A stretch of DNA of 64,000 nucleotides from Candidatus Poseidoniaceae archaeon (lineage in GTDB: Archaea > Thermoplasmatota > Poseidoniia > Poseidoniales > Poseidoniaceae). The notes below the pieces were generated by a model. It was not told the origin of the DNA. It saw only the letters and a list, made by a program, of their open reading frames with translations, and made no database searches. Of the stretch, positions 1-64,000 are shown in pieces. The stretch covers positions 7,915 through 71,914 of the forward strand of contig JADHSC010000006.1 in the NCBI GenBank assembly GCA_016777125.1, read 5' to 3'. Each line of letters begins with the position of its first letter. Within the stretch, counting starts at the first letter, position 1. Both the position numbers and the translations under genes were made by a program.

Positions 1-196
1 CAAATGGGTGTTCAAAATCGATTCCAAATCGATGAATAGGGAGATTATGAGTCGGTTTATACAACGTTCGGAGCATGAATCTTGTAAAGGGATTAGAAGA
101 AAGTATCCTAAGCATTAACAATGATCTGCCATGAGCCTTTTCAGAATCTTGAACCGCAAGTAACGGCCGAGAAATGAATCGAAAGACTCTCCCCAT
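1..196 (-). CDS. pyrD: Quinone-dependent (class 2) dihydroorotate dehydrogenase, N-terminal part, runs off the window edge
   Basis: Not in the ORF track. Manual translation from ATG 196: MGRVFRFISRPLLAVQDSEKAHGRSLLMLRILSSNPFTRFMLRTLYKPTHNLPIHRFGIDFEHPF, matching the RPLL..D.E.AH and FG..F.(N/H)P pattern of class 2 DHODH N-termini. Confidence 0.75.
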   Translation of the reverse strand, partial: MGRVFRFISRPLLAVQDSEKAHGRSLLMLRILSSNPFTRFMLRTLYKPTHNLPIHRFGIDFEHPF

Positions 197-247
197 GGCT
201 TCTCCTTGAACCGATATCCTTCAAGCCTTGTGATGGTTCGGAGTGCC

Positions 248-667
248 ATGGAGGAGAATTCGCCACTCTGGCTGGCGTTGCGAGAAGCAGGACGTAGAGT
301 CCTTTCCCTCGGTGAAATATCAATCGAAATACCAGTGAAACATCATGACCGATGGCATCGGCTCATTCTCAATATGAGTGATGCTTTGCCACAACGAATT
401 ACATTTCCAATTATTTCTACTGGCCAGCACTTAGTGGTAAGAGATACGAATAGCCGAATGATAGTAACTAACCACGAAGCACCTTCATCGATGGATACCC
501 TTTGGCTGCCATTGAAAACCGACCTCGTATTACCTGCAATTGAACAAATGTGTTCGGAATTACTTCTGGCAGGATATCCTGGATGTGAAGGGTGTGGATT
601 TAGAGAAAACGAAGATGTATGGGACGAAGAAATGAGCCGAAATAATCTTCACGCTTTCTTGGAGTAG
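248..667 (+). CDS. Hypothetical protein with C-terminal CxxC (YPGCEGCG)
   Basis: ORF 206..667; ATG 248 preferred because TTCAAG lies 28 nt upstream; divergent from pyrD. Confidence 0.6.
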   Translation: MEENSPLWLALREAGRRVLSLGEISIEIPVKHHDRWHRLILNMSDALPQRITFPIISTGQHLVVRDTNSRMIVTNHEAPSSMDTLWLPLKTDLVLPAIEQMCSELLLAGYPGCEGCGFRENEDVWDEEMSRNNLHAFLE

Positions 668-673
668 TTCCAT

Positions 674-691
674 AGATACCGTAAGGTATCT
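674..691. promoter_or_regulatory. Perfect inverted repeat AGATACC-GTAA-GGTATCT (operator or RNA hairpin)
   Basis: 7 bp stem with a GNRA loop, between the stop at 667 and the TTCAAAAT box at 693-700 upstream of the topoisomerase. Confidence 0.4.
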
Positions 692-746
692 GTTCAAAAT
701 GAAGTTTGGCGAGCCTTCAAGTATGGTCGACAAACCGGGTGAATTG

Positions 747-3479
747 ATGAGCATCGTTGTCCTCGCCGAGAAGCCTAGTGTTGCAGAGGACATTGCCAAA
801 GTGCTTGGCATCTCCAAGAAAGAGGCAACACACTGGCAAGGTGATGGGATTGTCGTAACCTGGGCTGTTGGGCATATGCTGGAACTCAAATACATGGACG
901 ACTATGATCCAGAGTTCAAGAACTGGAGAAAAACTGCTGACAGACTACCCTATATTCCAGAAGAATTTGAATTCAAACCAAAGTCAGGATCTACAAAAAA
1001 ACAACTCACTGCAATTAAGAAATTAATGAAAGATAAATCCGTTTCTGAAATTGTTAATGCCTGTGACGCTGCAAGGGAAGGCGAACTTATTTTTCAGACA
1101 ATTTATCGTCACGCTAAAATCAAGACGAGCGTTAGTCGTATGTGGTTGCAATCAATGACAACATCAGCAATTCAGAAGGCTTGGGATGGTAGAAAATCTT
1201 CAGAGGAATTCAAGCCATTATCAGATGCAGCCTACAGCAGAACCCAAGCAGACTGGCTTATCGGAATGAATGGTTCTCGTGTTGCTGAAATCTTTTTACC
1301 CAAAAAACGAACTGAGAAACAAGCAATCTCAATTGGTCGTGTTCAGACTGCTACGCTTGGAATAATTGTCGATCATGAACTCGAAGTTCTCAAGCACATT
1401 CCCACTCCTTATTGGGAACTTAATGCCACGTTTACAAACAAGACGAGCACTTGGAATGGACGATGGGAAGGAGGAAAATCCAATGATGACGTAAAGGCAC
1501 ATTGGGTTCTTACCCAGCAAGATAAAGACCGTATTCAAGAATTATTGGATGGCGGCAAAGATGCAGAGGTATCTGAAAAGTTGACGATTGGAAAAGAACA
1601 CCCACCTCTCAATTATGACTTAACATCATTACAACGACAAGCGAATTCTATGTTCTCTTGGCCTGCGAAGAGGACCCTTAATGTTGCACAAGCACTCTAT
1701 GAACGACATAAATTGACTACATACCCAAGAACTGATTCTCGATATCTCCCCTCAGATATGACAGATGCAATTGATGAAACAATCGCAAATATCGGTGAAC
1801 AATCAGATTTCACAAGTTTTTCAAATCATCTAAAGAAGAGTGGTTTAGAAAATGTCAAGAGGAATTTCAATGATGCGAAAGTCGGTGATCACTTTGCAAT
1901 TATCCCTACGGGGAAGAAGCCTTCCGGTTCACTATCAAATGACGAAAAGAGACTTTATGACCTCATCGTTCGAAATTTCTTAGCGTCTTGGTACCCACAA
2001 TCAACTATCGAGAAGCAAAAGAGAACAGCCAATTTAGGTGGTGAGATATTCACTAAAGAAGCACAGCAATACCAAACATTAGGATGGAGAGAAGTCGTTC
2101 CAAAGAATTTGAATTTCCCTGAAGGATGGGGTTCACTTGATCAAAACCCAACCACTTCTAAGATTGAGGAACACACTTGGAAAGAGGATAAATCAAAACC
2201 ACCATCACGTCTCAAGGAAGCTCGTTTGTTAACACTTATGGAACGTGCCGGAAAGGAAATTGAAGATGAAGAATTAGCAGAAGCGATGTCTGATAAAGGA
2301 CTCGGCACACCTGCAACAAGAGCAGATACAATCGAAAAACTCCTCTCTCGTGGGTACATTTCTCGACAACAATCTGGAGCTATTAATGCAGCAGCTCATG
2401 GAATTAGAATCATTGAAATCCTAAGACGGATTCCTGTTGAATGGATAACCTCTGCTGAATTAACTGGTGAAATGGAAGCTGCACTAACCGACGTACAACA
2501 AGGCAAACTTGCTGCAAGTGAATACATGCAACGCATCATCGACCAAACAAATGATCTTGTCACAAGAATTCGTGATCATGAAAGTAGCGATCTCTTCACA
2601 AAGGATACATCAATTGGACAATGCCCGTTATGTGACAGCAAAATAACAGAAACTGCACTTTCTTACACATGTGAGAAAAACAAAGGAAAGGACAAGGGTT
2701 GTACCTTTGTGTTTTGGAAGGATACAAGCGGAAGATGGTTCGATAGAACTACTGCTGCAAGGCTCTTACAAGATAAGAAAATCGAGGACCTTCACGGTTT
2801 CTTTAATCGAAACGGAGAATCCTACAACACAACGATTACGATTGATGACTCAGGGAAAGTTACCTCAGCAGTGTCCTCTGGTACACGAGCCAAGAATACA
2901 GATCAAGCAGTTTGTCCATGTCCAAAGTGTGATGATGGTATAATTCGAGAAACTGATACACATTATGCATGCGATAATGATAATTGTAAATTCAGAGGTG
3001 TAGGCAAAGAGATCTGCAAAAGGGAAATTTCTCCAGATGAGGCAAAGGCCATATTGGTCGATGGAAAATCAGCACTTATCGAGAATTTTATTTCACGAAG
3101 AGGCCGTCCATTCCCTGCATTCCTCATTCTTGACGGAAATAAAGTTGGTTTTGAATTTCCACCAAGAGAACCTGCTGCTGACGCTCGGAAATTTGAGGTT
3201 CAGCCTGGTGTTGTTGCAATATGTCCTAAATTCAAGACTGAAATATATGAGACAGAAACACATTATCGACCTAAAACAAGTGCATCCGGATGTAAAATCG
3301 ATATTCCTCGTGAAATTGGTAAGAGAGAATTGACGCGAGAGGAAGCAAAAACCTTGATTGAAAAAGGTGAGGTTGGACCGTTTGATGACCTCATTGCTAA
3401 GAAAACGGGCAATCCCTACACTGCAATTCTTTATCTGAAAAAGAATCAAAGAATTGGTTATCGGTTCGCTAAACGGTGA
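747..3479 (+). CDS. topB: Type IA DNA topoisomerase, bacterial TopB (topo III)-like, with C-terminal Zn-ribbon and repeat domains
   Basis: LAEKPS Toprim start, NACDAAREGELI, GRVQT, catalytic TYPRTDS, GLGTPATRA; CxxC ribbons and repeated I.REI..REL.REEAK units; ATG 747 preceded by GGTGA. Confidence 0.88.
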   Translation: MSIVVLAEKPSVAEDIAKVLGISKKEATHWQGDGIVVTWAVGHMLELKYMDDYDPEFKNWRKTADRLPYIPEEFEFKPKSGSTKKQLTAIKKLMKDKSVSEIVNACDAAREGELIFQTIYRHAKIKTSVSRMWLQSMTTSAIQKAWDGRKSSEEFKPLSDAAYSRTQADWLIGMNGSRVAEIFLPKKRTEKQAISIGRVQTATLGIIVDHELEVLKHIPTPYWELNATFTNKTSTWNGRWEGGKSNDDVKAHWVLTQQDKDRIQELLDGGKDAEVSEKLTIGKEHPPLNYDLTSLQRQANSMFSWPAKRTLNVAQALYERHKLTTYPRTDSRYLPSDMTDAIDETIANIGEQSDFTSFSNHLKKSGLENVKRNFNDAKVGDHFAIIPTGKKPSGSLSNDEKRLYDLIVRNFLASWYPQSTIEKQKRTANLGGEIFTKEAQQYQTLGWREVVPKNLNFPEGWGSLDQNPTTSKIEEHTWKEDKSKPPSRLKEARLLTLMERAGKEIEDEELAEAMSDKGLGTPATRADTIEKLLSRGYISRQQSGAINAAAHGIRIIEILRRIPVEWITSAELTGEMEAALTDVQQGKLAASEYMQRIIDQTNDLVTRIRDHESSDLFTKDTSIGQCPLCDSKITETALSYTCEKNKGKDKGCTFVFWKDTSGRWFDRTTAARLLQDKKIEDLHGFFNRNGESYNTTITIDDSGKVTSAVSSGTRAKNTDQAVCPCPKCDDGIIRETDTHYACDNDNCKFRGVGKEICKREISPDEAKAILVDGKSALIENFISRRGRPFPAFLILDGNKVGFEFPPREPAADARKFEVQPGVVAICPKFKTEIYETETHYRPKTSASGCKIDIPREIGKRELTREEAKTLIEKGEVGPFDDLIAKKTGNPYTAILYLKKNQRIGYRFAKR

Positions 3480-3521
3480 ATTCGGAAGAAACTTCATGAA
3501 GTCGACCCCCTCAAAGCAACC

Positions 3522-4739
3522 ATGGACTACGACTATGATGTCGTCATTGTCGGTGCTGGCCCCGTAGGAGGCTATGCATCTCGGCTTCTTTGCGAGAGAG
3601 GATTATCAGTATTGATGATCGAGGAACATACTGAAATTGGACGTCCATTCCAGTGTGCAGGTCTTGTAACTCCAAGCGCAATGCATGCGGTGGAAGCATA
3701 CGGCACTGTCGTTCAAGATGTTGATGGAGCATTAATCCATGGTCCATCTGGAACACTTGTACCTGTCGGCAAAGATGGGGAATTGCGTACCTATGTAGTC
3801 TGTAGAAAACGATTCGACCAAGAAGTTGTCCAACAGGGTTTGAAAGCGGGGGCAGACATCGTCCTCGAATCACAGCCGACCGATGCAGTGATTCATCCTG
3901 ATGGAGTCCTTGTGACAATTAAGAATCAACGTACAAAACTAGAACGAGAGGTTTCTTGTAAACTCTTCATTGGTTGCGACGGTGCACATTCTTGGGTACG
4001 GAGGAAATTCAAAATGGGTCATCCAAAAGAAATGATGGTTGGCTTCCAAGCAGAAGTGGTGGGATATGAAGGCAAGAATCGCTGGCTCGAGATGTACAGT
4101 GGTTCTGAAATTGCACCAGGGTTTTTCGCATGGGTAATTCCATCTGGTAATGACACTCATCGAATCGGATTATGGTCAAAGGCTGATATGTTGGATGGGA
4201 AAACAATCCTCGACTGCTACAATGATTTACTGACACATCCTTTATGGAAAGAACGATTTGAGAATATACGGGAAACTGCACGTTATTGTGGACCTGTACC
4301 TTCCGGAATGATCCGTCGTCCCTTCAAAGAACGAGTGATGGTTCTTGGCGATGCAGCGGGTATGGCCAAGCCCACAACTGGAGGAGGTCTTGGCCCAGGA
4401 TTCAAACAGATCTCATCAATCGTAGATAATCTCGTCATTGCAATAAATAACGATAAACTCACTGAAAAAGATCTCAAATCCGTTACGAAAGCATCATGGC
4501 CGAAGATGAAAAAAGAACAAGATAGAGCGCGGGCACTACGTGATCTCCTCGTATCAACCCGTACAGATGAAGAACTGGACAAGCATTTTGCTAATTTTGC
4601 AAAACCTGAAGTCATTCAATTGATCAACTCAGTTGGAGATATCGAAAAGCCTGTACCACTTGGAATGGCATTATTACGTAAAGTACCTGCCTTTAGGAAA
4701 CTAGCATTCCAAGCTGGAGTAAAACTGCTTTTCACGTGA
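3522..4739 (+). CDS. Geranylgeranyl reductase family (digeranylgeranylglycerophospholipid reductase-like)
   Basis: VVIVGAGPVG FAD motif, QCAG, R..FDQ, GCDG, PGFFAWVIP, GDAAG..KPTTGGG. Confidence 0.88.
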   Translation: MDYDYDVVIVGAGPVGGYASRLLCERGLSVLMIEEHTEIGRPFQCAGLVTPSAMHAVEAYGTVVQDVDGALIHGPSGTLVPVGKDGELRTYVVCRKRFDQEVVQQGLKAGADIVLESQPTDAVIHPDGVLVTIKNQRTKLEREVSCKLFIGCDGAHSWVRRKFKMGHPKEMMVGFQAEVVGYEGKNRWLEMYSGSEIAPGFFAWVIPSGNDTHRIGLWSKADMLDGKTILDCYNDLLTHPLWKERFENIRETARYCGPVPSGMIRRPFKERVMVLGDAAGMAKPTTGGGLGPGFKQISSIVDNLVIAINNDKLTEKDLKSVTKASWPKMKKEQDRARALRDLLVSTRTDEELDKHFANFAKPEVIQLINSVGDIEKPVPLGMALLRKVPAFRKLAFQAGVKLLFT

Positions 4740-4749
4740 GGCGATACCT

Positions 4750-5883
4750 ATGGGTAAATGGAATATCATTCACAAAGTGAGGTATCCTCCGTTTGACCAT
4801 CATCGCTGGAAGCCTGATTCAGTCCCCACCATTCATGAGGAAGTGGACACGAATCTTACAACTAAACTAGTAAAGAAAAAGTATCCCGAATTTGTAATTC
4901 AAAGTGAAGAAGGATGGTTACTTGAACGCTCCTTTGTGTCGACTGATGATCTCCAGTGGAATGAAGATTCTTCGGTTTTAGTTGATAACTCAGCATTTGT
5001 TAATCTTATTGAACAACAACGAAGCGGGTGGTATATTATACCAAATAATCTCCATTCTGTTGCGAGAAGATTGATAGATTTCGCCGTCATCTTACTCTTA
5101 GTATCACTCACATATTTGTTTATTGAGCCTATACTCAGATCCATTGGTATACCCAGTTTCGGAACTAAAAGTATCCGATTAGGCCTGTTGGATTATCCTC
5201 TATTGACCGTTGTCGTGGTACCATTTCTCTTGATGCCATTACTGTTGAGAATAATTGCCAATTTTTTGGATTTAAAGAAACAACAAGACTATTTTAAAAA
5301 TCCAGCCAAATCTCCAATAATCGAACTTGAATCAAATATCCAAAGTGGTAAATCTCTTCGTGGGAAATGCATCATTCCAGAAAGGCGTGAAGATTGGAAA
5401 TCTATTTCTGTTCATTGGCATGTTGGAACATTGCCACCCTCGAGAGCTGCTTTAGTGGAATTGTCTGGAAGAAAACTAGGAGAACAACCACCAGTTGGGC
5501 TTTCAACACCACTTCCTCACCATTGGGAGGAAGGCCTTGATGATGGCACTGCGGGAGGTGAAGATGCTCCTATGGAGAGACAAGATATTCCTGGAGGCGT
5601 ATTTCTCAGGCCGATGAGATTCTCTGAAGAAGGTGGTGGACAAGTGATCGAAGAAGATGGTCAGTTTGAACTCACCCCCCCTCCAACTTTGTGGCCTGGA
5701 ACGGTAAATTCTGAATTACTTCGCATTCACTGGGAACTTGTTATCAAAATAAAGAGACAACATAACATGCCTCTTCTATGGGTTATGCCTATTCGTGTAC
5801 AATTTCCAACTTCTAAAATACATTTAGATAATCTTGTTGTTAATGATTCTCGAACTGAACATTTTTTCATCGGTAAGCGTTAG
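4750..5883 (+). CDS. Two-TM membrane protein with a possible arrestin/SpoOM-like C-terminal beta-sandwich
   Basis: Two hydrophobic helices near aa 105-170; then SGKSLRGKCII..KSISVHW and PPTLWPGTVNSELLRIHWELVIKIKR. Confidence 0.55.
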   Translation: MGKWNIIHKVRYPPFDHHRWKPDSVPTIHEEVDTNLTTKLVKKKYPEFVIQSEEGWLLERSFVSTDDLQWNEDSSVLVDNSAFVNLIEQQRSGWYIIPNNLHSVARRLIDFAVILLLVSLTYLFIEPILRSIGIPSFGTKSIRLGLLDYPLLTVVVVPFLLMPLLLRIIANFLDLKKQQDYFKNPAKSPIIELESNIQSGKSLRGKCIIPERREDWKSISVHWHVGTLPPSRAALVELSGRKLGEQPPVGLSTPLPHHWEEGLDDGTAGGEDAPMERQDIPGGVFLRPMRFSEEGGGQVIEEDGQFELTPPPTLWPGTVNSELLRIHWELVIKIKRQHNMPLLWVMPIRVQFPTSKIHLDNLVVNDSRTEHFFIGKR

Positions 5884-5912
5884 GTTCATGTCCTACGCTT
5901 TGATGTAGATGC

Positions 5913-8900
5913 ATGGGCAAAAATGGAGCGGCCGCTGTTTTCCTTTCACTGTTAATGTTATCAGGGTGCTTTGGAAGCGGCGATTCAAATGCTGATGTTG
6001 AACCGGAGGATACTGTTGCAATCCCATACACCATCGAGGCTTCATGGGATCAAGAAATTGTAACAGGAGAAATAGGTGAAATAAGTGAATTGAATATTCT
6101 TCTTGAAACTACTGGAGAAGGTAGTTACACTATGGAATACAGCATCAGCCATTCAAATGAAGTTGAGGATGCTGCTGAGTGGAGTGTTACAGAGAAGGCG
6201 ACCTACATTTCGATTATACTGTTACCAAACGTACCAGGTACTTATCTGATTGAAGTAAAGATACTCCCTTCAGAAGGCGAATTAATTACGATGACAAATG
6301 CGGTTGAGGTCCAAACCCCTGATGAAGGTACAACCTCGTTGATTGTACCACAATACATCGTAGCAGAATCTTCTATGCTCTTCGTTCAAGGCCAAATCTT
6401 GCACCAGTCTATTGAATCATGCTTTGCTAACATCACGATTCCTCAGGGGGATTTCAATCTCGAATCATATGTATTATCAATCAAAGAAGATGGAACATTC
6501 AATCACATGCTCTCGGAATTAGACTTCCGCAATGAGTCATTTATAATCGCAATATATGCGCAATGCGGTATATACACAATGTCAGAAGATTTTGGAAATA
6601 CAACAATCATCATCGAAGCCAACAATGATGCAGATGGCGACGGAATCTTAGACGAGATGGATCAATGCCCAGACGGAATTGGAGAATCTGATGGTTGGGC
6701 TTCGAATCAACAAAATGACATTGACCAGGATGGATGTAGAGATTTCGATGAAGATATTGATGATGATAACGATGGCATACTAGATGCAAAGGATGGTTGT
6801 GTTTCGACCATTGGTTGGACAAGCACCCTCAGCAATGATCGAGACAGTGATGGCTGCAATGACGATACCAATGATGACGACGATGATGGAGATGGCATCC
6901 CTGATGTCGATGACTCGTGTCAGTTTGGTGAAGTAAACTGGCCTGCAAACCTATACAATGATTGGGATCAAGATGGATGTCATGATTTAGTTGAAGATAT
7001 TGATGATGATAATGATGGTTCCTTAGATACTGATGATTCTTGTCAAAAAGGAAAATCTAATTGGGAGGGCGAGAGGAATTCCAATACTGACTTTGACATG
7101 GATGGATGTTATGATTTAACAGAAGACGAAGATGATGATAATGACAGTGTTAATGATGTCAATGCCACAGGTGCAGACTTAGATCAATGTCCTTTCACAC
7201 CGCTAGGAGCAACTGATGTTGATGAATTCGGATGTGCAGCTGTACAACGCGATTCTGATTCTGATGGTGTCAATGACCTCTTAGACCAGTGTGAGGGAAC
7301 TCCTACTGGATTACTCGTTAATGCTGCTGGATGTGCAGATTTAGATGGTGATGGAGTCTTTGCGAATGTTGATATTTGTGACAATAGTCCTACAAAATGG
7401 ACAATTGATGTTCAGGGGTGCGCCATTAATCAGAAATCAATCCCTTGGACATCTGGAACGACTGTCAGTGGACCAATGGATGTTGTCCCAACATTCACAG
7501 TCCCCACCCTTGACGGTACATTCACCCTACAAAATAAATGGACTGGGGATGATGTTTATCTCTTCATGTTCAAGTATACTGACTCAAGTGGCAACTCAAA
7601 TTCTGCAACTTGGGCTACAAATCCAGGCACATTTATCAGGAACCTCCCCGAAAATACGCATCTCTTTTATGGCTCATTTGATTCAACATATCACAACGAT
7701 ATAACATCGAGAAAGAGTGATGTTGAATATCGATTAAATCCAAGTGAAGAACTAGAATGGTCCGGTCGTATCCATTATATCGACATGGATGCAAGTAATA
7801 TTCAGGGTGGACTTGGACAGATGATTTCTAACACGAATAGTCCATTTTTCATGGGAATTGATCGATTCCAAAGAGCAAGAGAAACTGGTTCAATATATGC
7901 TTGGACAACGCAAACCAATGACCCGAACCACTATGCGTATGAACCGCACCAATGGAATGCTGAATTTGAACCTGAAATTCGAATGCAGGATTCTGGAATT
8001 GATGTTGTTACATTGTATGATTTCGAGAGACATGCTGGAGGATGGGGATCCAATCATAATTCATATCGAAATGCCACGTTCACTATGCCAAATAATATGA
8101 CGTCTTATGACACTCTCGAGGTGTTCCATGAGCATGCTTGTGATGAACGAAGCAATTGGTTCCAAAAGAGCGATAGTTCCTATGGGGGATGTCATGAGTG
8201 GGATTATCTTGCTCACCTCTACATCTGCGATGCAAATAATTCATCGACATGTGGGACTGAATTTATGCGATGGATTACAACATATGGACGTGAAGGACGT
8301 TGGCTTACCGACATTAGCCCATATCTCTTCATGTTAGAGGAGGATGAAACGCGTAGATTCCGTTACAAAGGAGCGAATAAAGGCGATATGACGATTAAAT
8401 TCTTATTCTCAAATTGGGGCAGTGGAGAACGTCCACATGATGCAACATTTGCATTCACTGGTGGTCAGTTCGATGGGACCTATAACAACGAGAGCCGTTA
8501 TGTGCGAAGTTTAAATTTCTCAGTTCCAGATAATACAACGAGAGTTGAAATTGTCGCAACAATAACGGGACATGGGTTCCAAAAAGATAACGCTAATTGT
8601 GCAGAATTTTGTGATCATGAACATCATTACTATGTTGATAATCATCATACCTACGAATGGCATCCAATTGTAAGTTCCAATACTGGATGTGAAAATGAAA
8701 TCGAAAATGGAGTCGTGGCTAATCAATTTGGATCTTGGCCATTTGGCCGAGCAGGTTGGTGTGCAGGGCAAGATGTCAAGCAATGGTCCTACGATATTTC
8801 ATCATGGGTTGATTATAATGGTCAAATTAACGAATTAACATATCGTGGACTCTTTAATGGGCAGGAATACAATCCAACTGGAGAATCGAGTAAGGGTGGC

Positions 8901-8954
8901 AGAAACATCGTAGCTGAGATATGGGTTGTATTCTACACCAATTCGACAACTTGA
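5913..8954 (+). CDS. Lipoprotein with thrombospondin type 3-like Ca-binding repeats and a C-terminal peptide-N-glycosidase F-like domain
   Basis: Lipobox LSGC; many DxDxDG..D..D.CP repeats; CHEWDY, EFMRWITTYG, NCAEFC and RAGWCAG motifs. Confidence 0.78.
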   Translation: MGKNGAAAVFLSLLMLSGCFGSGDSNADVEPEDTVAIPYTIEASWDQEIVTGEIGEISELNILLETTGEGSYTMEYSISHSNEVEDAAEWSVTEKATYISIILLPNVPGTYLIEVKILPSEGELITMTNAVEVQTPDEGTTSLIVPQYIVAESSMLFVQGQILHQSIESCFANITIPQGDFNLESYVLSIKEDGTFNHMLSELDFRNESFIIAIYAQCGIYTMSEDFGNTTIIIEANNDADGDGILDEMDQCPDGIGESDGWASNQQNDIDQDGCRDFDEDIDDDNDGILDAKDGCVSTIGWTSTLSNDRDSDGCNDDTNDDDDDGDGIPDVDDSCQFGEVNWPANLYNDWDQDGCHDLVEDIDDDNDGSLDTDDSCQKGKSNWEGERNSNTDFDMDGCYDLTEDEDDDNDSVNDVNATGADLDQCPFTPLGATDVDEFGCAAVQRDSDSDGVNDLLDQCEGTPTGLLVNAAGCADLDGDGVFANVDICDNSPTKWTIDVQGCAINQKSIPWTSGTTVSGPMDVVPTFTVPTLDGTFTLQNKWTGDDVYLFMFKYTDSSGNSNSATWATNPGTFIRNLPENTHLFYGSFDSTYHNDITSRKSDVEYRLNPSEELEWSGRIHYIDMDASNIQGGLGQMISNTNSPFFMGIDRFQRARETGSIYAWTTQTNDPNHYAYEPHQWNAEFEPEIRMQDSGIDVVTLYDFERHAGGWGSNHNSYRNATFTMPNNMTSYDTLEVFHEHACDERSNWFQKSDSSYGGCHEWDYLAHLYICDANNSSTCGTEFMRWITTYGREGRWLTDISPYLFMLEEDETRRFRYKGANKGDMTIKFLFSNWGSGERPHDATFAFTGGQFDGTYNNESRYVRSLNFSVPDNTTRVEIVATITGHGFQKDNANCAEFCDHEHHYYVDNHHTYEWHPIVSSNTGCENEIENGVVANQFGSWPFGRAGWCAGQDVKQWSYDISSWVDYNGQINELTYRGLFNGQEYNPTGESSKGGRNIVAEIWVVFYTNSTT

Positions 8955-10117
8955 TTTGGCGGTGAACACATTACGTCAGGCAATGATATGGTCGTATCTG
9001 GTGTTTCTAGGTGAATATAATCGCTATTACGCCGTTGGGGAGAAAATCCAGACCGAATGATTGAAGTTTGTAATTCCTGTTCAGAAGCACTGAATTTTGT
9101 GGTACCGGATGCTGACACTACATTTTCTTCCATCATCGTAGATCCTGCATCGTCGGCACCTCCTAGAAGTGCCATCTGAGCTACACCCATGCCCATTGTT
9201 GGCCATGAAGCCTGTATGTGTGGGACATTATCGAGGAATAAGCGAGATATTGCCACGTGGCGAAGATATTCACTCGCACCAGCACCGAGTTCAAATCGAT
9301 TTGAACCACGATTTCTTTTTCCGAATGTATTCGTTTCAAGTTGAACTGGCCAAGCAATAAATGAAGTGAAGCCAATGTGTCCTTGGGATAGGACTCGTTC
9401 TTGTTGTTGACGAATTCTATCCAAATGCTCAATCCTATTGGAATTGGTTTCTCCAAATCCAATAACGTTCGTAGCACTTGTCGTCAGCCCTAATGTTTGA
9501 GCTTCTTCCATAACACGCAACCAATTATCAGGATGGCCTTTCTTTGGAGACACATCTGTTCGTACTTTTTCAACGAGCATTTCTGCACCACCTCCAGGCA
9601 GGCCATGCATACCTGCTTCTTTGAAACGGATAAGGACTTCAAGAGTAGTGCTATCTGTAACTTCAGCAATTCCCTCTAATTCAATTGGTGAGAAACAATC
9701 CAAATCAATGGAAGGATGATGAATCCTTAATTCTTTAATCAAACCAATATACCAATCGATATCAAGAGCGGGATTTACTCCCCCTTGCATAAGTATTCGA
9801 GAACCTCCAATGTTCTCTAATTCGACGATTCTTTGTCGAATCTCATCATAGGTCTGAGTGTATGTTTCGTCATGGCCAGGTGGGCGATAAAATGAACAGA
9901 ATTGACAATTGATTGTACACACATTGGTGTAATTGATGTTCCGATCAACAAGGTATGTCACCTTAGTACTTGGATTATGTAATTTCCTTCTATGATGGGC
10001 TGCGTCCATTAATTGATGGAGAGGTGCAGAATCGTACAAAACGAGTGTTTCCTCATTTGTGAGACGAAAAATATCGTTCGATGTAACAATTTTTTCAATG
10101 ATTGTTGACCAATCCAT
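8933..10117 (-). CDS. mqnC: Radical SAM enzyme, cyclic dehypoxanthine futalosine synthase (MqnC/CofH family)
   Basis: DRNINYTNVCTINCQFCSF (CxxxCxxC), LMQGG, PGGGAEML, IQASW, GSTMMEENVV; ATG 10117 preceded by GGTGA. Confidence 0.8.
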   Translation of the reverse strand: MDWSTIIEKIVTSNDIFRLTNEETLVLYDSAPLHQLMDAAHHRRKLHNPSTKVTYLVDRNINYTNVCTINCQFCSFYRPPGHDETYTQTYDEIRQRIVELENIGGSRILMQGGVNPALDIDWYIGLIKELRIHHPSIDLDCFSPIELEGIAEVTDSTTLEVLIRFKEAGMHGLPGGGAEMLVEKVRTDVSPKKGHPDNWLRVMEEAQTLGLTTSATNVIGFGETNSNRIEHLDRIRQQQERVLSQGHIGFTSFIAWPVQLETNTFGKRNRGSNRFELGAGASEYLRHVAISRLFLDNVPHIQASWPTMGMGVAQMALLGGADDAGSTMMEENVVSASGTTKFSASEQELQTSIIRSGFSPQRRNSDYIHLETPDTTISLPDVMCSPPNQVVELV

Positions 10118-10127
10118 GGGCTCACCT

Positions 10128-11495
10128 CTACAATGAACCAACAATTCCTTCAATATCAGCAATTGTTTTTGGGCAACGTTTGGTCAAGACATCAGGTTCA
10201 TCATCTGTCACAAGGACATCATCTTCAATTCGAATGCCAATATTGGCATATCGTTCAGGGCAATCCACATCAGGCCTCCATGCACCAAAATACAATCCAG
10301 GTTCTACGGTCAGCACCATACCTGCTTCAAGCAAGCGTGGAGTACCATCTGGTTTGTAAACGCCTACATCGTGAACATCAAGACCAAGCCAATGACCTGT
10401 GTTATGCATATACCAGTTTTTCAGTTGACCGGTTTGGGTATCGAGTGCATCTTCTAGACTTTGATTGATAATACCTAATCGGATAAGGCCCTCTGCGAGA
10501 ACAGAACGAGCTACTTCATGTGGTTGATTGTAAGGATTCCCAACACGGCAGGCCGCTATTGCTTGTTCTTGGGCATCAAGAACAATTTCATAAATTTCCT
10601 TTTGCGCATCTGTAAACGTACCGCCAATAGGCCAAGACCGAGTAATATCAGCTGCATATCCTTTGTACTCTGCACCAGCATCGATGAGAATAATCTCATC
10701 GCCTTTACACTTTGATTCATTGACAGTATAATGGAGGATGGTTGCATTTTCACCACACCCAACAATTGATGGATATGCCCAACCACTTGTACCCCCATAG
10801 ACGAAAAAGCCCTCAATAATGGATTGTAGTTGGTATTCGAAAATACCGTCTTTACTTGCTCTCATAGCTAATTCATGAGCGACTGAAGAGATTTCTGCAG
10901 CGTGACGCATGAATTCAATCTCTTCGGGAGATTTGCGTAGACGCATCTCAGCAATTCTACGACTCGGATCTTCAAGTGAAACTGGACCAGAACCAAAATG
11001 TTGACGATTACGGTCTCTACGTTCAATTGAAGAAAGCACGATTGAATCAATGACACTGCTTATTCCTGTGCGTACATGAACAGTTGAACACTCAGAAAGA
11101 AACATATCAAGATGTTCTTCTAATTCATGTATTGAAGTTGCTTCATCGATAGACCAACCAAGTTTAGCACCTTCTGCTCCAGGGCGTCTTCCTTCCCAAA
11201 TTTCTTTTAGAGTATCTTTAGGTTGTACAAATAGATGAGAAATCCATTGTGAACCGTCGTGATGGAAGATGAGTGCTGATTCAGGATCAGCCCAACCTAC
11301 AAGGTAAAGCATGTCACTCGATGTTCTGTATGGATAAGTCACATCGTTACTACGAACAGCTTCTGAGGGGGTTGTTATAATCACCAAATCTGAAGGCTTT
11401 AATTGCGAAAGAAAACGTTGTTGTCGCTCTAAATAGACTGATTTAGGAACACTCTTGGGTTCAGTTGGTAGACCTTTCACAGCATCACTAAACAT
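10128..11495 (-). CDS. pepP: Xaa-Pro aminopeptidase (M24B)
   Basis: AMP_N-like N-terminus (RSNDVTYPYRT), ILHY, IDAGAEY..YAADITRSWP, HNTGHWLGLDVHD, TVEPGLY, GIRIEDD. Confidence 0.92.
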   Translation of the reverse strand: MFSDAVKGLPTEPKSVPKSVYLERQQRFLSQLKPSDLVIITTPSEAVRSNDVTYPYRTSSDMLYLVGWADPESALIFHHDGSQWISHLFVQPKDTLKEIWEGRRPGAEGAKLGWSIDEATSIHELEEHLDMFLSECSTVHVRTGISSVIDSIVLSSIERRDRNRQHFGSGPVSLEDPSRRIAEMRLRKSPEEIEFMRHAAEISSVAHELAMRASKDGIFEYQLQSIIEGFFVYGGTSGWAYPSIVGCGENATILHYTVNESKCKGDEIILIDAGAEYKGYAADITRSWPIGGTFTDAQKEIYEIVLDAQEQAIAACRVGNPYNQPHEVARSVLAEGLIRLGIINQSLEDALDTQTGQLKNWYMHNTGHWLGLDVHDVGVYKPDGTPRLLEAGMVLTVEPGLYFGAWRPDVDCPERYANIGIRIEDDVLVTDDEPDVLTKRCPKTIADIEGIVGSL

Positions 11496-11540
11496 AGACT
11501 CACCAGTTATTGCTATAATTCACAGTTTTTTAATGAATGG

Positions 11541-13061
11541 TTAATCATCAGAGGATTTAGTATCAGACCAGCGTACAAAATCTGATTTCTGTGACGAAAA
11601 TACTTTTTTGCGTATGATAACTATTGTCGATATTATGAGAAGGAACAATATTGTGGTCCAAATCGTAATGGATTGAAAAGAATTAGGATCTTGTGAATTC
11701 TGTTCCTCAACAGAAAATGTAATTGATGTACTTGCTCCATTATCATCGGTTAGAGTCAGCGTAATGTCCTTCCAATCATCACTTTTAATATCAGAAGATA
11801 AGAGATACGACCTACCACTTAAGAGGGATTTCCCATCAACAAACCAGTTGTATTGTAATGAATCAATGTCATTTACAGTATCAGTTGTTTGGTTTGCAGA
11901 AAAACACCATTCCTCTGATGATTTTACCATAACGGTCTGGTTATTCGAAATCTTATATCCATCATATCTTAAATCCAGTTGAGGTTCAACATTGACAACG
12001 GAAACATTGTGTTGAACATTTAAAATATTACCTCCTAAATCCCGAATCAGACCAAATATTTGGTACACTCCCTGTTCATCTGCTTCGAATGATAAACGAT
12101 TATCCCCTAATATCTCGGTGGAAGATACTGCTCTTAATTCCCCATCTGGTTCAATTATAGTCCAGGTGACCGAATACACTGAACCCTCATATCCATCATC
12201 AACGTTAATATCAACGGTGATCATTTCCGCCTCGAAAAGTTCAGATATGGAAGAGAACGTCACATTGGGAGGATTTCTATCAACTGCCATGTATTGAGTA
12301 AGAGTATTTGATTCTCTCAGGGACATTGATTGAACATAAAAATCAACTAAATACAAACCATCAGGGAGGTTGATCGAGAGAGATTCCATGGTAACCGTGA
12401 GTTCGCCATCAATGAGTTCATGAAGAATTGTTACGGGAATATATTCATCCGTACAAATACCGAATGGGGCAGGGCAGACTGAGAGTGATGACAAAACCTC
12501 CGGATTCGAAATTTCTTCTAAGGAAATCAAGTTTGGTGGTAAAAGGACATCATAAGTGAGTACTACATCTTCAGTTGTAAGCATGATTTGTGTTGTGAGA
12601 TACGATTCAGATGAAAACATCAAAACTGGTCTATGATGAGATTGACCAAGATAGATTGTAAGGCCATATGATTTCAAATCAGTTTGTTCCAGCAATGAGA
12701 TACGAACAAGGCATGTACAACTTTCACCCTCCTGATTAAACTGATGATTCCAAAGCCAGTTTGTAGTCCCAAGTGTTGTTTCAAACGGAGTAACGGAAAG
12801 CAGTGAAGAACTCGAATTTAAAAGATCATATTGGCCGTCAGCCGTCACATTCCATAGGGAGATTTCAACTGAATTTAGAGGTACAGAGGATGAACCACTA
12901 ACATTAATGAAATCCATGAGATGAATGCCATCTTCTTGATTAAATTCCAATATTGAATCAGCAGGAAGTTCTGCCATAGAAGACTTCAACGTAACTGGTG
13001 CAATGATAAGCATTGAGAGAATACTCACCAAGCAAATAGAAGTCGAATTCCCTCTAAACAT
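11541..13061 (-). CDS. Secreted, C-terminally anchored protein with Ig/PKD-like domains
   Basis: Signal peptide; FSANQTTD..D..SLQYNW and ITLTLTDDNGA PKD-like segments; C-terminal TM followed by RKK. Confidence 0.6.
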   Translation of the reverse strand: MFRGNSTSICLVSILSMLIIAPVTLKSSMAELPADSILEFNQEDGIHLMDFINVSGSSSVPLNSVEISLWNVTADGQYDLLNSSSSLLSVTPFETTLGTTNWLWNHQFNQEGESCTCLVRISLLEQTDLKSYGLTIYLGQSHHRPVLMFSSESYLTTQIMLTTEDVVLTYDVLLPPNLISLEEISNPEVLSSLSVCPAPFGICTDEYIPVTILHELIDGELTVTMESLSINLPDGLYLVDFYVQSMSLRESNTLTQYMAVDRNPPNVTFSSISELFEAEMITVDINVDDGYEGSVYSVTWTIIEPDGELRAVSSTEILGDNRLSFEADEQGVYQIFGLIRDLGGNILNVQHNVSVVNVEPQLDLRYDGYKISNNQTVMVKSSEEWCFSANQTTDTVNDIDSLQYNWFVDGKSLLSGRSYLLSSDIKSDDWKDITLTLTDDNGASTSITFSVEEQNSQDPNSFQSITIWTTILFLLIISTIVIIRKKVFSSQKSDFVRWSDTKSSDD

Positions 13062-13067
13062 AATTCA

Positions 13068-16000
13068 CTAGCTCTCAAATGGATCGCATAGTTCACCTTG
13101 ACCGGGGAAACTTATCGGATTTCTTGGGTTCGTATCCCACTTGAATTCACAATAGTTTACGTGACCATCACCATCGCTATCGACAAGTCTGTCGGCAGAA
13201 TCGTAAGGATCGAATTCAAAGTGATATTCCCATCCAGTAGCCATACCATCGTCATCATGATCCATGTAATAGACTTCAGGCCCATCTTCCCAATCATCAC
13301 CATCAGTGTCATTAGCCACTGGGTTGGTTCCATTCTCAAATTCTTCGAAATTAGTGTAATTCTCGAGGTTATTATAGAACTTCATACCGTCAGGAGTGTT
13401 TGGATCGATATTGCATTCCGCATTGGTTGTGTCATTATATCCTGGGCAATATTTCCTGATTAAACCAGTTCGATTTAATCCGTCTGAATCTGGGTCTTCT
13501 TCACCATCATCGATACCGTCAAGGTCACTGTCGGCCATGGAAGGATCCATTACACCACGGGCCCCGTATGCGTTGATTGTAGAATTATCAACCAGATTAT
13601 TATTTATCGCCTCATAGGAATATCGTACTTCCCAACCATCAGGCAAATTATCACCGTCTGTATCGTCGTCTACTGGATTTGTATTCCAGTTCGCAGGAGC
13701 CTCTGCCCCGTTAGGGAGAGTATCATTATCGACGTCATAGGTATCATCTTTCAGAGAATTAAGTGAAGGGTCGAGAGCCCAACGACCTTTACATCCATCA
13801 CACATCGTATTCCCAGGTAGGTCAAAGCCAGAAAGATTCATCTCAGAAACTTCGTATTTCTTCTGAAGTTCAAAGCCACCAAGCCAATTAATCCAAACGT
13901 AGCCACCGGGTCCCATCTGACAACTATTGGTTGAGGTTTCTGTACATCCTGGTCGATCCCAATTTGAGACAGCAACCCAAAGTGAATGAGAATTAGTATT
14001 ATCTTCAGTTGATTTAACCTGCATTTCCCATCCATCGAGCATACCATCAGCATCAGTATCATTGATCAGTGGATTCGTTTCTGATTGGAATGGCCTTGGG
14101 ATAAAGAGGATTTCATTTCCGTCAATCAGGCCATCGCCATCGGTATCAGAGTTGTTTGCGTGGGTAACGAAATTATCTGCACCTGCAATCACTTCTTCAC
14201 CATCTTCTAATCCATCGTTATCGGTGTCAAACATACAGGCGGATGTGAAATATTGTTCACCATTGAAGATATATCCGAGTTTGGTTTCTTGCTGATCACT
14301 TTCTCCATCACTGTCAGTATCATCATTTGAAGCATTAGAACCTTGTCCATCACATGTGGAAGAAAATTCAAGATAATCGGAAAGCCCATCACCATCGGTA
14401 TCTGGTAATCCAGGATCTGAAACAACCCAAGTTAATTGTACACCCCTATTGACAACAAGAATTTCCCAGCCACCTACTTCGATACCATCGAGGAGTCCGT
14501 CTAGGTCAGTGTCACCATGGGTTGGATCTGTTGAACGTCCGACGATGTTTCCTTGGTCATCGAGACGAGCCTCGTATTCCATCAAGTTGGTAAATCGCTC
14601 AGATTCTTCAACAAGATTCATCCAAACAAAGAGACGTGATTCAATTTGGTCTCCTGGAGCTACGTTGATTGAGTAAACATAGCCATCAACTGGAGCGACC
14701 AGATATACTGGTTGCTTGTTACCTCCACCCATTGTGTATTGACCACGAGCGATGGTTGTGTTACTTGTGACGTAATCGCCCTTTTGGACGTAGAGTTCTA
14801 CAACAGTAGTTGTGAGTTCCAATTCGTCATACACGACGTCTCCGTCTCCGTCAGAATCCCATCCATCGAAATCGATGTCATCGTTAGCATTGCTAGCATT
14901 TCTTGGATTCAATGGGTATTCTAATGTTGTACGGTTGTACTGATTTGCTTCCCAACCATCAGGCATTTTGTCTCCATCAGTATCCTCACTCCAAGGAGAT
15001 GTAAAAGATGGCAATCCGTTTGTAAGGCCAAACTTATTGGCCACTTGATATTCTTCAAGATTGTTTAAGCCATCTTCATCCCAGTCATTGTAACCATCGG
15101 ATGAATTTGATGGATTAAGTTGCTTATTCGCATCCTGAGTCGGGTGATCTTGCTTGAATGAGAAACAGTATTCAAATCCGTCAGGCATACCATCACCGTC
15201 AGTATCCCAATCACTTGGTCCGTTTAGAAGGCCATCACCGTCAAGGTCAGACAAGAACCATGCAGCGCTTACTTCGGAAGCGAATGGAGCAGTGCGTGGT
15301 GTTCTCTGTGAGACTGGAGTACTTTCAGGTTCACCGCAATCTGAACCAAGTTCAAAGTTAAGGACAACAGCACCTGAGTTTACTTCGAGGATATCTGGAA
15401 GCATATCATCATCGGAATCAGCAGATGCTGGATTGGTCCCATATGCTTCCTCTTGGAAGTTGAGAAGTCCATCGTCATCAAAATCTAGAACTTGATCGCA
15501 GGAATGCTTCCCTAATGGGTTTTCGAGTTCATCCCATGTAGGAGCGCCTTCAAATTCTTCAAGCATTGAAGAAAGGGTTTCTTCCAAAGCGAGGTTCAAA
15601 AGTGTACAATCCCAGTTGCCTGAGAGAGGATTGAAAAGATAGATTGTACCATCTGGAGAAGATACATTCATTCCATAAATAGACTCCCATCGATCGTTTA
15701 ATCCATCGTTATCTGTATCAGCCCGTTGTGGGTCGGTTCCGAGTTCCGCTTCTTGTTCGTTTGTAAGACCATCACGATCTGGATCGCCGTATTTTCCTTG
15801 CTCAGGATCAGGCCATGAATCGCTTTCGTTCGAAATTTCAGCATCATCTGCTGTTGTTGTAGAACCCGTCTCTTCTTCAAGCAGTTCAGACTCACCATTG
15901 TCAAGAGGATTGAGGCCATGGTCCACTTCCCATCCATCACTCATGCCGTCTTTATCTGTATCTTCATCGAGGGGATTAGTACCGTATTGAGACTCAAGAA

Positions 16001-16202
16001 CGTCTGGAAGGCCATCATTATCGCTATCAGTAGCTTCTCCAGAAGACACTTCATCTCCAAACAAATCTTCTTCTGCTGCACTATCGAATTCTCCAATTCC
16101 ATCAGAAGTTTGGTAAAAACCGCTCACTCCTACGAAAAGAGCCCCGAATATTAGTGTTGAAATGATAGCAGCATACGCCATTTGATTGTGATTTAGTGAC
16201 AT
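13068..16202 (-). CDS. Large acidic cell-surface protein with DxDxDG Ca-binding repeats and an internal biotinyl/lipoyl-like domain
   Basis: N-terminal TM; many DTDxDG(L/M)xDGWE and TNP..ADTD repeats; VVELYVQKGD...APVDGYV..INVAPGD insert; GGAGG SD. Confidence 0.7.
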   Translation of the reverse strand: MSLNHNQMAYAAIISTLIFGALFVGVSGFYQTSDGIGEFDSAAEEDLFGDEVSSGEATDSDNDGLPDVLESQYGTNPLDEDTDKDGMSDGWEVDHGLNPLDNGESELLEEETGSTTTADDAEISNESDSWPDPEQGKYGDPDRDGLTNEQEAELGTDPQRADTDNDGLNDRWESIYGMNVSSPDGTIYLFNPLSGNWDCTLLNLALEETLSSMLEEFEGAPTWDELENPLGKHSCDQVLDFDDDGLLNFQEEAYGTNPASADSDDDMLPDILEVNSGAVVLNFELGSDCGEPESTPVSQRTPRTAPFASEVSAAWFLSDLDGDGLLNGPSDWDTDGDGMPDGFEYCFSFKQDHPTQDANKQLNPSNSSDGYNDWDEDGLNNLEEYQVANKFGLTNGLPSFTSPWSEDTDGDKMPDGWEANQYNRTTLEYPLNPRNASNANDDIDFDGWDSDGDGDVVYDELELTTTVVELYVQKGDYVTSNTTIARGQYTMGGGNKQPVYLVAPVDGYVYSINVAPGDQIESRLFVWMNLVEESERFTNLMEYEARLDDQGNIVGRSTDPTHGDTDLDGLLDGIEVGGWEILVVNRGVQLTWVVSDPGLPDTDGDGLSDYLEFSSTCDGQGSNASNDDTDSDGESDQQETKLGYIFNGEQYFTSACMFDTDNDGLEDGEEVIAGADNFVTHANNSDTDGDGLIDGNEILFIPRPFQSETNPLINDTDADGMLDGWEMQVKSTEDNTNSHSLWVAVSNWDRPGCTETSTNSCQMGPGGYVWINWLGGFELQKKYEVSEMNLSGFDLPGNTMCDGCKGRWALDPSLNSLKDDTYDVDNDTLPNGAEAPANWNTNPVDDDTDGDNLPDGWEVRYSYEAINNNLVDNSTINAYGARGVMDPSMADSDLDGIDDGEEDPDSDGLNRTGLIRKYCPGYNDTTNAECNIDPNTPDGMKFYNNLENYTNFEEFENGTNPVANDTDGDDWEDGPEVYYMDHDDDGMATGWEYHFEFDPYDSADRLVDSDGDGHVNYCEFKWDTNPRNPISFPGQGELCDPFES

Positions 16203-16301
16203 TGGTAATAGCCTCCGCTCCTTGACTAATCTTACGAGCCTTCGATTTGGTTATGAACCTTGACCTTAATTGCTCGACAACTATCGAAATGTTGATTTGA
16301 T

Positions 16302-17339
16302 TTATACTGAATTTTCGTATGCCAATAATGAACGCAAATTAACGTGTATAGTACCATCAATCAACTTCAAACTTAAGTGAAATTTCCTTCCATGTGCACG
16401 TTCCCAAATACCAGCAACAAGACCAATGGAAAAAGCTGAAAGGGGAGATTTAGGGAATGTTAGAGTTGTATCGTAAGACTGAGGATCATATGAGACGACA
16501 GTGGCTCCACCCCATCCTTGTTCTGATAGATATGTGCGCAAATAAGCATCCCAACTGTCCTTCCCAGTAATGTAAACTGCACGCTCCGAAAGGGAAAATA
16601 ATTCCACTACAGAAGAGATAAGTAGACACATGATGGAAGTATCGGGCTTGGACCAATCGCTTGGACATTCAATCCATTGCACATCACTCATATCTGGAGC
16701 ATAAGCCAAACATGTTGACGAAAATCTCTCCAGAAGAGAAGCCGGGACAATCATGTACCGCTCGCCATCAATTTCAAAATGACCCAACTCCTTTACAACA
16801 AGTAAACCGGATACGTATCGGGAGTCACCTAGACCAGATGGAGTCATCTTTTCTGACCAGGGAAATGGCCGAACTGAACCGGGAGGAGGTAATTCACGAT
16901 TGACCTCAAGTGATAACTGAACTACTCGAGGCGTTGGTTCATTCCAACGAATTTTGTATCTCGTTTGATGGAAAACTTCCAAAGCATATGATGCTAACCC
17001 AACAGAAAAAAGAGAATGGGCGCCATTGAAAATCTCCTTTTTTTGTAAATCAATTGTTCCACTTCCGTAAAAATGTGTCAGTTGTGAAAGTTGTGAGATA
17101 TATTTTTTCTTCTTGAACAATCCATGCTGCAAGGACAAGCGTTCATGAAACTCTAAATCATCCACTACTGAATTTATGAAGATACGGCTTAAGGGATGTT
17201 TGAAAAGAGATTCAAAACTTCGCCACCAACGATTGAATTCATGTTGTTTCCACAACATGTAACAATTTTGATCTGTATCAAAGATGAAGCCCCCATTATG
17301 AGTTAATGACTCATGCGAAAGTTCAGATGGAGTGGACAT
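16302..17339 (-). CDS. Hypothetical protein, apparently two tandem V4R-like domains
   Basis: Internal similarity: FYGSG..FSVGLASYALE versus QGWGG..FSIGLVAGIWE; GERYMIVP motif. Confidence 0.5.
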   Translation of the reverse strand: MSTPSELSHESLTHNGGFIFDTDQNCYMLWKQHEFNRWWRSFESLFKHPLSRIFINSVVDDLEFHERLSLQHGLFKKKKYISQLSQLTHFYGSGTIDLQKKEIFNGAHSLFSVGLASYALEVFHQTRYKIRWNEPTPRVVQLSLEVNRELPPPGSVRPFPWSEKMTPSGLGDSRYVSGLLVVKELGHFEIDGERYMIVPASLLERFSSTCLAYAPDMSDVQWIECPSDWSKPDTSIMCLLISSVVELFSLSERAVYITGKDSWDAYLRTYLSEQGWGGATVVSYDPQSYDTTLTFPKSPLSAFSIGLVAGIWERAHGRKFHLSLKLIDGTIHVNLRSLLAYENSV

Positions 17340-17342
17340 GCC

Positions 17343-18635
17343 TTACATTCCTTCATATGCAAGAAGATCTTCAGAATCAAAGCAGTATTGAACATGTTGA
17401 AAATCAGATTTTAGATGATGTACATCATTTTTAATTGCATTGACATCTTCATTTCGAAGTAATGCTCGTGCATAAAAAGAGGCCACTTCTTCCATTTCTC
17501 GTGGACCCATTCCAACACGAGTAAGTTCTTGAACTCCTAGTCGAAGACCGGATGGAGTCATAGCCTTGGTGTCTCCTGGAAGCATATTCATATTGGTAAT
17601 TATTCCAGCTTTTTCCAATAGAGCAGCTGCTGTTGCACCTGCTCCAGAATCGATATCTCCGTGACGTGTCAACACCTGATGAGAGGCTGTATATCCACGG
17701 GATTCAGCAAGAACATCAAACCCTTCTGCTGCCAAGGCTTGCGCAAATGCTTGAGCATTTCGAACGATATCTTGGACGTAAGCTGCTCCAAACGCTTCAA
17801 ATTCTGCAAGTGCCACAACTTTACCGGCTACGTGATGTAAGTGGTATGATGATACAACACCTGGAAACATTGAATTGTTAAGTTTTCTTTGAAATTTAGG
17901 ATCTTCATTTGACGAGAGAAGAAAGCCTCCTTGTGGTCCAGGGAAGGTTTTGTGAGAGGAGCCAGTCATGACATCGGCACCTTCTCTCAGAGGGTCTTGG
18001 AATACACCTCCTGCTATTAACCCAAGAACGTGAGCACCGTCATACATGACTGTAGAACCTACTTCATGGGCTGCATCAGATAACTCTTTGAGAGGTGTAG
18101 GAAAAAGGAACACAGATTGTCCAACAAGGGTTACTTTAGGTTTTAATTCTCGAATAAGTGCGCATGAGCCATCAATATCTGGCTCCATACGGTCTTCATC
18201 CCAAGGATACGTTGAGACGTTGAGATCACGTAGACCGACAGCACCCATACGAGCATGCGAAATATGTCCTCCATCAGCGGTTGAAACAGCAGTAATAGAA
18301 TCTCCTGGTTTGGCTAATGCTTTCAATGCACCAATATTAGAAACGGTTCCAGAGGTCGATTGTATGTTCGCAAATGGTGCGTTGAATACCTTCTTTGCGA
18401 GATCAATCCCAAGACTTTCAATGGTGTCGAAATCCTCACATCCTTGGTAATATCTTTTTCCTGGTAAGCCTTCTGCATAGCGGCCATGTAAATCAGAATT
18501 GATAGCACGCTTAACATTTGGAGAAATAATATTCTCGGATGCAATCATGCCAAGTCCGTTTCCGTAAAGACGGGCACTATTGGATGTCGCTTCTAAAACG
18601 CGGTTAACTGAGTCTCTTGGTGAAGGACTGCCCAT
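17343..18635 (-). CDS. glyA: Serine hydroxymethyltransferase
   Basis: MIASEN, RYAEGLPGKRYYQG, GGHISH, DGAHVLGL, PLP lysine in SSHKTFPGPQGG, SGLRLG. Confidence 0.96.
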   Translation of the reverse strand: MGSPSPRDSVNRVLEATSNSARLYGNGLGMIASENIISPNVKRAINSDLHGRYAEGLPGKRYYQGCEDFDTIESLGIDLAKKVFNAPFANIQSTSGTVSNIGALKALAKPGDSITAVSTADGGHISHARMGAVGLRDLNVSTYPWDEDRMEPDIDGSCALIRELKPKVTLVGQSVFLFPTPLKELSDAAHEVGSTVMYDGAHVLGLIAGGVFQDPLREGADVMTGSSHKTFPGPQGGFLLSSNEDPKFQRKLNNSMFPGVVSSYHLHHVAGKVVALAEFEAFGAAYVQDIVRNAQAFAQALAAEGFDVLAESRGYTASHQVLTRHGDIDSGAGATAAALLEKAGIITNMNMLPGDTKAMTPSGLRLGVQELTRVGMGPREMEEVASFYARALLRNEDVNAIKNDVHHLKSDFQHVQYCFDSEDLLAYEGM

Positions 18636-18686
18636 GTATTGTCCAGTCAGACAAGGTTCATGAATACTATCAATCGCTTGTTAGGC

Positions 18687-21600
18687 TCAACGACGACGAC
18701 TGGGTCGACTGGGACCTGTTCGGGCTGAACGTTCGCTTGTTCGTGTGTTTCGAGGTACACTCCTACCCTTGAAATCATGAGATCCTACTGGATTGAGATT
18801 AGGCTTTCCAGATGGTGCTTGACGGAATCCAGTCGTCTTTTTCATAAGCATCGTTTGACGACCTCTGTATGCAACTTGGCCAACCAATTGTTCAAGAATC
18901 GGCACATCTGATAATTCATCCTTTGGCCTCTTGAGCCACCATCCTTTTTTCAATGGCTTCAACTTAGCAGGCTTATTTTTACTAATCGATAACGCATTTC
19001 GCTTCAGACGAGATCGAATGGTTTTGTCAGCATCCTTTGGAAGCCGTTGGGTCAACCATCCAGGCATTCCAACATCCAAGACAACACCGTTTACTGTTAC
19101 CAGAATACCTGAGAGAAGGAGGTGGGTTCCTATTGGAATATTACCGCTATTTGGATTAACCTTGAAGCGCTTCATCATACGAGCATAATCGACCAATGAA
19201 CGCTGATCACGATGCTTAATTTGTCTTCCTTGTTGTCTGCGGAATCGTGCAAAGGCAATTTGAAGCATGAACAACACAACACCTGTTACAACTCCTTGAA
19301 CCTGACCTGCATAACCAGACATAGCAATTGCAGAAACAATGAATATAGGTGGAAGAAGTACATATTGGATGATGTAATGCAAAATTGAAGGCGAATAGCG
19401 AGGAGTCATGTTACGCCGTACTGATTCGTGTGCACAAATCATAATGTTGGCGTTAATGGCTTCATCCATTCCGCCCTTAATTCCAAGTCCAGCAACAGCA
19501 TTTACAGGAGCTTCATCGAGCCATTTCCGAACATTTTTACCAGTTTCAACTGCAAGCGATACTTCAATATGTTCGACATTAGCCTCGTTCCCGAGTAGAA
19601 CGGATAGAGCAGTTACCCGAGGATCATTAATGTCACTTTCTTTGAGTTCTTGGTATACAGACATGGCCTGGTGCCAATTTCCTTTGTCGATTAAACACAA
19701 TGCAACAGCGATTCTAGGCCGAACACCAAGTGGATCAAACTTTACAGTCTCGAGTGCTAATTGGAGAGCTTCTTCATGACGTCTTTGCATTCTCAATGAC
19801 GCAACAGAGGATAATTTTCCAATCATCGAAAGTTTATCCGTGTGTTCAATTGAATCTTCAGAATGTTTTGGAGTCCAGTACCTGAGCATTCGCATTTGCT
19901 CATTTAGGTGGTCAATAGTCGAGTTATTTTCCCAATCCCAGATATCATCTTCATCAACTGTTCCATTCCATGGGTCCATCCATTCCGTGATGAATGCTAG
20001 AATTTCAGGTTCATCATACCCTTCTGGTTGTTGTAAACCACGTAGAGCCTCACGGGCAGCATCGAGTCTTCGAGTTGCGAGATATCCAGTAGCAGTAATC
20101 ATACGAGCCTCGTCATCATCTCCACCTGCTTGTGCGAGAACTTTACGAGATTCTTCAATGGCTTTTGGCCACAAGCCTCGTATCGCACATTCCCACATTT
20201 TCGCACGTGCTTTTTCATGACGCACAAGGGCTTCATCACCTTCAATCAATTGCATTTGGAATCGAATGAGTGCATCTAAATCCTCTTGGAGTGCTGCTTC
20301 ATCAACGAAGTCTCTCATCCAGTCACCGTCTGCCAGCATGACAGCACCTTCTCTTCTTTCTTCAGGATCAAGATCGAATTTTAATTGTCTAAGTGGAGCA
20401 AAACGAGCAATTGAAAGGAGCCATGTGAACAAGAAAATTGCTTGTCCAACGGCAATAAACATCCATGTTGTAAGGAGACGCATACTTTCATCAAATCCAT
20501 TATCCTCAAGATCTTGAGTAAAAGGCATTAAGTCACCAAATTCTTTGTAACAAACCAGAATAAGTAACAGCACAGTGTATCCTGAAAAGCCAGCGAACGC
20601 AAAGGCAAGTTGACGGCCTTGCGCAGACTCTTCTGTTCGAATTTCACGAGGTGTGTCGAGAGTTACTCCAAACATTCCACCGAATGTTTGACCACCTAAA
20701 ATCAAGTTTCTTGTCAATTCAAAAATGAACGCTAAGCCAACAATAGCTATGTTAAGAGAAAGGTAAAGTGATAAGAATTGAGGGGCTGATTTAATAAATT
20801 CCCAATGGAATAAAATTTCTGAAATGAGGTCTATACGCTCATAGATGGAATGGCCGATTATACCTCCAAAATTGAGAACTTCTTCCGTATTTTGAGGCTC
20901 ATTGACCAGGATATGGAATACAGTAACAATCCCATTGAGAGCAGTAATCGGCATTGTGATGAGGAACATGACAAGAAGTAACGAGAAAAGTCTGTTTACA
21001 AATGAAGGTTTATCAGGGTCAATTGGATTTCTACGTCCTCTCGCTGTCCTCCATTTATTCAAAAGTAGCATATTCCAAGAGGCTCCCATAATACGCCCAT
21101 ATGCAAGAATTGTTGGAGCCATAAATACCAACATACCTGCTGCAAGCCAAACTGGAGTGATGTCACCACCATTGAGATTCATTCCGTAACTAACTGTAGC
21201 AACAGTTGATGAGACCAAAATAGCGAGTGTGATTATTCTACGGAGACCAGTTCGAATCGTATGGCGGCCAACTCGAAGTTTATTCTTTCCAATTAACTGC
21301 GCATTAAGAGTCTCCCAAGGAGAGATAAGAACTGGAATAAGAATGAATAAACCGATGAGCCATAGATTGAGATCAAAGTAAACATCTGCATTGAAGAGTA
21401 ATTCTCCAATCAATACCAGAACACCCATCATACCCATCATGTACAACCCTACGCCAAATGCAACACGCCCTTGCTGCAGGAGTTCTTTGGCATCATCAAT
21501 GCCTTTTGTCAAACGATGAACTTCATACAAATCATCATCAATCTCGAATGCAACTTGTAAAGCCGATAACTGGCGAGGAACGAAGAATCTCCACAGAAAC

Positions 21601-21752
21601 ATTGCAACGAAGAAAGCGACTAAAACTGGATAGAGAAATGATACTTCAAAATCTGTAGATGTTGCGATTGTTGACGCTGATGCTGAAGGAAGAAGAGAAA
21701 TTGCAAGCCCAATAAGGGCTAATTTCATTCCTCGCATGGATATACCGAACAC
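18687..21752 (-). CDS. Large polytopic membrane protein with a cytoplasmic TPR-like helical region
   Basis: About 10-12 hydrophobic segments; helical repeats (ALQLALETVKFDP..RIAVALCLIDKGNWHQA); basic disordered tail. Confidence 0.6.
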   Translation of the reverse strand: MFGISMRGMKLALIGLAISLLPSASASTIATSTDFEVSFLYPVLVAFFVAMFLWRFFVPRQLSALQVAFEIDDDLYEVHRLTKGIDDAKELLQQGRVAFGVGLYMMGMMGVLVLIGELLFNADVYFDLNLWLIGLFILIPVLISPWETLNAQLIGKNKLRVGRHTIRTGLRRIITLAILVSSTVATVSYGMNLNGGDITPVWLAAGMLVFMAPTILAYGRIMGASWNMLLLNKWRTARGRRNPIDPDKPSFVNRLFSLLLVMFLITMPITALNGIVTVFHILVNEPQNTEEVLNFGGIIGHSIYERIDLISEILFHWEFIKSAPQFLSLYLSLNIAIVGLAFIFELTRNLILGGQTFGGMFGVTLDTPREIRTEESAQGRQLAFAFAGFSGYTVLLLILVCYKEFGDLMPFTQDLEDNGFDESMRLLTTWMFIAVGQAIFLFTWLLSIARFAPLRQLKFDLDPEERREGAVMLADGDWMRDFVDEAALQEDLDALIRFQMQLIEGDEALVRHEKARAKMWECAIRGLWPKAIEESRKVLAQAGGDDDEARMITATGYLATRRLDAAREALRGLQQPEGYDEPEILAFITEWMDPWNGTVDEDDIWDWENNSTIDHLNEQMRMLRYWTPKHSEDSIEHTDKLSMIGKLSSVASLRMQRRHEEALQLALETVKFDPLGVRPRIAVALCLIDKGNWHQAMSVYQELKESDINDPRVTALSVLLGNEANVEHIEVSLAVETGKNVRKWLDEAPVNAVAGLGIKGGMDEAINANIMICAHESVRRNMTPRYSPSILHYIIQYVLLPPIFIVSAIAMSGYAGQVQGVVTGVVLFMLQIAFARFRRQQGRQIKHRDQRSLVDYARMMKRFKVNPNSGNIPIGTHLLLSGILVTVNGVVLDVGMPGWLTQRLPKDADKTIRSRLKRNALSISKNKPAKLKPLKKGWWLKRPKDELSDVPILEQLVGQVAYRGRQTMLMKKTTGFRQAPSGKPNLNPVGSHDFKGRSVPRNTRTSERSARTGPSRPSRRR

Positions 21753-21762
21753 TCATCAAACA

Positions 21763-22995
21763 TCAATACTTCGCCGTCTTTGTGTACAGAATTCTGTGTT
21801 TTTGTAAGAACGTATCAATTCTATCAAAAGCGATGTTTAGAGTTTCCACATCTGGAAGGAATACGAGCCTAAAGTGACCTTTCCCCTTTTCAGAACTAAA
21901 TCCTGAACCGTGAACAACCAGCACATGTTGTTCATGCAGTAACTGGAGAACAAAGGCCTTATCATCGTTAGACCATCTCTCATCCGTCAATTTTACGAAC
22001 ATGTAAAAAGCCCCTTCAGGATTTTGAACTTCAAGACCTTCAATCTCAGCGATTCTTGAGAGACAAACATCTCTTCGTTCTTTGACTGTTTCAGAGTATT
22101 GTTTCATCCAAGATCGATCCTGTTCAAGTCCAGCCAAAAATCCAATTTGGGCAGGAGTGGATGCACACAAACGAGATCGTAAAATTCGCTCTAAACCATC
22201 ACGCACTGACACGAGAGATAATATCGGATCATGTATCGCCATGTAGCCAATTCGCCATCCGGGTGCATAGTATACTTTTGAAACACCGTTCATTGTAAGG
22301 ACTGGGACTGTATGTGACAAACTTGCAGCACTAACGTGACGTCCTGAAAAATCAAGGCCATCATAGATTTCATCGGCGATAAGAATACAATTGGGCCATT
22401 TTTCGAGTATTGATAACAATCGATCAATATCACTTGAACCGGCCACTGATCCTGTGGGATTATTTGGATTGATCAATACAAACAGTCTGACATCGTCATT
22501 CATTTTAGATTCAATATCTTCAAAATTTAATGTCCATCCATCATTGGATTTTAGCTCGTATTCAATGGTCTCAGCCCCATACATTTGGGGATATGCCATG
22601 TATGGTGGATAATGTGGACCGGGTGCAAGGACTTGATGTCCTTCTTCTAACGTAGCCTGAAATACAATCTGTAGAGCTTCAGTTACTCCATGACAAACAT
22701 AGACATCCTTGGGCTGAGCATTCCAGCCTTTTCTTGTTTCATCTTGAGCAATGGCAGTTCTTAATTCCGGTAAACCATAGGAGGGTGAGTATCCATTCCT
22801 GCCCTCTGACAAGGCCTTTGAAAACGCATCGACCATGTGCGAAGGAGTTGGTAAACCAGGATATGCAATAGGATCGCCTATGTTTAATTTAATGATAGAA
22901 TGACCTTGTGATTCAAGTTCCGTAGCAGGAACAACCACATCTCGAATAGCATACTCAATATTAGAGGCACGCTTGGACGAGGGGATTTCAGCCAC
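21763..22995 (-). CDS. PLP-dependent class I/II aminotransferase (alanine aminotransferase-like)
   Basis: IEYAIRD, LNIGDP, INPNNPTG, ADEIYD, NGVSKVY..PGWRIGY; GTG start at 22995 after GGTGA. Confidence 0.88.
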   Translation of the reverse strand: MAEIPSSKRASNIEYAIRDVVVPATELESQGHSIIKLNIGDPIAYPGLPTPSHMVDAFSKALSEGRNGYSPSYGLPELRTAIAQDETRKGWNAQPKDVYVCHGVTEALQIVFQATLEEGHQVLAPGPHYPPYMAYPQMYGAETIEYELKSNDGWTLNFEDIESKMNDDVRLFVLINPNNPTGSVAGSSDIDRLLSILEKWPNCILIADEIYDGLDFSGRHVSAASLSHTVPVLTMNGVSKVYYAPGWRIGYMAIHDPILSLVSVRDGLERILRSRLCASTPAQIGFLAGLEQDRSWMKQYSETVKERRDVCLSRIAEIEGLEVQNPEGAFYMFVKLTDERWSNDDKAFVLQLLHEQHVLVVHGSGFSSEKGKGHFRLVFLPDVETLNIAFDRIDTFLQKHRILYTKTAKY

Positions 22996-23003
22996 GTTAT
23001 CAC

Positions 23004-23483
23004 CTACTCTAGTTCTCCGGGTTCTAATCCACCCATTGTACAAATAATTTCAAATTCATTTTGGTGTACTGGCTGGATGGAGAGTCGTTGACCTCTCCTT
23101 ATGAGTGGCATCTCTGAAAGCGAAGGTTCGTTCCTTACTGAATCGAGTGAAACTGTTTCCTCAAGTGGCTTTATTGGTTCGATATCGACCATAAACCAAC
23201 GAGGTTTTTCTGGAGAAGATTTTTCATCAAAATAGTTGGATTTAGAATCCCAAGATGTGAAATCCGGATACCCTTCTTTGCATACTTTGGCGATTCCTGC
23301 AATATGCGGAGGTTTGCAATTTGAGTGATAGAATAGAACATAATCTCCTACTTTCATCGCATCACGCATCATGTTACGTGCTTGATAATTTCGAACTCCA
23401 TCCCAATGGGTCGATCCATCTTCAACAAGTTGCGAATATGGATATACATCAAGTTCAGACTTCATCAACCAGTAGTTGACCAT
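23004..23483 (-). CDS. EVE domain protein
   Basis: YWLMKSE, WDGVRNYQARN, GD..LFYHSNC, PRWFMVD, RLSIQPV. Confidence 0.9.
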   Translation of the reverse strand: MVNYWLMKSELDVYPYSQLVEDGSTHWDGVRNYQARNMMRDAMKVGDYVLFYHSNCKPPHIAGIAKVCKEGYPDFTSWDSKSNYFDEKSSPEKPRWFMVDIEPIKPLEETVSLDSVRNEPSLSEMPLIRRGQRLSIQPVHQNEFEIICTMGGLEPGELE

Positions 23484-23524
23484 GTCTGTTGATAGGAATA
23501 CGGGTCTTATCCCTTTGCTTGTTG

Positions 23525-26500
23525 TCACCACGCTTCATCAGAGCGTGAATCCATGATTAGAACTGCTTCCAGTACATCTGGATCATCAGGTTTAACTCGG
23601 CCAAGACCCAGTTTACGAGCCATTCCTGAGGGACCACCAACTGCGCCAATACCCATCTTCTCAAGAGTAACAAATATTGCAGGAAGCAACAACAACGCAC
23701 TTGCAGCTGCAACCCATAGAAGAATGAGAATAACGGTAACGAACGGTTTGATTTCAGGTATCGGGATTTGATAGGCAGTAAACATACCGAGAGAGGTTAC
23801 AACTGCAGCTTCAAACAGAGACATTCCAGTACCCACAGCGGCAGAACGTATGGCATCTAGCCCACCTCCCAATTCTCGAATACGATTGGATATGTGAATA
23901 GAAAAGTCAACTCCAACCCCGACTAAAATTGAGCCGATCATAACTGTAACCAACGATAACGGAACATCCATTTGCCACATTACAAGCCACTGTAACGCAA
24001 CCGTCGCAATAACTGGAGAAGTCGTCCAGAATGAATAACGAATGTCTTTGAAGACAACAGCGAGTGTTATCAACGTGAGAACAATAGCAAATCCAAGAGA
24101 GGTCCATTGGGAATCAACGATGAGTTGATTGACTTCAATTGCAGTCGCTGCAACACCTGTGAGTTTCTCTGCACGTTCTTGATGTACCCCTTGGAATCCT
24201 TCAGTGAATTCATTGATTTCATCAACTGCAACCTTGGTATCAGCAACAGGAATAAATGGCATATCTATGTAAACCAATGTCCGATCATAATCCGAATTGA
24301 TAAAAATTTCTCTCATTTCTTTTGTAAGCGAAGAATAGAATACATCGAGTAAGAAAATCTGACTCTGCGTAGTTCCTGGGAGACCAAAGGTTTCAGGTGT
24401 TTCCAACAAATCCCAGAACGTAGCACCTTCTGTGACTTCTTGATCCATAAGAACCGCAAATGTATCCCGTATATCTTCAGGGAGAAGACCGTATCCTGGA
24501 AGTTCTTCTATCTGATTTAGAATAGGTTGGCCAGAAAGCGTAGGTGCAAGACCAGTCGCTTTCATCAAAAAGACAACAGACACAGCAGAAGCATTTTCTA
24601 CTGTATTCAAATTTCTTTCAAGACTATCGATAATCTTCAAATTTTGATACGGGTCGTCATTCGTAGGATCATTATCAGTCTGATCTCCTGAAACGTTTGC
24701 ATGGACCAGTACCATACCAATTTGGCCAGCATTGAATTCTTCGCTGTATTGTTTCATCTTAATGACTGGCTCTTCACCTTCGGGAGCCATACCTAAGAGA
24801 TCGATGTTCTCTTCCACATTGGCTTGACCTATTGTAGAAGAGACCAATACAAGCAAGACGAAGAAAGCAATCACGCTCTTGTTTCGTTTCATAGGGATAT
24901 CGACTGCTGCATCAAAAATTTTCAATGGTGGATGTTTAGGTTTTCGTAAATCAAGAATCAACGTGAGATTTGGAACCATAAACATCGTAAGGATATAGAC
25001 AACAACAATACCTCCTGATAAGGCAATTCCTACAGTTTGTATAGGTGCCATCGGCGTGAAAATAAGTGAAATAAATCCGATAACTGTCGTTACAGCAGAT
25101 AAGAACACAGCACGACCTGTCGATTTCATCGAAGCACGCATTTTTTGACTCCGACTCCCATCTTCCTCAGCATACCGATTGGTAATATGCAGACCATACG
25201 AAACACCCAGAGCAAGAAGAATTGGGCCCACAATAATTACGGTCATCGTCACTTCATAATTCGTCGCTCCTATGATTCCAAGGGTCCAAAATACAGCACA
25301 AAGAGTTGGCAAACCTGCTATGATTACGACCTTCATACCTTGAATTGGGCGGATTCCAGAAATACCTGCTTGCAATAAATCAGAGTGGAATACAAACAAA
25401 CCAATAGCGACCAGAACTACGGCCAAAGGGAAAATCTCCCAAAAGAGACGGAATGAGAATTCAGTAACAGAATTTGTGATTGGAATTGGGCCAGTTAATG
25501 TCATGGATACGCCTAGACTTTTGACACCTCTCTCCTCTTGGTCACTGGTTAACTCTCCCCAAACGCACATTCCTTCTTCAGGTACTGGATTTCCATTCGC
25601 ATCAAATTCGCATGGCCGTTCCAGCATTGAGATGTTATCAAGACGGTTTTGGGTTTTATCGATAATATCTTTCGGTTCAATTTCATTGACGACAGCTACG
25701 GCCATAATAGCTCGATCGAGGAGAAGGTCTTCACCCTCTAAGCATCCATTGTCATCGGCCCCTTCAGCATTCGGCTCTGCGCTGCAATCGTTGGTATTTC
25801 TTGCGAGTTTATCCAAACCCGGCGTAGGTGAGCCATCGTTTTCGTACATTTCACCGATGATAAGATCGATTGTTGTCTGAGTAGGTATCTCATACCCACC
25901 AGCAAATTGGTCATCGCCAGCGCTTACTGCGTTGTTTACACTCTCAGCAAAGCCCTCACAAACTTCATCCAAGGTTGGGCATTGTTGACCGAGTTGAGTG
26001 ATGAATGCTTCACGAATACGAGGCAGACTTGAATTAATTTCTTTCAATACGGTAGAAATGGACAGAATATAGATGACCTCATCACTTTCATTATCTGAAA
26101 CAAACGGATTAATGGCCTTTTCAACAAAACTTATTTCTTGCAAAATTCTTTGATCCGTAATATTGTTATTGTTGGATTCAATATAGATGACCATCACGTT
26201 TGTTGTCCAATCTTCTTCAACCAGTTCGATCAGTTCCTTGACTTCACTTCCTTCTGGGAGATATACTTCCATGTCTCCGTTAACATTCAATGCAGGTTTA
26301 TCTAGGTCATCGTCCCATGCAGTATCGTCAAGGAAACCTGAAGTCGTAACAAAGTAAACCGTAATCATCAGGAAGAGAGCAACTGTAGCTATCGGAAACC
26401 GTGTAATAACTCCGGTTGCACCAGAACGTTGCCACTCACGCTTGAGTCGCTTTGGTGCGTCAAGTACTGCTTCAACAGCCTTTTTGGGATCAAAATCTCG

Positions 26501-26626
26501 TACTCGAGCCGATATATCGACGGAGCTGAGTTTCATTTTGGATTTACTATAATCTGCAATAGCCTGAAATCTTCCAACATCCGTTTCCGAACGAGGAATT
26601 TTATCTGGTTTCGCCTCATCAGACAT
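23525..26626 (-). CDS. MMPL/RND superfamily transporter
   Basis: Two repeats of a large extracytoplasmic loop plus a TM bundle; LALGVSYGLHI, GRAVFLSAVTTVIGF, GVGVDFSIH. Confidence 0.85.
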   Translation of the reverse strand: MSDEAKPDKIPRSETDVGRFQAIADYSKSKMKLSSVDISARVRDFDPKKAVEAVLDAPKRLKREWQRSGATGVITRFPIATVALFLMITVYFVTTSGFLDDTAWDDDLDKPALNVNGDMEVYLPEGSEVKELIELVEEDWTTNVMVIYIESNNNNITDQRILQEISFVEKAINPFVSDNESDEVIYILSISTVLKEINSSLPRIREAFITQLGQQCPTLDEVCEGFAESVNNAVSAGDDQFAGGYEIPTQTTIDLIIGEMYENDGSPTPGLDKLARNTNDCSAEPNAEGADDNGCLEGEDLLLDRAIMAVAVVNEIEPKDIIDKTQNRLDNISMLERPCEFDANGNPVPEEGMCVWGELTSDQEERGVKSLGVSMTLTGPIPITNSVTEFSFRLFWEIFPLAVVLVAIGLFVFHSDLLQAGISGIRPIQGMKVVIIAGLPTLCAVFWTLGIIGATNYEVTMTVIIVGPILLALGVSYGLHITNRYAEEDGSRSQKMRASMKSTGRAVFLSAVTTVIGFISLIFTPMAPIQTVGIALSGGIVVVYILTMFMVPNLTLILDLRKPKHPPLKIFDAAVDIPMKRNKSVIAFFVLLVLVSSTIGQANVEENIDLLGMAPEGEEPVIKMKQYSEEFNAGQIGMVLVHANVSGDQTDNDPTNDDPYQNLKIIDSLERNLNTVENASAVSVVFLMKATGLAPTLSGQPILNQIEELPGYGLLPEDIRDTFAVLMDQEVTEGATFWDLLETPETFGLPGTTQSQIFLLDVFYSSLTKEMREIFINSDYDRTLVYIDMPFIPVADTKVAVDEINEFTEGFQGVHQERAEKLTGVAATAIEVNQLIVDSQWTSLGFAIVLTLITLAVVFKDIRYSFWTTSPVIATVALQWLVMWQMDVPLSLVTVMIGSILVGVGVDFSIHISNRIRELGGGLDAIRSAAVGTGMSLFEAAVVTSLGMFTAYQIPIPEIKPFVTVILILLWVAAASALLLLPAIFVTLEKMGIGAVGGPSGMARKLGLGRVKPDDPDVLEAVLIMDSRSDEAW

Positions 26627-26759
26627 GGTGCAACCTGCCCATCCCTCTGCACCGACATTGAAAGGATTGCCGTTGGTTTGTGAGGGAACCGTTCAAAAAC
26701 CAATATCCTGACGGCCGGTTGGACACCTCCGTTAACTGGGGGTTGGGCCGGTGTAAACA

Positions 26760-29222
26760 ATGAGTACTCCAAGACTACCTGAGAAGCGATGGTCAATCGA
26801 CCTTGAGAAGAAAATACAAGAGGAACATTACGCTGATTCTGAATCATATCAACAACGGTATGGATTCAAACCTTCAAGCGGAAAACCTCTGTTTGTCGTT
26901 GACACCCCACCCCCCTATCCTTCAGGCACCTGGCACATTGGAGCAGTTGCTCAATATTCAATGATAGATGTCATTGCTCGATCACAACGATTACTTGGAA
27001 AGGAAGTCTATTTCCCGTGGGGCGTTGACAGAAACGGTATTAATATCGAATTCACAGTCGAAAAGAACACTAAAAGGAAGATGAAAACCTATGACCGAGA
27101 GGAATTCCTGACATTGTGCAGAGAGACAATTGAAACATTCACACAAGCCATGAGAAAGACTGCAGCCCGTGTTGGATTATCATGTGATTTCGCTGCCGAA
27201 TATTTGACAGACGCACCAGATTATCGTGCGGTCACTCAATCAATTTTCATCGACTTATTCAAGAAAGGAGATATCATTGAGGACCTCCGTCCAAACATCT
27301 ACGATCCTGTTGAAGGGACGACCATTGCAGATGCTGAAGTTGAACGGATATCAAGAAATACCAAACTTATCGATGTAAAATGGCAAACGGATTCTGGTGA
27401 GGAACTGATCATATCAACTACACGACCAGAGATGATTTGTGCTTGTGGCGTTGTTGTCGTCCATCCTGATGATAAACGATATCAACACCTTGTTGGAAAG
27501 AAAGCCATCTTGCCGATGCCAGTAAGTGGAAGAGAAACTTCTGTCGAAATTCAAACCCACCCATCGGTCAAATCCGAATTCGGAAGCGGTATTTTGATGG
27601 TCTGTTCCTTTGGTGATCAAAACGATGTTGCCGTATTTAGAGAACTTGGATTGACACCATATCAAGCCATCGACCTCGATGGTTGCATGACGGATATCTC
27701 CGCAGACCTATCGGGAATGAGTGTCATTGAGGCAAGAATAAAGGCTACTGAAATGCTTGAAGAATCTGGAAAGATTTCACAGATTGAAGAACGTTCACAA
27801 GAGATTCCAGTTTCTGAACGGGGAAAGAATCCTGTTGAAATTATCCTTCTAAAGGAATGGTATGTACGACAAACCCATATTCAAGACAGAATGCGAGAAC
27901 ATATTGATGAAATCGAGTTCCATCCCCCAAGAAACCGACAATTTTTACTTGACTGGATGGACAATATCAGTATCGATTGGCCAATATCAAGACGTCGATG
28001 GTATCATACTGAGATTCCAATTTGGTATTCGCAAGATGAACAATTCATTGTGGTCCCACCATCGGGTCATTATGTCCAGCCATGGAAGGAACAACCTCCT
28101 TTCGATTCTCGAGTTCTTAATCGTGAATCAAGAGAAGACATAGGTTCATTTAGTGAAATTAAAGATTCACTTGGTGAAATTCGTGGTGAAGAAAAAGTAT
28201 TCGATACGTGGATGGATTCATCAAATTCAAATCTTTTCGTAAGTGGATATTTGAATCATCCAGAAGTGTTTGAAAAAGCATTCCCAACCGCATTGAGGCC
28301 ACAAGGAAAAGAGATAGTTCGCACGTGGTTGTACTATACACTCCTGAAGTCAACCCTCTTACTTGACAAGCCTGGTTTCCAACATGTATGGATTGATGGC
28401 CTTGGAATGGATCCTTGGGGGAGAAAAATGTCAAAGTCTCTAGGCAATGGCATTGATGCGGATAGCGTTCTCGAATGTGGCGCAGGTGGGCGGACAGGAT
28501 CTTGGAAGGTCAAAGGACCGAGCGGTTCAGTTAGTCTCAAAGCAAATAAAATCGGAAGTGAATGTTTCCGATTATGGAAGGCTTGTGAAGCCCAAGTAGG
28601 GGATGATTTCCATATTAATCCTGAAGAAATAGAAGCGAAATACTTCGGAGTACTTACTAAATTATTCAATGTTGCTCGATTTGCAAGCCAATTCGATATG
28701 CCCGAAATTGAACCTACAACGGCATTCCCGGTTGAGGATAGATGGATTCGTTCAGAATTTTCTTCAACCATGAACACTGTCGAATCATCTTGGAATGACC
28801 TTGACATTTACACAGCAACACAAGCGCTCAAGACCTTTGGAACTGGCATCTTGCCATCGCATTGGCTTGAAATGGCAAAAACTCGACTCTATGATGGCGA
28901 TATGCATGCAGCTTGGACAATTCATTCAATCTTGAAAGATTTCCTTGCAGCTTTTAGTCCAGTATGTCCTTTCTTTTGCCACCATATATCGATGACGCTC
29001 TATGGAGAAAGTTCAGTGGATGTTGACCAATTCCCAAATCAAGGATCTGTCGATGAGCAACTCAACAACCTAACTCCAGAAGTCGAAGCCTTCAACAGCG
29101 AAGTTTGGAAGACAAAGAAGGAACAAGGTCTATCGCTTAATGCTGAAATAGAAGGAGTCACGATTCCAGATTCGCTTGAAGAATTCAATGGCACCCTCAC
29201 ACGAATGCACAAGTTACTCTGA
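26760..29222 (+). CDS. valS: Valine--tRNA ligase (archaeal type)
   Basis: DTPPPYPSG.WHIGA, STTRPE, DWPISRRR, VFDTWMDSS, LRPQGKEI, KMSKS. Confidence 0.93.
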   Translation: MSTPRLPEKRWSIDLEKKIQEEHYADSESYQQRYGFKPSSGKPLFVVDTPPPYPSGTWHIGAVAQYSMIDVIARSQRLLGKEVYFPWGVDRNGINIEFTVEKNTKRKMKTYDREEFLTLCRETIETFTQAMRKTAARVGLSCDFAAEYLTDAPDYRAVTQSIFIDLFKKGDIIEDLRPNIYDPVEGTTIADAEVERISRNTKLIDVKWQTDSGEELIISTTRPEMICACGVVVVHPDDKRYQHLVGKKAILPMPVSGRETSVEIQTHPSVKSEFGSGILMVCSFGDQNDVAVFRELGLTPYQAIDLDGCMTDISADLSGMSVIEARIKATEMLEESGKISQIEERSQEIPVSERGKNPVEIILLKEWYVRQTHIQDRMREHIDEIEFHPPRNRQFLLDWMDNISIDWPISRRRWYHTEIPIWYSQDEQFIVVPPSGHYVQPWKEQPPFDSRVLNRESREDIGSFSEIKDSLGEIRGEEKVFDTWMDSSNSNLFVSGYLNHPEVFEKAFPTALRPQGKEIVRTWLYYTLLKSTLLLDKPGFQHVWIDGLGMDPWGRKMSKSLGNGIDADSVLECGAGGRTGSWKVKGPSGSVSLKANKIGSECFRLWKACEAQVGDDFHINPEEIEAKYFGVLTKLFNVARFASQFDMPEIEPTTAFPVEDRWIRSEFSSTMNTVESSWNDLDIYTATQALKTFGTGILPSHWLEMAKTRLYDGDMHAAWTIHSILKDFLAAFSPVCPFFCHHISMTLYGESSVDVDQFPNQGSVDEQLNNLTPEVEAFNSEVWKTKKEQGLSLNAEIEGVTIPDSLEEFNGTLTRMHKLL

Positions 29223-30326
29223 TTCATCAATGCCATCTAATGTTGTTTGGCGATGGTCGATTACTTCCAGTTGTCCTAGACGAAATCCAACGAGTCGTAT
29301 GTTTTGTTCCTGATTCACATTTTGTGCAAAAAGCATTCGAACTTGACGGAGGAATACATCAGTATCATCCATAGCAACTGGAATAGAACGTCCATGAGTG
29401 TGCGTTTCAAAACCAGTATATCGTAACTTAACCTCTGCCAGCCTACCTGCAATACCCTCTTCTCTGGCCTTTGCCATGACTCTTACAGTTAGTTTTTCAA
29501 GCACTTCTAGAACAACTTCATGATTCGATTGGTCAACAGGGAACGTTCGTTCTTTTCCAATCGAACGTCGAGATCGGATTGGACTGACCTCATTTGAGGT
29601 GGTCCCATCCACAACACGTAGTAGCCATGAGGCAAATCGTTCAGAGGTCATTCTTGCTAACGCCAGTTCGCCTAACTCCGAGGCTTCATCTACGGTTGAG
29701 ATTCCCCATTCCGCCAATCTGTTCGCTGTTTTAGGACCAATACCTGGCACTTCCCGTACGGAACGTTGTTGAAAGAATGAATGAATTTCATCAGGTAATA
29801 CTCGGTGAATCCCATTTGGTTTATTCACTTCAGAAGACATTTTAGCAACAACTCTCGTTGAACCGATCCCAAAAGAAGCAGTCAAGCCAACTGAATCTGT
29901 AATTTCGCTCTTTATTCGTCGAGCGAGTCCTAGCGCTTCATCCCAATCTCCGTTCGTAAACTCAGTTATGTCGAGATATGCTTCATCGATACTCGCCTGT
30001 TCAAATTTATCAGCATATTTTCGTAAGATCTTCATGACACGTCGAGACGCCATTGAATACAGGGAACGAGTGCCTCGAATATATCGTCCCGGGCCGTATG
30101 GACTTCCTGGGCAACGTCGCCATGCTTCAGTGATGGGCATTGCAGAACGTACACCGTAGGTCCTAGCAGCATAATTACAGGTCGATACGATACCTCTACC
30201 ACGGCCCTGTTGAGGGTCTGAACCGATGATTAGTGGCTCATCCTCTGGAAAACCATGATGAAGCATCTCGACCGATGCAAAAAAGGCATCGAGATCACAA
30301 TGAATTAGGATACGAGGTTCGCTCAC
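29214..30326 (-). CDS. dinB: Y-family DNA polymerase IV (DinB/Dpo4)
   Basis: HCDLDAFFASVE, STCNYAARTYGVRSAMP, SIDEAYLD, KPNG, VPGIGPKT, little-finger RSIGKERTF; C-terminal QTTLD; GTG 30326 preferred over 30362. Confidence 0.93.
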   Translation of the reverse strand: MSEPRILIHCDLDAFFASVEMLHHGFPEDEPLIIGSDPQQGRGRGIVSTCNYAARTYGVRSAMPITEAWRRCPGSPYGPGRYIRGTRSLYSMASRRVMKILRKYADKFEQASIDEAYLDITEFTNGDWDEALGLARRIKSEITDSVGLTASFGIGSTRVVAKMSSEVNKPNGIHRVLPDEIHSFFQQRSVREVPGIGPKTANRLAEWGISTVDEASELGELALARMTSERFASWLLRVVDGTTSNEVSPIRSRRSIGKERTFPVDQSNHEVVLEVLEKLTVRVMAKAREEGIAGRLAEVKLRYTGFETHTHGRSIPVAMDDTDVFLRQVRMLFAQNVNQEQNIRLVGFRLGQLEVIDHRQTTLDGIDESE

Positions 30327-30363
30327 AATGCAAGATAACTGCCGAAGGTGTTTGAAATTCATC

Positions 30364-30374
30364 CTTCACTTTCA
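30364..30374 (+). promoter_or_regulatory. Candidate DNA-damage response box CTTCACTTTCA
   Basis: 10/11 match to the haloarchaeal UV motif TTTCACTTTCA, in the dinB/radA-like divergent intergenic region. Confidence 0.45.
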
Positions 30375-30435
30375 TAGTACTCCCTGCGAAACATAACCCT
30401 ACTGCCTTCGCCGGACAACAATACTTGGTGATGGA

Positions 30436-31173
30436 ATGACGGATATTGAAGCAATAAAGAAAACCCCAATTTTTCCTGAACTTCTCATCATGAAAAGGGG
30501 CATAACATGGCTCGAAGGGCCAGGCTATTTTGGTAAGGACATGCGTTTCCTCGCTCGGGAAACAGCTGCGGTTTTACTCAGTGAAAGTCACACAGTCCAT
30601 TGGATTGATGGAGTAAATCGATTCGATCCAAGTACTTTTTTTGAATCATTAAGAAATCGAAACTGTGGTCTTGAAGAAGGTTTACGACGACTCTACATTG
30701 GACGAGGATTCACGCTTCATCAATTGCATGCATTGATTCTTCGTGCACATCAAGAGACCATGCTAACAAAGGCTTCTTTGGTCGTTGTTGATGGATTACT
30801 TGCCATGTTTCTCGATGATCAAATCCGGAGGTATGAGGGACGTACAATACTTCGTCATTGTTTGCATTCATTACAGAAATTATCCAAACATTGCGCAGTC
30901 ATTATTACCGATGGACACGCAAAAAGTCGACTTCATCAACAACTTAAGCAGACGGTAAAGATACACGCAGACAGGCATTTACATGGCTCTTGGCAAACAG
31001 CAAGAAAGAACATATTGATTCTCAGAAGTACCACCGATTCACAGACATTGCTACGACTTCTTCCTAAAACGAAAGATGAATCTCAATCGAGACTTGAGGG
31101 CTTTACATCCATTGGTCGAGTCGCACAACACCAACTTCTGTCAATTGATGCTCAGTCCACCCAAAGGGAGTGA
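30436..31173 (+). CDS. Degenerate RadA/RecA-fold protein of the kind associated with PolB2
   Basis: Altered Walker A GPGYFGKD, WIDGVNRFDP, RGFTLHQL, Walker B-like LVVVD; QSRLEGF PIP-like motif; GGTGA SD. Confidence 0.75.
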   Translation: MTDIEAIKKTPIFPELLIMKRGITWLEGPGYFGKDMRFLARETAAVLLSESHTVHWIDGVNRFDPSTFFESLRNRNCGLEEGLRRLYIGRGFTLHQLHALILRAHQETMLTKASLVVVDGLLAMFLDDQIRRYEGRTILRHCLHSLQKLSKHCAVIITDGHAKSRLHQQLKQTVKIHADRHLHGSWQTARKNILILRSTTDSQTLLRLLPKTKDESQSRLEGFTSIGRVAQHQLLSIDAQSTQRE

Positions 31174-33517
31174 GTATTGCCCAGATCGCACGAATGGCTT
31201 GTTGCCGATAATATGCTAAATCGATATTTTGAACTGTTTTATGTAAGTCAGGACACTCTTCGGAAAGAAGAACTCGAAAGAGTGGATTCCTGGCATCTTT
31301 CTCTCGAACAAGAAATCGTGCTTTCGAACCGACGGTGAGAGGAAATCCATGTGCTTGATGCCTTTGGAAAGCAAGCATTGCTAGAGATTGTACTGAACCT
31401 TGAGTCGGTTCTCTTGAAATGCGTTGAGCAATCAGAAGGTCACCAATTGTAATCATTCCATTCTCGAGTTTCTCAAGTTCATCAAGTAGTAGGTTCTGAA
31501 CCATTTTCTGAACAGAATAGGATGGAAGACCGTTGCTTAGATCAGTGGTTTTTGAGAGAATCTGCAAAGCTTGTTGCTGGAGATTACGAATCCATTGGCA
31601 GGTTGAATGTTGACGCAATTCAAGACCTCTAATCTTTAGACCATCCTTCCCATATGCCCAATATTTGGTTAGAGAACCTCCTGAATGGACTCGACTCGGT
31701 AAAAAGGCAATACAATCGTATGTCGCCTCATATTCGAGAGGAATTCCGGTGAATGTCTGCACTTCTTGGGCTAAAGCCAAAGCATCTTCGTGTTGTTGTT
31801 CGTATGTCCTTCCCTGTACATCACGAACCCAAATTGAGTCAACGATGGCATGAAGAACCTCCCAACCTGACTGTTGAGCATGTTCAATCGTCTGAAGAAG
31901 AAGTTCTCTCGCCCAGGCACAGATTGCTTCGTGTGCTTCAATACGTCCAAACCGAGCGTTACGATAACCAGTGTAGCCAAAGCAAGTGACAAGAAGCCAT
32001 TTCAAAGCATTCTGTTGACGATCTGCTCGGTCTTTTTTGTTCTTGACTTGTTTCTTCAATTGTTTTCTTCGCTCAATGAGTGGAGCTACCACACGACCAA
32101 GGAAACCATGAATCCGGCCACAGGTATGCGTTGAAAGGCCTGGGACTTGGAAAGCTGTCGACGAATAACGTGGAAAGGCAAGGCTTGCAGACTGCCATTG
32201 CCGTTCATGCAATTGGAATTTCTTTTTTGCTGATTCGGGATGCAGTGGCAATGGAGCGGTATTGCTGGCTGGCTGGCAACAACTGCAGTTCAGAGTTTCC
32301 GGCGAGATATTTCGTGTTGCGATAATACTTGGAAAGAGACTGGCAAAATCCAGTTCGATGACGTTTGAATAAACTCCAGGTTTGCTATCGAGGTAAAGTC
32401 CGCCCCGATCTGATTGAAGAAGATCCCAAGCACTTTTGGTATCTTCTGGCCTCGTTTTCTTCCATGGGACAAGAACATCATCTTCCATTGCTACTCGATT
32501 CTGAATGGCACTGATTACCGACCCAGGAGATTTACGAGCTGCATCGCTTATTCGTGTAGCGGAAACTACCGCTAATTCATACAGACCTGAAAGACCCCCT
32601 TCTTTGAACATAAAACTAGATGAAAAATCGATATGAATTCGACCTTCAAATGAAAATTGGGGGTCGCTACGAAGAACTTTCCCATAGGAATGAACTGTTC
32701 TTGCGACACCGATTTGGCGAAGAACGGAAGAATTGCGACCAAGCTTCAAGGTGTGCCCACTCCTCTTTGCATGCGTCATTAACGCTGGAAGAGCAAGCGT
32801 ATTACCATCCCGTGTAAAGATGACATCAGGGTCAACTTCTCTCAGACTCTGCCCAAGTGTCATAGCAAATGATGGATGGTGGGCAGGAATCATGAAACTC
32901 CTGCCAAACCTCTTCCCTTCTGAATCACATTCCTCTATTCGAGCAGAAGATATCTCAGTAGAACTATCTGCAAATCCCTTGTTCTTACAGAATTCAACTT
33001 CAAGTCGACAACATCTCAATGAACGTTGATTCACTTCCTGTTCCATTGCAATAAGTTGTTGATTTTCAATCATAACCGAAGAACCAATGGACAAACGCTT
33101 CGAAGTGAGATAGGATTGTTCTGGTTGCAAGTCCACCGAATAGAGGGTGAAGCGGACATGCTTCCCGCGTTCCTCGATATGTTGAGCAAGTTGTTTGAGT
33201 AATGCATGACCTTTTACTTCCACTGTGAGCACACGTGTTTTATCGACGAAACCGAGTTCCAATCGTTTGTATTCAAATAAATGACTTAATATCCCAAATT
33301 TGATCTTAATCTCTGGTTGCTGCAACCATTCAATCAGCATCTCAAGATCTGAAACTAAACCAGAAACGTGCAATGAGGGATTCCATTGTTCACGGTATGA
33401 AAACACTGGCCCTTCTTTTGGAACAATCCATACGATCATATCTTTTCTTTCCGAACAAAGATGGGCATCAAGAATCCATCCGTTATCTCCTTCAGCCTCC
33501 ATTGAGTACACCTGCAT
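31103..33517 (-). CDS. polB2: Family B DNA polymerase, PolB2 group
   Basis: Motif A LDFASLFPSII, NISPETLNCSCC insert, motif B QNALKWLLVTCFGYTG, motif C variant HAIVDSIW; exonuclease motifs degenerate. Confidence 0.85.
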   Translation of the reverse strand: MQVYSMEAEGDNGWILDAHLCSERKDMIVWIVPKEGPVFSYREQWNPSLHVSGLVSDLEMLIEWLQQPEIKIKFGILSHLFEYKRLELGFVDKTRVLTVEVKGHALLKQLAQHIEERGKHVRFTLYSVDLQPEQSYLTSKRLSIGSSVMIENQQLIAMEQEVNQRSLRCCRLEVEFCKNKGFADSSTEISSARIEECDSEGKRFGRSFMIPAHHPSFAMTLGQSLREVDPDVIFTRDGNTLALPALMTHAKRSGHTLKLGRNSSVLRQIGVARTVHSYGKVLRSDPQFSFEGRIHIDFSSSFMFKEGGLSGLYELAVVSATRISDAARKSPGSVISAIQNRVAMEDDVLVPWKKTRPEDTKSAWDLLQSDRGGLYLDSKPGVYSNVIELDFASLFPSIIATRNISPETLNCSCCQPASNTAPLPLHPESAKKKFQLHERQWQSASLAFPRYSSTAFQVPGLSTHTCGRIHGFLGRVVAPLIERRKQLKKQVKNKKDRADRQQNALKWLLVTCFGYTGYRNARFGRIEAHEAICAWARELLLQTIEHAQQSGWEVLHAIVDSIWVRDVQGRTYEQQHEDALALAQEVQTFTGIPLEYEATYDCIAFLPSRVHSGGSLTKYWAYGKDGLKIRGLELRQHSTCQWIRNLQQQALQILSKTTDLSNGLPSYSVQKMVQNLLLDELEKLENGMITIGDLLIAQRISREPTQGSVQSLAMLAFQRHQAHGFPLTVGSKARFLVREKDARNPLFRVLLSEECPDLHKTVQNIDLAYYRQQAIRAIWAILTPFGWTEHQLTEVGVVRLDQWM

Positions 33518-33779
33518 CTGTTAATTGACGTTCAAGTGCTTCAAGCCGCCCCTCCAAGACTCGAATTCGTTGATGAGCACCTAAGAGCATGGAAAGGAGC
33601 ATTGGTTTCCATTCTTCTTGTGCGGGAAGCATTCCACCTGCTGCTCGACGAGTGCGAACATCATGTAGCATCATATCGAAGTTGCAACAATCATCCAATG
33701 AAAGGGCTCTTCGATAAGGCACAAGACGTTCTATTTCCTGTTCGACACGACCTCTCCAAGTTGGTACTGTACGACCCAT
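33492..33779 (-). CDS. Small helical PolB2-associated protein (arCOG07300-like)
   Basis: MGRTVPTWR...YRRAL...F..M N-terminus; overlaps the polB2 start by 26 nt. Confidence 0.72.
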   Translation of the reverse strand: MGRTVPTWRGRVEQEIERLVPYRRALSLDDCCNFDMMLHDVRTRRAAGGMLPAQEEWKPMLLSMLLGAHQRIRVLEGRLEALERQLTDAGVLNGG

Positions 33780-33826
33780 GTCTTCTGAACTGCATCTCTA
33801 AGGCAAGACTTGTGCTCACACCACTT

Positions 33827-33837
33827 GCAAAGTGAAA
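33827..33837 (-). promoter_or_regulatory. Candidate DNA-damage response box TTTCACTTTGC
   Basis: 9/11 match to TTTCACTTTCA, 48-58 nt upstream of the small-gene/polB2 operon start. Confidence 0.4.
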
Positions 33838-33843
33838 ATGGAA

Positions 33844-34851
33844 CTAAGAAAGCGATGAGCGATTCACTGTTGTTTCTGGCAATGAACCACTCAAAGCGAC
33901 GAGGACCGCATCTGCAATATCTAATCCAACACGTCGTTGAGCCTCTATGGTTGCAGCCCCAATGTGAGGTGTACCGTGGAAATGTGGATGTTGTAGGAGA
34001 AGAGAAGATGCGTCAACAGGTTCGTTTTCAAACACGTCGAGGGCGAGTGATGAAAGTTGTCCATTTTCAAGTGCCTCCAAGGCAGCTGTTTCATCAATAA
34101 TCCCGCCCCTTGCACAATTAACGATGTGATTCCCACAAGGCAAATTATTCGGATCCTTGCCAGGCATCATTGAAATTCGTTCAGAATCAACAAGATGGTG
34201 AGTTTCATCAGTGAGGTTACAATGAATCGAAATGTGCGTGCAACGCTTGAACAAACCATCCACCGTTTTATGCATTGATACGTCAAATTTCTTGGCTATT
34301 GAACCTGGGAGATATGGGTCATAGGAATGAACCTCCATACCAAATGCTTGAGCGACTCGAGCAACACCTTGCGCAATCCGACCGAATCCAATCAATCCGA
34401 GTCGCTTGCCATAAAGTTCTGTCCCAGTCAACTCTTTTTTCGCCCATGTACCTGAACGAAGAGTACGGTCTGCAGTAGGAATGTAGCGAAGAGAACCAAG
34501 CAAATGAGCAACTGTCAATTCAACCACACTTTGTGTACTTGCCCTAGGTGCATTAACAACAGGAATTCCAAGTTTGGAAGCAGCATCGAGATCGATGTTA
34601 TCGACGCCAACACCAGCTCTTGCGACTACTTTGAGGCCGGGCGTACTTGCTTCTAGAATTTCCTTTGTTATTTTCGTAGCACTACGAACAATAACTGCAT
34701 CAAAATCAGCCAATGCTCCATCAAGTAAATCTGGGAGTTCAATGAATTGACGTACAACTTCACAATCAGCTTGTTCTAATCGTTTAATTGCTTCATCAGC
34801 CATACCATCAGTAACTGCAATCCTACGCATGAATTGGTCACTCTTCGACAC
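33844..34851 (-). CDS. D-isomer 2-hydroxyacid dehydrogenase (SerA-like, no ACT domain)
   Basis: VRSATK, RAGVGVDNID, GFGRIA, NCARGG, DVFENEP, TPHIGAAT. Confidence 0.88.
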   Translation of the reverse strand: MSKSDQFMRRIAVTDGMADEAIKRLEQADCEVVRQFIELPDLLDGALADFDAVIVRSATKITKEILEASTPGLKVVARAGVGVDNIDLDAASKLGIPVVNAPRASTQSVVELTVAHLLGSLRYIPTADRTLRSGTWAKKELTGTELYGKRLGLIGFGRIAQGVARVAQAFGMEVHSYDPYLPGSIAKKFDVSMHKTVDGLFKRCTHISIHCNLTDETHHLVDSERISMMPGKDPNNLPCGNHIVNCARGGIIDETAALEALENGQLSSLALDVFENEPVDASSLLLQHPHFHGTPHIGAATIEAQRRVGLDIADAVLVALSGSLPETTVNRSSLS

Positions 34852-34916
34852 GGTGTTAGAACATTGGGATAAAATCCATTCTTCGCAATGGATTCAAAAC
34901 AAAGGGACAACACGCT

Positions 34917-36077
34917 ATGTTTGGTGAGCACATGGCGGCCGAAGTTGATGTCCAGGCCCTAATATGGGCACTTGGTATATTGGCAGTCCCAGTTGTTGCA
35001 GCTATACCACTGCGATTTATCTGGCGTTTCTGGATTGGTGGAGGTCATGAAGAATCAGAGTATAGGACTACTGTCAGGCAGATTATTGATGCTGGAAGAC
35101 AAATCGAAAGTTACCGTCATGCATTGAATGATATCGCACGTAGTTTACGGCTTACACCATCGAGACAACGTCTGATAGAGGCTGACATCCTTAACCCATT
35201 GTCAATTACCCACTTCTTAATTTTACCAGCTCTCATCATTTTCCCACTGGCCTTTGTTGTAGCCCTCCCAGTCATGATCGTAGGATTGCCAGTCATTCTT
35301 CTCGTGGAATTCATCCTTATTCGGCAACGAATACTGATTCGTGGATTGGGCGCAGTCGAACAAGGAATGCATTGGCAAATTATCCACATCCCTCAATCCC
35401 ATAGGGGGAATCAGTCAACTGCACGAAGTTATACAGAATTTTCCCAACATCTCGAACATTTCCATAAAGTTCCTAGAGGCGTATTCCTTGGATTATTTGC
35501 TTGGCTGATCATTCACTGGGTATTCAAGTTAGATGATTTTGGAATAGAGATTATACTTGCCTCTCTGCTCTACATTGGTTTACTCGCAATCGTGGGAGTA
35601 TTGTCGACTGCATTTGAAACTGATCTCGTCTTTGTCGACCCTGCAAAGGGCCGACTTATTCCAATCGACCAATGGGTTGAATCTCTGCTCAAACCACTCG
35701 TTGGAGTAGGGCTTATTTTCCTGCTTGGCCGCGACCTATTAGAGGAATCAAGAGGGGGAAATCCTGCTTTGTTTGCTACAACGGTTCTCGCAGTATTGTA
35801 CGGTGCAGCCATTGTAGGAATTGCCTACCAATGGGGCTACTCAGTGTGGCGAGGGAAAAAGATTCAACGCTCGTTTGAGGAGCAAGTCATTGAAACACTC
35901 GACCCATTATCCTATGATTTGACACGGACAAAAGGACGTATCGAATTCATTGTTCGTAAACCAATGGCAGAAAGATTACAAGAGATTGAAGAAATTCATA
36001 CTGGTCAAATGACATTTGAAGATCTTGACTCTATGCCAAGTAATCAGCCTACAGAGGCTCCTCAAAACCCAATTTAA
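34917..36077 (+). CDS. Hypothetical polytopic membrane protein
   Basis: About 6-7 hydrophobic helices; no recognised motif. Confidence 0.65.
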   Translation: MFGEHMAAEVDVQALIWALGILAVPVVAAIPLRFIWRFWIGGGHEESEYRTTVRQIIDAGRQIESYRHALNDIARSLRLTPSRQRLIEADILNPLSITHFLILPALIIFPLAFVVALPVMIVGLPVILLVEFILIRQRILIRGLGAVEQGMHWQIIHIPQSHRGNQSTARSYTEFSQHLEHFHKVPRGVFLGLFAWLIIHWVFKLDDFGIEIILASLLYIGLLAIVGVLSTAFETDLVFVDPAKGRLIPIDQWVESLLKPLVGVGLIFLLGRDLLEESRGGNPALFATTVLAVLYGAAIVGIAYQWGYSVWRGKKIQRSFEEQVIETLDPLSYDLTRTKGRIEFIVRKPMAERLQEIEEIHTGQMTFEDLDSMPSNQPTEAPQNPI

Positions 36078-38605
36078 TCTTCGATTAATTCTGCATCAAT
36101 GGTTGAAGAAACCAAAAATTTAGGTTCATCGATACGGGATGAACGAATCAAGTAACCAAGGCCAATGGCTGCTACGAGCATGAACATTGAGAAGAAACTT
36201 GCAACACCTAAGTATTCTGAAAATACATCACCTAATGCTGAGAAGAAGCCCTCCGACTCAGAATCTTCAACCACCTCCTTAGGAACGATTAAGGAAAATA
36301 CAGCTTGTTGGTCATAGGCCATTCTCGTGAAAGTCAAATGACCGTCATATTCGCTATCATAGTCTTGAGAAGGAATTGCTGGATCAAGGTCAGAGTAGAA
36401 GTCAGGACGTTGTTCAAAGGAAATGTCAACTGGTTCACTCAGATCAAGGGTCAGGGTTACATCGACTGTGTAGGGAATTCGGGATTCAAAGAATTCAGGG
36501 TCGTTGATGATTCCAAGTAGAGTTGCTGCCTGACCTGTCACGTCGAAGTGTGCCCAGGTATTCCATGATGAGGAATCGACATCAAGATCACAAATCCATG
36601 CATCAGATACACGTGAGCAAGCACCTTGAGCATCATTACTTCCATCTTCACCTAGGTCAATCTCAAGTTGAAGAGCACCTGCTTGGGCCGTATCGATATC
36701 AAATTCAGTTGGAATAAAACGAGCTTCAAGTTGTGTGGTTCCATTAGGTATCCAGACATAGTGTGAATCTTCAGTGTAATAGACTGCTCCGCTAGCACCA
36801 TTGTTGAAGTGATTCCAATCTCCTTTCCATCCGTGGTGAAGTCTGTCAGTGTTGACGGTGATTGTTTTCTCAACCATCATTTCCTCATAAATTTCCCAAG
36901 CATCCCATACGGTATACTGGGGGAATTCAACCAAACCATCTCCGTCCTGGTCTCGCATGAGTTGGAGCGTTCTTGCAAGAGCAACAGCAGCATCAACATC
37001 TGTTAGACCGTGTCCAATTCTCCAATCATGGCATTCTCCAGTCGTACTTCGATAGCACTCAGCAGGGATGTCATTGCAACCATCATCAGCGTTCCCATCT
37101 TCACAAGAATTCGCCATACCTTCGTAGGTTGCAGTTAATTCTAGAATCAATTCTAACTCATGAACTCGAGAAAAATTGGCTGTATCCCAATCTTCGAATT
37201 GACCGTAGGATGCAGTACCCTCTCCACCTACAAGACTGGAGCCTTCATCATGATCATCTCGATGGTAATCAGCAACACCGAGAGAAGGTGCAATTTGGAG
37301 AATTAATCCAGCCATACCTCCGACGTGTGGAGTAGCCATTGATGTTCCAGATATGGACATATAATACAAATCACCCTGTAATTTCGTGCTCGCATCAATG
37401 GCAGTTCCGCGAGGAGCTGTCGCCCAAATATCGCGACCAGGCGCCCCAACATCAGGCCATGTATGCTGTTGATTCATACATCCACGAGAAGAGAAAGATG
37501 TTACTGCACTACCGTCGTGTGTAAGTGCTGCCACAGAGATAGCGGACGGAGTATTCGCATATACGTTGGTACGCAAATCACCTGTGCATTCACCACCACC
37601 GCCAGATCCACCTGAATTGGAGGCTGCGAAAATAACTGCCACACCGTTCTCATAAGTCAGCATATCAGTCAAAGTAGCAATCGCACCATTTGGATCATAA
37701 TCACCGTCAGTTCCCCATGAATTGGAAACGACACGAATGTGGAAAGGATTTTGTGAAGGGATTGAATGTTGATAGGTCCATTCAAGTCCTTGTTCAGCAG
37801 CAAAAATAGATGCTCCGTCACCTGTACCTAGTGCAACAAGTTGCCCTCCTTTGGAAACTCCGGCCCTTCTTCCAGCAGATGCATCACCATTTCCAGCAAT
37901 GGTACCACCTACGTGAGTCCCGTGTCCTGAGGAAGTATCAGAATTTGTTGTCTCTGTCCAGACACCATCCCACTTAGCAGAGTAGATGACCTTCTCTCCA
38001 GTCCATGGTTCAAGATAGTCAAAGTCAGGATGACCAGCGTCAACTCCTGTGTCAAGGTCTACAATCGCAGTACCATCGCCGTCCCACTCTGAAAAGGCTA
38101 AGTCTGTTTCATAAGCCACTTTGCCATCTGTATCGACGATAACTCTGTGCCAAGCATCGGTTGCTCGTACGACGTGGGTTGTTTCATGCATCATTATCCC
38201 AGGATCTGTTGGACCTCCCCATTCAGAAGGTAGATAGAAGAAATCGAGTTCACGGTTGAGTTCAAGATATTCAATTCGGTCCCAGAGAGAGATCTTGCGT
38301 ATTGTATCAGAGGTGGCTTCAAAGAGACCTCCGTCAATGAGCAATGCCTCGTGAAGATGTACTGCTCCTGTTCTTTTAATGAAATCAAGATCGTCAGAAG
38401 TGACAGGTGATTTCAGTTGAAAGATGACTTCATGGAGAGTCGAATCATCAACGTTGCTTGCAAGAGCTTCTTCAAGCGCTGAATCCATCTTATCCAAATC
38501 CCCGTATGGGTTTGTTCCCTGAGCAAGAGGAGATGCGAGTGATACCAAGAATATGAACTGGAGGAAGAACACGGTTAGAAGACGACTGTTAGGTGTACGA
38601 CTCAT
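36074..38605 (-). CDS. Secreted, membrane-anchored S8 subtilisin-like serine protease
   Basis: Signal peptide; triad motifs DTG, HGTHVGG and GTSMATPH; SNSWG; C-terminal TM. Confidence 0.9.
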   Translation of the reverse strand: MSRTPNSRLLTVFFLQFIFLVSLASPLAQGTNPYGDLDKMDSALEEALASNVDDSTLHEVIFQLKSPVTSDDLDFIKRTGAVHLHEALLIDGGLFEATSDTIRKISLWDRIEYLELNRELDFFYLPSEWGGPTDPGIMMHETTHVVRATDAWHRVIVDTDGKVAYETDLAFSEWDGDGTAIVDLDTGVDAGHPDFDYLEPWTGEKVIYSAKWDGVWTETTNSDTSSGHGTHVGGTIAGNGDASAGRRAGVSKGGQLVALGTGDGASIFAAEQGLEWTYQHSIPSQNPFHIRVVSNSWGTDGDYDPNGAIATLTDMLTYENGVAVIFAASNSGGSGGGGECTGDLRTNVYANTPSAISVAALTHDGSAVTSFSSRGCMNQQHTWPDVGAPGRDIWATAPRGTAIDASTKLQGDLYYMSISGTSMATPHVGGMAGLILQIAPSLGVADYHRDDHDEGSSLVGGEGTASYGQFEDWDTANFSRVHELELILELTATYEGMANSCEDGNADDGCNDIPAECYRSTTGECHDWRIGHGLTDVDAAVALARTLQLMRDQDGDGLVEFPQYTVWDAWEIYEEMMVEKTITVNTDRLHHGWKGDWNHFNNGASGAVYYTEDSHYVWIPNGTTQLEARFIPTEFDIDTAQAGALQLEIDLGEDGSNDAQGACSRVSDAWICDLDVDSSSWNTWAHFDVTGQAATLLGIINDPEFFESRIPYTVDVTLTLDLSEPVDISFEQRPDFYSDLDPAIPSQDYDSEYDGHLTFTRMAYDQQAVFSLIVPKEVVEDSESEGFFSALGDVFSEYLGVASFFSMFMLVAAIGLGYLIRSSRIDEPKFLVSSTIDAELIED

Positions 38606-38655
38606 GGTTGATGGCACCGAAGGACCTTCAAAGGTGTTTGGTATCTTTGTGAAAA

Positions 38656-39393
38656 CTATAACCACGGAATTTCATCTGGAATTTCTGCAAAAATATTGGC
38701 TGGTAAAGCCACTTTTATTTTAGAAACAGAACCTAAGTTTTCCACTGATTTATTCTGCCAGATGGTAAATTCTTCAAGAGATTTCATCGATAAAATAGGA
38801 TTATGGATTCGATTCCATCCAAGCGTTTGGAGTGTTGTACTCGGAGGTTCGTGGCCACTGCAAACAAGTACATCATCAGAAAAGCGTGTAAACACCTTGA
38901 GCGAAGACCAATGTTCTTCTAAGCGGCCACTTGGCAGATCATCTCTACCAACACCAGCTTCACCGTTAAAGAAAAAATCCCCAGTAAAGATGTGATTATC
39001 GACTTCAATGATCATTGAGTCCTGCGTGTGTCCTGGGACATGATGGAAGGAAAAATTCATTCCACCTACATTGAGTTGTGTTGATTCATCAACATAGAGT
39101 GTCACGCCAAGGGAAGGTGTATCTTTCCACATGATGTATGGTATGTCAAATTGCTTTGAAAGTGAAAAACATGCTGTGATGTGGTCAGCATGTGTATGCG
39201 TTGCCATACAGGCAATAAGAGTCAGTGAACGTTGTTCTAGGATTCCGAGATAATGGTCAATATGGTCCCATACTGGGTCGATTAATACCGCATCTTCACC
39301 GTTGCTTACAAGATAAGCGCATGCCCAACCACTCGGACGTATATCTTCGACCTGCATGACCTTGGGTGGCAAAACTTCTACTTCAAACCTCAC
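38656..39393 (-). CDS. Metallo-beta-lactamase fold hydrolase (glyoxalase II/persulfide dioxygenase-like)
   Basis: LIDPV, THTHADHIT, PGHT, FTGD, GR.D, GHE. Confidence 0.82.
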   Translation of the reverse strand: MRFEVEVLPPKVMQVEDIRPSGWACAYLVSNGEDAVLIDPVWDHIDHYLGILEQRSLTLIACMATHTHADHITACFSLSKQFDIPYIMWKDTPSLGVTLYVDESTQLNVGGMNFSFHHVPGHTQDSMIIEVDNHIFTGDFFFNGEAGVGRDDLPSGRLEEHWSSLKVFTRFSDDVLVCSGHEPPSTTLQTLGWNRIHNPILSMKSLEEFTIWQNKSVENLGSVSKIKVALPANIFAEIPDEIPWL

Positions 39394-39439
39394 GCTAATT
39401 TAGACGAGATTTGATGAGGGAGGGGGTCTAGGGTTAACC

Positions 39440-40162
39440 ATGCATCCAACAGAAGTGGTTTATCTCGAGCATGATGGGAAATTACTGCTCGTTGATGAAT
39501 CAGGTATTGGACCTCAGCCATGCATGATGGGTAGGCAAGAATCAGCACCAATTCTTCGATTCCCAACAAGGCAGGAATTGGATGGAATGAAGATCCCTTG
39601 GGAAGAAGAGCGATTCACCGATATCCGATTCAATGAATTGAGCATACGAGTTATTCATGGATTACCAAACATTGAATGGCCATCACATTGGACTTGGAAG
39701 GATGAAGTCATTTCAGACAATACGGTCCACCCTGTGGCCAGAGAAGCAGTCTACCGATCAATCCACAGACTCGTAGCCAAAGTGATCATACAAAACGAAC
39801 AACATGAAGTTTTGATGGCAAAGGTCGAACGTGGTTTTTTCAAAGGATACTGGACACTCCCTGGAGGATACATGAATCATAGCGAGGAACCTTCACAAGG
39901 CTGTGTTCGAGAAGCATATGAGGAACTTGGTATATCTTTACAAGTCGATGATAGAAAACCCATTATCACGCAACGTTCATTCCATCGAGATGGTATTTCT
40001 TTCATGAGTTTCACTTACTTTTCAAAATGGAATGGAGCAATCTCGGATTTGAAATTAAAGCAAGGTGAAATTGCTGAAGCCAAGTGGTTCCCCTTAGAAG
40101 AGGCGTTGAGCAATGCTGTATCTGAATTTGATCATATTGCAATCGAATCGATTGTAAATTAA
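39440..40162 (+). CDS. NUDIX hydrolase with an N-terminal extension
   Basis: Nudix box LPGGYMNHSEEPSQGCVREAYEELG. Confidence 0.85.
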   Translation: MHPTEVVYLEHDGKLLLVDESGIGPQPCMMGRQESAPILRFPTRQELDGMKIPWEEERFTDIRFNELSIRVIHGLPNIEWPSHWTWKDEVISDNTVHPVAREAVYRSIHRLVAKVIIQNEQHEVLMAKVERGFFKGYWTLPGGYMNHSEEPSQGCVREAYEELGISLQVDDRKPIITQRSFHRDGISFMSFTYFSKWNGAISDLKLKQGEIAEAKWFPLEEALSNAVSEFDHIAIESIVN

Positions 40163-43008
40163 GACTGAAGGAGATCTTTAGCAGCTTGTAATGCATCATC
40201 TAATCCATCAGGATTTGAGCCACCACCTTGAGCCATTGTTGGGCGTCCACCGCCTCCACCGTTGATATGAGGGATGATCGAACGAAGAATTTCGACTGCA
40301 TTGTAGCGTTCTGAAGCAATTGTTCCTTCCGTACAAGCAACCATCAATTTACCGCCCCCTTCACGAGAACCTAGAATGGCAAGCGTTGGTTTTGATTGTT
40401 CTCTGGTTAATTCTTGAAGCATTGATGTGAGTTGTTTCAGATTCCCATCAAGTTCCAAGACAACAATACGAACACCATCAATCTCAAGTGAATCATCTCC
40501 ACCACCTGATGTTCTCAAACGAACAATTTCTGCTTCAAGTTGTTCGATTCTTTTCTTTTGATCTTTCCATTCACCAAAGAATCGTTCAGCAGTTTTTGGT
40601 AAATCCTCATTTGCAATTCCAAACGTTTCTGAAGCCGTTCTCAAAATTGAGTCTTGGGAGCGAGCATATTGCAATGCTGCATCGCCGGCTACGATGTGAA
40701 GTCGTTCCACACCATCTTGCACTGCCGTTGAGCGAATGATTCGGATTGAACCAATTTGACCAGGTTCATCATGATGAGTTCCACCACATGCTTGTACATC
40801 ATGATCTGATATTCTCAAGACTCGAATACTGTTTCCTTTCGGAGCACCACCTTGATACAAATCAAAACCATGCTTTTTGTCTGCTTCATGACGAGCAAGA
40901 ACTGTTTTCTCCGTACGTGATACAAGTCCAAGAACTTCGTTTGCTAAGATTTCAATCGCATCAAGATCGTCTCGATTTAAACGTCGATAATGCGTAATAT
41001 CCAATCGTGCAAGTTCGACTGATTTGTTTGCACCAGCTTGATAGATGTGTGGGCCAAGAATACGTCGTGCAGCACCACCCACAATGTGGACTGCAGTATG
41101 ATGATCCATCAATTGTTTTCGTCGCTTCCAATCAATCGTACCATGAACCAAGTCACCAATTGAGAACGGCCCATCACTAAGATGTATAATCAACTCTCCA
41201 ATCTTTTGAGTATCGAGGACGTTGCGTGTAACGGCATCTGTGGAAAGTGAACCATAGTCTCCTTCTTGGCCACCACCTTCGGGGTAAAAGCAGGATTCGG
41301 CCAAAACAATTGCATGAGTTGCTCCCTCGGGTCCCATACCATCAATCAGAGGCAACGATGCCAATACGCTAGCATCAAAGGAGCGCTGTTGAACATCTTC
41401 ATAGTAAAGTGGCACAGTGTTTGGCAAATTAGGGAGGTCTTCGACAATTTGTGGTTGAACTGTAGTCGAAGCAGCTTGTTTTGCCATAATCGCGTGCCTT
41501 TCTGCCATCTCTGCAGAGAATCCTGTGCGGAGACGAAGATTACTCCACCCGTTACTCTTAGCGATGTTAATGACCATATCAGGAGGCAAACCATGTGAAT
41601 CATTGAGTTTGAACAGAAGGGTGTCGGGTAATTCTTCAGCTCCAGAATCAATTGATTTTAACTCCTGTTGAATTAAATTAGAACCTTTACGAAGGACCTC
41701 TTTGTATCGGCTTTCCTCAAGTTCCATAATCGTGATCAAACCATCTCGTGTTTGCTTCATTTCATGACCGTCCATATTGACTTCAAGATGATGTTGAATT
41801 AATTCAGAAAGTGTAATCGAGATCCCTAAATCATCTCGCATACGTAAGATTCTACGAGCCAGCATTCGAGCCAGATAACCGGCTTTAGCATTGGAAGGAA
41901 CCAACCCATCTCCAAGCATATGGCAAAGAGCATGAAGGTGATCTGGAATCGCATAAATTCGTGAAAGAGGTTCTGTTACACCAATGAACTGCTCTTTCGT
42001 GAGTTCCACATTTCGTTCCTTAAGTCGACCGATAAACAGAGATGATAGCTCATCAGCATCGACGCCGGGTTCGATATTCATGATGCCATTCAGGCGACTC
42101 ATTTCTCCCAATAGACTATCCAAATCTAAATCAGGCCATTGTTCAGCAACGGAGGAAAAACCACTCATCTCCTTGAGCCATTGAACGGTTTGAGGATAAA
42201 TGGCTTCGTAAATAGTGGGCGTACCAGCTGCAGCCCAACAAAATCGTTCAAGTCCATACCCTGTATCGATAATCTGCAACGGCATTTCTTTGTAACGGTC
42301 TCCCTTTAGTTCGATGTCACCATCTGGAGATTCCTCTAGATTCATGAATACGAGAGTAGCTAATTCCAATCCTCCTACGATGACTTCGACAGCAGCCCCA
42401 GCATTACCGCCACCACACCATGGATTCTCCACGTAGGTGATTTCATGAGCGTCTATTCCGAATGTATCGGTTAACATGGCATGGCAATATGAAACACATT
42501 CCTCCATCCAGTAATACGATTCACCTTCATCTGGGCGATTAAATACGTGATGAGCCATCATCTCAAAGGTGGTTAGGTGTCGACCTGAACGTCCAACTGC
42601 GTCTACATCAGTCAAACGGATACAGGGCTGGGAAATCGTCAGTGGATTTGCAGGAGGTTGTACTTGACCTGATGTAACATGGGGTTGAAAATCTGCAATA
42701 GAAGCTATCGTCAGGTGAATATCGTCTCTCCAGCGTGCTAGAACAGGATATGGTTCGATTCGATGATGTTGATTCGTTTCAAAAAAGGATAGAAACGATT
42801 CACGCATGGAATCTTTCAGTTCTTTCCCGCGTTGTTCAAATCCTGCGATAAGTGGTTTTCCAATGAAGGTATACTCATCTTGGTGAGTATCTCCGCAAGT
42901 CGTTCGATCTGTATCACACGTCCAAAACCAAAGTTCTGTTATTGTGCACTGTTTTCGGAAATAGCCGTTTTCATGAAAAACTGCTAGGTCGATTGCAGGT
43001 AAACTCAT
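40159..43008 (-). CDS. alaS: Alanine--tRNA ligase (archaeal type)
   Basis: TIASIADFQP, QPCIR, GRHLTTFEMMAHH, DTGYGLER, editing motifs HTAVH and ACGGTH, C-terminal GGGGGRPTMAQGGG. Confidence 0.96.
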   Translation of the reverse strand: MSLPAIDLAVFHENGYFRKQCTITELWFWTCDTDRTTCGDTHQDEYTFIGKPLIAGFEQRGKELKDSMRESFLSFFETNQHHRIEPYPVLARWRDDIHLTIASIADFQPHVTSGQVQPPANPLTISQPCIRLTDVDAVGRSGRHLTTFEMMAHHVFNRPDEGESYYWMEECVSYCHAMLTDTFGIDAHEITYVENPWCGGGNAGAAVEVIVGGLELATLVFMNLEESPDGDIELKGDRYKEMPLQIIDTGYGLERFCWAAAGTPTIYEAIYPQTVQWLKEMSGFSSVAEQWPDLDLDSLLGEMSRLNGIMNIEPGVDADELSSLFIGRLKERNVELTKEQFIGVTEPLSRIYAIPDHLHALCHMLGDGLVPSNAKAGYLARMLARRILRMRDDLGISITLSELIQHHLEVNMDGHEMKQTRDGLITIMELEESRYKEVLRKGSNLIQQELKSIDSGAEELPDTLLFKLNDSHGLPPDMVINIAKSNGWSNLRLRTGFSAEMAERHAIMAKQAASTTVQPQIVEDLPNLPNTVPLYYEDVQQRSFDASVLASLPLIDGMGPEGATHAIVLAESCFYPEGGGQEGDYGSLSTDAVTRNVLDTQKIGELIIHLSDGPFSIGDLVHGTIDWKRRKQLMDHHTAVHIVGGAARRILGPHIYQAGANKSVELARLDITHYRRLNRDDLDAIEILANEVLGLVSRTEKTVLARHEADKKHGFDLYQGGAPKGNSIRVLRISDHDVQACGGTHHDEPGQIGSIRIIRSTAVQDGVERLHIVAGDAALQYARSQDSILRTASETFGIANEDLPKTAERFFGEWKDQKKRIEQLEAEIVRLRTSGGGDDSLEIDGVRIVVLELDGNLKQLTSMLQELTREQSKPTLAILGSREGGGKLMVACTEGTIASERYNAVEILRSIIPHINGGGGGRPTMAQGGGSNPDGLDDALQAAKDLLQS

Positions 43009-43111
43009 GTTACGCCCTCGTTCTTGGGGTGTTCCTCCTTGCTTTCAATCCTCCCACGAGAATGAGCAGTAATATCGGAAATCATCAAATGAATGATGTC
43101 TAACCACAACC

Positions 43112-44587
43112 ATGGAGCCCGAATGGATGAACCATGTGGATACGTCCACGCCAGGGGTTGTTCGGATCAAGGCATTTGGAAAAATGAAAGTGGATGCAGC
43201 CCTTATTGCGACCATGGATGAAATCAAATCGTATCAAGATGGACGTGGCCCTAAACAATTGCTCAATGCCGCTCAATTGCCCGGTATTGTCGGAACTGCT
43301 TGGGGAATGGCTGATTGGCATTATGGATACGGTTTACCCATTGGAGGCGTTGTAGCAACCGACGTAAATCATGGTGAGCAAGGAGGTAGTATTTCTCCAG
43401 GAGCAGTTGGCTTTGACATAAATTGTGGCGTACGGGCTGTAGCTCTGAATCTAACAGTTGATGAAATCCCTAACCTTACGAAATTAGCCTCCAGATTGGA
43501 CGGAAGAATCCCTGCAGGAGGCTCAGGAAAAGGAGGCATTAACATCAACGCACAACAACTTGAATCAGTGCTGAGAGGTGGTTTATCGGAACTTGAGACT
43601 ATTGATGTTAGCAGTTATCACGCAAAAGGAAGCGTTGAATCGGATGGTTCTTTCGAAATTGATGAAGTCTCGATAAGCGAGCGAGCCAAGAATCGAGGTC
43701 TGAGAGCTCTTGGAACTTTGGGAAGCGGCAATCATTTTCTTGAACTTCAAAGAGTTTCTGAGATTGCAGATGAAGAGACATCTAAGTCATGGGGTGTTGA
43801 ATCCGATCAAGTCATCGCCATGATTCATTCTGGTTCAAGAGGACTGGGACATCAAGTATGTAGCGACCATATTCATGAACTCGAAATGAGGCTTAAACAA
43901 CGCAATGGGGCTTGGGTAGATGAAGAATGGGGATATGAGTTACCAGATCGACAATTGGCTGCAGCACCCATTCATTCCAAGCAAGGACAAGCATACCTCA
44001 ACGATATGAAAACAGCTGCAAATTATGCCTTTGCAAATCGTGCAGTCTTGGCCCATCGATTGTTTCTCGGATTGAAAGCAGAACTCGGCGATGTTGTCGA
44101 CCTGACCACAATTTATGATGTATCTCACAATATTGCAAAAATCGAAGATCATACAATCCATGGAGCCAATTGCACTTGCGTAGTTCATCGAAAAGGAGCA
44201 ACAAGAGCATTTAGTGGAGACCAAATGAAAAGTCATGACGTGTTCAAGCGAACTGGACAACCAGTACTGGTCCCTGGAGATATGGGCAGAGGCTCTTGGA
44301 TTATGGCGGGGCCTGTGAATGGACAAAACCTAGCATTCGGTAGTGCATGCCATGGTGCTGGAAGAGCAATGTCCCGAACTGTTGCTCGAAAAACAATCGA
44401 TCCAGACGTTCAAAAAAGGGTCCTAGATGAACAAGGAGTCATTGTTCATGCTGCAACAAAAAATATTCTTTCGGAAGAAGCTCCTGCAGCATACAAAAAT
44501 GTCGATAATGTAATCGAAAATACATATGCAGCAAACCTTGCACGGCCTGTTCTTCGTCTTGAGCCATTAGCAGTGATTAAAGGATAA
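43112..44587 (+). CDS. rtcB: RNA-splicing/repair ligase RtcB
   Basis: D.H.GYGLPIGGV, GFDINCGVR, GTLGSGNHF, HSGSRG, HN, HRKGAT, PGDMG, CHGAGR, EEAP.AYK. Confidence 0.93.
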   Translation: MEPEWMNHVDTSTPGVVRIKAFGKMKVDAALIATMDEIKSYQDGRGPKQLLNAAQLPGIVGTAWGMADWHYGYGLPIGGVVATDVNHGEQGGSISPGAVGFDINCGVRAVALNLTVDEIPNLTKLASRLDGRIPAGGSGKGGININAQQLESVLRGGLSELETIDVSSYHAKGSVESDGSFEIDEVSISERAKNRGLRALGTLGSGNHFLELQRVSEIADEETSKSWGVESDQVIAMIHSGSRGLGHQVCSDHIHELEMRLKQRNGAWVDEEWGYELPDRQLAAAPIHSKQGQAYLNDMKTAANYAFANRAVLAHRLFLGLKAELGDVVDLTTIYDVSHNIAKIEDHTIHGANCTCVVHRKGATRAFSGDQMKSHDVFKRTGQPVLVPGDMGRGSWIMAGPVNGQNLAFGSACHGAGRAMSRTVARKTIDPDVQKRVLDEQGVIVHAATKNILSEEAPAAYKNVDNVIENTYAANLARPVLRLEPLAVIKG

Positions 44588-44803
44588 TCACATACACATG
44601 TTGGCCATTGGTTGTCCAGAAGTTGGCGCAGCACCTGAGTGAACGCCGTCTGGTTCTTCAACAATGACCGACAAGAGTGTGTTTACAAGTTCTTTGAGAT
44701 CATCAACTTGCAGTTGTAATTCCTTCACTCGTTCTCGCATATCAGCCTTCTTTTCAGTAGATTCTTTCATTCCCATCCCATCCGAAGAAGTTGCCTTCTT
44801 CAA
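44588..44803 (-). CDS. Small hypothetical coiled-coil protein
   Basis: Heptad MRERVKELQLQVDDLKELVNTLL; abuts the rtcB stop; true start may be a later ATG. Confidence 0.45.
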   Translation of the reverse strand: MKKATSSDGMGMKESTEKKADMRERVKELQLQVDDLKELVNTLLSVIVEEPDGVHSGAAPTSGQPMANMCM

Positions 44804-44871
44804 TCTAAAGTCGGTAAAGAGGCCTCTTAATGTTTAGGGGAACTACAACCATTAGAATCATGTTTTGAGAG

Positions 44872-44946
44872 TGGAGCCACCGGCGAGAATTGAACTCGCG
44901 ACCTCCTCATTACCAATGAGGTGCTATACCGCTAAGCCACGGTGGC
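44872..44946 (-). tRNA. tRNA-Thr (GGT)
   Basis: Cloverleaf GCCACCG...CGGTGGC-T-CCA; anticodon arm CCTCA-TTGGTAA-TGAGG; T-loop GTTCAAT; encoded CCA; no intron. Confidence 0.95.
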
Positions 44947-44999
44947 GTAACCCGAGCCACCAACAATGCCGATATAATCGCTTCGCGTAAGTAAAGAGA

Positions 45000-45085
45000 T
45001 GGCGCCGAGAGAGAGATTTGAACTCCCGAGGGACAGGCCCACGCGATTTCCAGTCGCGCGCACTACCAGGCTATGCGATCTCGGC
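45000..45085 (-). tRNA. tRNA-Ser (GGA)
   Basis: GCCGAGA...TCTCGGC-G-CCA; anticodon arm CGCGA-CTGGAAA-TCGCG; long variable arm; GTTCAAAT. Confidence 0.95.
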
Positions 45086-45179
45086 TCGCAATCCGGTCCA
45101 AACGACATCACCGTTTAACGCTCTCGCTTCGTAAAACAAGGAGCGCAACAAACTCAAAGGTGAACCTCTTGGGCTGTGC

Positions 45180-46100
45180 ATGGGCGGGGGGGAAAACGAG
45201 GTCTTAGACCCGAATCATAACACCTTACCATTCCGCCTTTCAGATATTGAAATTAAACCTAAATTCTTTGATTTCCACCCGATGATTCTCACCATTCGAA
45301 AAGAGATTATTTTCCAATGGAAATTAATTCGGGATGAATGGAATAAGCAACATTTGATTGCAATGTTCGCAGGTACAATCGCAATCCTACTTGGAACGTT
45401 TAATGGTGAAATAATCAATGGAGGAGATGCACGAATTTCAGGATTGGAGGGTTTGCAACAATCTGGAGCAACGTCCTATTTCCAGATGATTTTATCCATT
45501 GTATGCTGGGGATGGTTCCTATACCAATTGCTTCGATTGTTTCCGATAATGAGGACGCACAGTATTACACTGATGTTAATATGGGGAGGTCTAGGTTTGT
45601 CCCAAATTTTATTCCATGTAGAAAATAAACAATTCCCAATTGCATTTGACTTGTCACAGATGATGGGTGGATTACTGGTGACATTGGTTTGTATCTTTTT
45701 CTTATATTTCTTCATCAAAGCAGTCACAGAGACGAGAGATCTCCATGTGGAAACCAATCACTTGCACGAAGATGTGCGGATGATGGAAGCTGAAATGGCT
45801 GAACATTCACTCAAGGCATGGACTACAATATGCCTAGCATGGTGTGGATTAGCGATTTTGAGTTCTTGGAGTGGTGCACACTTCGTTGCAGAAAGGATGG
45901 CCGATCAACCGATTTTGATTGCCATTTACGTCGTACTTTCCCTGATTTGCATACCACTACTTATGTGGACAATATGGTTCCCGCAACGTATGCTTGGAAC
46001 TGAAGCACTTGTTCGAACAAAAGCTGCTGCTTCTGCTGAAGAGGATCTACGTAGTAAGTTCATTATGGCTGAGGTTGCACCAGATGAAGAGGCTTGGTGA
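45180..46100 (+). CDS. Hypothetical membrane protein (about 6 TM)
   Basis: Several hydrophobic helices; ends 6 nt before the desulfurase gene; true start may be downstream (MILTIRKE). Confidence 0.65.
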   Translation: MGGGENEVLDPNHNTLPFRLSDIEIKPKFFDFHPMILTIRKEIIFQWKLIRDEWNKQHLIAMFAGTIAILLGTFNGEIINGGDARISGLEGLQQSGATSYFQMILSIVCWGWFLYQLLRLFPIMRTHSITLMLIWGGLGLSQILFHVENKQFPIAFDLSQMMGGLLVTLVCIFFLYFFIKAVTETRDLHVETNHLHEDVRMMEAEMAEHSLKAWTTICLAWCGLAILSSWSGAHFVAERMADQPILIAIYVVLSLICIPLLMWTIWFPQRMLGTEALVRTKAAASAEEDLRSKFIMAEVAPDEEAW

Positions 46101-46106
46101 TTTTGG

Positions 46107-47318
46107 ATGAAGCAATATAGAAAAGATTTCCCAGCCCTTATGCTCGATGATCCAGTGGCTTACTTAGACAATGCTTGCGTTACATTGAAACCACAATCTG
46201 TCATTGATTCAATTCAAGATTACTACATCAACACACCAGGATGTGGCGGTCGTTCGGTTCATCGTTATGGAACTCATGTGTCCAAAACTATTTCACAATC
46301 GAGGATTAAGTTAGCAAATTTTCTCTCCTCACCATCTGTAAACGAAATTGTTTTCACACGAAATGCAACTCATAGCCTCAACCAAATTGCAAAAGGATTG
46401 GAATGGAACAAGGGTGATGTCGTCTTAACGACTGATAGGGAACATAATTCCAACCTTGTCCCATGGCTCCAACTTGAACAAGAGCAAGGAATAGATCATC
46501 GAATCGTTCGTTCAAATCAAGATAATACGTTCAATTTAGAATCCTTTGAAGAAGCGTGTGCAGAGGCAGGTTCCAACCTCAAGATGGTTTCAATGAGTCA
46601 CGTTGGGAATCTTGATGGTGTAGAAATACCTGTAAAAGATATTACAAAAATTGCAAAGGATTACGGAGCTCTTGTATCCATAGATGGTGCCCAATCAGCA
46701 CCCCATATGAGTGTCGATGTTCAAGACCTAGGCATTGATTTCTATTCTTTTTCAATCCATAAAATGCTTGGACCATCTGGCATGGGTGGGCTTTGGGGTA
46801 GGACCGAACTACTTGAGAACATGAGAACAATACAATCCGGTGGACAAACAGTTACATCATCTACGTATGAGTCTTTAGAATGGGCAAAACCTCCTTCGAA
46901 ATTTGAAGGCGGACTTGGTCACTTTGCGGGCATGATGGCAACAGGAGCTGCGATTGATTACTTAACCCAACTCAACATGGATGAAGTTCATGCTCATGAA
47001 CAATCTCTGAATAAAATCATGTCAGAAGGTGTCAAAGATATTTCTGGAGTCTCAATTATCGGACCTGAGGATGCCTCGAAACGAAGTGGGATCTGTTCTT
47101 TGTTACTCGATGACAAACTCCCATCTCATGATATTGCATTATTACTTGACGAAGTTGCTGGAGTCATGGTACGCTCAGGACAACATTGCGTTCATTCATG
47201 GTTTAACGACAAAGGATACAATGGCTCATTAAGAGCATCTGCTTATTTTTACAATACCGAAGAAGATGCTCGACGATTTGTTGATACCTTCTCTGAAGCA
47301 GTAGATGCGTTTAGTTGA
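46107..47318 (+). CDS. sufS: Cysteine desulfurase, SufS/CsdA class
   Basis: YLDNA, EHNSN..PW, DGAQS.PH, PLP lysine in FSIHKMLGPSG, catalytic RSGQHC, RAS.YFYN. Confidence 0.88.
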   Translation: MKQYRKDFPALMLDDPVAYLDNACVTLKPQSVIDSIQDYYINTPGCGGRSVHRYGTHVSKTISQSRIKLANFLSSPSVNEIVFTRNATHSLNQIAKGLEWNKGDVVLTTDREHNSNLVPWLQLEQEQGIDHRIVRSNQDNTFNLESFEEACAEAGSNLKMVSMSHVGNLDGVEIPVKDITKIAKDYGALVSIDGAQSAPHMSVDVQDLGIDFYSFSIHKMLGPSGMGGLWGRTELLENMRTIQSGGQTVTSSTYESLEWAKPPSKFEGGLGHFAGMMATGAAIDYLTQLNMDEVHAHEQSLNKIMSEGVKDISGVSIIGPEDASKRSGICSLLLDDKLPSHDIALLLDEVAGVMVRSGQHCVHSWFNDKGYNGSLRASAYFYNTEEDARRFVDTFSEAVDAFS

Positions 47319-47327
47319 GGAAGTTAT

Positions 47328-48446
47328 ATGGAAGAATCAATTCCAGAAGTTGTGATGAATCCTCAACTAGAAAATGATCTCGTCATTGTTCGAAAGATTG
47401 TCAGTATAGGCACTGGAATAATGCTTATTCTGATAGCAGGATTTCTTTACAGTGTATTGGTGGGAGATGCGTTAAGCTTCGTGAAACCTAAAGATGCATT
47501 GATTGATTCAGAAGATGCATATCAAGATCTCATCAGAATGCCGAACGGGTTGACTGGGAAAGGTGTGAAGGTATGTGTTGTAGACACCGGTATTGAGCTT
47601 GATCATCCAGACCTTGATGGCTATAAATTGAAAGGATGGACAGACATTGTCCAAGGTAAAACGAACCCGTATGATGACAATGGCCATGGCACAAATATGG
47701 CTGGAATCCTTATCGCTGATGGTTGGCTTGATGGGATAGCCCCAGATGTGGATCTCTATGTTGCTAAGGTAATGCAAGAAAACGGTTCTGGATATGAAGA
47801 AGATGTTGCTGCTGGAATTGATTGGTGCATCAATATGAATACGAATATCATTTCATTATCTCTGGGAGGTGCTCCCGATTTACTTCCATTCATCGATTCG
47901 GGTGGGAGAACAATCGAAGATGCAGTCGCTGATGCAACTACTCGAGGAATCTTTGTTGTTGCTGCCGCTGGAAACGACGGGGGAGAAGATGATGATGGAG
48001 ACGTTGCCTCTCCTGGAGGTGAACGCCGCGTGATATGCGTTGGTGGAGTCACAGAATCAGGAGGACCATGGTCCAAATCATCAATTGGAAACAATGGAGG
48101 AAGCCTGTTTCCGTTCCAATTGCCACGAAACGATCCCGACAAGAAGCCTGAAGTTGTCGCACCTGCCAAGGAAGTCCCTGTCCTCAACAACAAAGGAACA
48201 TGGTCATCATCAAGTGGCACCAGTGCCGCAACTGTATTCGTAACAGGGGCTATCGCATTACTCCTCGAACAAAATCCTGAACTAGCGAGTAACGGGACAT
48301 CAAGCGATGTATCTACAATCGACCAAGTGAAGGATTGGCTTATGCAAACAGTCTCGCCTCAAGAGAGTCAATCAGGTCATGATGACAAGTATGGTTATGG
48401 TTTACTCGACATACAAGCACTGCTGGAAAAAGCAAGTGAAACTTGA
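47328..48446 (+). CDS. Membrane-anchored S8 subtilisin-like protease
   Basis: N-terminal TM; VDTG, HGTNMAG, AAGN, SGTSAAT, YGYG. Confidence 0.85.
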   Translation: MEESIPEVVMNPQLENDLVIVRKIVSIGTGIMLILIAGFLYSVLVGDALSFVKPKDALIDSEDAYQDLIRMPNGLTGKGVKVCVVDTGIELDHPDLDGYKLKGWTDIVQGKTNPYDDNGHGTNMAGILIADGWLDGIAPDVDLYVAKVMQENGSGYEEDVAAGIDWCINMNTNIISLSLGGAPDLLPFIDSGGRTIEDAVADATTRGIFVVAAAGNDGGEDDDGDVASPGGERRVICVGGVTESGGPWSKSSIGNNGGSLFPFQLPRNDPDKKPEVVAPAKEVPVLNNKGTWSSSSGTSAATVFVTGAIALLLEQNPELASNGTSSDVSTIDQVKDWLMQTVSPQESQSGHDDKYGYGLLDIQALLEKASET

Positions 48447-48447
48447 C

Positions 48448-49164
48448 TTAACGTTTGAAGAAGGCAACAAGAGTACCCTCGAACAATGGTACAAATGCCA
48501 TATAGTGGGTTGAATTAGTTGTTTCAATGAGTTTTATCCAATCATTGAATCCGTCCACCTTTGCCTGTTCATTTTCATCGAGTTCATCATAATCACCCGT
48601 TGGAGTTGGTGGTTCAACTGTGAACAACACTCCGTTTTGAGAAAGTAATGGAAGGGATTCTGATATTGTAGAAGCCACTTTTTCAGGTTGGTCGTCGACG
48701 ATTATTGCATCATATGTTAGATCGAGGCGTTTTTCACCGGTGCCAACTCCTGATTTCATTGTCATCGACCATCCTTTCGCCTCGGCTAAAAGTGTTGAAA
48801 ATTCTCCAACAAATATGTTCGACCAAGGTGCTGCTTCGTATCGTGATTGAAGACGGAAAAGAATGACTCCGAATTTAGCCCCTTGTTCAACCAAATCGAA
48901 TTTCTTTGGTTGTTCGGTTGTAAAAAGGTCAAACAACCATGCAGAACGGTGTCCAATACTTGCACCAATTTCTAAAACTGAAGTAGGCTCCAAACGGCCA
49001 ATTGCATCTCTTAATCGCCTTATGACAGAGATAGACCAGGTATGAAGACCCATGTGTTCTAACTGTGTTGAAATATTGGCTGCAATCTCAGGCTCATCCC
49101 TGGATCTCTCATCATCTGCAACGAGAAGAGCAGGAAGGACATCTTCCCTTTTGATTTCGCTCAT
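48448..49164 (-). CDS. Class I SAM-dependent methyltransferase-like protein
   Basis: VLEIGASIG motif I, YDAIIVD, LSQNGVL. Confidence 0.6.
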   Translation of the reverse strand: MSEIKREDVLPALLVADDERSRDEPEIAANISTQLEHMGLHTWSISVIRRLRDAIGRLEPTSVLEIGASIGHRSAWLFDLFTTEQPKKFDLVEQGAKFGVILFRLQSRYEAAPWSNIFVGEFSTLLAEAKGWSMTMKSGVGTGEKRLDLTYDAIIVDDQPEKVASTISESLPLLSQNGVLFTVEPPTPTGDYDELDENEQAKVDGFNDWIKLIETTNSTHYMAFVPLFEGTLVAFFKR

Positions 49165-49258
49165 TGGCTAGTGCTGCCCACATTTTGTTTTGAACTCTGT
49201 GTTCAAGTCAGTTGCGGTGCCTTCAAAGGTGTCATTCATCGAGGCCTGCACGAGACCG

Positions 49259-50032
49259 ATGGAAGACTTTGACGAGGAGGAGGACTTTTTCGAGGAAGAA
49301 GAAGTACTCGAGAATGCTGTACTTTGTCCTACATGTGACGATGTTACAGGTCATGATATTCTTCGAGAAAGAGAGATGGGAAGGGGTAAAGATTACCTCC
49401 TACGATGCAACGATTGTACAACAGTACATGAGCTGCAATTCCGTCCACCTCCATTGAAAAGAGTCCCATTCATGCTAACATATGGACCAGATTCATACAT
49501 GGCCACGATTGACCTCGATTCTGATGAATGGCTCGATTTAGGCGATGTCTTTGAGCATGATGACATGACTTGGAGAATTACTCGTTTGGAATCCAAGGAA
49601 GGGACTTCAGAATCAATGGAGGCAACAAAGATTATCCAAGCTGTTGCGCTTCGGCAAGACATGCTTCGAGTTAAGATCACCAAAACACGTGGTGAATTTT
49701 CAACCCCAGATGTACTCATCGTAGACCAAGGGACCACTTTCAAAGCGAGCACACTTATTGAGATTGGACCTCAGACGTGGAGAATCAGAGCGATTCACAC
49801 TGGGGAGGGAAGAACCCTCCGCGGAACCGTAGATGCTTCGAAGATCAAGCGAATGTACCTTCATGAGCCCCCAAGACCGGAGCGATTTGCCCCTAAGACA
49901 CCGCGAGAGCGTCGACAGGCTTGGAAAGAAGGAAAACTTGGATTCAATCCTAATCCGATTCTTCCAAGAGAAATCATCAAGAAAAGAGTTCAACCTACAA
50001 ATCGTAGAGATAAAAAGCGACGACGAAAGTAA
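49259..50032 (+). CDS. Archaeal Zn-finger protein (HVO_0476-like) with a basic tail
   Basis: CPTC..H...CNDC..VH ribbon followed by two beta-rich repeats; ATG 49259. Confidence 0.65.
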   Translation: MEDFDEEEDFFEEEEVLENAVLCPTCDDVTGHDILREREMGRGKDYLLRCNDCTTVHELQFRPPPLKRVPFMLTYGPDSYMATIDLDSDEWLDLGDVFEHDDMTWRITRLESKEGTSESMEATKIIQAVALRQDMLRVKITKTRGEFSTPDVLIVDQGTTFKASTLIEIGPQTWRIRAIHTGEGRTLRGTVDASKIKRMYLHEPPRPERFAPKTPRERRQAWKEGKLGFNPNPILPREIIKKRVQPTNRRDKKRRRK

Positions 50033-50983
50033 TCATGGACGGTTGGACCAAGGCATCAAGAATGCTTTAGCGACTTGAAGACCAATTGTTGGATTCTCTT
50101 GCAATCGCCGAATACTGTATTCATACCACATCTCACCGTATGGAATGTACACTCTTGTTCGATGACCTTGCTTAGCTAATTTTCTGCGCAAAGGACCACA
50201 TACGCCTAGGAGCATTTGAAATTCGTACCCAGGCCCTTTCCCTTTCCTCTCCGCTCCAGCATTTGACCGTGGATCCAAATGACCAGGGCCCATATTGAGT
50301 TCATTAAGCGTCTTTAGTGAAAAATCTACAACCGGCTGATCGTGTGATGCGATACCAACGTAAGCACCTTTTGTTAGTGCTTCTTTGATTGCATCATTTG
50401 TGGCCTTTCTAATCTCACCTCGCGAGGTGTATGCAATATCTTCGGGTTCAAGGTAAATTCCTTTACAGATTCTGTAATCTGCCATTGAACCAAGTTCTGT
50501 TTCGACATCTGTAATATCATCCAATGTACGGTGAAGACGTCCTTGCAACACTGTACCAACATTTGTAAGACCTTTTTCATGAAGTTTGAGAACAACCTGT
50601 ATTGTTTCTGTGGTAACTCGATGGTCTTCCATATCAAGTCTGACAAACATATCATGCTCAGCTGCTTGTCTGACAAGCGACTCAATGTTCTCAAATCCTT
50701 TGGCTTCATCGATTAGCAAACCAAACGCTGTAGGCTTTATTGAAAGATTTGCATCGATGCTGTGTTCAACAATGGAATTCATAACTCGAACGTATTCTTC
50801 GAGAAAGTAATTTGCTTCAACCATGGTTGAGATTTCTTCTCCAAGTACGTCAATTGTAAAACAGGCATCTTCTGCCTCAAGACGTTTCATGACACGGACT
50901 GCATCCTCAAGGGTCGATCCTGCAACATATCGTCGAGAAACCCAACGGACAAACCACTTGGGCATCCGAATTGTCATGGCCAC
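50033..50983 (-). CDS. Monofunctional proline dehydrogenase
   Basis: RYVAG, DVLGE, SIKPT, RLDMED, RICKG.Y.E, ASHD, FQMLLG, RVYIPYG, RRLQENP. Confidence 0.9.
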   Translation of the reverse strand: MAMTIRMPKWFVRWVSRRYVAGSTLEDAVRVMKRLEAEDACFTIDVLGEEISTMVEANYFLEEYVRVMNSIVEHSIDANLSIKPTAFGLLIDEAKGFENIESLVRQAAEHDMFVRLDMEDHRVTTETIQVVLKLHEKGLTNVGTVLQGRLHRTLDDITDVETELGSMADYRICKGIYLEPEDIAYTSRGEIRKATNDAIKEALTKGAYVGIASHDQPVVDFSLKTLNELNMGPGHLDPRSNAGAERKGKGPGYEFQMLLGVCGPLRRKLAKQGHRTRVYIPYGEMWYEYSIRRLQENPTIGLQVAKAFLMPWSNRP

Positions 50984-51018
50984 AATGAATTTTGATAGTA
51001 CGCCAATTCCCCCTTGAG

Positions 51019-51978
51019 TTATTGCTCCTGCTGGCGACTTTTGACCATTTCCAAGAAAGGTTTTGAGCGAACTACAGGTATCGATATCGATTCAAGATGC
51101 TGAAAAATAAGTTGACGTTGCCATCCTTTAAACGACTTCTTTTCGACGGTTGCAATAACAGAACCCTCTGGAAAGGCTTTTTGTGTGGATTGAACAATTG
51201 CATCAATTGATTGACGCCAGAGAATCCCTGGTTCTTCAGGAGAACCAAACGGGATGGAATGATTGGCGAGCATATGCCCGAGCCAAACATGCTCTTCTGA
51301 AGCCAATTTGTTACCCTTTGGTGCATAATGACCTCCGCCTAACGTGATGAGGACTGGCTGTGAATGATGCATCACGGGATCCCAATGACCAAGTTGCGGT
51401 GTATCATCAAGCCCAAGACCTTCCCAAATAACATCTGAGAGGAGTTTAGCAGCCCCTTCATGATCCCAGTACTCTTGAGTCGATCCCACTTCGATAAACA
51501 GACAAGGAACATCGAGAATAGGTCCATGATGAGTCACTTCAAGCGATAATGAGAAATCTGGAATAGAATTCCCAACCCACTTTTCTTGAAGCAGTCTCCA
51601 CCACGGCCCTAACCGGGTACTCGGAGGCGGTGCAAATCCAGATTCGCCACCAAAATCTGGAAGTTTATCATATGCCAAATGAGGAACTCCAATCGGATGT
51701 AAAGTTAAACAGGGCGTACCACTTTTTGCAGCATGACGAGACGGGAAAATTACCTCAAGTACGGGTTCATTTGTCGCTGCTTCCCACCTCTTTTCGAGAT
51801 GATCTTCCCAAAGTATTCGTTCTGGTAAAATCCATAGACGGACATGCTCGTACCGATAGGCAGCATGGTGTTCAACATCATCGAGAGTAAGCCAAGTATC
51901 TTTCTTAAGAAGATATTTCGCTTGGTTGGAAGAAGCAATGTCATTACCGTTAACAGCGATGAGAATGATTCCGTCCAT
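51019..51978 (-). CDS. dtdA: D-aminoacyl-tRNA deacylase (archaeal DTD2)
   Basis: FPSRH, LTLHP.G, EVTHHGP, FIEVGS, GGGHYAP, GHM. Confidence 0.88.
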   Translation of the reverse strand: MDGIILIAVNGNDIASSNQAKYLLKKDTWLTLDDVEHHAAYRYEHVRLWILPERILWEDHLEKRWEAATNEPVLEVIFPSRHAAKSGTPCLTLHPIGVPHLAYDKLPDFGGESGFAPPPSTRLGPWWRLLQEKWVGNSIPDFSLSLEVTHHGPILDVPCLFIEVGSTQEYWDHEGAAKLLSDVIWEGLGLDDTPQLGHWDPVMHHSQPVLITLGGGHYAPKGNKLASEEHVWLGHMLANHSIPFGSPEEPGILWRQSIDAIVQSTQKAFPEGSVIATVEKKSFKGWQRQLIFQHLESISIPVVRSKPFLEMVKSRQQEQ

Positions 51979-52044
51979 GACCAATGGAAGCAGAAGCGGT
52001 TTTTCAAAGCGAGTATTGACAAACAACCCATCAGTAGGAAGGAC

Positions 52045-52992
52045 ATGGGCGAGAAAGGAAAGGCAAAGAAATTGCCATTCAAAGTTATGAAAATACTCCT
52101 TACGCCAGCAATCGAAGATGTTTTTGCTATCGCTATTGGCATGGATGGAGAGCTCTGTCGCTTAGACGATGAATGGAATCAACTTGAGCCGTTTGCTCGT
52201 CCGTTTCCCGCACCAATCGAACACGTAATCCTGATTGATGATTTACTTGTTGCAACATGGATTGACCGAGAATTACTCGTTGCAAGAATGGGGGCAATAC
52301 GTTGCACACAACCATTCCAAAACGGAGCTGAAAGAGGGGATGTTCGCAAGGCTCGACTTATAGAAAATGCAATACAACCCGCTGGAGTATTATGGTCACA
52401 TGTCCTTGATGCTGAACCTTTGGGTTTAGAACGACACGAGGATGGATTCATATTCATCTTATGGAATAGAGGAGTCTACTCCTTCAACTCAAATGGAATT
52501 GAACAATGGAGAGCCCCTCCCCCTGAATGGCCTGATTTGAAGAACATACCAATGAGCCAAGAATCTGTCGATATCTGTGTTACCAAGACGAGTATAGAAA
52601 TCTGGTCAAGAGCAGGAGGCTGTTGTCGCCTCTCAAAGGAGGATGGTTCCTTAATCGGAACAGGTTCATTCGTTCTAGACGGATCACTCGACAAGGTGAA
52701 AGCAATCGGTTCGAATCGCTTACTTGTTTTGAAAAACGGCCACATCTATTGGTATCGAGAAGGAAAACTCTTCTGCGAAGCATCTTCAAGCGGCCCTATT
52801 CAAGGAGTTCTCTACAATGAAGAATTAAATTCGTGGTATCTCGCAGGATGGAGAGAAGAATTAGAATTAATGGAACACGACTTTAGACGATTTGAAAATC
52901 AAGAAGTCGTAGTACAACATGTTCGAAGTCCAGATGGACTTTGGGTTGTTACGAATGATGGAATGATGACTCATTCGATCTTGACTGAATAA
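52045..52992 (+). CDS. Hypothetical beta-rich (propeller-like) protein
   Basis: ORF 51844..52992; ATG 52045 avoids overlap with dtdA; G..QW and LWS repeats. Confidence 0.55.
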
Positions 52993-53141
52993 CCGCATCT
53001 TCCGCAGGTCTTTCGGTCAGAATGAACACCTAAGAAGACCCCAGGGCCACAGTTTGGACAGTGTTCTGCTTTTCGCTCAAGAGTTCCATCTTCTGCAATA
53101 GCGTATTTTGACCACTTTGCCTTTGCGTTTGGTTCTGCCAT
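52971..53141 (-). CDS. rps27ae: 30S ribosomal protein S27ae (eS31)
   Basis: Not in the ORF track (56 aa): [56 protein letters not shown]; Zn ribbon; expected position after rps24e. Confidence 0.93.
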
Positions 53142-53458
53142 CACTCATCACCTTCCGTCTTTTCTTCAGCTGGCGCACCGCTTCGGAATCCCTTGTGGCG
53201 CTCATAAATATAATCAGGTTCAACCTTCATAGCACCATCTGTTTCGTAGATTAATGCATTGCCAGTTGTCAGTGCTTGCCCATATCGAGTTTTGCAGTTC
53301 TTAACAACAATGAGGTCCGGGTTTGATCCTGGCTCAAGTGTTTTTACAAGGTCCATAACCTCTTTTTTAGATGGAGTTTCCTTTCCCTTGTGGCTCCATC
53401 GAAATTCGATTTCAACACGGTTGAGCAATTTGTTTTCTGTACGACTTACAATTTCCAT
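53141..53458 (-). CDS. rps24e: 30S ribosomal protein S24e
   Basis: [19 protein letters not shown]....G.A.IY. Confidence 0.9.
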
Positions 53459-53471
53459 TGTTATTCTCTCC

Positions 53472-53681
53472 TTAACGGATATTCACCTTCAGTGCATAAC
53501 GACCTGATTTGTCGATATTCAAGCGTTCTGCGATTTCAGAACGTGAAGGATGAATGATAATGACATAGCCTTGCCAGTCAGTTGTTGTTTGAGCAGAAGG
53601 GCAGCGTGGGCATTGATCGACATCGTCTTGTAGAATCAATCCACAATCACCGCATGCATAGGGTTTTTTTGCCATATTCAC
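53472..53681 (-). CDS. spt4: Transcription elongation factor Spt4 (RpoE'')
   Basis: ACGDC..CPRC, TTDWQGYVII, SEIA, GRYALKV. Confidence 0.93.
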   Translation of the reverse strand: MNMAKKPYACGDCGLILQDDVDQCPRCPSAQTTTDWQGYVIIIHPSRSEIAERLNIDKSGRYALKVNIR

Positions 53682-54229
53682 TCACCTGGTGCATGGAGCC
53701 ATTCAAGGGAGCCCAATCCTGGTTGCTTGCAGGTCAATCCAATCTTTGAACGACGTGGATCACTTGTATCAGGAGATAGAGAAACGATTCTGGCACGAAC
53801 TGCAGTACCGATTCCTAGGCGCTTGTCATCATCGCGGCCAGAAATAGTTCCGGCTCCAACGTTAACTTCGACTTGAGTTTCGAGAATCTGAGACTTGTGG
53901 AGTAGGGCTTCCATTGGTCCAATACGGACGAAGGCCCCGAATTCGTTTACTTCGGAAATTGCTCCTTCAACAACTTCGTAGTCATCCATACAGAAAAGAA
54001 GTGCATCGAAGCGAACACGTTGGTAAATTGCACCATCGCCGTGAATAATTCGGCCACGTCCAAGTGGTGTGTGGTTGCTTGTTACCAAGATGAAACGGTT
54101 TTGTTCATCAAAGCGTCCTTCGAATGCAGTCATAGCCAATCGATCGATATGTTGATCGAGAGATTGTCCTTTCTTCATGTACTCTGCCGGAATACGAATA
54201 GTATCCTCTTTTGTTACGATTTTGTACAT
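53678..54229 (-). CDS. rpo7: DNA-directed RNA polymerase subunit E' (Rpo7)
   Basis: DTIRIP, GRIIHGDG, S1 domain EFGAFVRIGP..ALLH.SQ, KIGLT..QPGLG.LEW. Confidence 0.95.
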   Translation of the reverse strand: MYKIVTKEDTIRIPAEYMKKGQSLDQHIDRLAMTAFEGRFDEQNRFILVTSNHTPLGRGRIIHGDGAIYQRVRFDALLFCMDDYEVVEGAISEVNEFGAFVRIGPMEALLHKSQILETQVEVNVGAGTISGRDDDKRLGIGTAVRARIVSLSPDTSDPRRSKIGLTCKQPGLGSLEWLHAPGE

Positions 54230-54338
54230 CTTTATTCCTCTCCCCGGGCTTCTCTCAGCGTAGCAATGAAGCGGAAGGGGGTGAGCCTCTTCCGTCCTTC
54301 ACCGGCGCCGCCTCGGGAGAGAAGGTGACCGAAGTCAT
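54230..54338 (-). promoter_or_regulatory. Structured 5' leader of the rpo7 operon (candidate cis-regulatory RNA)
   Basis: Hairpin TGAC-TTCG-GTCA plus nested stems CTTCTCTC/GAGAGAAG, TGAAG/CTTCA and CGGAAG/CTTCCG; TTCATATA box at 54358-54365. Confidence 0.55.
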
Positions 54339-54487
54339 TTTGCCCAGTAACGACCCCTATATGAAGCACACCCCTAATTCATGCTACTGCGGATGTAGTA
54401 AAACACTCCCGAATAGGAAATAATTACTGGAAATCAGGCTTCTTTCTGCACCTTTCGCCCAAAGCAATAACAACCCCTTGATGCACA

Positions 54488-57400
54488 ATGTATACAATGA
54501 GTAGCGCAAGCCATTACAGAACGGAACAATTCTTGCCAGCTCTTTGCATGGTTCTACTCATGCTTCTTACCTCTCTTAGCCAGATGGCCATAGAGACATT
54601 ACAGGACGAAGAGCGTGTTGTAAAAAGTACCGGGAACCAATGGAATCCAGTTGACCAACCGTGGGGCCAATATGGAGGAGTGCCTACGAGAAATGGCTCA
54701 ATGCCTGTCCATTCAGCAGATGGAGGTCCCGGAACAGGCTCAGTTGATTTAGTAACCTCACTTGCGAGTATCAATGACCCCGTCATTAATTGGGTCGGTT
54801 TAGATGATGGAATCGGTTCAGATGCATACGGATCCATTATTGGAAACTTTTCAGCTAATTTAGACGTTACCTCAGGGGCAAAGGACAGATGCACACCTCT
54901 TGGCCTCTTTGCCGTGGTTCTTCACGACAGCACAGGAACTTCTTCGACAAAACTATCACTCATTGCAGGTGATGATGCAAGCGTAGCTTGGGAAGTTGAC
55001 TTAGGATCGACAAAATCAGCACGCTCCACTCCAGTATTGGTTGATGTTGACCTCGATGGGACAACCGAAATTGTTGTGGTTTATGACACGGAAAGTGCGC
55101 TAAACGTGGACGTATGGTCTCCAGAACTAACCTGTGATGAATCTGGTTGGCAAACAGGAGGGCATTCGAATGAAGTCGCATGGTCTTGGTCAGATGCTGA
55201 TCTGCGAATTGGAATCACAAGCCCTCACGCACCGACAAGAGAAAGTAATCACCTTTCTGTCACACAACCGCTTCTTGCCGATCTAGAACTTGATGGACAA
55301 CCTGAACTCGTTATTTCCGCAGTCGATATCAACTCCGAAGACCCTCAAATAATGACCATTCCCTTGGGTTCTTCGACACCAACGGCCCCATCATGGGAAG
55401 TTATTCTCGATAGAGGCACACATCCAAGCGACCCTGCATGGGCTCAACTCGATGATTCCAACACTGCAGTCGTTGCAACTACCATTGATGAAAATTCAGG
55501 GAATATGTGGATTTGGCGCCTTGATGGTGCAACTGGTTCGAATTCATGGGGTCGTGTAGCGATCACAGGAACTGATTATGATGACAATTCTCCAAGATTA
55601 AGACTACCTAGCCCTGTAGTCACGCAACTTGACAGTGATTCTGCTCCTGAGATGATACTCACCGTCCCTACCGATTCAAACGGCGGAACGACAGGATATG
55701 GTGCTCGATTTGTTGGAATGGAACTGACATCAACGCAAGAGATTTTCTCATTCCGTTCACAAAATGGCTTTGCTGATGCTCCACCTTTGCCAATCGACAC
55801 AGACGCCGATGGCATAGATGATCGACTTTGTTGGGTCACTTGGTACTCTACATCTTCCTTCTCATTCGATCGTGAGGGAATGGTTGGCTGCCATGACTTA
55901 AGCAACGACCCTCCAACAAAAGAATGGTCTAAAGTCATGAATAGAGGGGGCTCTGGAAATTCGAATGATGAAATTGCAGTTTCTCCTCCGTCCCTAATGG
56001 ATATTAATGGAGAAGATGGGGATGATATTGTTGTTGCTTTTGGAAGAAGAGTGTTTGCATTTGAAGGAGACACGGGCTTTACTGATGAAGTATCTGAAGG
56101 ATGGGATGAACCTTTGGCCATGCCTCATAGAGTATGGTCAGCACCTGCATTCGCCGACATGGACGGCGATGGTTCATTGGACATGTTGCTTGGAGACACC
56201 CTCATTTCTCAAAGAGCGTTAGATTTAGCTCCCCTGGCAGATTCTAACGGTATATCATTCAATCCAACATCCCCAGACCCAGGTCAAACATTGACAGTTA
56301 CAGGTCAATTTGCGAACATTGGAACATGGGAAAACGAGGATAGTATTGATTGCGTCTTGCGGATGAATGGAAACGAAATATCACGAGTTCGTGTTGATGA
56401 TTTACAGCCATTGTCACCAAGTGGTGATGGTGGCCCATCTACATTTAGCGTTGATGTAACTGCCACATTGGGAAGCCATGTGTTTGAATTAATCCTCGAT
56501 GTGAATGATAATTTGACCGAAGCGAGGGAAGATAACAACATCGAAGAAATTACCCTTAATGTTGTCGAACCATATGCGGTTCTTATTCAATCACCTGAAG
56601 CGGTAACAAGGATTAATCCTGGAATGAGCCAAGATGTTGAAATATCTCTTCTAGCAACAGGGTCACGAAGTGCAGCATGGTCCGTCACATACGATACGAC
56701 TAACCTCCCGGAAGGTTGGAATGCAGTTCCTCAACACGGTACATCGCTTACAGGGATAGAGATAGCACCATCTACATCAGTACCACTCACATTTGTTGCA
56801 ACACTTCCGCAAGATGCTTTAGGTGATGAAGATGGATATATCGACATTACTGCTACACTTGACATCGACCCATCTGTCAACACAACACTTTCAGTACCAA
56901 TTGAAGCATTACGAACAAGAGGACTTTCATTGGTGGGACCAGAAGGCCTGAGTACCTCTCATGGATATGGGATCCCAGGTAACACTGCCGAAGCCTACGT
57001 CATGATTGAGAATCTTGGTAACGCTCAAGAAACAACAACCTCAATCGATTGGACGAATCCATCTTGGGGAGGCACCCCCGTCCTCAACAATGGCGTTGAA
57101 AATATCTATTCCATTACATTACAACCAGGAGAAAAAAGAGAGTTGACTATTCATCTTGATGTACCCTCGTCAACGAGCCTTGGAACATCTACATTAACAA
57201 CCCTAACCACATGTATTGGAAGTGGAGACGATACATTATGTCGTTCTCTTGGGGTCAATCTGACAGCAGTTGGATCACATTCCTCACCAGTGCATATTCG
57301 CTCGGTTCCATCAACCGTAACATCCTTTGAAATTAATGCACTTATCCCTTCGAGCGGTTCTTTATCTTGGGATCTAAATAATGCGGGCGTATATTTGCAA

Positions 57401-60163
57401 AACTGGCAATGGAATGCCACATCTGGAGCCAACATTAACAATGGCATATTGGAGATTTCAGGCACATCGGGAACGGTGGCTATCGCCTCACTTGAAGTAT
57501 ATATTCCAACAGATGCCCCACCTCAACGACTTGTTTTCAATACAGCAGAGAATGTACCTCAAAATCATCACAACTTTTTGTTAAGTGTCCACGTCCTGCA
57601 GATTCATCGTTCTGCAATCAGTATTATCGATCCAGTCCCAGAAACTGAACCTGCTGGATTTAATGTGAGTATTCCACACCAACTACTCATACAACTAGAT
57701 AATCCTGGAAATGGAGAAGATACATATTTGCTTACTGGTCAAGTAATACCATCAGATCAAATTGCTTCTGATGATGTTCAATTCACCTTTTTCAATCCAC
57801 AACGAACCCTTGCGCCTTTGGCTACCACAATAATGCCTGTGGAAATCACACTCGATTCCTCTATCCCTGCTGCAGAGGCTTTTGAAATTGAATTCACATG
57901 GAGTTCAATTGTCAATGAAAGTGTATCTGCTTCGACCAAATTACTAATTGAAGCAGAACAGCGGCATTCATGGGAGATAACGTCTCTAGACGGACAGAGT
58001 ATGCAAGTTTTACCGAATCAAGAATTCCAATATGGAATTGAAGTAAAGAATATTGGCAACTTTGTTGATACGGTCCAACTCGTGCCTCAGATTATGGTCA
58101 GCACAACAGCGAATGATACATCCGTATGGAACTTGCATGACCCTGTCGATTCCTCTGACCTCGAAATCAATGCGTCGCAAGTTCTACCAATAGTTCAGAT
58201 GATTCCATTCGCCTGGCAGGATAGTACGGCTATAATCACCTACAAAATAATCTCAGCTGGCTATGAACTCGGTGAATTTAATGTAACGCTTGAAGTCCAG
58301 AAGACAGCAAAGTGGCACGTGAATCTTGCAAATAGTAACCTCGAAATCTTACCTGGTGGAGACACGATTCAGGTTGAAGTTGAACAACTTGGAAATTCTC
58401 CGAGCACACCTTATTTCACGAAATCTGGACAGGGGTGGAATACAACACTTCCTGATGGAATAATGATGGAACCAGGCCAAACCGAACTCATCGACATATT
58501 TGTGGAATCACCAACAGGTGCAATCGCAGGCGAAGTAAATATTGTCAAAATTCGGGTATCAGATGGAACCGGTCAAGGATTAGAGGAATTTGAGATTCCT
58601 GTCAGAGTATCTCCTTCACCAAATTTTGAACTCAATGCAAACCAATTGTGGTTTGTTAGTGAAGATGGTGGATATCCTCTTGCATGGATGGAGAACACAG
58701 GCAATACAATGAGTCACGTGACTCTATCCCTAGAAAACCTATCAACGGGGTGGAACATATCAGGAGTACTATCAGCATCCCTCTCACCTCATGAAGTACG
58801 TGGCATACCGTTTGAGATCATTCCTCCTGCAACTTGGGATAAACAACCATTAGAACTAGAACTCAAGATAATTCATCCTGAATTAGGATCATATATGGAG
58901 TCAATAACGGTGATGTACTCAAATATTTCATTCGCAACCACACCAGTATTGGCTGGGTCATCTGGTTCAATTCAAGCATTTTCCTTACACATGAATTCCA
59001 GTACAGGAAGCACAATCACAGTCCCTGGCGCAACGATTAGTCAGGAGGAATATCGCCTTGTCCTAGAAGAAGGAATTAATTTCGGAACTGTAACCTCAAG
59101 TAACGATGCCATACAATTCGTCAATATCGGTTCAACATTACCACAAGTATCTGCGTCCTGCCAGTTTATTTCCAATGTATTCCAAGAATTGGGTCGAACA
59201 CCATTAACAGGTGCTCTTGTTTCCTGCAGTGTCACTGGAGACCCTGATGAACAGACACGCCTGACATTTATTGCTTCAACCAGCACTGGAGAGACAATTC
59301 CTCTCAACCTAGGTACGTTCACAATTCAAATGAATGAATCAAGGGTCCTCAATATATCGGTTGACCAATGGGATCCAGAGCCCGGGCAATTGATAATTCG
59401 TGTTGTTGGCTATGATGGGAATGGAATCGAAGTGGTTTCAGTTGAAACTGCACAAGTATCTCGCCAATCTAATTGGAATGTGGGGATAGCAAGTTTCAGT
59501 GCAACAGGAGATCTTGATATTGCCATTACTCGTACGAATTATGAGGTTCTTGGAGATGTAAATTGTATCCTTACGGTAACAAGTAGTACAAGTTCATATC
59601 GCATTGAGAGAATTGTTGATGTAGAAGGCTCACAGTTTGCACCAATTGTTAACATCCAAAACCCTGACATATCTGACAGAGAAAGTTTGTCTGCAACGAT
59701 TGAATGCAACTCTCCATTCGATGTAGACGACAATCCATCTGATAACACTGCTACAGCGATTTATGTCGAGCAAAGTCCAAGCCTCGTCACAACGAATAAT
59801 CTCCTTTGGGGATTAGCCATTACAATACTCCTCGTTGGAGCATATGTACTCGTAATGCAAAGGAAAGAAGCAGAAATATTACAGGAAAAGATCAGAGCTA
59901 AACCTAAGACTTCAGCCAATAATATCGTTGAGGATGTTCAAGAGAGAGATGATATCGAGGATGATATGTCTCTTGAGGTATTCGAACAAGAACTGGATTT
60001 CGAGGAAGAAGAACCTCCATCACTCGTAGAAGAGATTCCAGAATTGGAAACTGATCTCAGCCCATCAGGTCGACTTGATACAATTCGACAGGAATTAGCT
60101 CCTGATATAGAAATTGTAGATACGATAAGCATTGAAGAACGCATGTCGAAGTTTTTTGATTGA
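54488..60163 (+). CDS. Giant cell-surface protein: FG-GAP/VCBS-like propeller, CARDB and repeated Ig-like domains, C-terminal TM
   Basis: Signal peptide; DVDLDGTTEIV, DLELDGQPELV and DMDGDGSLDML repeats; EAREDNN; repeated ENLGN/DNPGN units; TM near aa 1775 and an acidic tail. Confidence 0.75.
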   Translation: MYTMSSASHYRTEQFLPALCMVLLMLLTSLSQMAIETLQDEERVVKSTGNQWNPVDQPWGQYGGVPTRNGSMPVHSADGGPGTGSVDLVTSLASINDPVINWVGLDDGIGSDAYGSIIGNFSANLDVTSGAKDRCTPLGLFAVVLHDSTGTSSTKLSLIAGDDASVAWEVDLGSTKSARSTPVLVDVDLDGTTEIVVVYDTESALNVDVWSPELTCDESGWQTGGHSNEVAWSWSDADLRIGITSPHAPTRESNHLSVTQPLLADLELDGQPELVISAVDINSEDPQIMTIPLGSSTPTAPSWEVILDRGTHPSDPAWAQLDDSNTAVVATTIDENSGNMWIWRLDGATGSNSWGRVAITGTDYDDNSPRLRLPSPVVTQLDSDSAPEMILTVPTDSNGGTTGYGARFVGMELTSTQEIFSFRSQNGFADAPPLPIDTDADGIDDRLCWVTWYSTSSFSFDREGMVGCHDLSNDPPTKEWSKVMNRGGSGNSNDEIAVSPPSLMDINGEDGDDIVVAFGRRVFAFEGDTGFTDEVSEGWDEPLAMPHRVWSAPAFADMDGDGSLDMLLGDTLISQRALDLAPLADSNGISFNPTSPDPGQTLTVTGQFANIGTWENEDSIDCVLRMNGNEISRVRVDDLQPLSPSGDGGPSTFSVDVTATLGSHVFELILDVNDNLTEAREDNNIEEITLNVVEPYAVLIQSPEAVTRINPGMSQDVEISLLATGSRSAAWSVTYDTTNLPEGWNAVPQHGTSLTGIEIAPSTSVPLTFVATLPQDALGDEDGYIDITATLDIDPSVNTTLSVPIEALRTRGLSLVGPEGLSTSHGYGIPGNTAEAYVMIENLGNAQETTTSIDWTNPSWGGTPVLNNGVENIYSITLQPGEKRELTIHLDVPSSTSLGTSTLTTLTTCIGSGDDTLCRSLGVNLTAVGSHSSPVHIRSVPSTVTSFEINALIPSSGSLSWDLNNAGVYLQNWQWNATSGANINNGILEISGTSGTVAIASLEVYIPTDAPPQRLVFNTAENVPQNHHNFLLSVHVLQIHRSAISIIDPVPETEPAGFNVSIPHQLLIQLDNPGNGEDTYLLTGQVIPSDQIASDDVQFTFFNPQRTLAPLATTIMPVEITLDSSIPAAEAFEIEFTWSSIVNESVSASTKLLIEAEQRHSWEITSLDGQSMQVLPNQEFQYGIEVKNIGNFVDTVQLVPQIMVSTTANDTSVWNLHDPVDSSDLEINASQVLPIVQMIPFAWQDSTAIITYKIISAGYELGEFNVTLEVQKTAKWHVNLANSNLEILPGGDTIQVEVEQLGNSPSTPYFTKSGQGWNTTLPDGIMMEPGQTELIDIFVESPTGAIAGEVNIVKIRVSDGTGQGLEEFEIPVRVSPSPNFELNANQLWFVSEDGGYPLAWMENTGNTMSHVTLSLENLSTGWNISGVLSASLSPHEVRGIPFEIIPPATWDKQPLELELKIIHPELGSYMESITVMYSNISFATTPVLAGSSGSIQAFSLHMNSSTGSTITVPGATISQEEYRLVLEEGINFGTVTSSNDAIQFVNIGSTLPQVSASCQFISNVFQELGRTPLTGALVSCSVTGDPDEQTRLTFIASTSTGETIPLNLGTFTIQMNESRVLNISVDQWDPEPGQLIIRVVGYDGNGIEVVSVETAQVSRQSNWNVGIASFSATGDLDIAITRTNYEVLGDVNCILTVTSSTSSYRIERIVDVEGSQFAPIVNIQNPDISDRESLSATIECNSPFDVDDNPSDNTATAIYVEQSPSLVTTNNLLWGLAITILLVGAYVLVMQRKEAEILQEKIRAKPKTSANNIVEDVQERDDIEDDMSLEVFEQELDFEEEEPPSLVEEIPELETDLSPSGRLDTIRQELAPDIEIVDTISIEERMSKFFD

Positions 60164-60207
60164 GCGTAGATTACATACCTCAATAGGTATGATGCCCTGC
60201 GAGGGGC

Positions 60208-60876
60208 ATGAACCAATCAAATTCGAGTACTACTGCGTTTTATACGCTAGACGGGTGTATTTCTCAGAATCTTGATGAAACCTTTCAAGCGCTTCTCAAA
60301 GTACGTCAAGGTGACAGTAAATTATGGCAGAAACTTGTAAAGGATGAAACATTTTCATCACGATTAAAACAGCAAGGCTTAGATGAAATAGATGATAGAA
60401 ATATGATTACATGGGATGATGCAACACTCTGGTTTACAATTGTACGAATGCTGAACAGAGATTCAACACCGATAATGCTCGGAGAGAACAAGAACCGGGA
60501 GAGATTTGGCCGATTCCCACACCATACAGGTTCATCTTTACAGTATATTTTAGACAATATAATGCCAGTACCCAGTCAATCAGAAGGATTGTATTCTGAT
60601 TTAGTAGAACATTTGGAGTATTTGACAGAAAGATGTTCGGAGATGAATACAGGTCACAAAGAATTTCGAGAGGGAAAAGCCGGTTTGATCATATTAGGAT
60701 ACATCACTTTTGAAGAAGTAAAATCATTGAGATCGATGCTTCTCGGCAGCGGTTGGATGGTATCCAGAGAGGAACCACTAGATGGAGGAGTAAGGGATGC
60801 TATTCGACATCTGAACGCTCTGTTAATGGCAGCTGAAAGGAGAGGCGCTGGCCTCATCCATAGACAACATGAGTGA
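60208..60876 (+). CDS. Hypothetical protein
   Basis: 222 aa ORF filling the gap between the flanking genes; GAGGGG before the ATG. Confidence 0.6.
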   Translation: MNQSNSSTTAFYTLDGCISQNLDETFQALLKVRQGDSKLWQKLVKDETFSSRLKQQGLDEIDDRNMITWDDATLWFTIVRMLNRDSTPIMLGENKNRERFGRFPHHTGSSLQYILDNIMPVPSQSEGLYSDLVEHLEYLTERCSEMNTGHKEFREGKAGLIILGYITFEEVKSLRSMLLGSGWMVSREEPLDGGVRDAIRHLNALLMAAERRGAGLIHRQHE

Positions 60877-61782
60877 CTAGAATTGGCCTGAGGTCAGTCG
60901 CTCATACATTGATGAATAAAGAGATGCAGTTTCATCGATGACACTTTGCGGTAAAGCAGGAATAGGAGGGTCAGTAGTACCTGCATCACGTGCAAGTTTC
61001 AACTCAGCCTGATGGCCGGAATTGATGTAATGTGTTCGAACGAATTCTTTTGATAACTCGATGCATTCACCGTTGGAGTATGCTTCAGCATCCCACCAAC
61101 GATCTTCATCAAGAGTACCAAATGTATCGACAAGAACTACCTTTCGACCTGGACCCAAGGCAAATTCTTTCTTTCCATCAACATGAATAAGTCCGTTCTT
61201 TGCTGCTTCCCTTTCTATAATTTCATCAACTTTGAGTGCAGCATGTACAATTGAATCAAATTCTTGCTCTGTGATGTTCGAAATTTCAAGAGCTTCTTGA
61301 CGATCGATGTTACGATCAAATGCTTCGAATTTAGTAGTGACCTCTACAAAGGGTTCTGATAGTTTAACCCCATATTCAGCATCTTGTGAAACTCCAAGAG
61401 ATTCTGCAGTGAGTTCACCACGTTGGAAACGACGCCAAGCCGAGCCAGAGAGATAGTGACGTACGATGAATTCTAAGGGTACAAAGACCCATTCAGCATC
61501 TCTTGAGATTGCTCCTGGTTCTTTGATCACATCGACTTTGCGAACGAGACAACGGTCAGGTCCATTCAATTCAACAAGATGAGTTCCACAAACACCTTCT
61601 TGTTCAACAAGCTTGAACCAATGAGCAGTTGTTCGGTTTAATGATTCACCTTTTCGAGGAATAAGTGATGGAATAATTTGATCGAATACTGAAATCTGAT
61701 TCGTGAATCTAAATTCTAAGATATCCGGATCGTCTGTCGACCAAACTTGCTTCACTTTACCTTGATAGAGCATTTCACCCAT
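60877..61782 (-). CDS. purC: SAICAR synthetase
   Basis: YQGKVK, ISVFD, KGESL, PLEFIVR.YL.GS, VDGKKEF, DEDRWW, SKEFVR. Confidence 0.93.
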   Translation of the reverse strand: MGEMLYQGKVKQVWSTDDPDILEFRFTNQISVFDQIIPSLIPRKGESLNRTTAHWFKLVEQEGVCGTHLVELNGPDRCLVRKVDVIKEPGAISRDAEWVFVPLEFIVRHYLSGSAWRRFQRGELTAESLGVSQDAEYGVKLSEPFVEVTTKFEAFDRNIDRQEALEISNITEQEFDSIVHAALKVDEIIEREAAKNGLIHVDGKKEFALGPGRKVVLVDTFGTLDEDRWWDAEAYSNGECIELSKEFVRTHYINSGHQAELKLARDAGTTDPPIPALPQSVIDETASLYSSMYERLTSGQF

Positions 61783-61830
61783 GAGTGACAACCCATTGGA
61801 GAGGCTCTTGAACATTCTTATTGAACAAAC

Positions 61831-62493
61831 TCAGATTAAACCAAGAGCGTCTTCAATCCGATTCAGTTCAGGACCAGTGGTTTCGCTTCCAGCGAGAGCA
61901 CCATTATTGGATGCACAAATACCTGCACCAACATAAGGAGAACCGAAAGAAACTGTACCGACCATAGGTGGAACAGCAAGAATTTCTTCAATCAAGAGAA
62001 CTTCATCAGGTGCTACATCTGGATGGAGGAGTACGCCTTGGCCATTGACTACGCCGAGACTGCCAACTACATCTTGACCACCAATCGTTGTAGGAATAAT
62101 ATCGACACCAAGAACTTCTGCCAGAATTTCTAAGCCATCTTTTGGAATACTAGGAGACGCAACACAACCTTGTTCGTTGACGAGTAACAGGTTTCCTGCA
62201 GTATTGACCCCACCTTCCATGACAACGACATCTCCGTAAGCGGTTAAGGCATCAATATCGGATTCTGTTGCAATATCAGCAACGGCCATTCCATTTGAAT
62301 TTCCTGCGAGAAGTGCGCCAATCAGATTAGATCCACCAATAGAGATGGGTGCAAGTTCAAGTTCGATGACTTGTTCAATCTTTTCAAGAGTTGGAGTTGG
62401 TAGTTCACGAGGATGGAACAAAACATTGCCCACAGAAGCAAGATGGATACCAATTTGATCGGACCCGAGAATGTCAAGGGTATCAATTGGCAT
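61831..62493 (-). CDS. eif6: Translation initiation/anti-association factor aIF6
   Basis: IGGSNLIG.L..GNSNG, GNLLLVN, VVGS..V.N..G.L.HP, GTV.FGSPYVGAG, TTGPELNRIEDALG. Confidence 0.92.
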   Translation of the reverse strand: MPIDTLDILGSDQIGIHLASVGNVLFHPRELPTPTLEKIEQVIELELAPISIGGSNLIGALLAGNSNGMAVADIATESDIDALTAYGDVVVMEGGVNTAGNLLLVNEQGCVASPSIPKDGLEILAEVLGVDIIPTTIGGQDVVGSLGVVNGQGVLLHPDVAPDEVLLIEEILAVPPMVGTVSFGSPYVGAGICASNNGALAGSETTGPELNRIEDALGLI

Positions 62494-62581
62494 ATGTAGC
62501 TCTCCGTGTGGGATTCTCAAAGGTGTTATTGGAACCTAGGAGTAGGAAAATGAGGATCGGAGATACCAAGAGGAAAGGAGA

Positions 62582-62703
62582 GGGGCACAGTGACCGCCGT
62601 TCCCGTGGACTCTCGTACCACAGTATTGGGACAGACGCAGGAGGGCTTGACTTCCGGGTTCGGGATGAGACCGGGTAAACTCCACCGCTATGACCGTGCA
62701 CCC
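62582..62703 (-). rRNA. rrf: 5S rRNA
   Basis: CGGTCATAGCGG, CCCGGTCTCATCCCGAACCCGGAAGTCAAG; terminal helix GCACGGT/ACTGTGC. Confidence 0.93.
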
Positions 62704-62799
62704 ATCTCCTTTCGAATCGGATATGGACGCGACTAATGTCGCATCGGTGAATTGGCATGAATTATTAGACGAAGGGCACTCGAGGTGCGGATACATAAT

Positions 62800-64000
<1,201 letters not shown>

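Follow-up and report, generated by a model that had tools for sequence, protein, structure and literature searches.

The window, by which we mean the whole 64,000-nucleotide stretch of DNA that was analysed, carries four closely packed genes that a sequence-only reading had grouped into a single four-gene mutasome. An ORF check of the window recovers all four with unchanged coordinates (Table 1). They are not one operon, because iRadA lies on the opposite strand, converging on PolB2 with a 71-bp overlap and diverging from dinB; PPB2 overlaps the start of PolB2 by 26 nt, and there are three transcription units across the four genes. Three of them, namely the 95-aa MGRT protein, PolB2 and the degenerate RadA, make up the known PPB2-PolB2-iRadA cassette (Makarova 2014; Timinskas 2025). 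The same trio, with the MGRT arm and the conserved arginines at positions 3 and 9, is described in PMC11791011 and is also covered in the available part of PMC4104785. The sequence-only reading was therefore right to see in PolB2, arCOG07300 (PPB2) and an inactivated RadA a published module, with an intact dinB next to it. All three cassette genes occur together in every Poseidoniales locus long enough to judge, and iRadA keeps the same orientation in all Poseidoniales cassettes examined.

Table 1. Genes and promoter-proximal elements of the dinB-cassette locus, in window coordinates.
Feature	Coordinates	Strand	Description
dinB	29214..30326	-	Y-family DNA polymerase IV/Dpo4 type; ORF open to 30362; 370 aa from GTG
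dinB upstream element GGTGTTTGAAATTCAT (+ strand letters)	30347..30362		conserved, non-coding
Cassette promoter motif copy 1, core TTCACTTTCA	30365..30380	+	points towards iRadA
iRadA	30436..31173	+	RecA/RadA-fold, degenerate P-loop, no N-terminal RadA domain
PolB2	31103..33517	-	Dpo2-type B-family polymerase; motif C IVD; exonuclease motifs absent
PPB2 (arCOG07300)	33492..33779	-	95-aa helical partner, MGRT N-terminal arm
Cassette promoter motif copy 2 TCCATTTTCACTTTGC	33827..33842	-	upstream of PPB2

The dinB product matches the Pfam IMS (131 bits), IMS_C and IMS HhH motif families and, at 278.4 bits, passes the 256-bit cut-off of the NCBIfam Pol IV equivalog. It has the catalytic core, little finger and catalytic acidic residues of the Y family, and D23, D25, D126 and E127 are invariant in 16 orthologues, so that its earlier description as an intact polymerase stands. 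Judged from the sequences, its start is most likely the GTG at 30326 (370 aa) rather than 30362: the GTG is kept in 3 of 3 same-genus loci examined, and in one locus (L004) the 12-codon upstream extension contains two in-frame stops (TAG TGA). In another genome (G112), stops were flagged inside the dinB match.

At only 245 aa, iRadA scores under the Pfam and NCBIfam cut-offs, and its Pfam match to Rad51/RadA is weak (E 1.4e-3). Its residues 52-154 match RadA ATPase cores in the PDB (E 2.8e-5; for example 1pzn residues 166-266, E 7.4e-5), and the protein has the RadA/Rad51 ATPase-core fold without the N-terminal domain. The degenerate Walker A noted earlier, GPGYFGKD, is present, with the Lys retained and D in place of T/S. 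Among 27 order-wide orthologues the Lys position varies (K/R/S/G/D/Q/A) and the Thr position likewise varies or is deleted, the sister-family proteins having a three-residue deletion in the P-loop. No Walker A residue is found among the invariant columns of the orthologue alignment; the ATP-binding residues are not conserved.

PolB2, encoded beside PPB2 and iRadA, matches PF00136 at 100.4 bits and is 23% identical to the genome's second PolB. Aligned with LDFRSLYPS and YIDTDG of P. abyssi PolB, its LDFASLFPS retains the motif A Asp, and its HAIVDS, the motif C picked out by the sequence-only reading, has IVD for DTD, the first Asp being replaced and the second retained. The exonuclease, which had been called degenerate, lacks its proofreading active site: in the alignment with the genome's other PolB (L001), Exo I and Exo III fall in gaps, and GNTLAL stands where Exo II has NxxxFD. 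These losses would fit a complex that is inactive or has a regulatory role associated with replication, the proposal first made for PolB2 in 2014, and in the accessible portion of PMC4104785 Makarova et al. held such proteins to be inactivated. However, all 24 order-wide sequences keep the polymerase motifs, and motifs A, B and C are nearly invariant though overall order-wide identity falls to 39-49%, which points to a selected active site. Moreover, Sulfolobus Dpo2, with a similar substitution (IID), is an active extender (PMC11791011; available text of PMC8764526). We therefore regard an inactive cassette as very improbable.

Two further features of PolB2 concern its possible contacts. D370-R371 is invariant in 22 phylum-wide sequences and may correspond to the published D(K/R) loop motif, which follows a beta-alpha motif that binds iRadA. 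The C-terminal tail of PolB2 (...RLDQWM) is PIP-like, as is a C-terminal stretch of DinB (RQTTL...); no such tail was found on iRadA. The small partner, noted earlier as a 95-aa protein beginning MGRTVP, is present as described, and 37 sequences from across the phylum all have its M1, G2, R3 and R9. Its AlphaFold2 model (pLDDT 91.7; helices 8-24, 28-48 and 57-88) is that of the family, a helical protein of about 90 aa with an N-terminal MGRT arm and Arg at 3 and 9. The top structural match of the model, the ECF sigma factor sigma H (5zx2_F; Z 5.2, rmsd 5.5, 81 residues), and that at rank 27 (1h3l_B, Z 4.2) both lie within the background for helical proteins.

We considered whether dinB belongs with this cassette as a fourth member, as the sequence-only reading had proposed. 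The adjacency holds in the window's own family, where the cassette adjoins dinB in 40 of 53 PolB2-bearing genomes (G000 included) of four genera, and five of the 13 exceptions may be contig breaks. It does not hold beyond the family: the cassette lies beside dinB in 0 of 18 PolB2-bearing sister-family genomes, and a DinB match was found in 0 of 40 PolB2 loci from the phylum's other families (fetched stretches of 5.8-20 kb), with PF00817 elsewhere in 16 of those 40 genomes. Conservation of the adjacency in relatives, which the sequence-only reading had named as a check that could refute it, gives a split result. In a scan of 80 contig loci, 33 were dinB-adjacent, 23 were Poseidoniales loci without dinB despite at least 3 kb beyond PolB2, 12 were distant loci without dinB and 12 were not classifiable.

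The gene order valS-dinB-pgdh-w15, in which pgdh is a phosphoglycerate-dehydrogenase gene, is kept across Poseidoniales whether the cassette is present or absent. It is found in five cassette-less genomes of the window's family, in six genomes where the cassette is elsewhere and in two dinB-bearing sister-family genomes, and dinB has not moved while the cassette sits elsewhere in at least eight checked genomes. The observed adjacency is thus explained by insertion of the cassette into an order-wide syntenic backbone. The dinB-cassette adjacency is itself old and stable in the window's family, an observation that counts against treating the genes as separate.

The cassette occupies at least seven distinct flanking contexts, that of dinB included, and moves as a three-gene unit. 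In a PolB2 tree that took in 24 of 27 cassettes, sequences from context A (cassette beside dinB) fall into genus-specific clades, and non-A cassettes of four genera group together in a single clade (100/100 support), implying relocation or transfer of all three genes together. Two of the other contexts are also beside damage genes, a photolyase-domain gene (three loci) and SRAP (three loci), and this placement hints at selected clustering. Three independent damage-gene contexts (dinB, photolyase-domain gene and SRAP) are more than we would expect by chance.

The two polymerase genes also occur independently. Within the window's family, 73 of 74 genomes have dinB and 52 of 74 have PolB2. PF00817 was found in 0 of 5 PolB2-bearing genomes tested; family f16 has PolB2 in 21 of 35 genomes and PF00817 in 0 of 35, family f23 in 5 of 5 and 0 of 5, and family f25 in 4 of 4 and 0 of 4. 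A true four-protein mutasome would have DinB in contact with iRadA, PolB2 or PPB2, in the way that ImuB contacts ImuA' and DnaE2, so that a single holoenzyme had two active sites. What speaks for such an assembly is only that the genes adjoin in one family and that, formally, a RecA-like protein again stands with a Y-family protein and an alternative polymerase. Against it, many cassette genomes have no Y-family gene at all, the cassette relocates without dinB, dinB has all its catalytic residues together with its own upstream element and PIP-like tail, and the published models of the pentamer (PMC11791011) need no Y-family subunit to be complete. We consider this arrangement highly unlikely.

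Regulation gives a similar picture. A conserved tandem hexamer, with consensus TTCACTTTCACTTTCA and ANTTTC-like (here ACTTTC), is present at both cassette promoters. Copy 1 begins 71 nt before the iRadA ATG with a PWM score of 11.3 (the 99th percentile of random 120-nt windows is 11.1), and most order-wide loci, in any genomic context, have the motif 64-77 nt ahead of iRadA. Copy 2 scores 16.1; its start is 63 nt ahead of the ATG of PPB2 and 2 nt past the stop codon of pgdh. A search that picks one site per sequence puts a motif, weak in a few cases, 60-83 nt ahead of PPB2 in 27 of 27 loci. The motif is absent upstream of dinB in 14 of 14 loci lacking an adjacent cassette (best score 5.8, below the random 95th percentile of 8.3), and upstream of SRAP and the photolyase-like gene when these are not beside the cassette; it was not found upstream of cassettes in the phylum's other families. 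A different element sits 21-36 nt upstream of the dinB GTG, both in context-A loci and in two dinB loci without a cassette; its alignment between G054 and G003 scores 38, against a maximum of 31 in 200 shuffles. This is probably dinB's own promoter element. Since dinB neither travels nor is kept with the cassette, shares no operon with it and lacks its motif when the two are apart, the proposal that it is the fourth member of one unit is not borne out. In other words, the adjacency, mobility, regulation and independent occurrence of these genes leave a four-gene mutasome unsupported as a unit.

A looser association, in which dinB would belong to the cassette's regulon through the shared spacer, be induced along with the other three genes and supply an inserter to the extender without a single complex, has more to recommend it. 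The divergent dinB-iRadA geometry is kept in all context-A loci, where both genes read out from one short spacer. In the window's genus the motif begins at a distance of 3 nt from where the dinB-proximal element ends, and it is some 40-50 nt away from the start of dinB, which could allow a regulator sitting on it to influence dinB as well. SRAP and iRadA diverge in the same way in three loci of the sister family, one of which (L029) has three motif copies in its spacer, and Dpo4 and Dpo2 cooperate sequentially in vitro (accessible text of PMC8721586). On the other hand, the motif always faces iRadA at a fixed spacing (-64 to -77), whereas its distance to the dinB element, measured by eye, ranges from about 2 to about 24 nt between genera, and dinB, SRAP and the photolyase-like gene are without it away from the cassette. 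In Sulfolobus, according to the available part of PMC6061795, damage induces dpo2 and not the Y-family polymerase. On balance we think a co-regulated island of this kind unlikely.

The motif is not confined to the cassette. It also precedes the genes for homologues of an unrelated 199-aa protein, in 29 of 30 loci, PolB2-less genomes included. Candidate further members of its regulon are several conserved small proteins of unknown function, one of them encoded next to a long TFB paralogue and one directly after the gene for the RFC small subunit. Neither of the genome's two Orc1/Cdc6 genes is near a motif scan match scoring at least 13.8. The tandem ACTTTC-type motif would mark a small order-wide regulon, most probably one that responds to damage. 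A bolder and rather doubtful extension is that a Poseidoniales UV/damage regulon, marked by the tandem ACTTTC about 65 nt upstream, drives the cassette and the small proteins and co-induces the damage genes on which the cassette has docked. The cassette may dock promoter to promoter on dinB in Poseidoniaceae, on the photolyase-domain gene in a transferred lineage and on SRAP in the sister family, and the whole may echo, across distant archaeal phyla, the ANTTTC element of Orc1-2 in Sulfolobales. If so, the window would hold a light-controlled inserter-plus-extender island.

The reading we prefer, and think likely to be correct, is that a known PolB2 cassette was inserted beside a separate dinB, the two being neighbours and not one genetic or physical unit. 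The segment 30436-33779 would be a standard PolB2 translesion "mutasome" cassette, in which PPB2 and PolB2 are probably translationally coupled on the minus strand and iRadA is expressed convergently from its own promoter, both transcription units being presumably controlled by the ACTTTC-type tandem hexamers that lie some 65 nt ahead of their start codons. From its homologue Sulfolobus Dpo2 and from published models, PolB2 is predicted to be an exonuclease-free extender, held by one iRadA and a PPB2 homotrimer, one arm of which would dock between PolB2 and iRadA, and tethered to PCNA through its own C-terminal PIP-like tail. We suggest that dinB is a separate, catalytically intact housekeeping Y-family polymerase with its own upstream element and PIP-like tail, and that a Poseidoniaceae ancestor gained the cassette between dinB and pgdh, after which it was inherited vertically with the surrounding synteny. 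Sequential bypass in Poseidoniales, with DinB inserting at a lesion and PolB2 then extending, both acting through PCNA, is plausible, and the inserter/extender idea is already in print for Sulfolobus Dpo4 and Dpo2 (available text of PMC8721586).

Poseidoniales (Marine Group II), which the accessible part of PMC6461757 ranks first in abundance among the planktonic archaea of sunlit surface waters of the ocean, are uncultured, so that their tolerance of UV damage is inferred from genomes only. The analysis shows that in this order the PolB2 extender module is a cassette that moves and can be dispensed with, and that the Y-family polymerase is independent of it, and it keeps a lineage-specific gene adjacency from being taken for a new four-subunit machine. 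What is new here is the order-wide promoter motif and the repeated placement of the cassette beside damage genes; the conserved cis-element could serve as a damage-response marker in metatranscriptomes.

In bacteria, the ImuA'-ImuB-DnaE2 (ImuC) mutasome is damage-inducible, and its operon includes the gene for ImuB, a Y-family adaptor without catalytic activity. Both that system and the cassette pair a RecA-like accessory protein with an alternative error-prone polymerase, but the polymerase here is of the B family, not the C family, and DinB is catalytically intact and transcribed on its own, and the cassette can be present without it. The analogy with imuABC drawn by the sequence-only reading does not survive this comparison.

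The closest counterpart is the PolB2-iRadA-PPB2 mutasome (PMC11791011; available portion of PMC4104785), which has the same three families and the same PPB2 MGRT arm, R3 and R9, and likewise lacks the first motif C Asp and an exonuclease site in PolB2 and the N-terminal domain and a working P-loop in iRadA. In both, a clamp-binding motif is found on one partner only, but here this is PolB2 and not iRadA. The arrangement also differs: iRadA is convergent with its own promoter here, whereas iRadA-PPB2-PolB2 are co-directional in the phylum's other families, and in place of an orc1/cdc6 neighbour, none of which was seen here, the cassette has dinB, a photolyase-domain gene or SRAP.

The genes for Sulfolobus Dpo4 and Dpo2 are not known to be adjacent. 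As in that organism (available text of PMC8721586 and PMC8764526), an inserter of the Y family and a predicted PolB2 extender are encoded in the same cell, and sequential bypass by Dpo4 and Dpo2 is the very mechanism that the sequence-only reading had inferred, although it was shown only in vitro and for a crenarchaeon. In Sulfolobus, an ANTTTC element lies at -23 to -55 from the ATG, and induction of dpo2 depends on Orc1-2 (accessible portion of PMC6061795). A matching hexamer is found upstream of the polB2 operon here too, but it is tandem, at about -65, and in Thermoplasmatota.

Between valS and a D-3-phosphoglycerate-dehydrogenase-like gene (pgdh), the window's genome (1.87 Mb, 93.7% complete) encodes four ORFs: dinB, a RadA-like gene (iRadA), a B-family polymerase gene (polB2) and a 95-aa ORF (PPB2). 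All four are real and lie where the sequence-only reading had placed them. Their strands and positions define three transcription units rather than one: the 95-aa ORF and polB2 share a strand and overlap by 26 nt, iRadA and polB2 converge with an overlap of 71 nt, and iRadA and dinB diverge.

Features of the locus and of related loci (positions without a prefix are in the window; L, fetched loci; C, contigs of the window's genome)
Feature	Position	Strand	Remark
valS	26760-29222	+	flank
dinB	29214-30362	-	IMS, IMS_C and IMS HhH motif matches; NCBIfam Pol IV equivalog
dinB upstream element	30347-30362		conserved
iRadA motif	30365-30380		score 11.3
iRadA (RadA-like)	30436-31173	+	weak RadA ATPase-core similarity
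PolB2 (B-family polymerase)	31103-33517	-	aligned to P. abyssi PolB
PPB2 (95-aa ORF)	33492-33779	-	MGRTVPTWR start
pgdh	33844-34851	-	named from sequence reading
Photolyase-domain gene	L014:5524-7542; L016:11845-13842; L020:11511-13847		transferred cassette lineage
SRAP gene	L028:7303-8028; L029:12156-12797; L040:10914-11579		divergent from iRadA; sister family (probably Thalassarchaeaceae)
~60-bp repeat	L028:8028-8200		genome G037
Insert in cassette	L013:10048-11993		also L128, L148
16-mer recurrence	L082:216-1683		distant Thermoplasmatota locus
199-aa protein gene	C42:3522-4187		= L083; homologous L087-L116
Triple hexamer	C42:51625-51646		L084
Top-scoring motif site	C12:343-358		L085
Photolyase-like homologue	C31:137224		61% identity

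DinB passes the cut-off for the Pol IV equivalog (278.4 bits against 256), and its residues D23, D25, D126 and E127 are unchanged in 16 orthologues, in agreement with the earlier description of an intact polymerase. Judging from sequence, the true start of dinB is probably GTG at 30326, because this codon is kept in three same-genus loci and TAG TGA occurs within the 12-codon extension in one; DinB of relatives begins 3-5 residues ahead of the conserved RI(L/I)(I/V)HCDLD stretch. In an alignment with P. abyssi PolB, the B-family polymerase has an intact motif A, a motif B reading KWLLVTCFG and IVD in place of the DTD of motif C. Set against the second PolB of the same genome (23% identity), it has lost the Exo I and Exo III regions and carries substitutions in Exo II, in keeping with the sequence-only reading of a PolB2-type enzyme with a degenerate exonuclease. 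The three polymerase motifs are near-invariant across the order despite overall identity down to 39-49%.

The RadA-like protein (245 residues) matches RadA ATPase cores weakly, lacks an equivalent of RadA's N-terminal domain, and carries a P-loop that is not conserved among 27 orthologues. The 95-aa protein found no family in Pfam or NCBIfam; its M1, G2, R3 and R9 do not vary among 37 homologues drawn from throughout the phylum. It is predicted with very high confidence (pLDDT) to be helical, and sigma-factor matches rank first in a fold search, with Z values at background. An association of the PolB2, iRadA and PPB2 genes has been published (PMC4104785), and PMC11791011 describes an MGRT arm and arginines at positions 3 and 9 of PPB2, an IID motif C in S. 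islandicus PolB2, and an iRadA lacking the N-terminal domain. Because the traits in the window are those published for this module, the earlier assignment of these three genes to the PolB2/inactivated-RadA/arCOG07300 association was right: the trio is the known PolB2-iRadA-PPB2 module in a lineage-specific layout.

We considered how closely dinB is tied to this three-gene cassette within the order Poseidoniales, using PolB2 and DinB queries against 151 genomes. PolB2 matches 71/151 (52/74 in the window's family, Poseidoniaceae, plus the window's genome, and 18/74 in the sister family), and DinB matches 82/151 (73/74, 2/2 and 6/74 by family, plus the window's genome). By coordinate comparison, 40 of the 53 members of the window's family that carry PolB2 have dinB next to polB2, on its downstream side and 726-1201 bp away (in a single genome, 3161 bp); by genus the counts are g1 9/9, g2 9/13, g3 17/21, g5 5/5, g4 0/3, g7 0/1 and g8 0/1. 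Among the 18 PolB2-bearing genomes of the sister family, dinB is adjacent in none, and a DinB match was found nowhere in those 18. The resulting mutual exclusion in the sister family (18/74 versus 6/74, never together) is not counted as evidence, because only about 1.5 co-occurrences would be expected and the relatives are non-independent.

Comparison of 40 loci with the window's proteins shows that valS, dinB, pgdh and a further window protein, w15, belong to an order-wide conserved backbone. Five PolB2-less genomes (G054, G060, G064, G102 and G056) have this backbone intact, pgdh following immediately next to dinB, and it is likewise intact in two dinB-carrying sister-family genomes, G049 and G119. 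In six others (G038, G088, G114, G100, G108 and G070) it is intact and the cassette is found on a different contig, surrounded by unrelated genes, with the limits that the G100 contig stops after dinB and that G114 has ~2.5 kb between valS and dinB; the cassette likewise sits amid unrelated genes in G008 and G144. In cassette-less G054, the stretch from pgdh to dinB shows no significant trace of a PPB2 promoter, which would have been a deletion scar (local alignment score 29; shuffled mean 19.3, maximum 35).

The internal layout of the cassette is constant in the compared Poseidoniales loci, and its flanking contexts number at least seven. One species group has an insert of 2.4 kb between PolB2 and iRadA that carries two membrane-lipid-type genes, ceramidase-like and CDP-alcohol phosphatidyltransferase. 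In a PolB2 tree of 24 of the 27 cassettes, sequences from cassettes inserted between dinB and pgdh group in genus-specific clades, which fits vertical descent. Cassettes at other sites, drawn from four genera, share one clade (100/100 support), which indicates that the three genes were transferred or relocated together and that dinB did not go with them.

Across the phylum, the PolB2 query matches 154/301 genomes, although the weakest matches may include other PolBs. In 40 PolB2 loci of other Thermoplasmatota families (5.8-20 kb around polB2) no DinB match was found, and the Y-family domain PF00817 is present elsewhere in 16/40 of those genomes. Where iRadA was detected, the order in these families is mostly iRadA, PPB2, PolB2 on one strand, in contrast to the window, where iRadA is convergent on PolB2. 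PF00817 was not found in 5/5 PolB2-bearing genomes examined, nor in three PolB2-bearing families of the phylum (PolB2 versus PF00817: 21/35 versus 0/35, 5/5 versus 0/5 and 4/4 versus 0/4), all of these genomes being incomplete. The cassette is thus frequently present where a Y-family polymerase was not found.

A scan of genome contigs with a phylum-wide PolB2 alignment gave 80 loci, overlapping the earlier samples. Adjacent dinB occurs in 33, whose PolB2 is in every case 40% or more identical to that of the window, and wherever such a locus is long enough to show its flanks it has the backbone genes too. Another 23 are Poseidoniales cassettes without dinB, at least 3 kb being visible beyond PolB2; a further 12, all distant, lack dinB, and the remaining 12 are too short for judgement. 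Two loci filed as a Verrucomicrobiales bacterium (L152) and a Salipiger bermudensis isolate (L164) show the Poseidoniaceae PolB2-iRadA-dinB-valS arrangement, and their contigs are probably mis-binned. A distant locus contains the 16-mer GACAGTTTCACTTTCA four times, at spacings of ~290 and 580 bp and far from polB2, which may reflect a repeated gene or a repeat array. Among relatives, dinB adjacency is seen in most PolB2-bearing genomes of the window's own family and in none of those examined from the sister family and the other families of the phylum. With three transcription units and a cassette that moves without dinB, there is no support for treating the four-gene mutasome proposed in the sequence-only reading as one unit, genetic or physical.

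A candidate promoter element sets the cassette apart from dinB. A tandem hexamer with consensus TTCACTTTCACTTTCA begins 60-83 nt before the ATG of PPB2 in 27/27 loci, in all contexts and both families, and the same motif lies 64-77 nt before the ATG of iRadA in most loci; a few with uncertain iRadA start codons score low. Upstream of dinB, 14 regions that have no cassette beside them score 5.8 at best, as against 95th and 99th percentiles of 8.3 and 11.1 for random 120-nt windows, and dinB has its own conserved upstream element, found in cassette-less genomes too. In the window's genome the four best motif matches are all intergenic, and at three top sites an ATG follows after 65-66 nt, opening ORFs of 199, 58 and 79 aa. 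Homologues of the 199-aa protein have the motif 61-74 nt upstream in 29/30 loci, PolB2-less genomes included; thus the motif is the mark of a putative order-wide regulon that contains the cassette and not dinB. In 40 cassette loci of other phylum families, no upstream match reached 13, and neither of the two Orc1/Cdc6 genes of the window's genome is near a match scoring at least 13.8.

The 199-aa gene, which has the strongest motif copies, lies just downstream of a gene for a 472-aa TFIIB/TFB paralogue whose N terminus is much extended. Pfam and the ESM Atlas gave only lineage-specific hypothetical proteins for its product, with weak beta-propeller-like hints. The triple hexamer directly follows an RFC small-subunit gene, with the 58-aa ORF at +65, and the site on C12 precedes the 79-aa ORF at +66; no Pfam family was found for either ORF.

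Three independent contexts place the cassette next to a gene for dealing with DNA damage, namely dinB, a photolyase-domain gene or SRAP. The photolyase-domain protein (672 aa; PF00875, 31.6 bits) is encoded directly upstream of PPB2 and co-directionally. SRAP enrichment near polB2 is already reported in PMC11791011. The 182-bp SRAP-iRadA spacer of L029 contains three hexamer copies, counted by eye; in L028, a ~60-bp repeat, present about twice in tandem by eye, stands immediately upstream of the iRadA motif. It is conceivable that dinB and the cassette form a co-regulated island where they adjoin, as the short dinB-iRadA spacer, which sets the motif next to dinB's own element, would allow. We regard this as unlikely, and grant it what weight we do mainly because of the recurrent clustering with damage genes. 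DinB's gene lacks the motif when the cassette is not adjacent (the same 14 regions), and the SRAP and photolyase-like genes of the window's genome, which lie away from the cassette, have no motif either.

The DinB tail is PIP-like (...RQTTL...), as is that of PolB2, with Q-x-x-L-x-x-W/F as consensus and RLDQWM in the window's copy, and iRadA tails are not conserved; the canonical clamp motif is quoted as QxxLxxFF in PMC11791011. In the simplest model, DinB and PolB2 would each reach PCNA independently, DinB inserting opposite the lesion and the PolB2 complex then extending. Insertion followed by extension has been demonstrated in vitro for Dpo4 and Dpo2 (PMC8721586, PMC8764526). Complex prediction for iRadA with DinB residues 13-382 scored zero in both runs, which weighs neither way on binding. 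A ~98% identical relative is present in four marine metatranscriptome runs of a single study, two of which have the full 5.4-kb stretch on one 7.7-kb contig; DNA carry-over is possible, and such contigs carry no strand, transcript-end or level information.

Among the matches listed by a full-text literature search, no paper combined PolB2 with Poseidoniales or Marine Group II. Neither an order-wide tandem-hexamer regulon nor repeated docking beside damage genes is described in the available portions of PMC4104785, PMC11791011, PMC6061795, PMC8721586 and PMC8764526 or among the literature matches listed. It is these two features, the putative regulon and the recurrent position of the cassette, that are of interest beyond the known module. 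Each Poseidoniales hexamer fits ANTTTC, the Orc1-2 damage-response element of Sulfolobales, a likeness that we take as resemblance only; in Sulfolobales, as PMC6061795 describes, ANTTTC is bound by Orc1-2, and dpo2 is induced whereas the Y-family polymerase is not.
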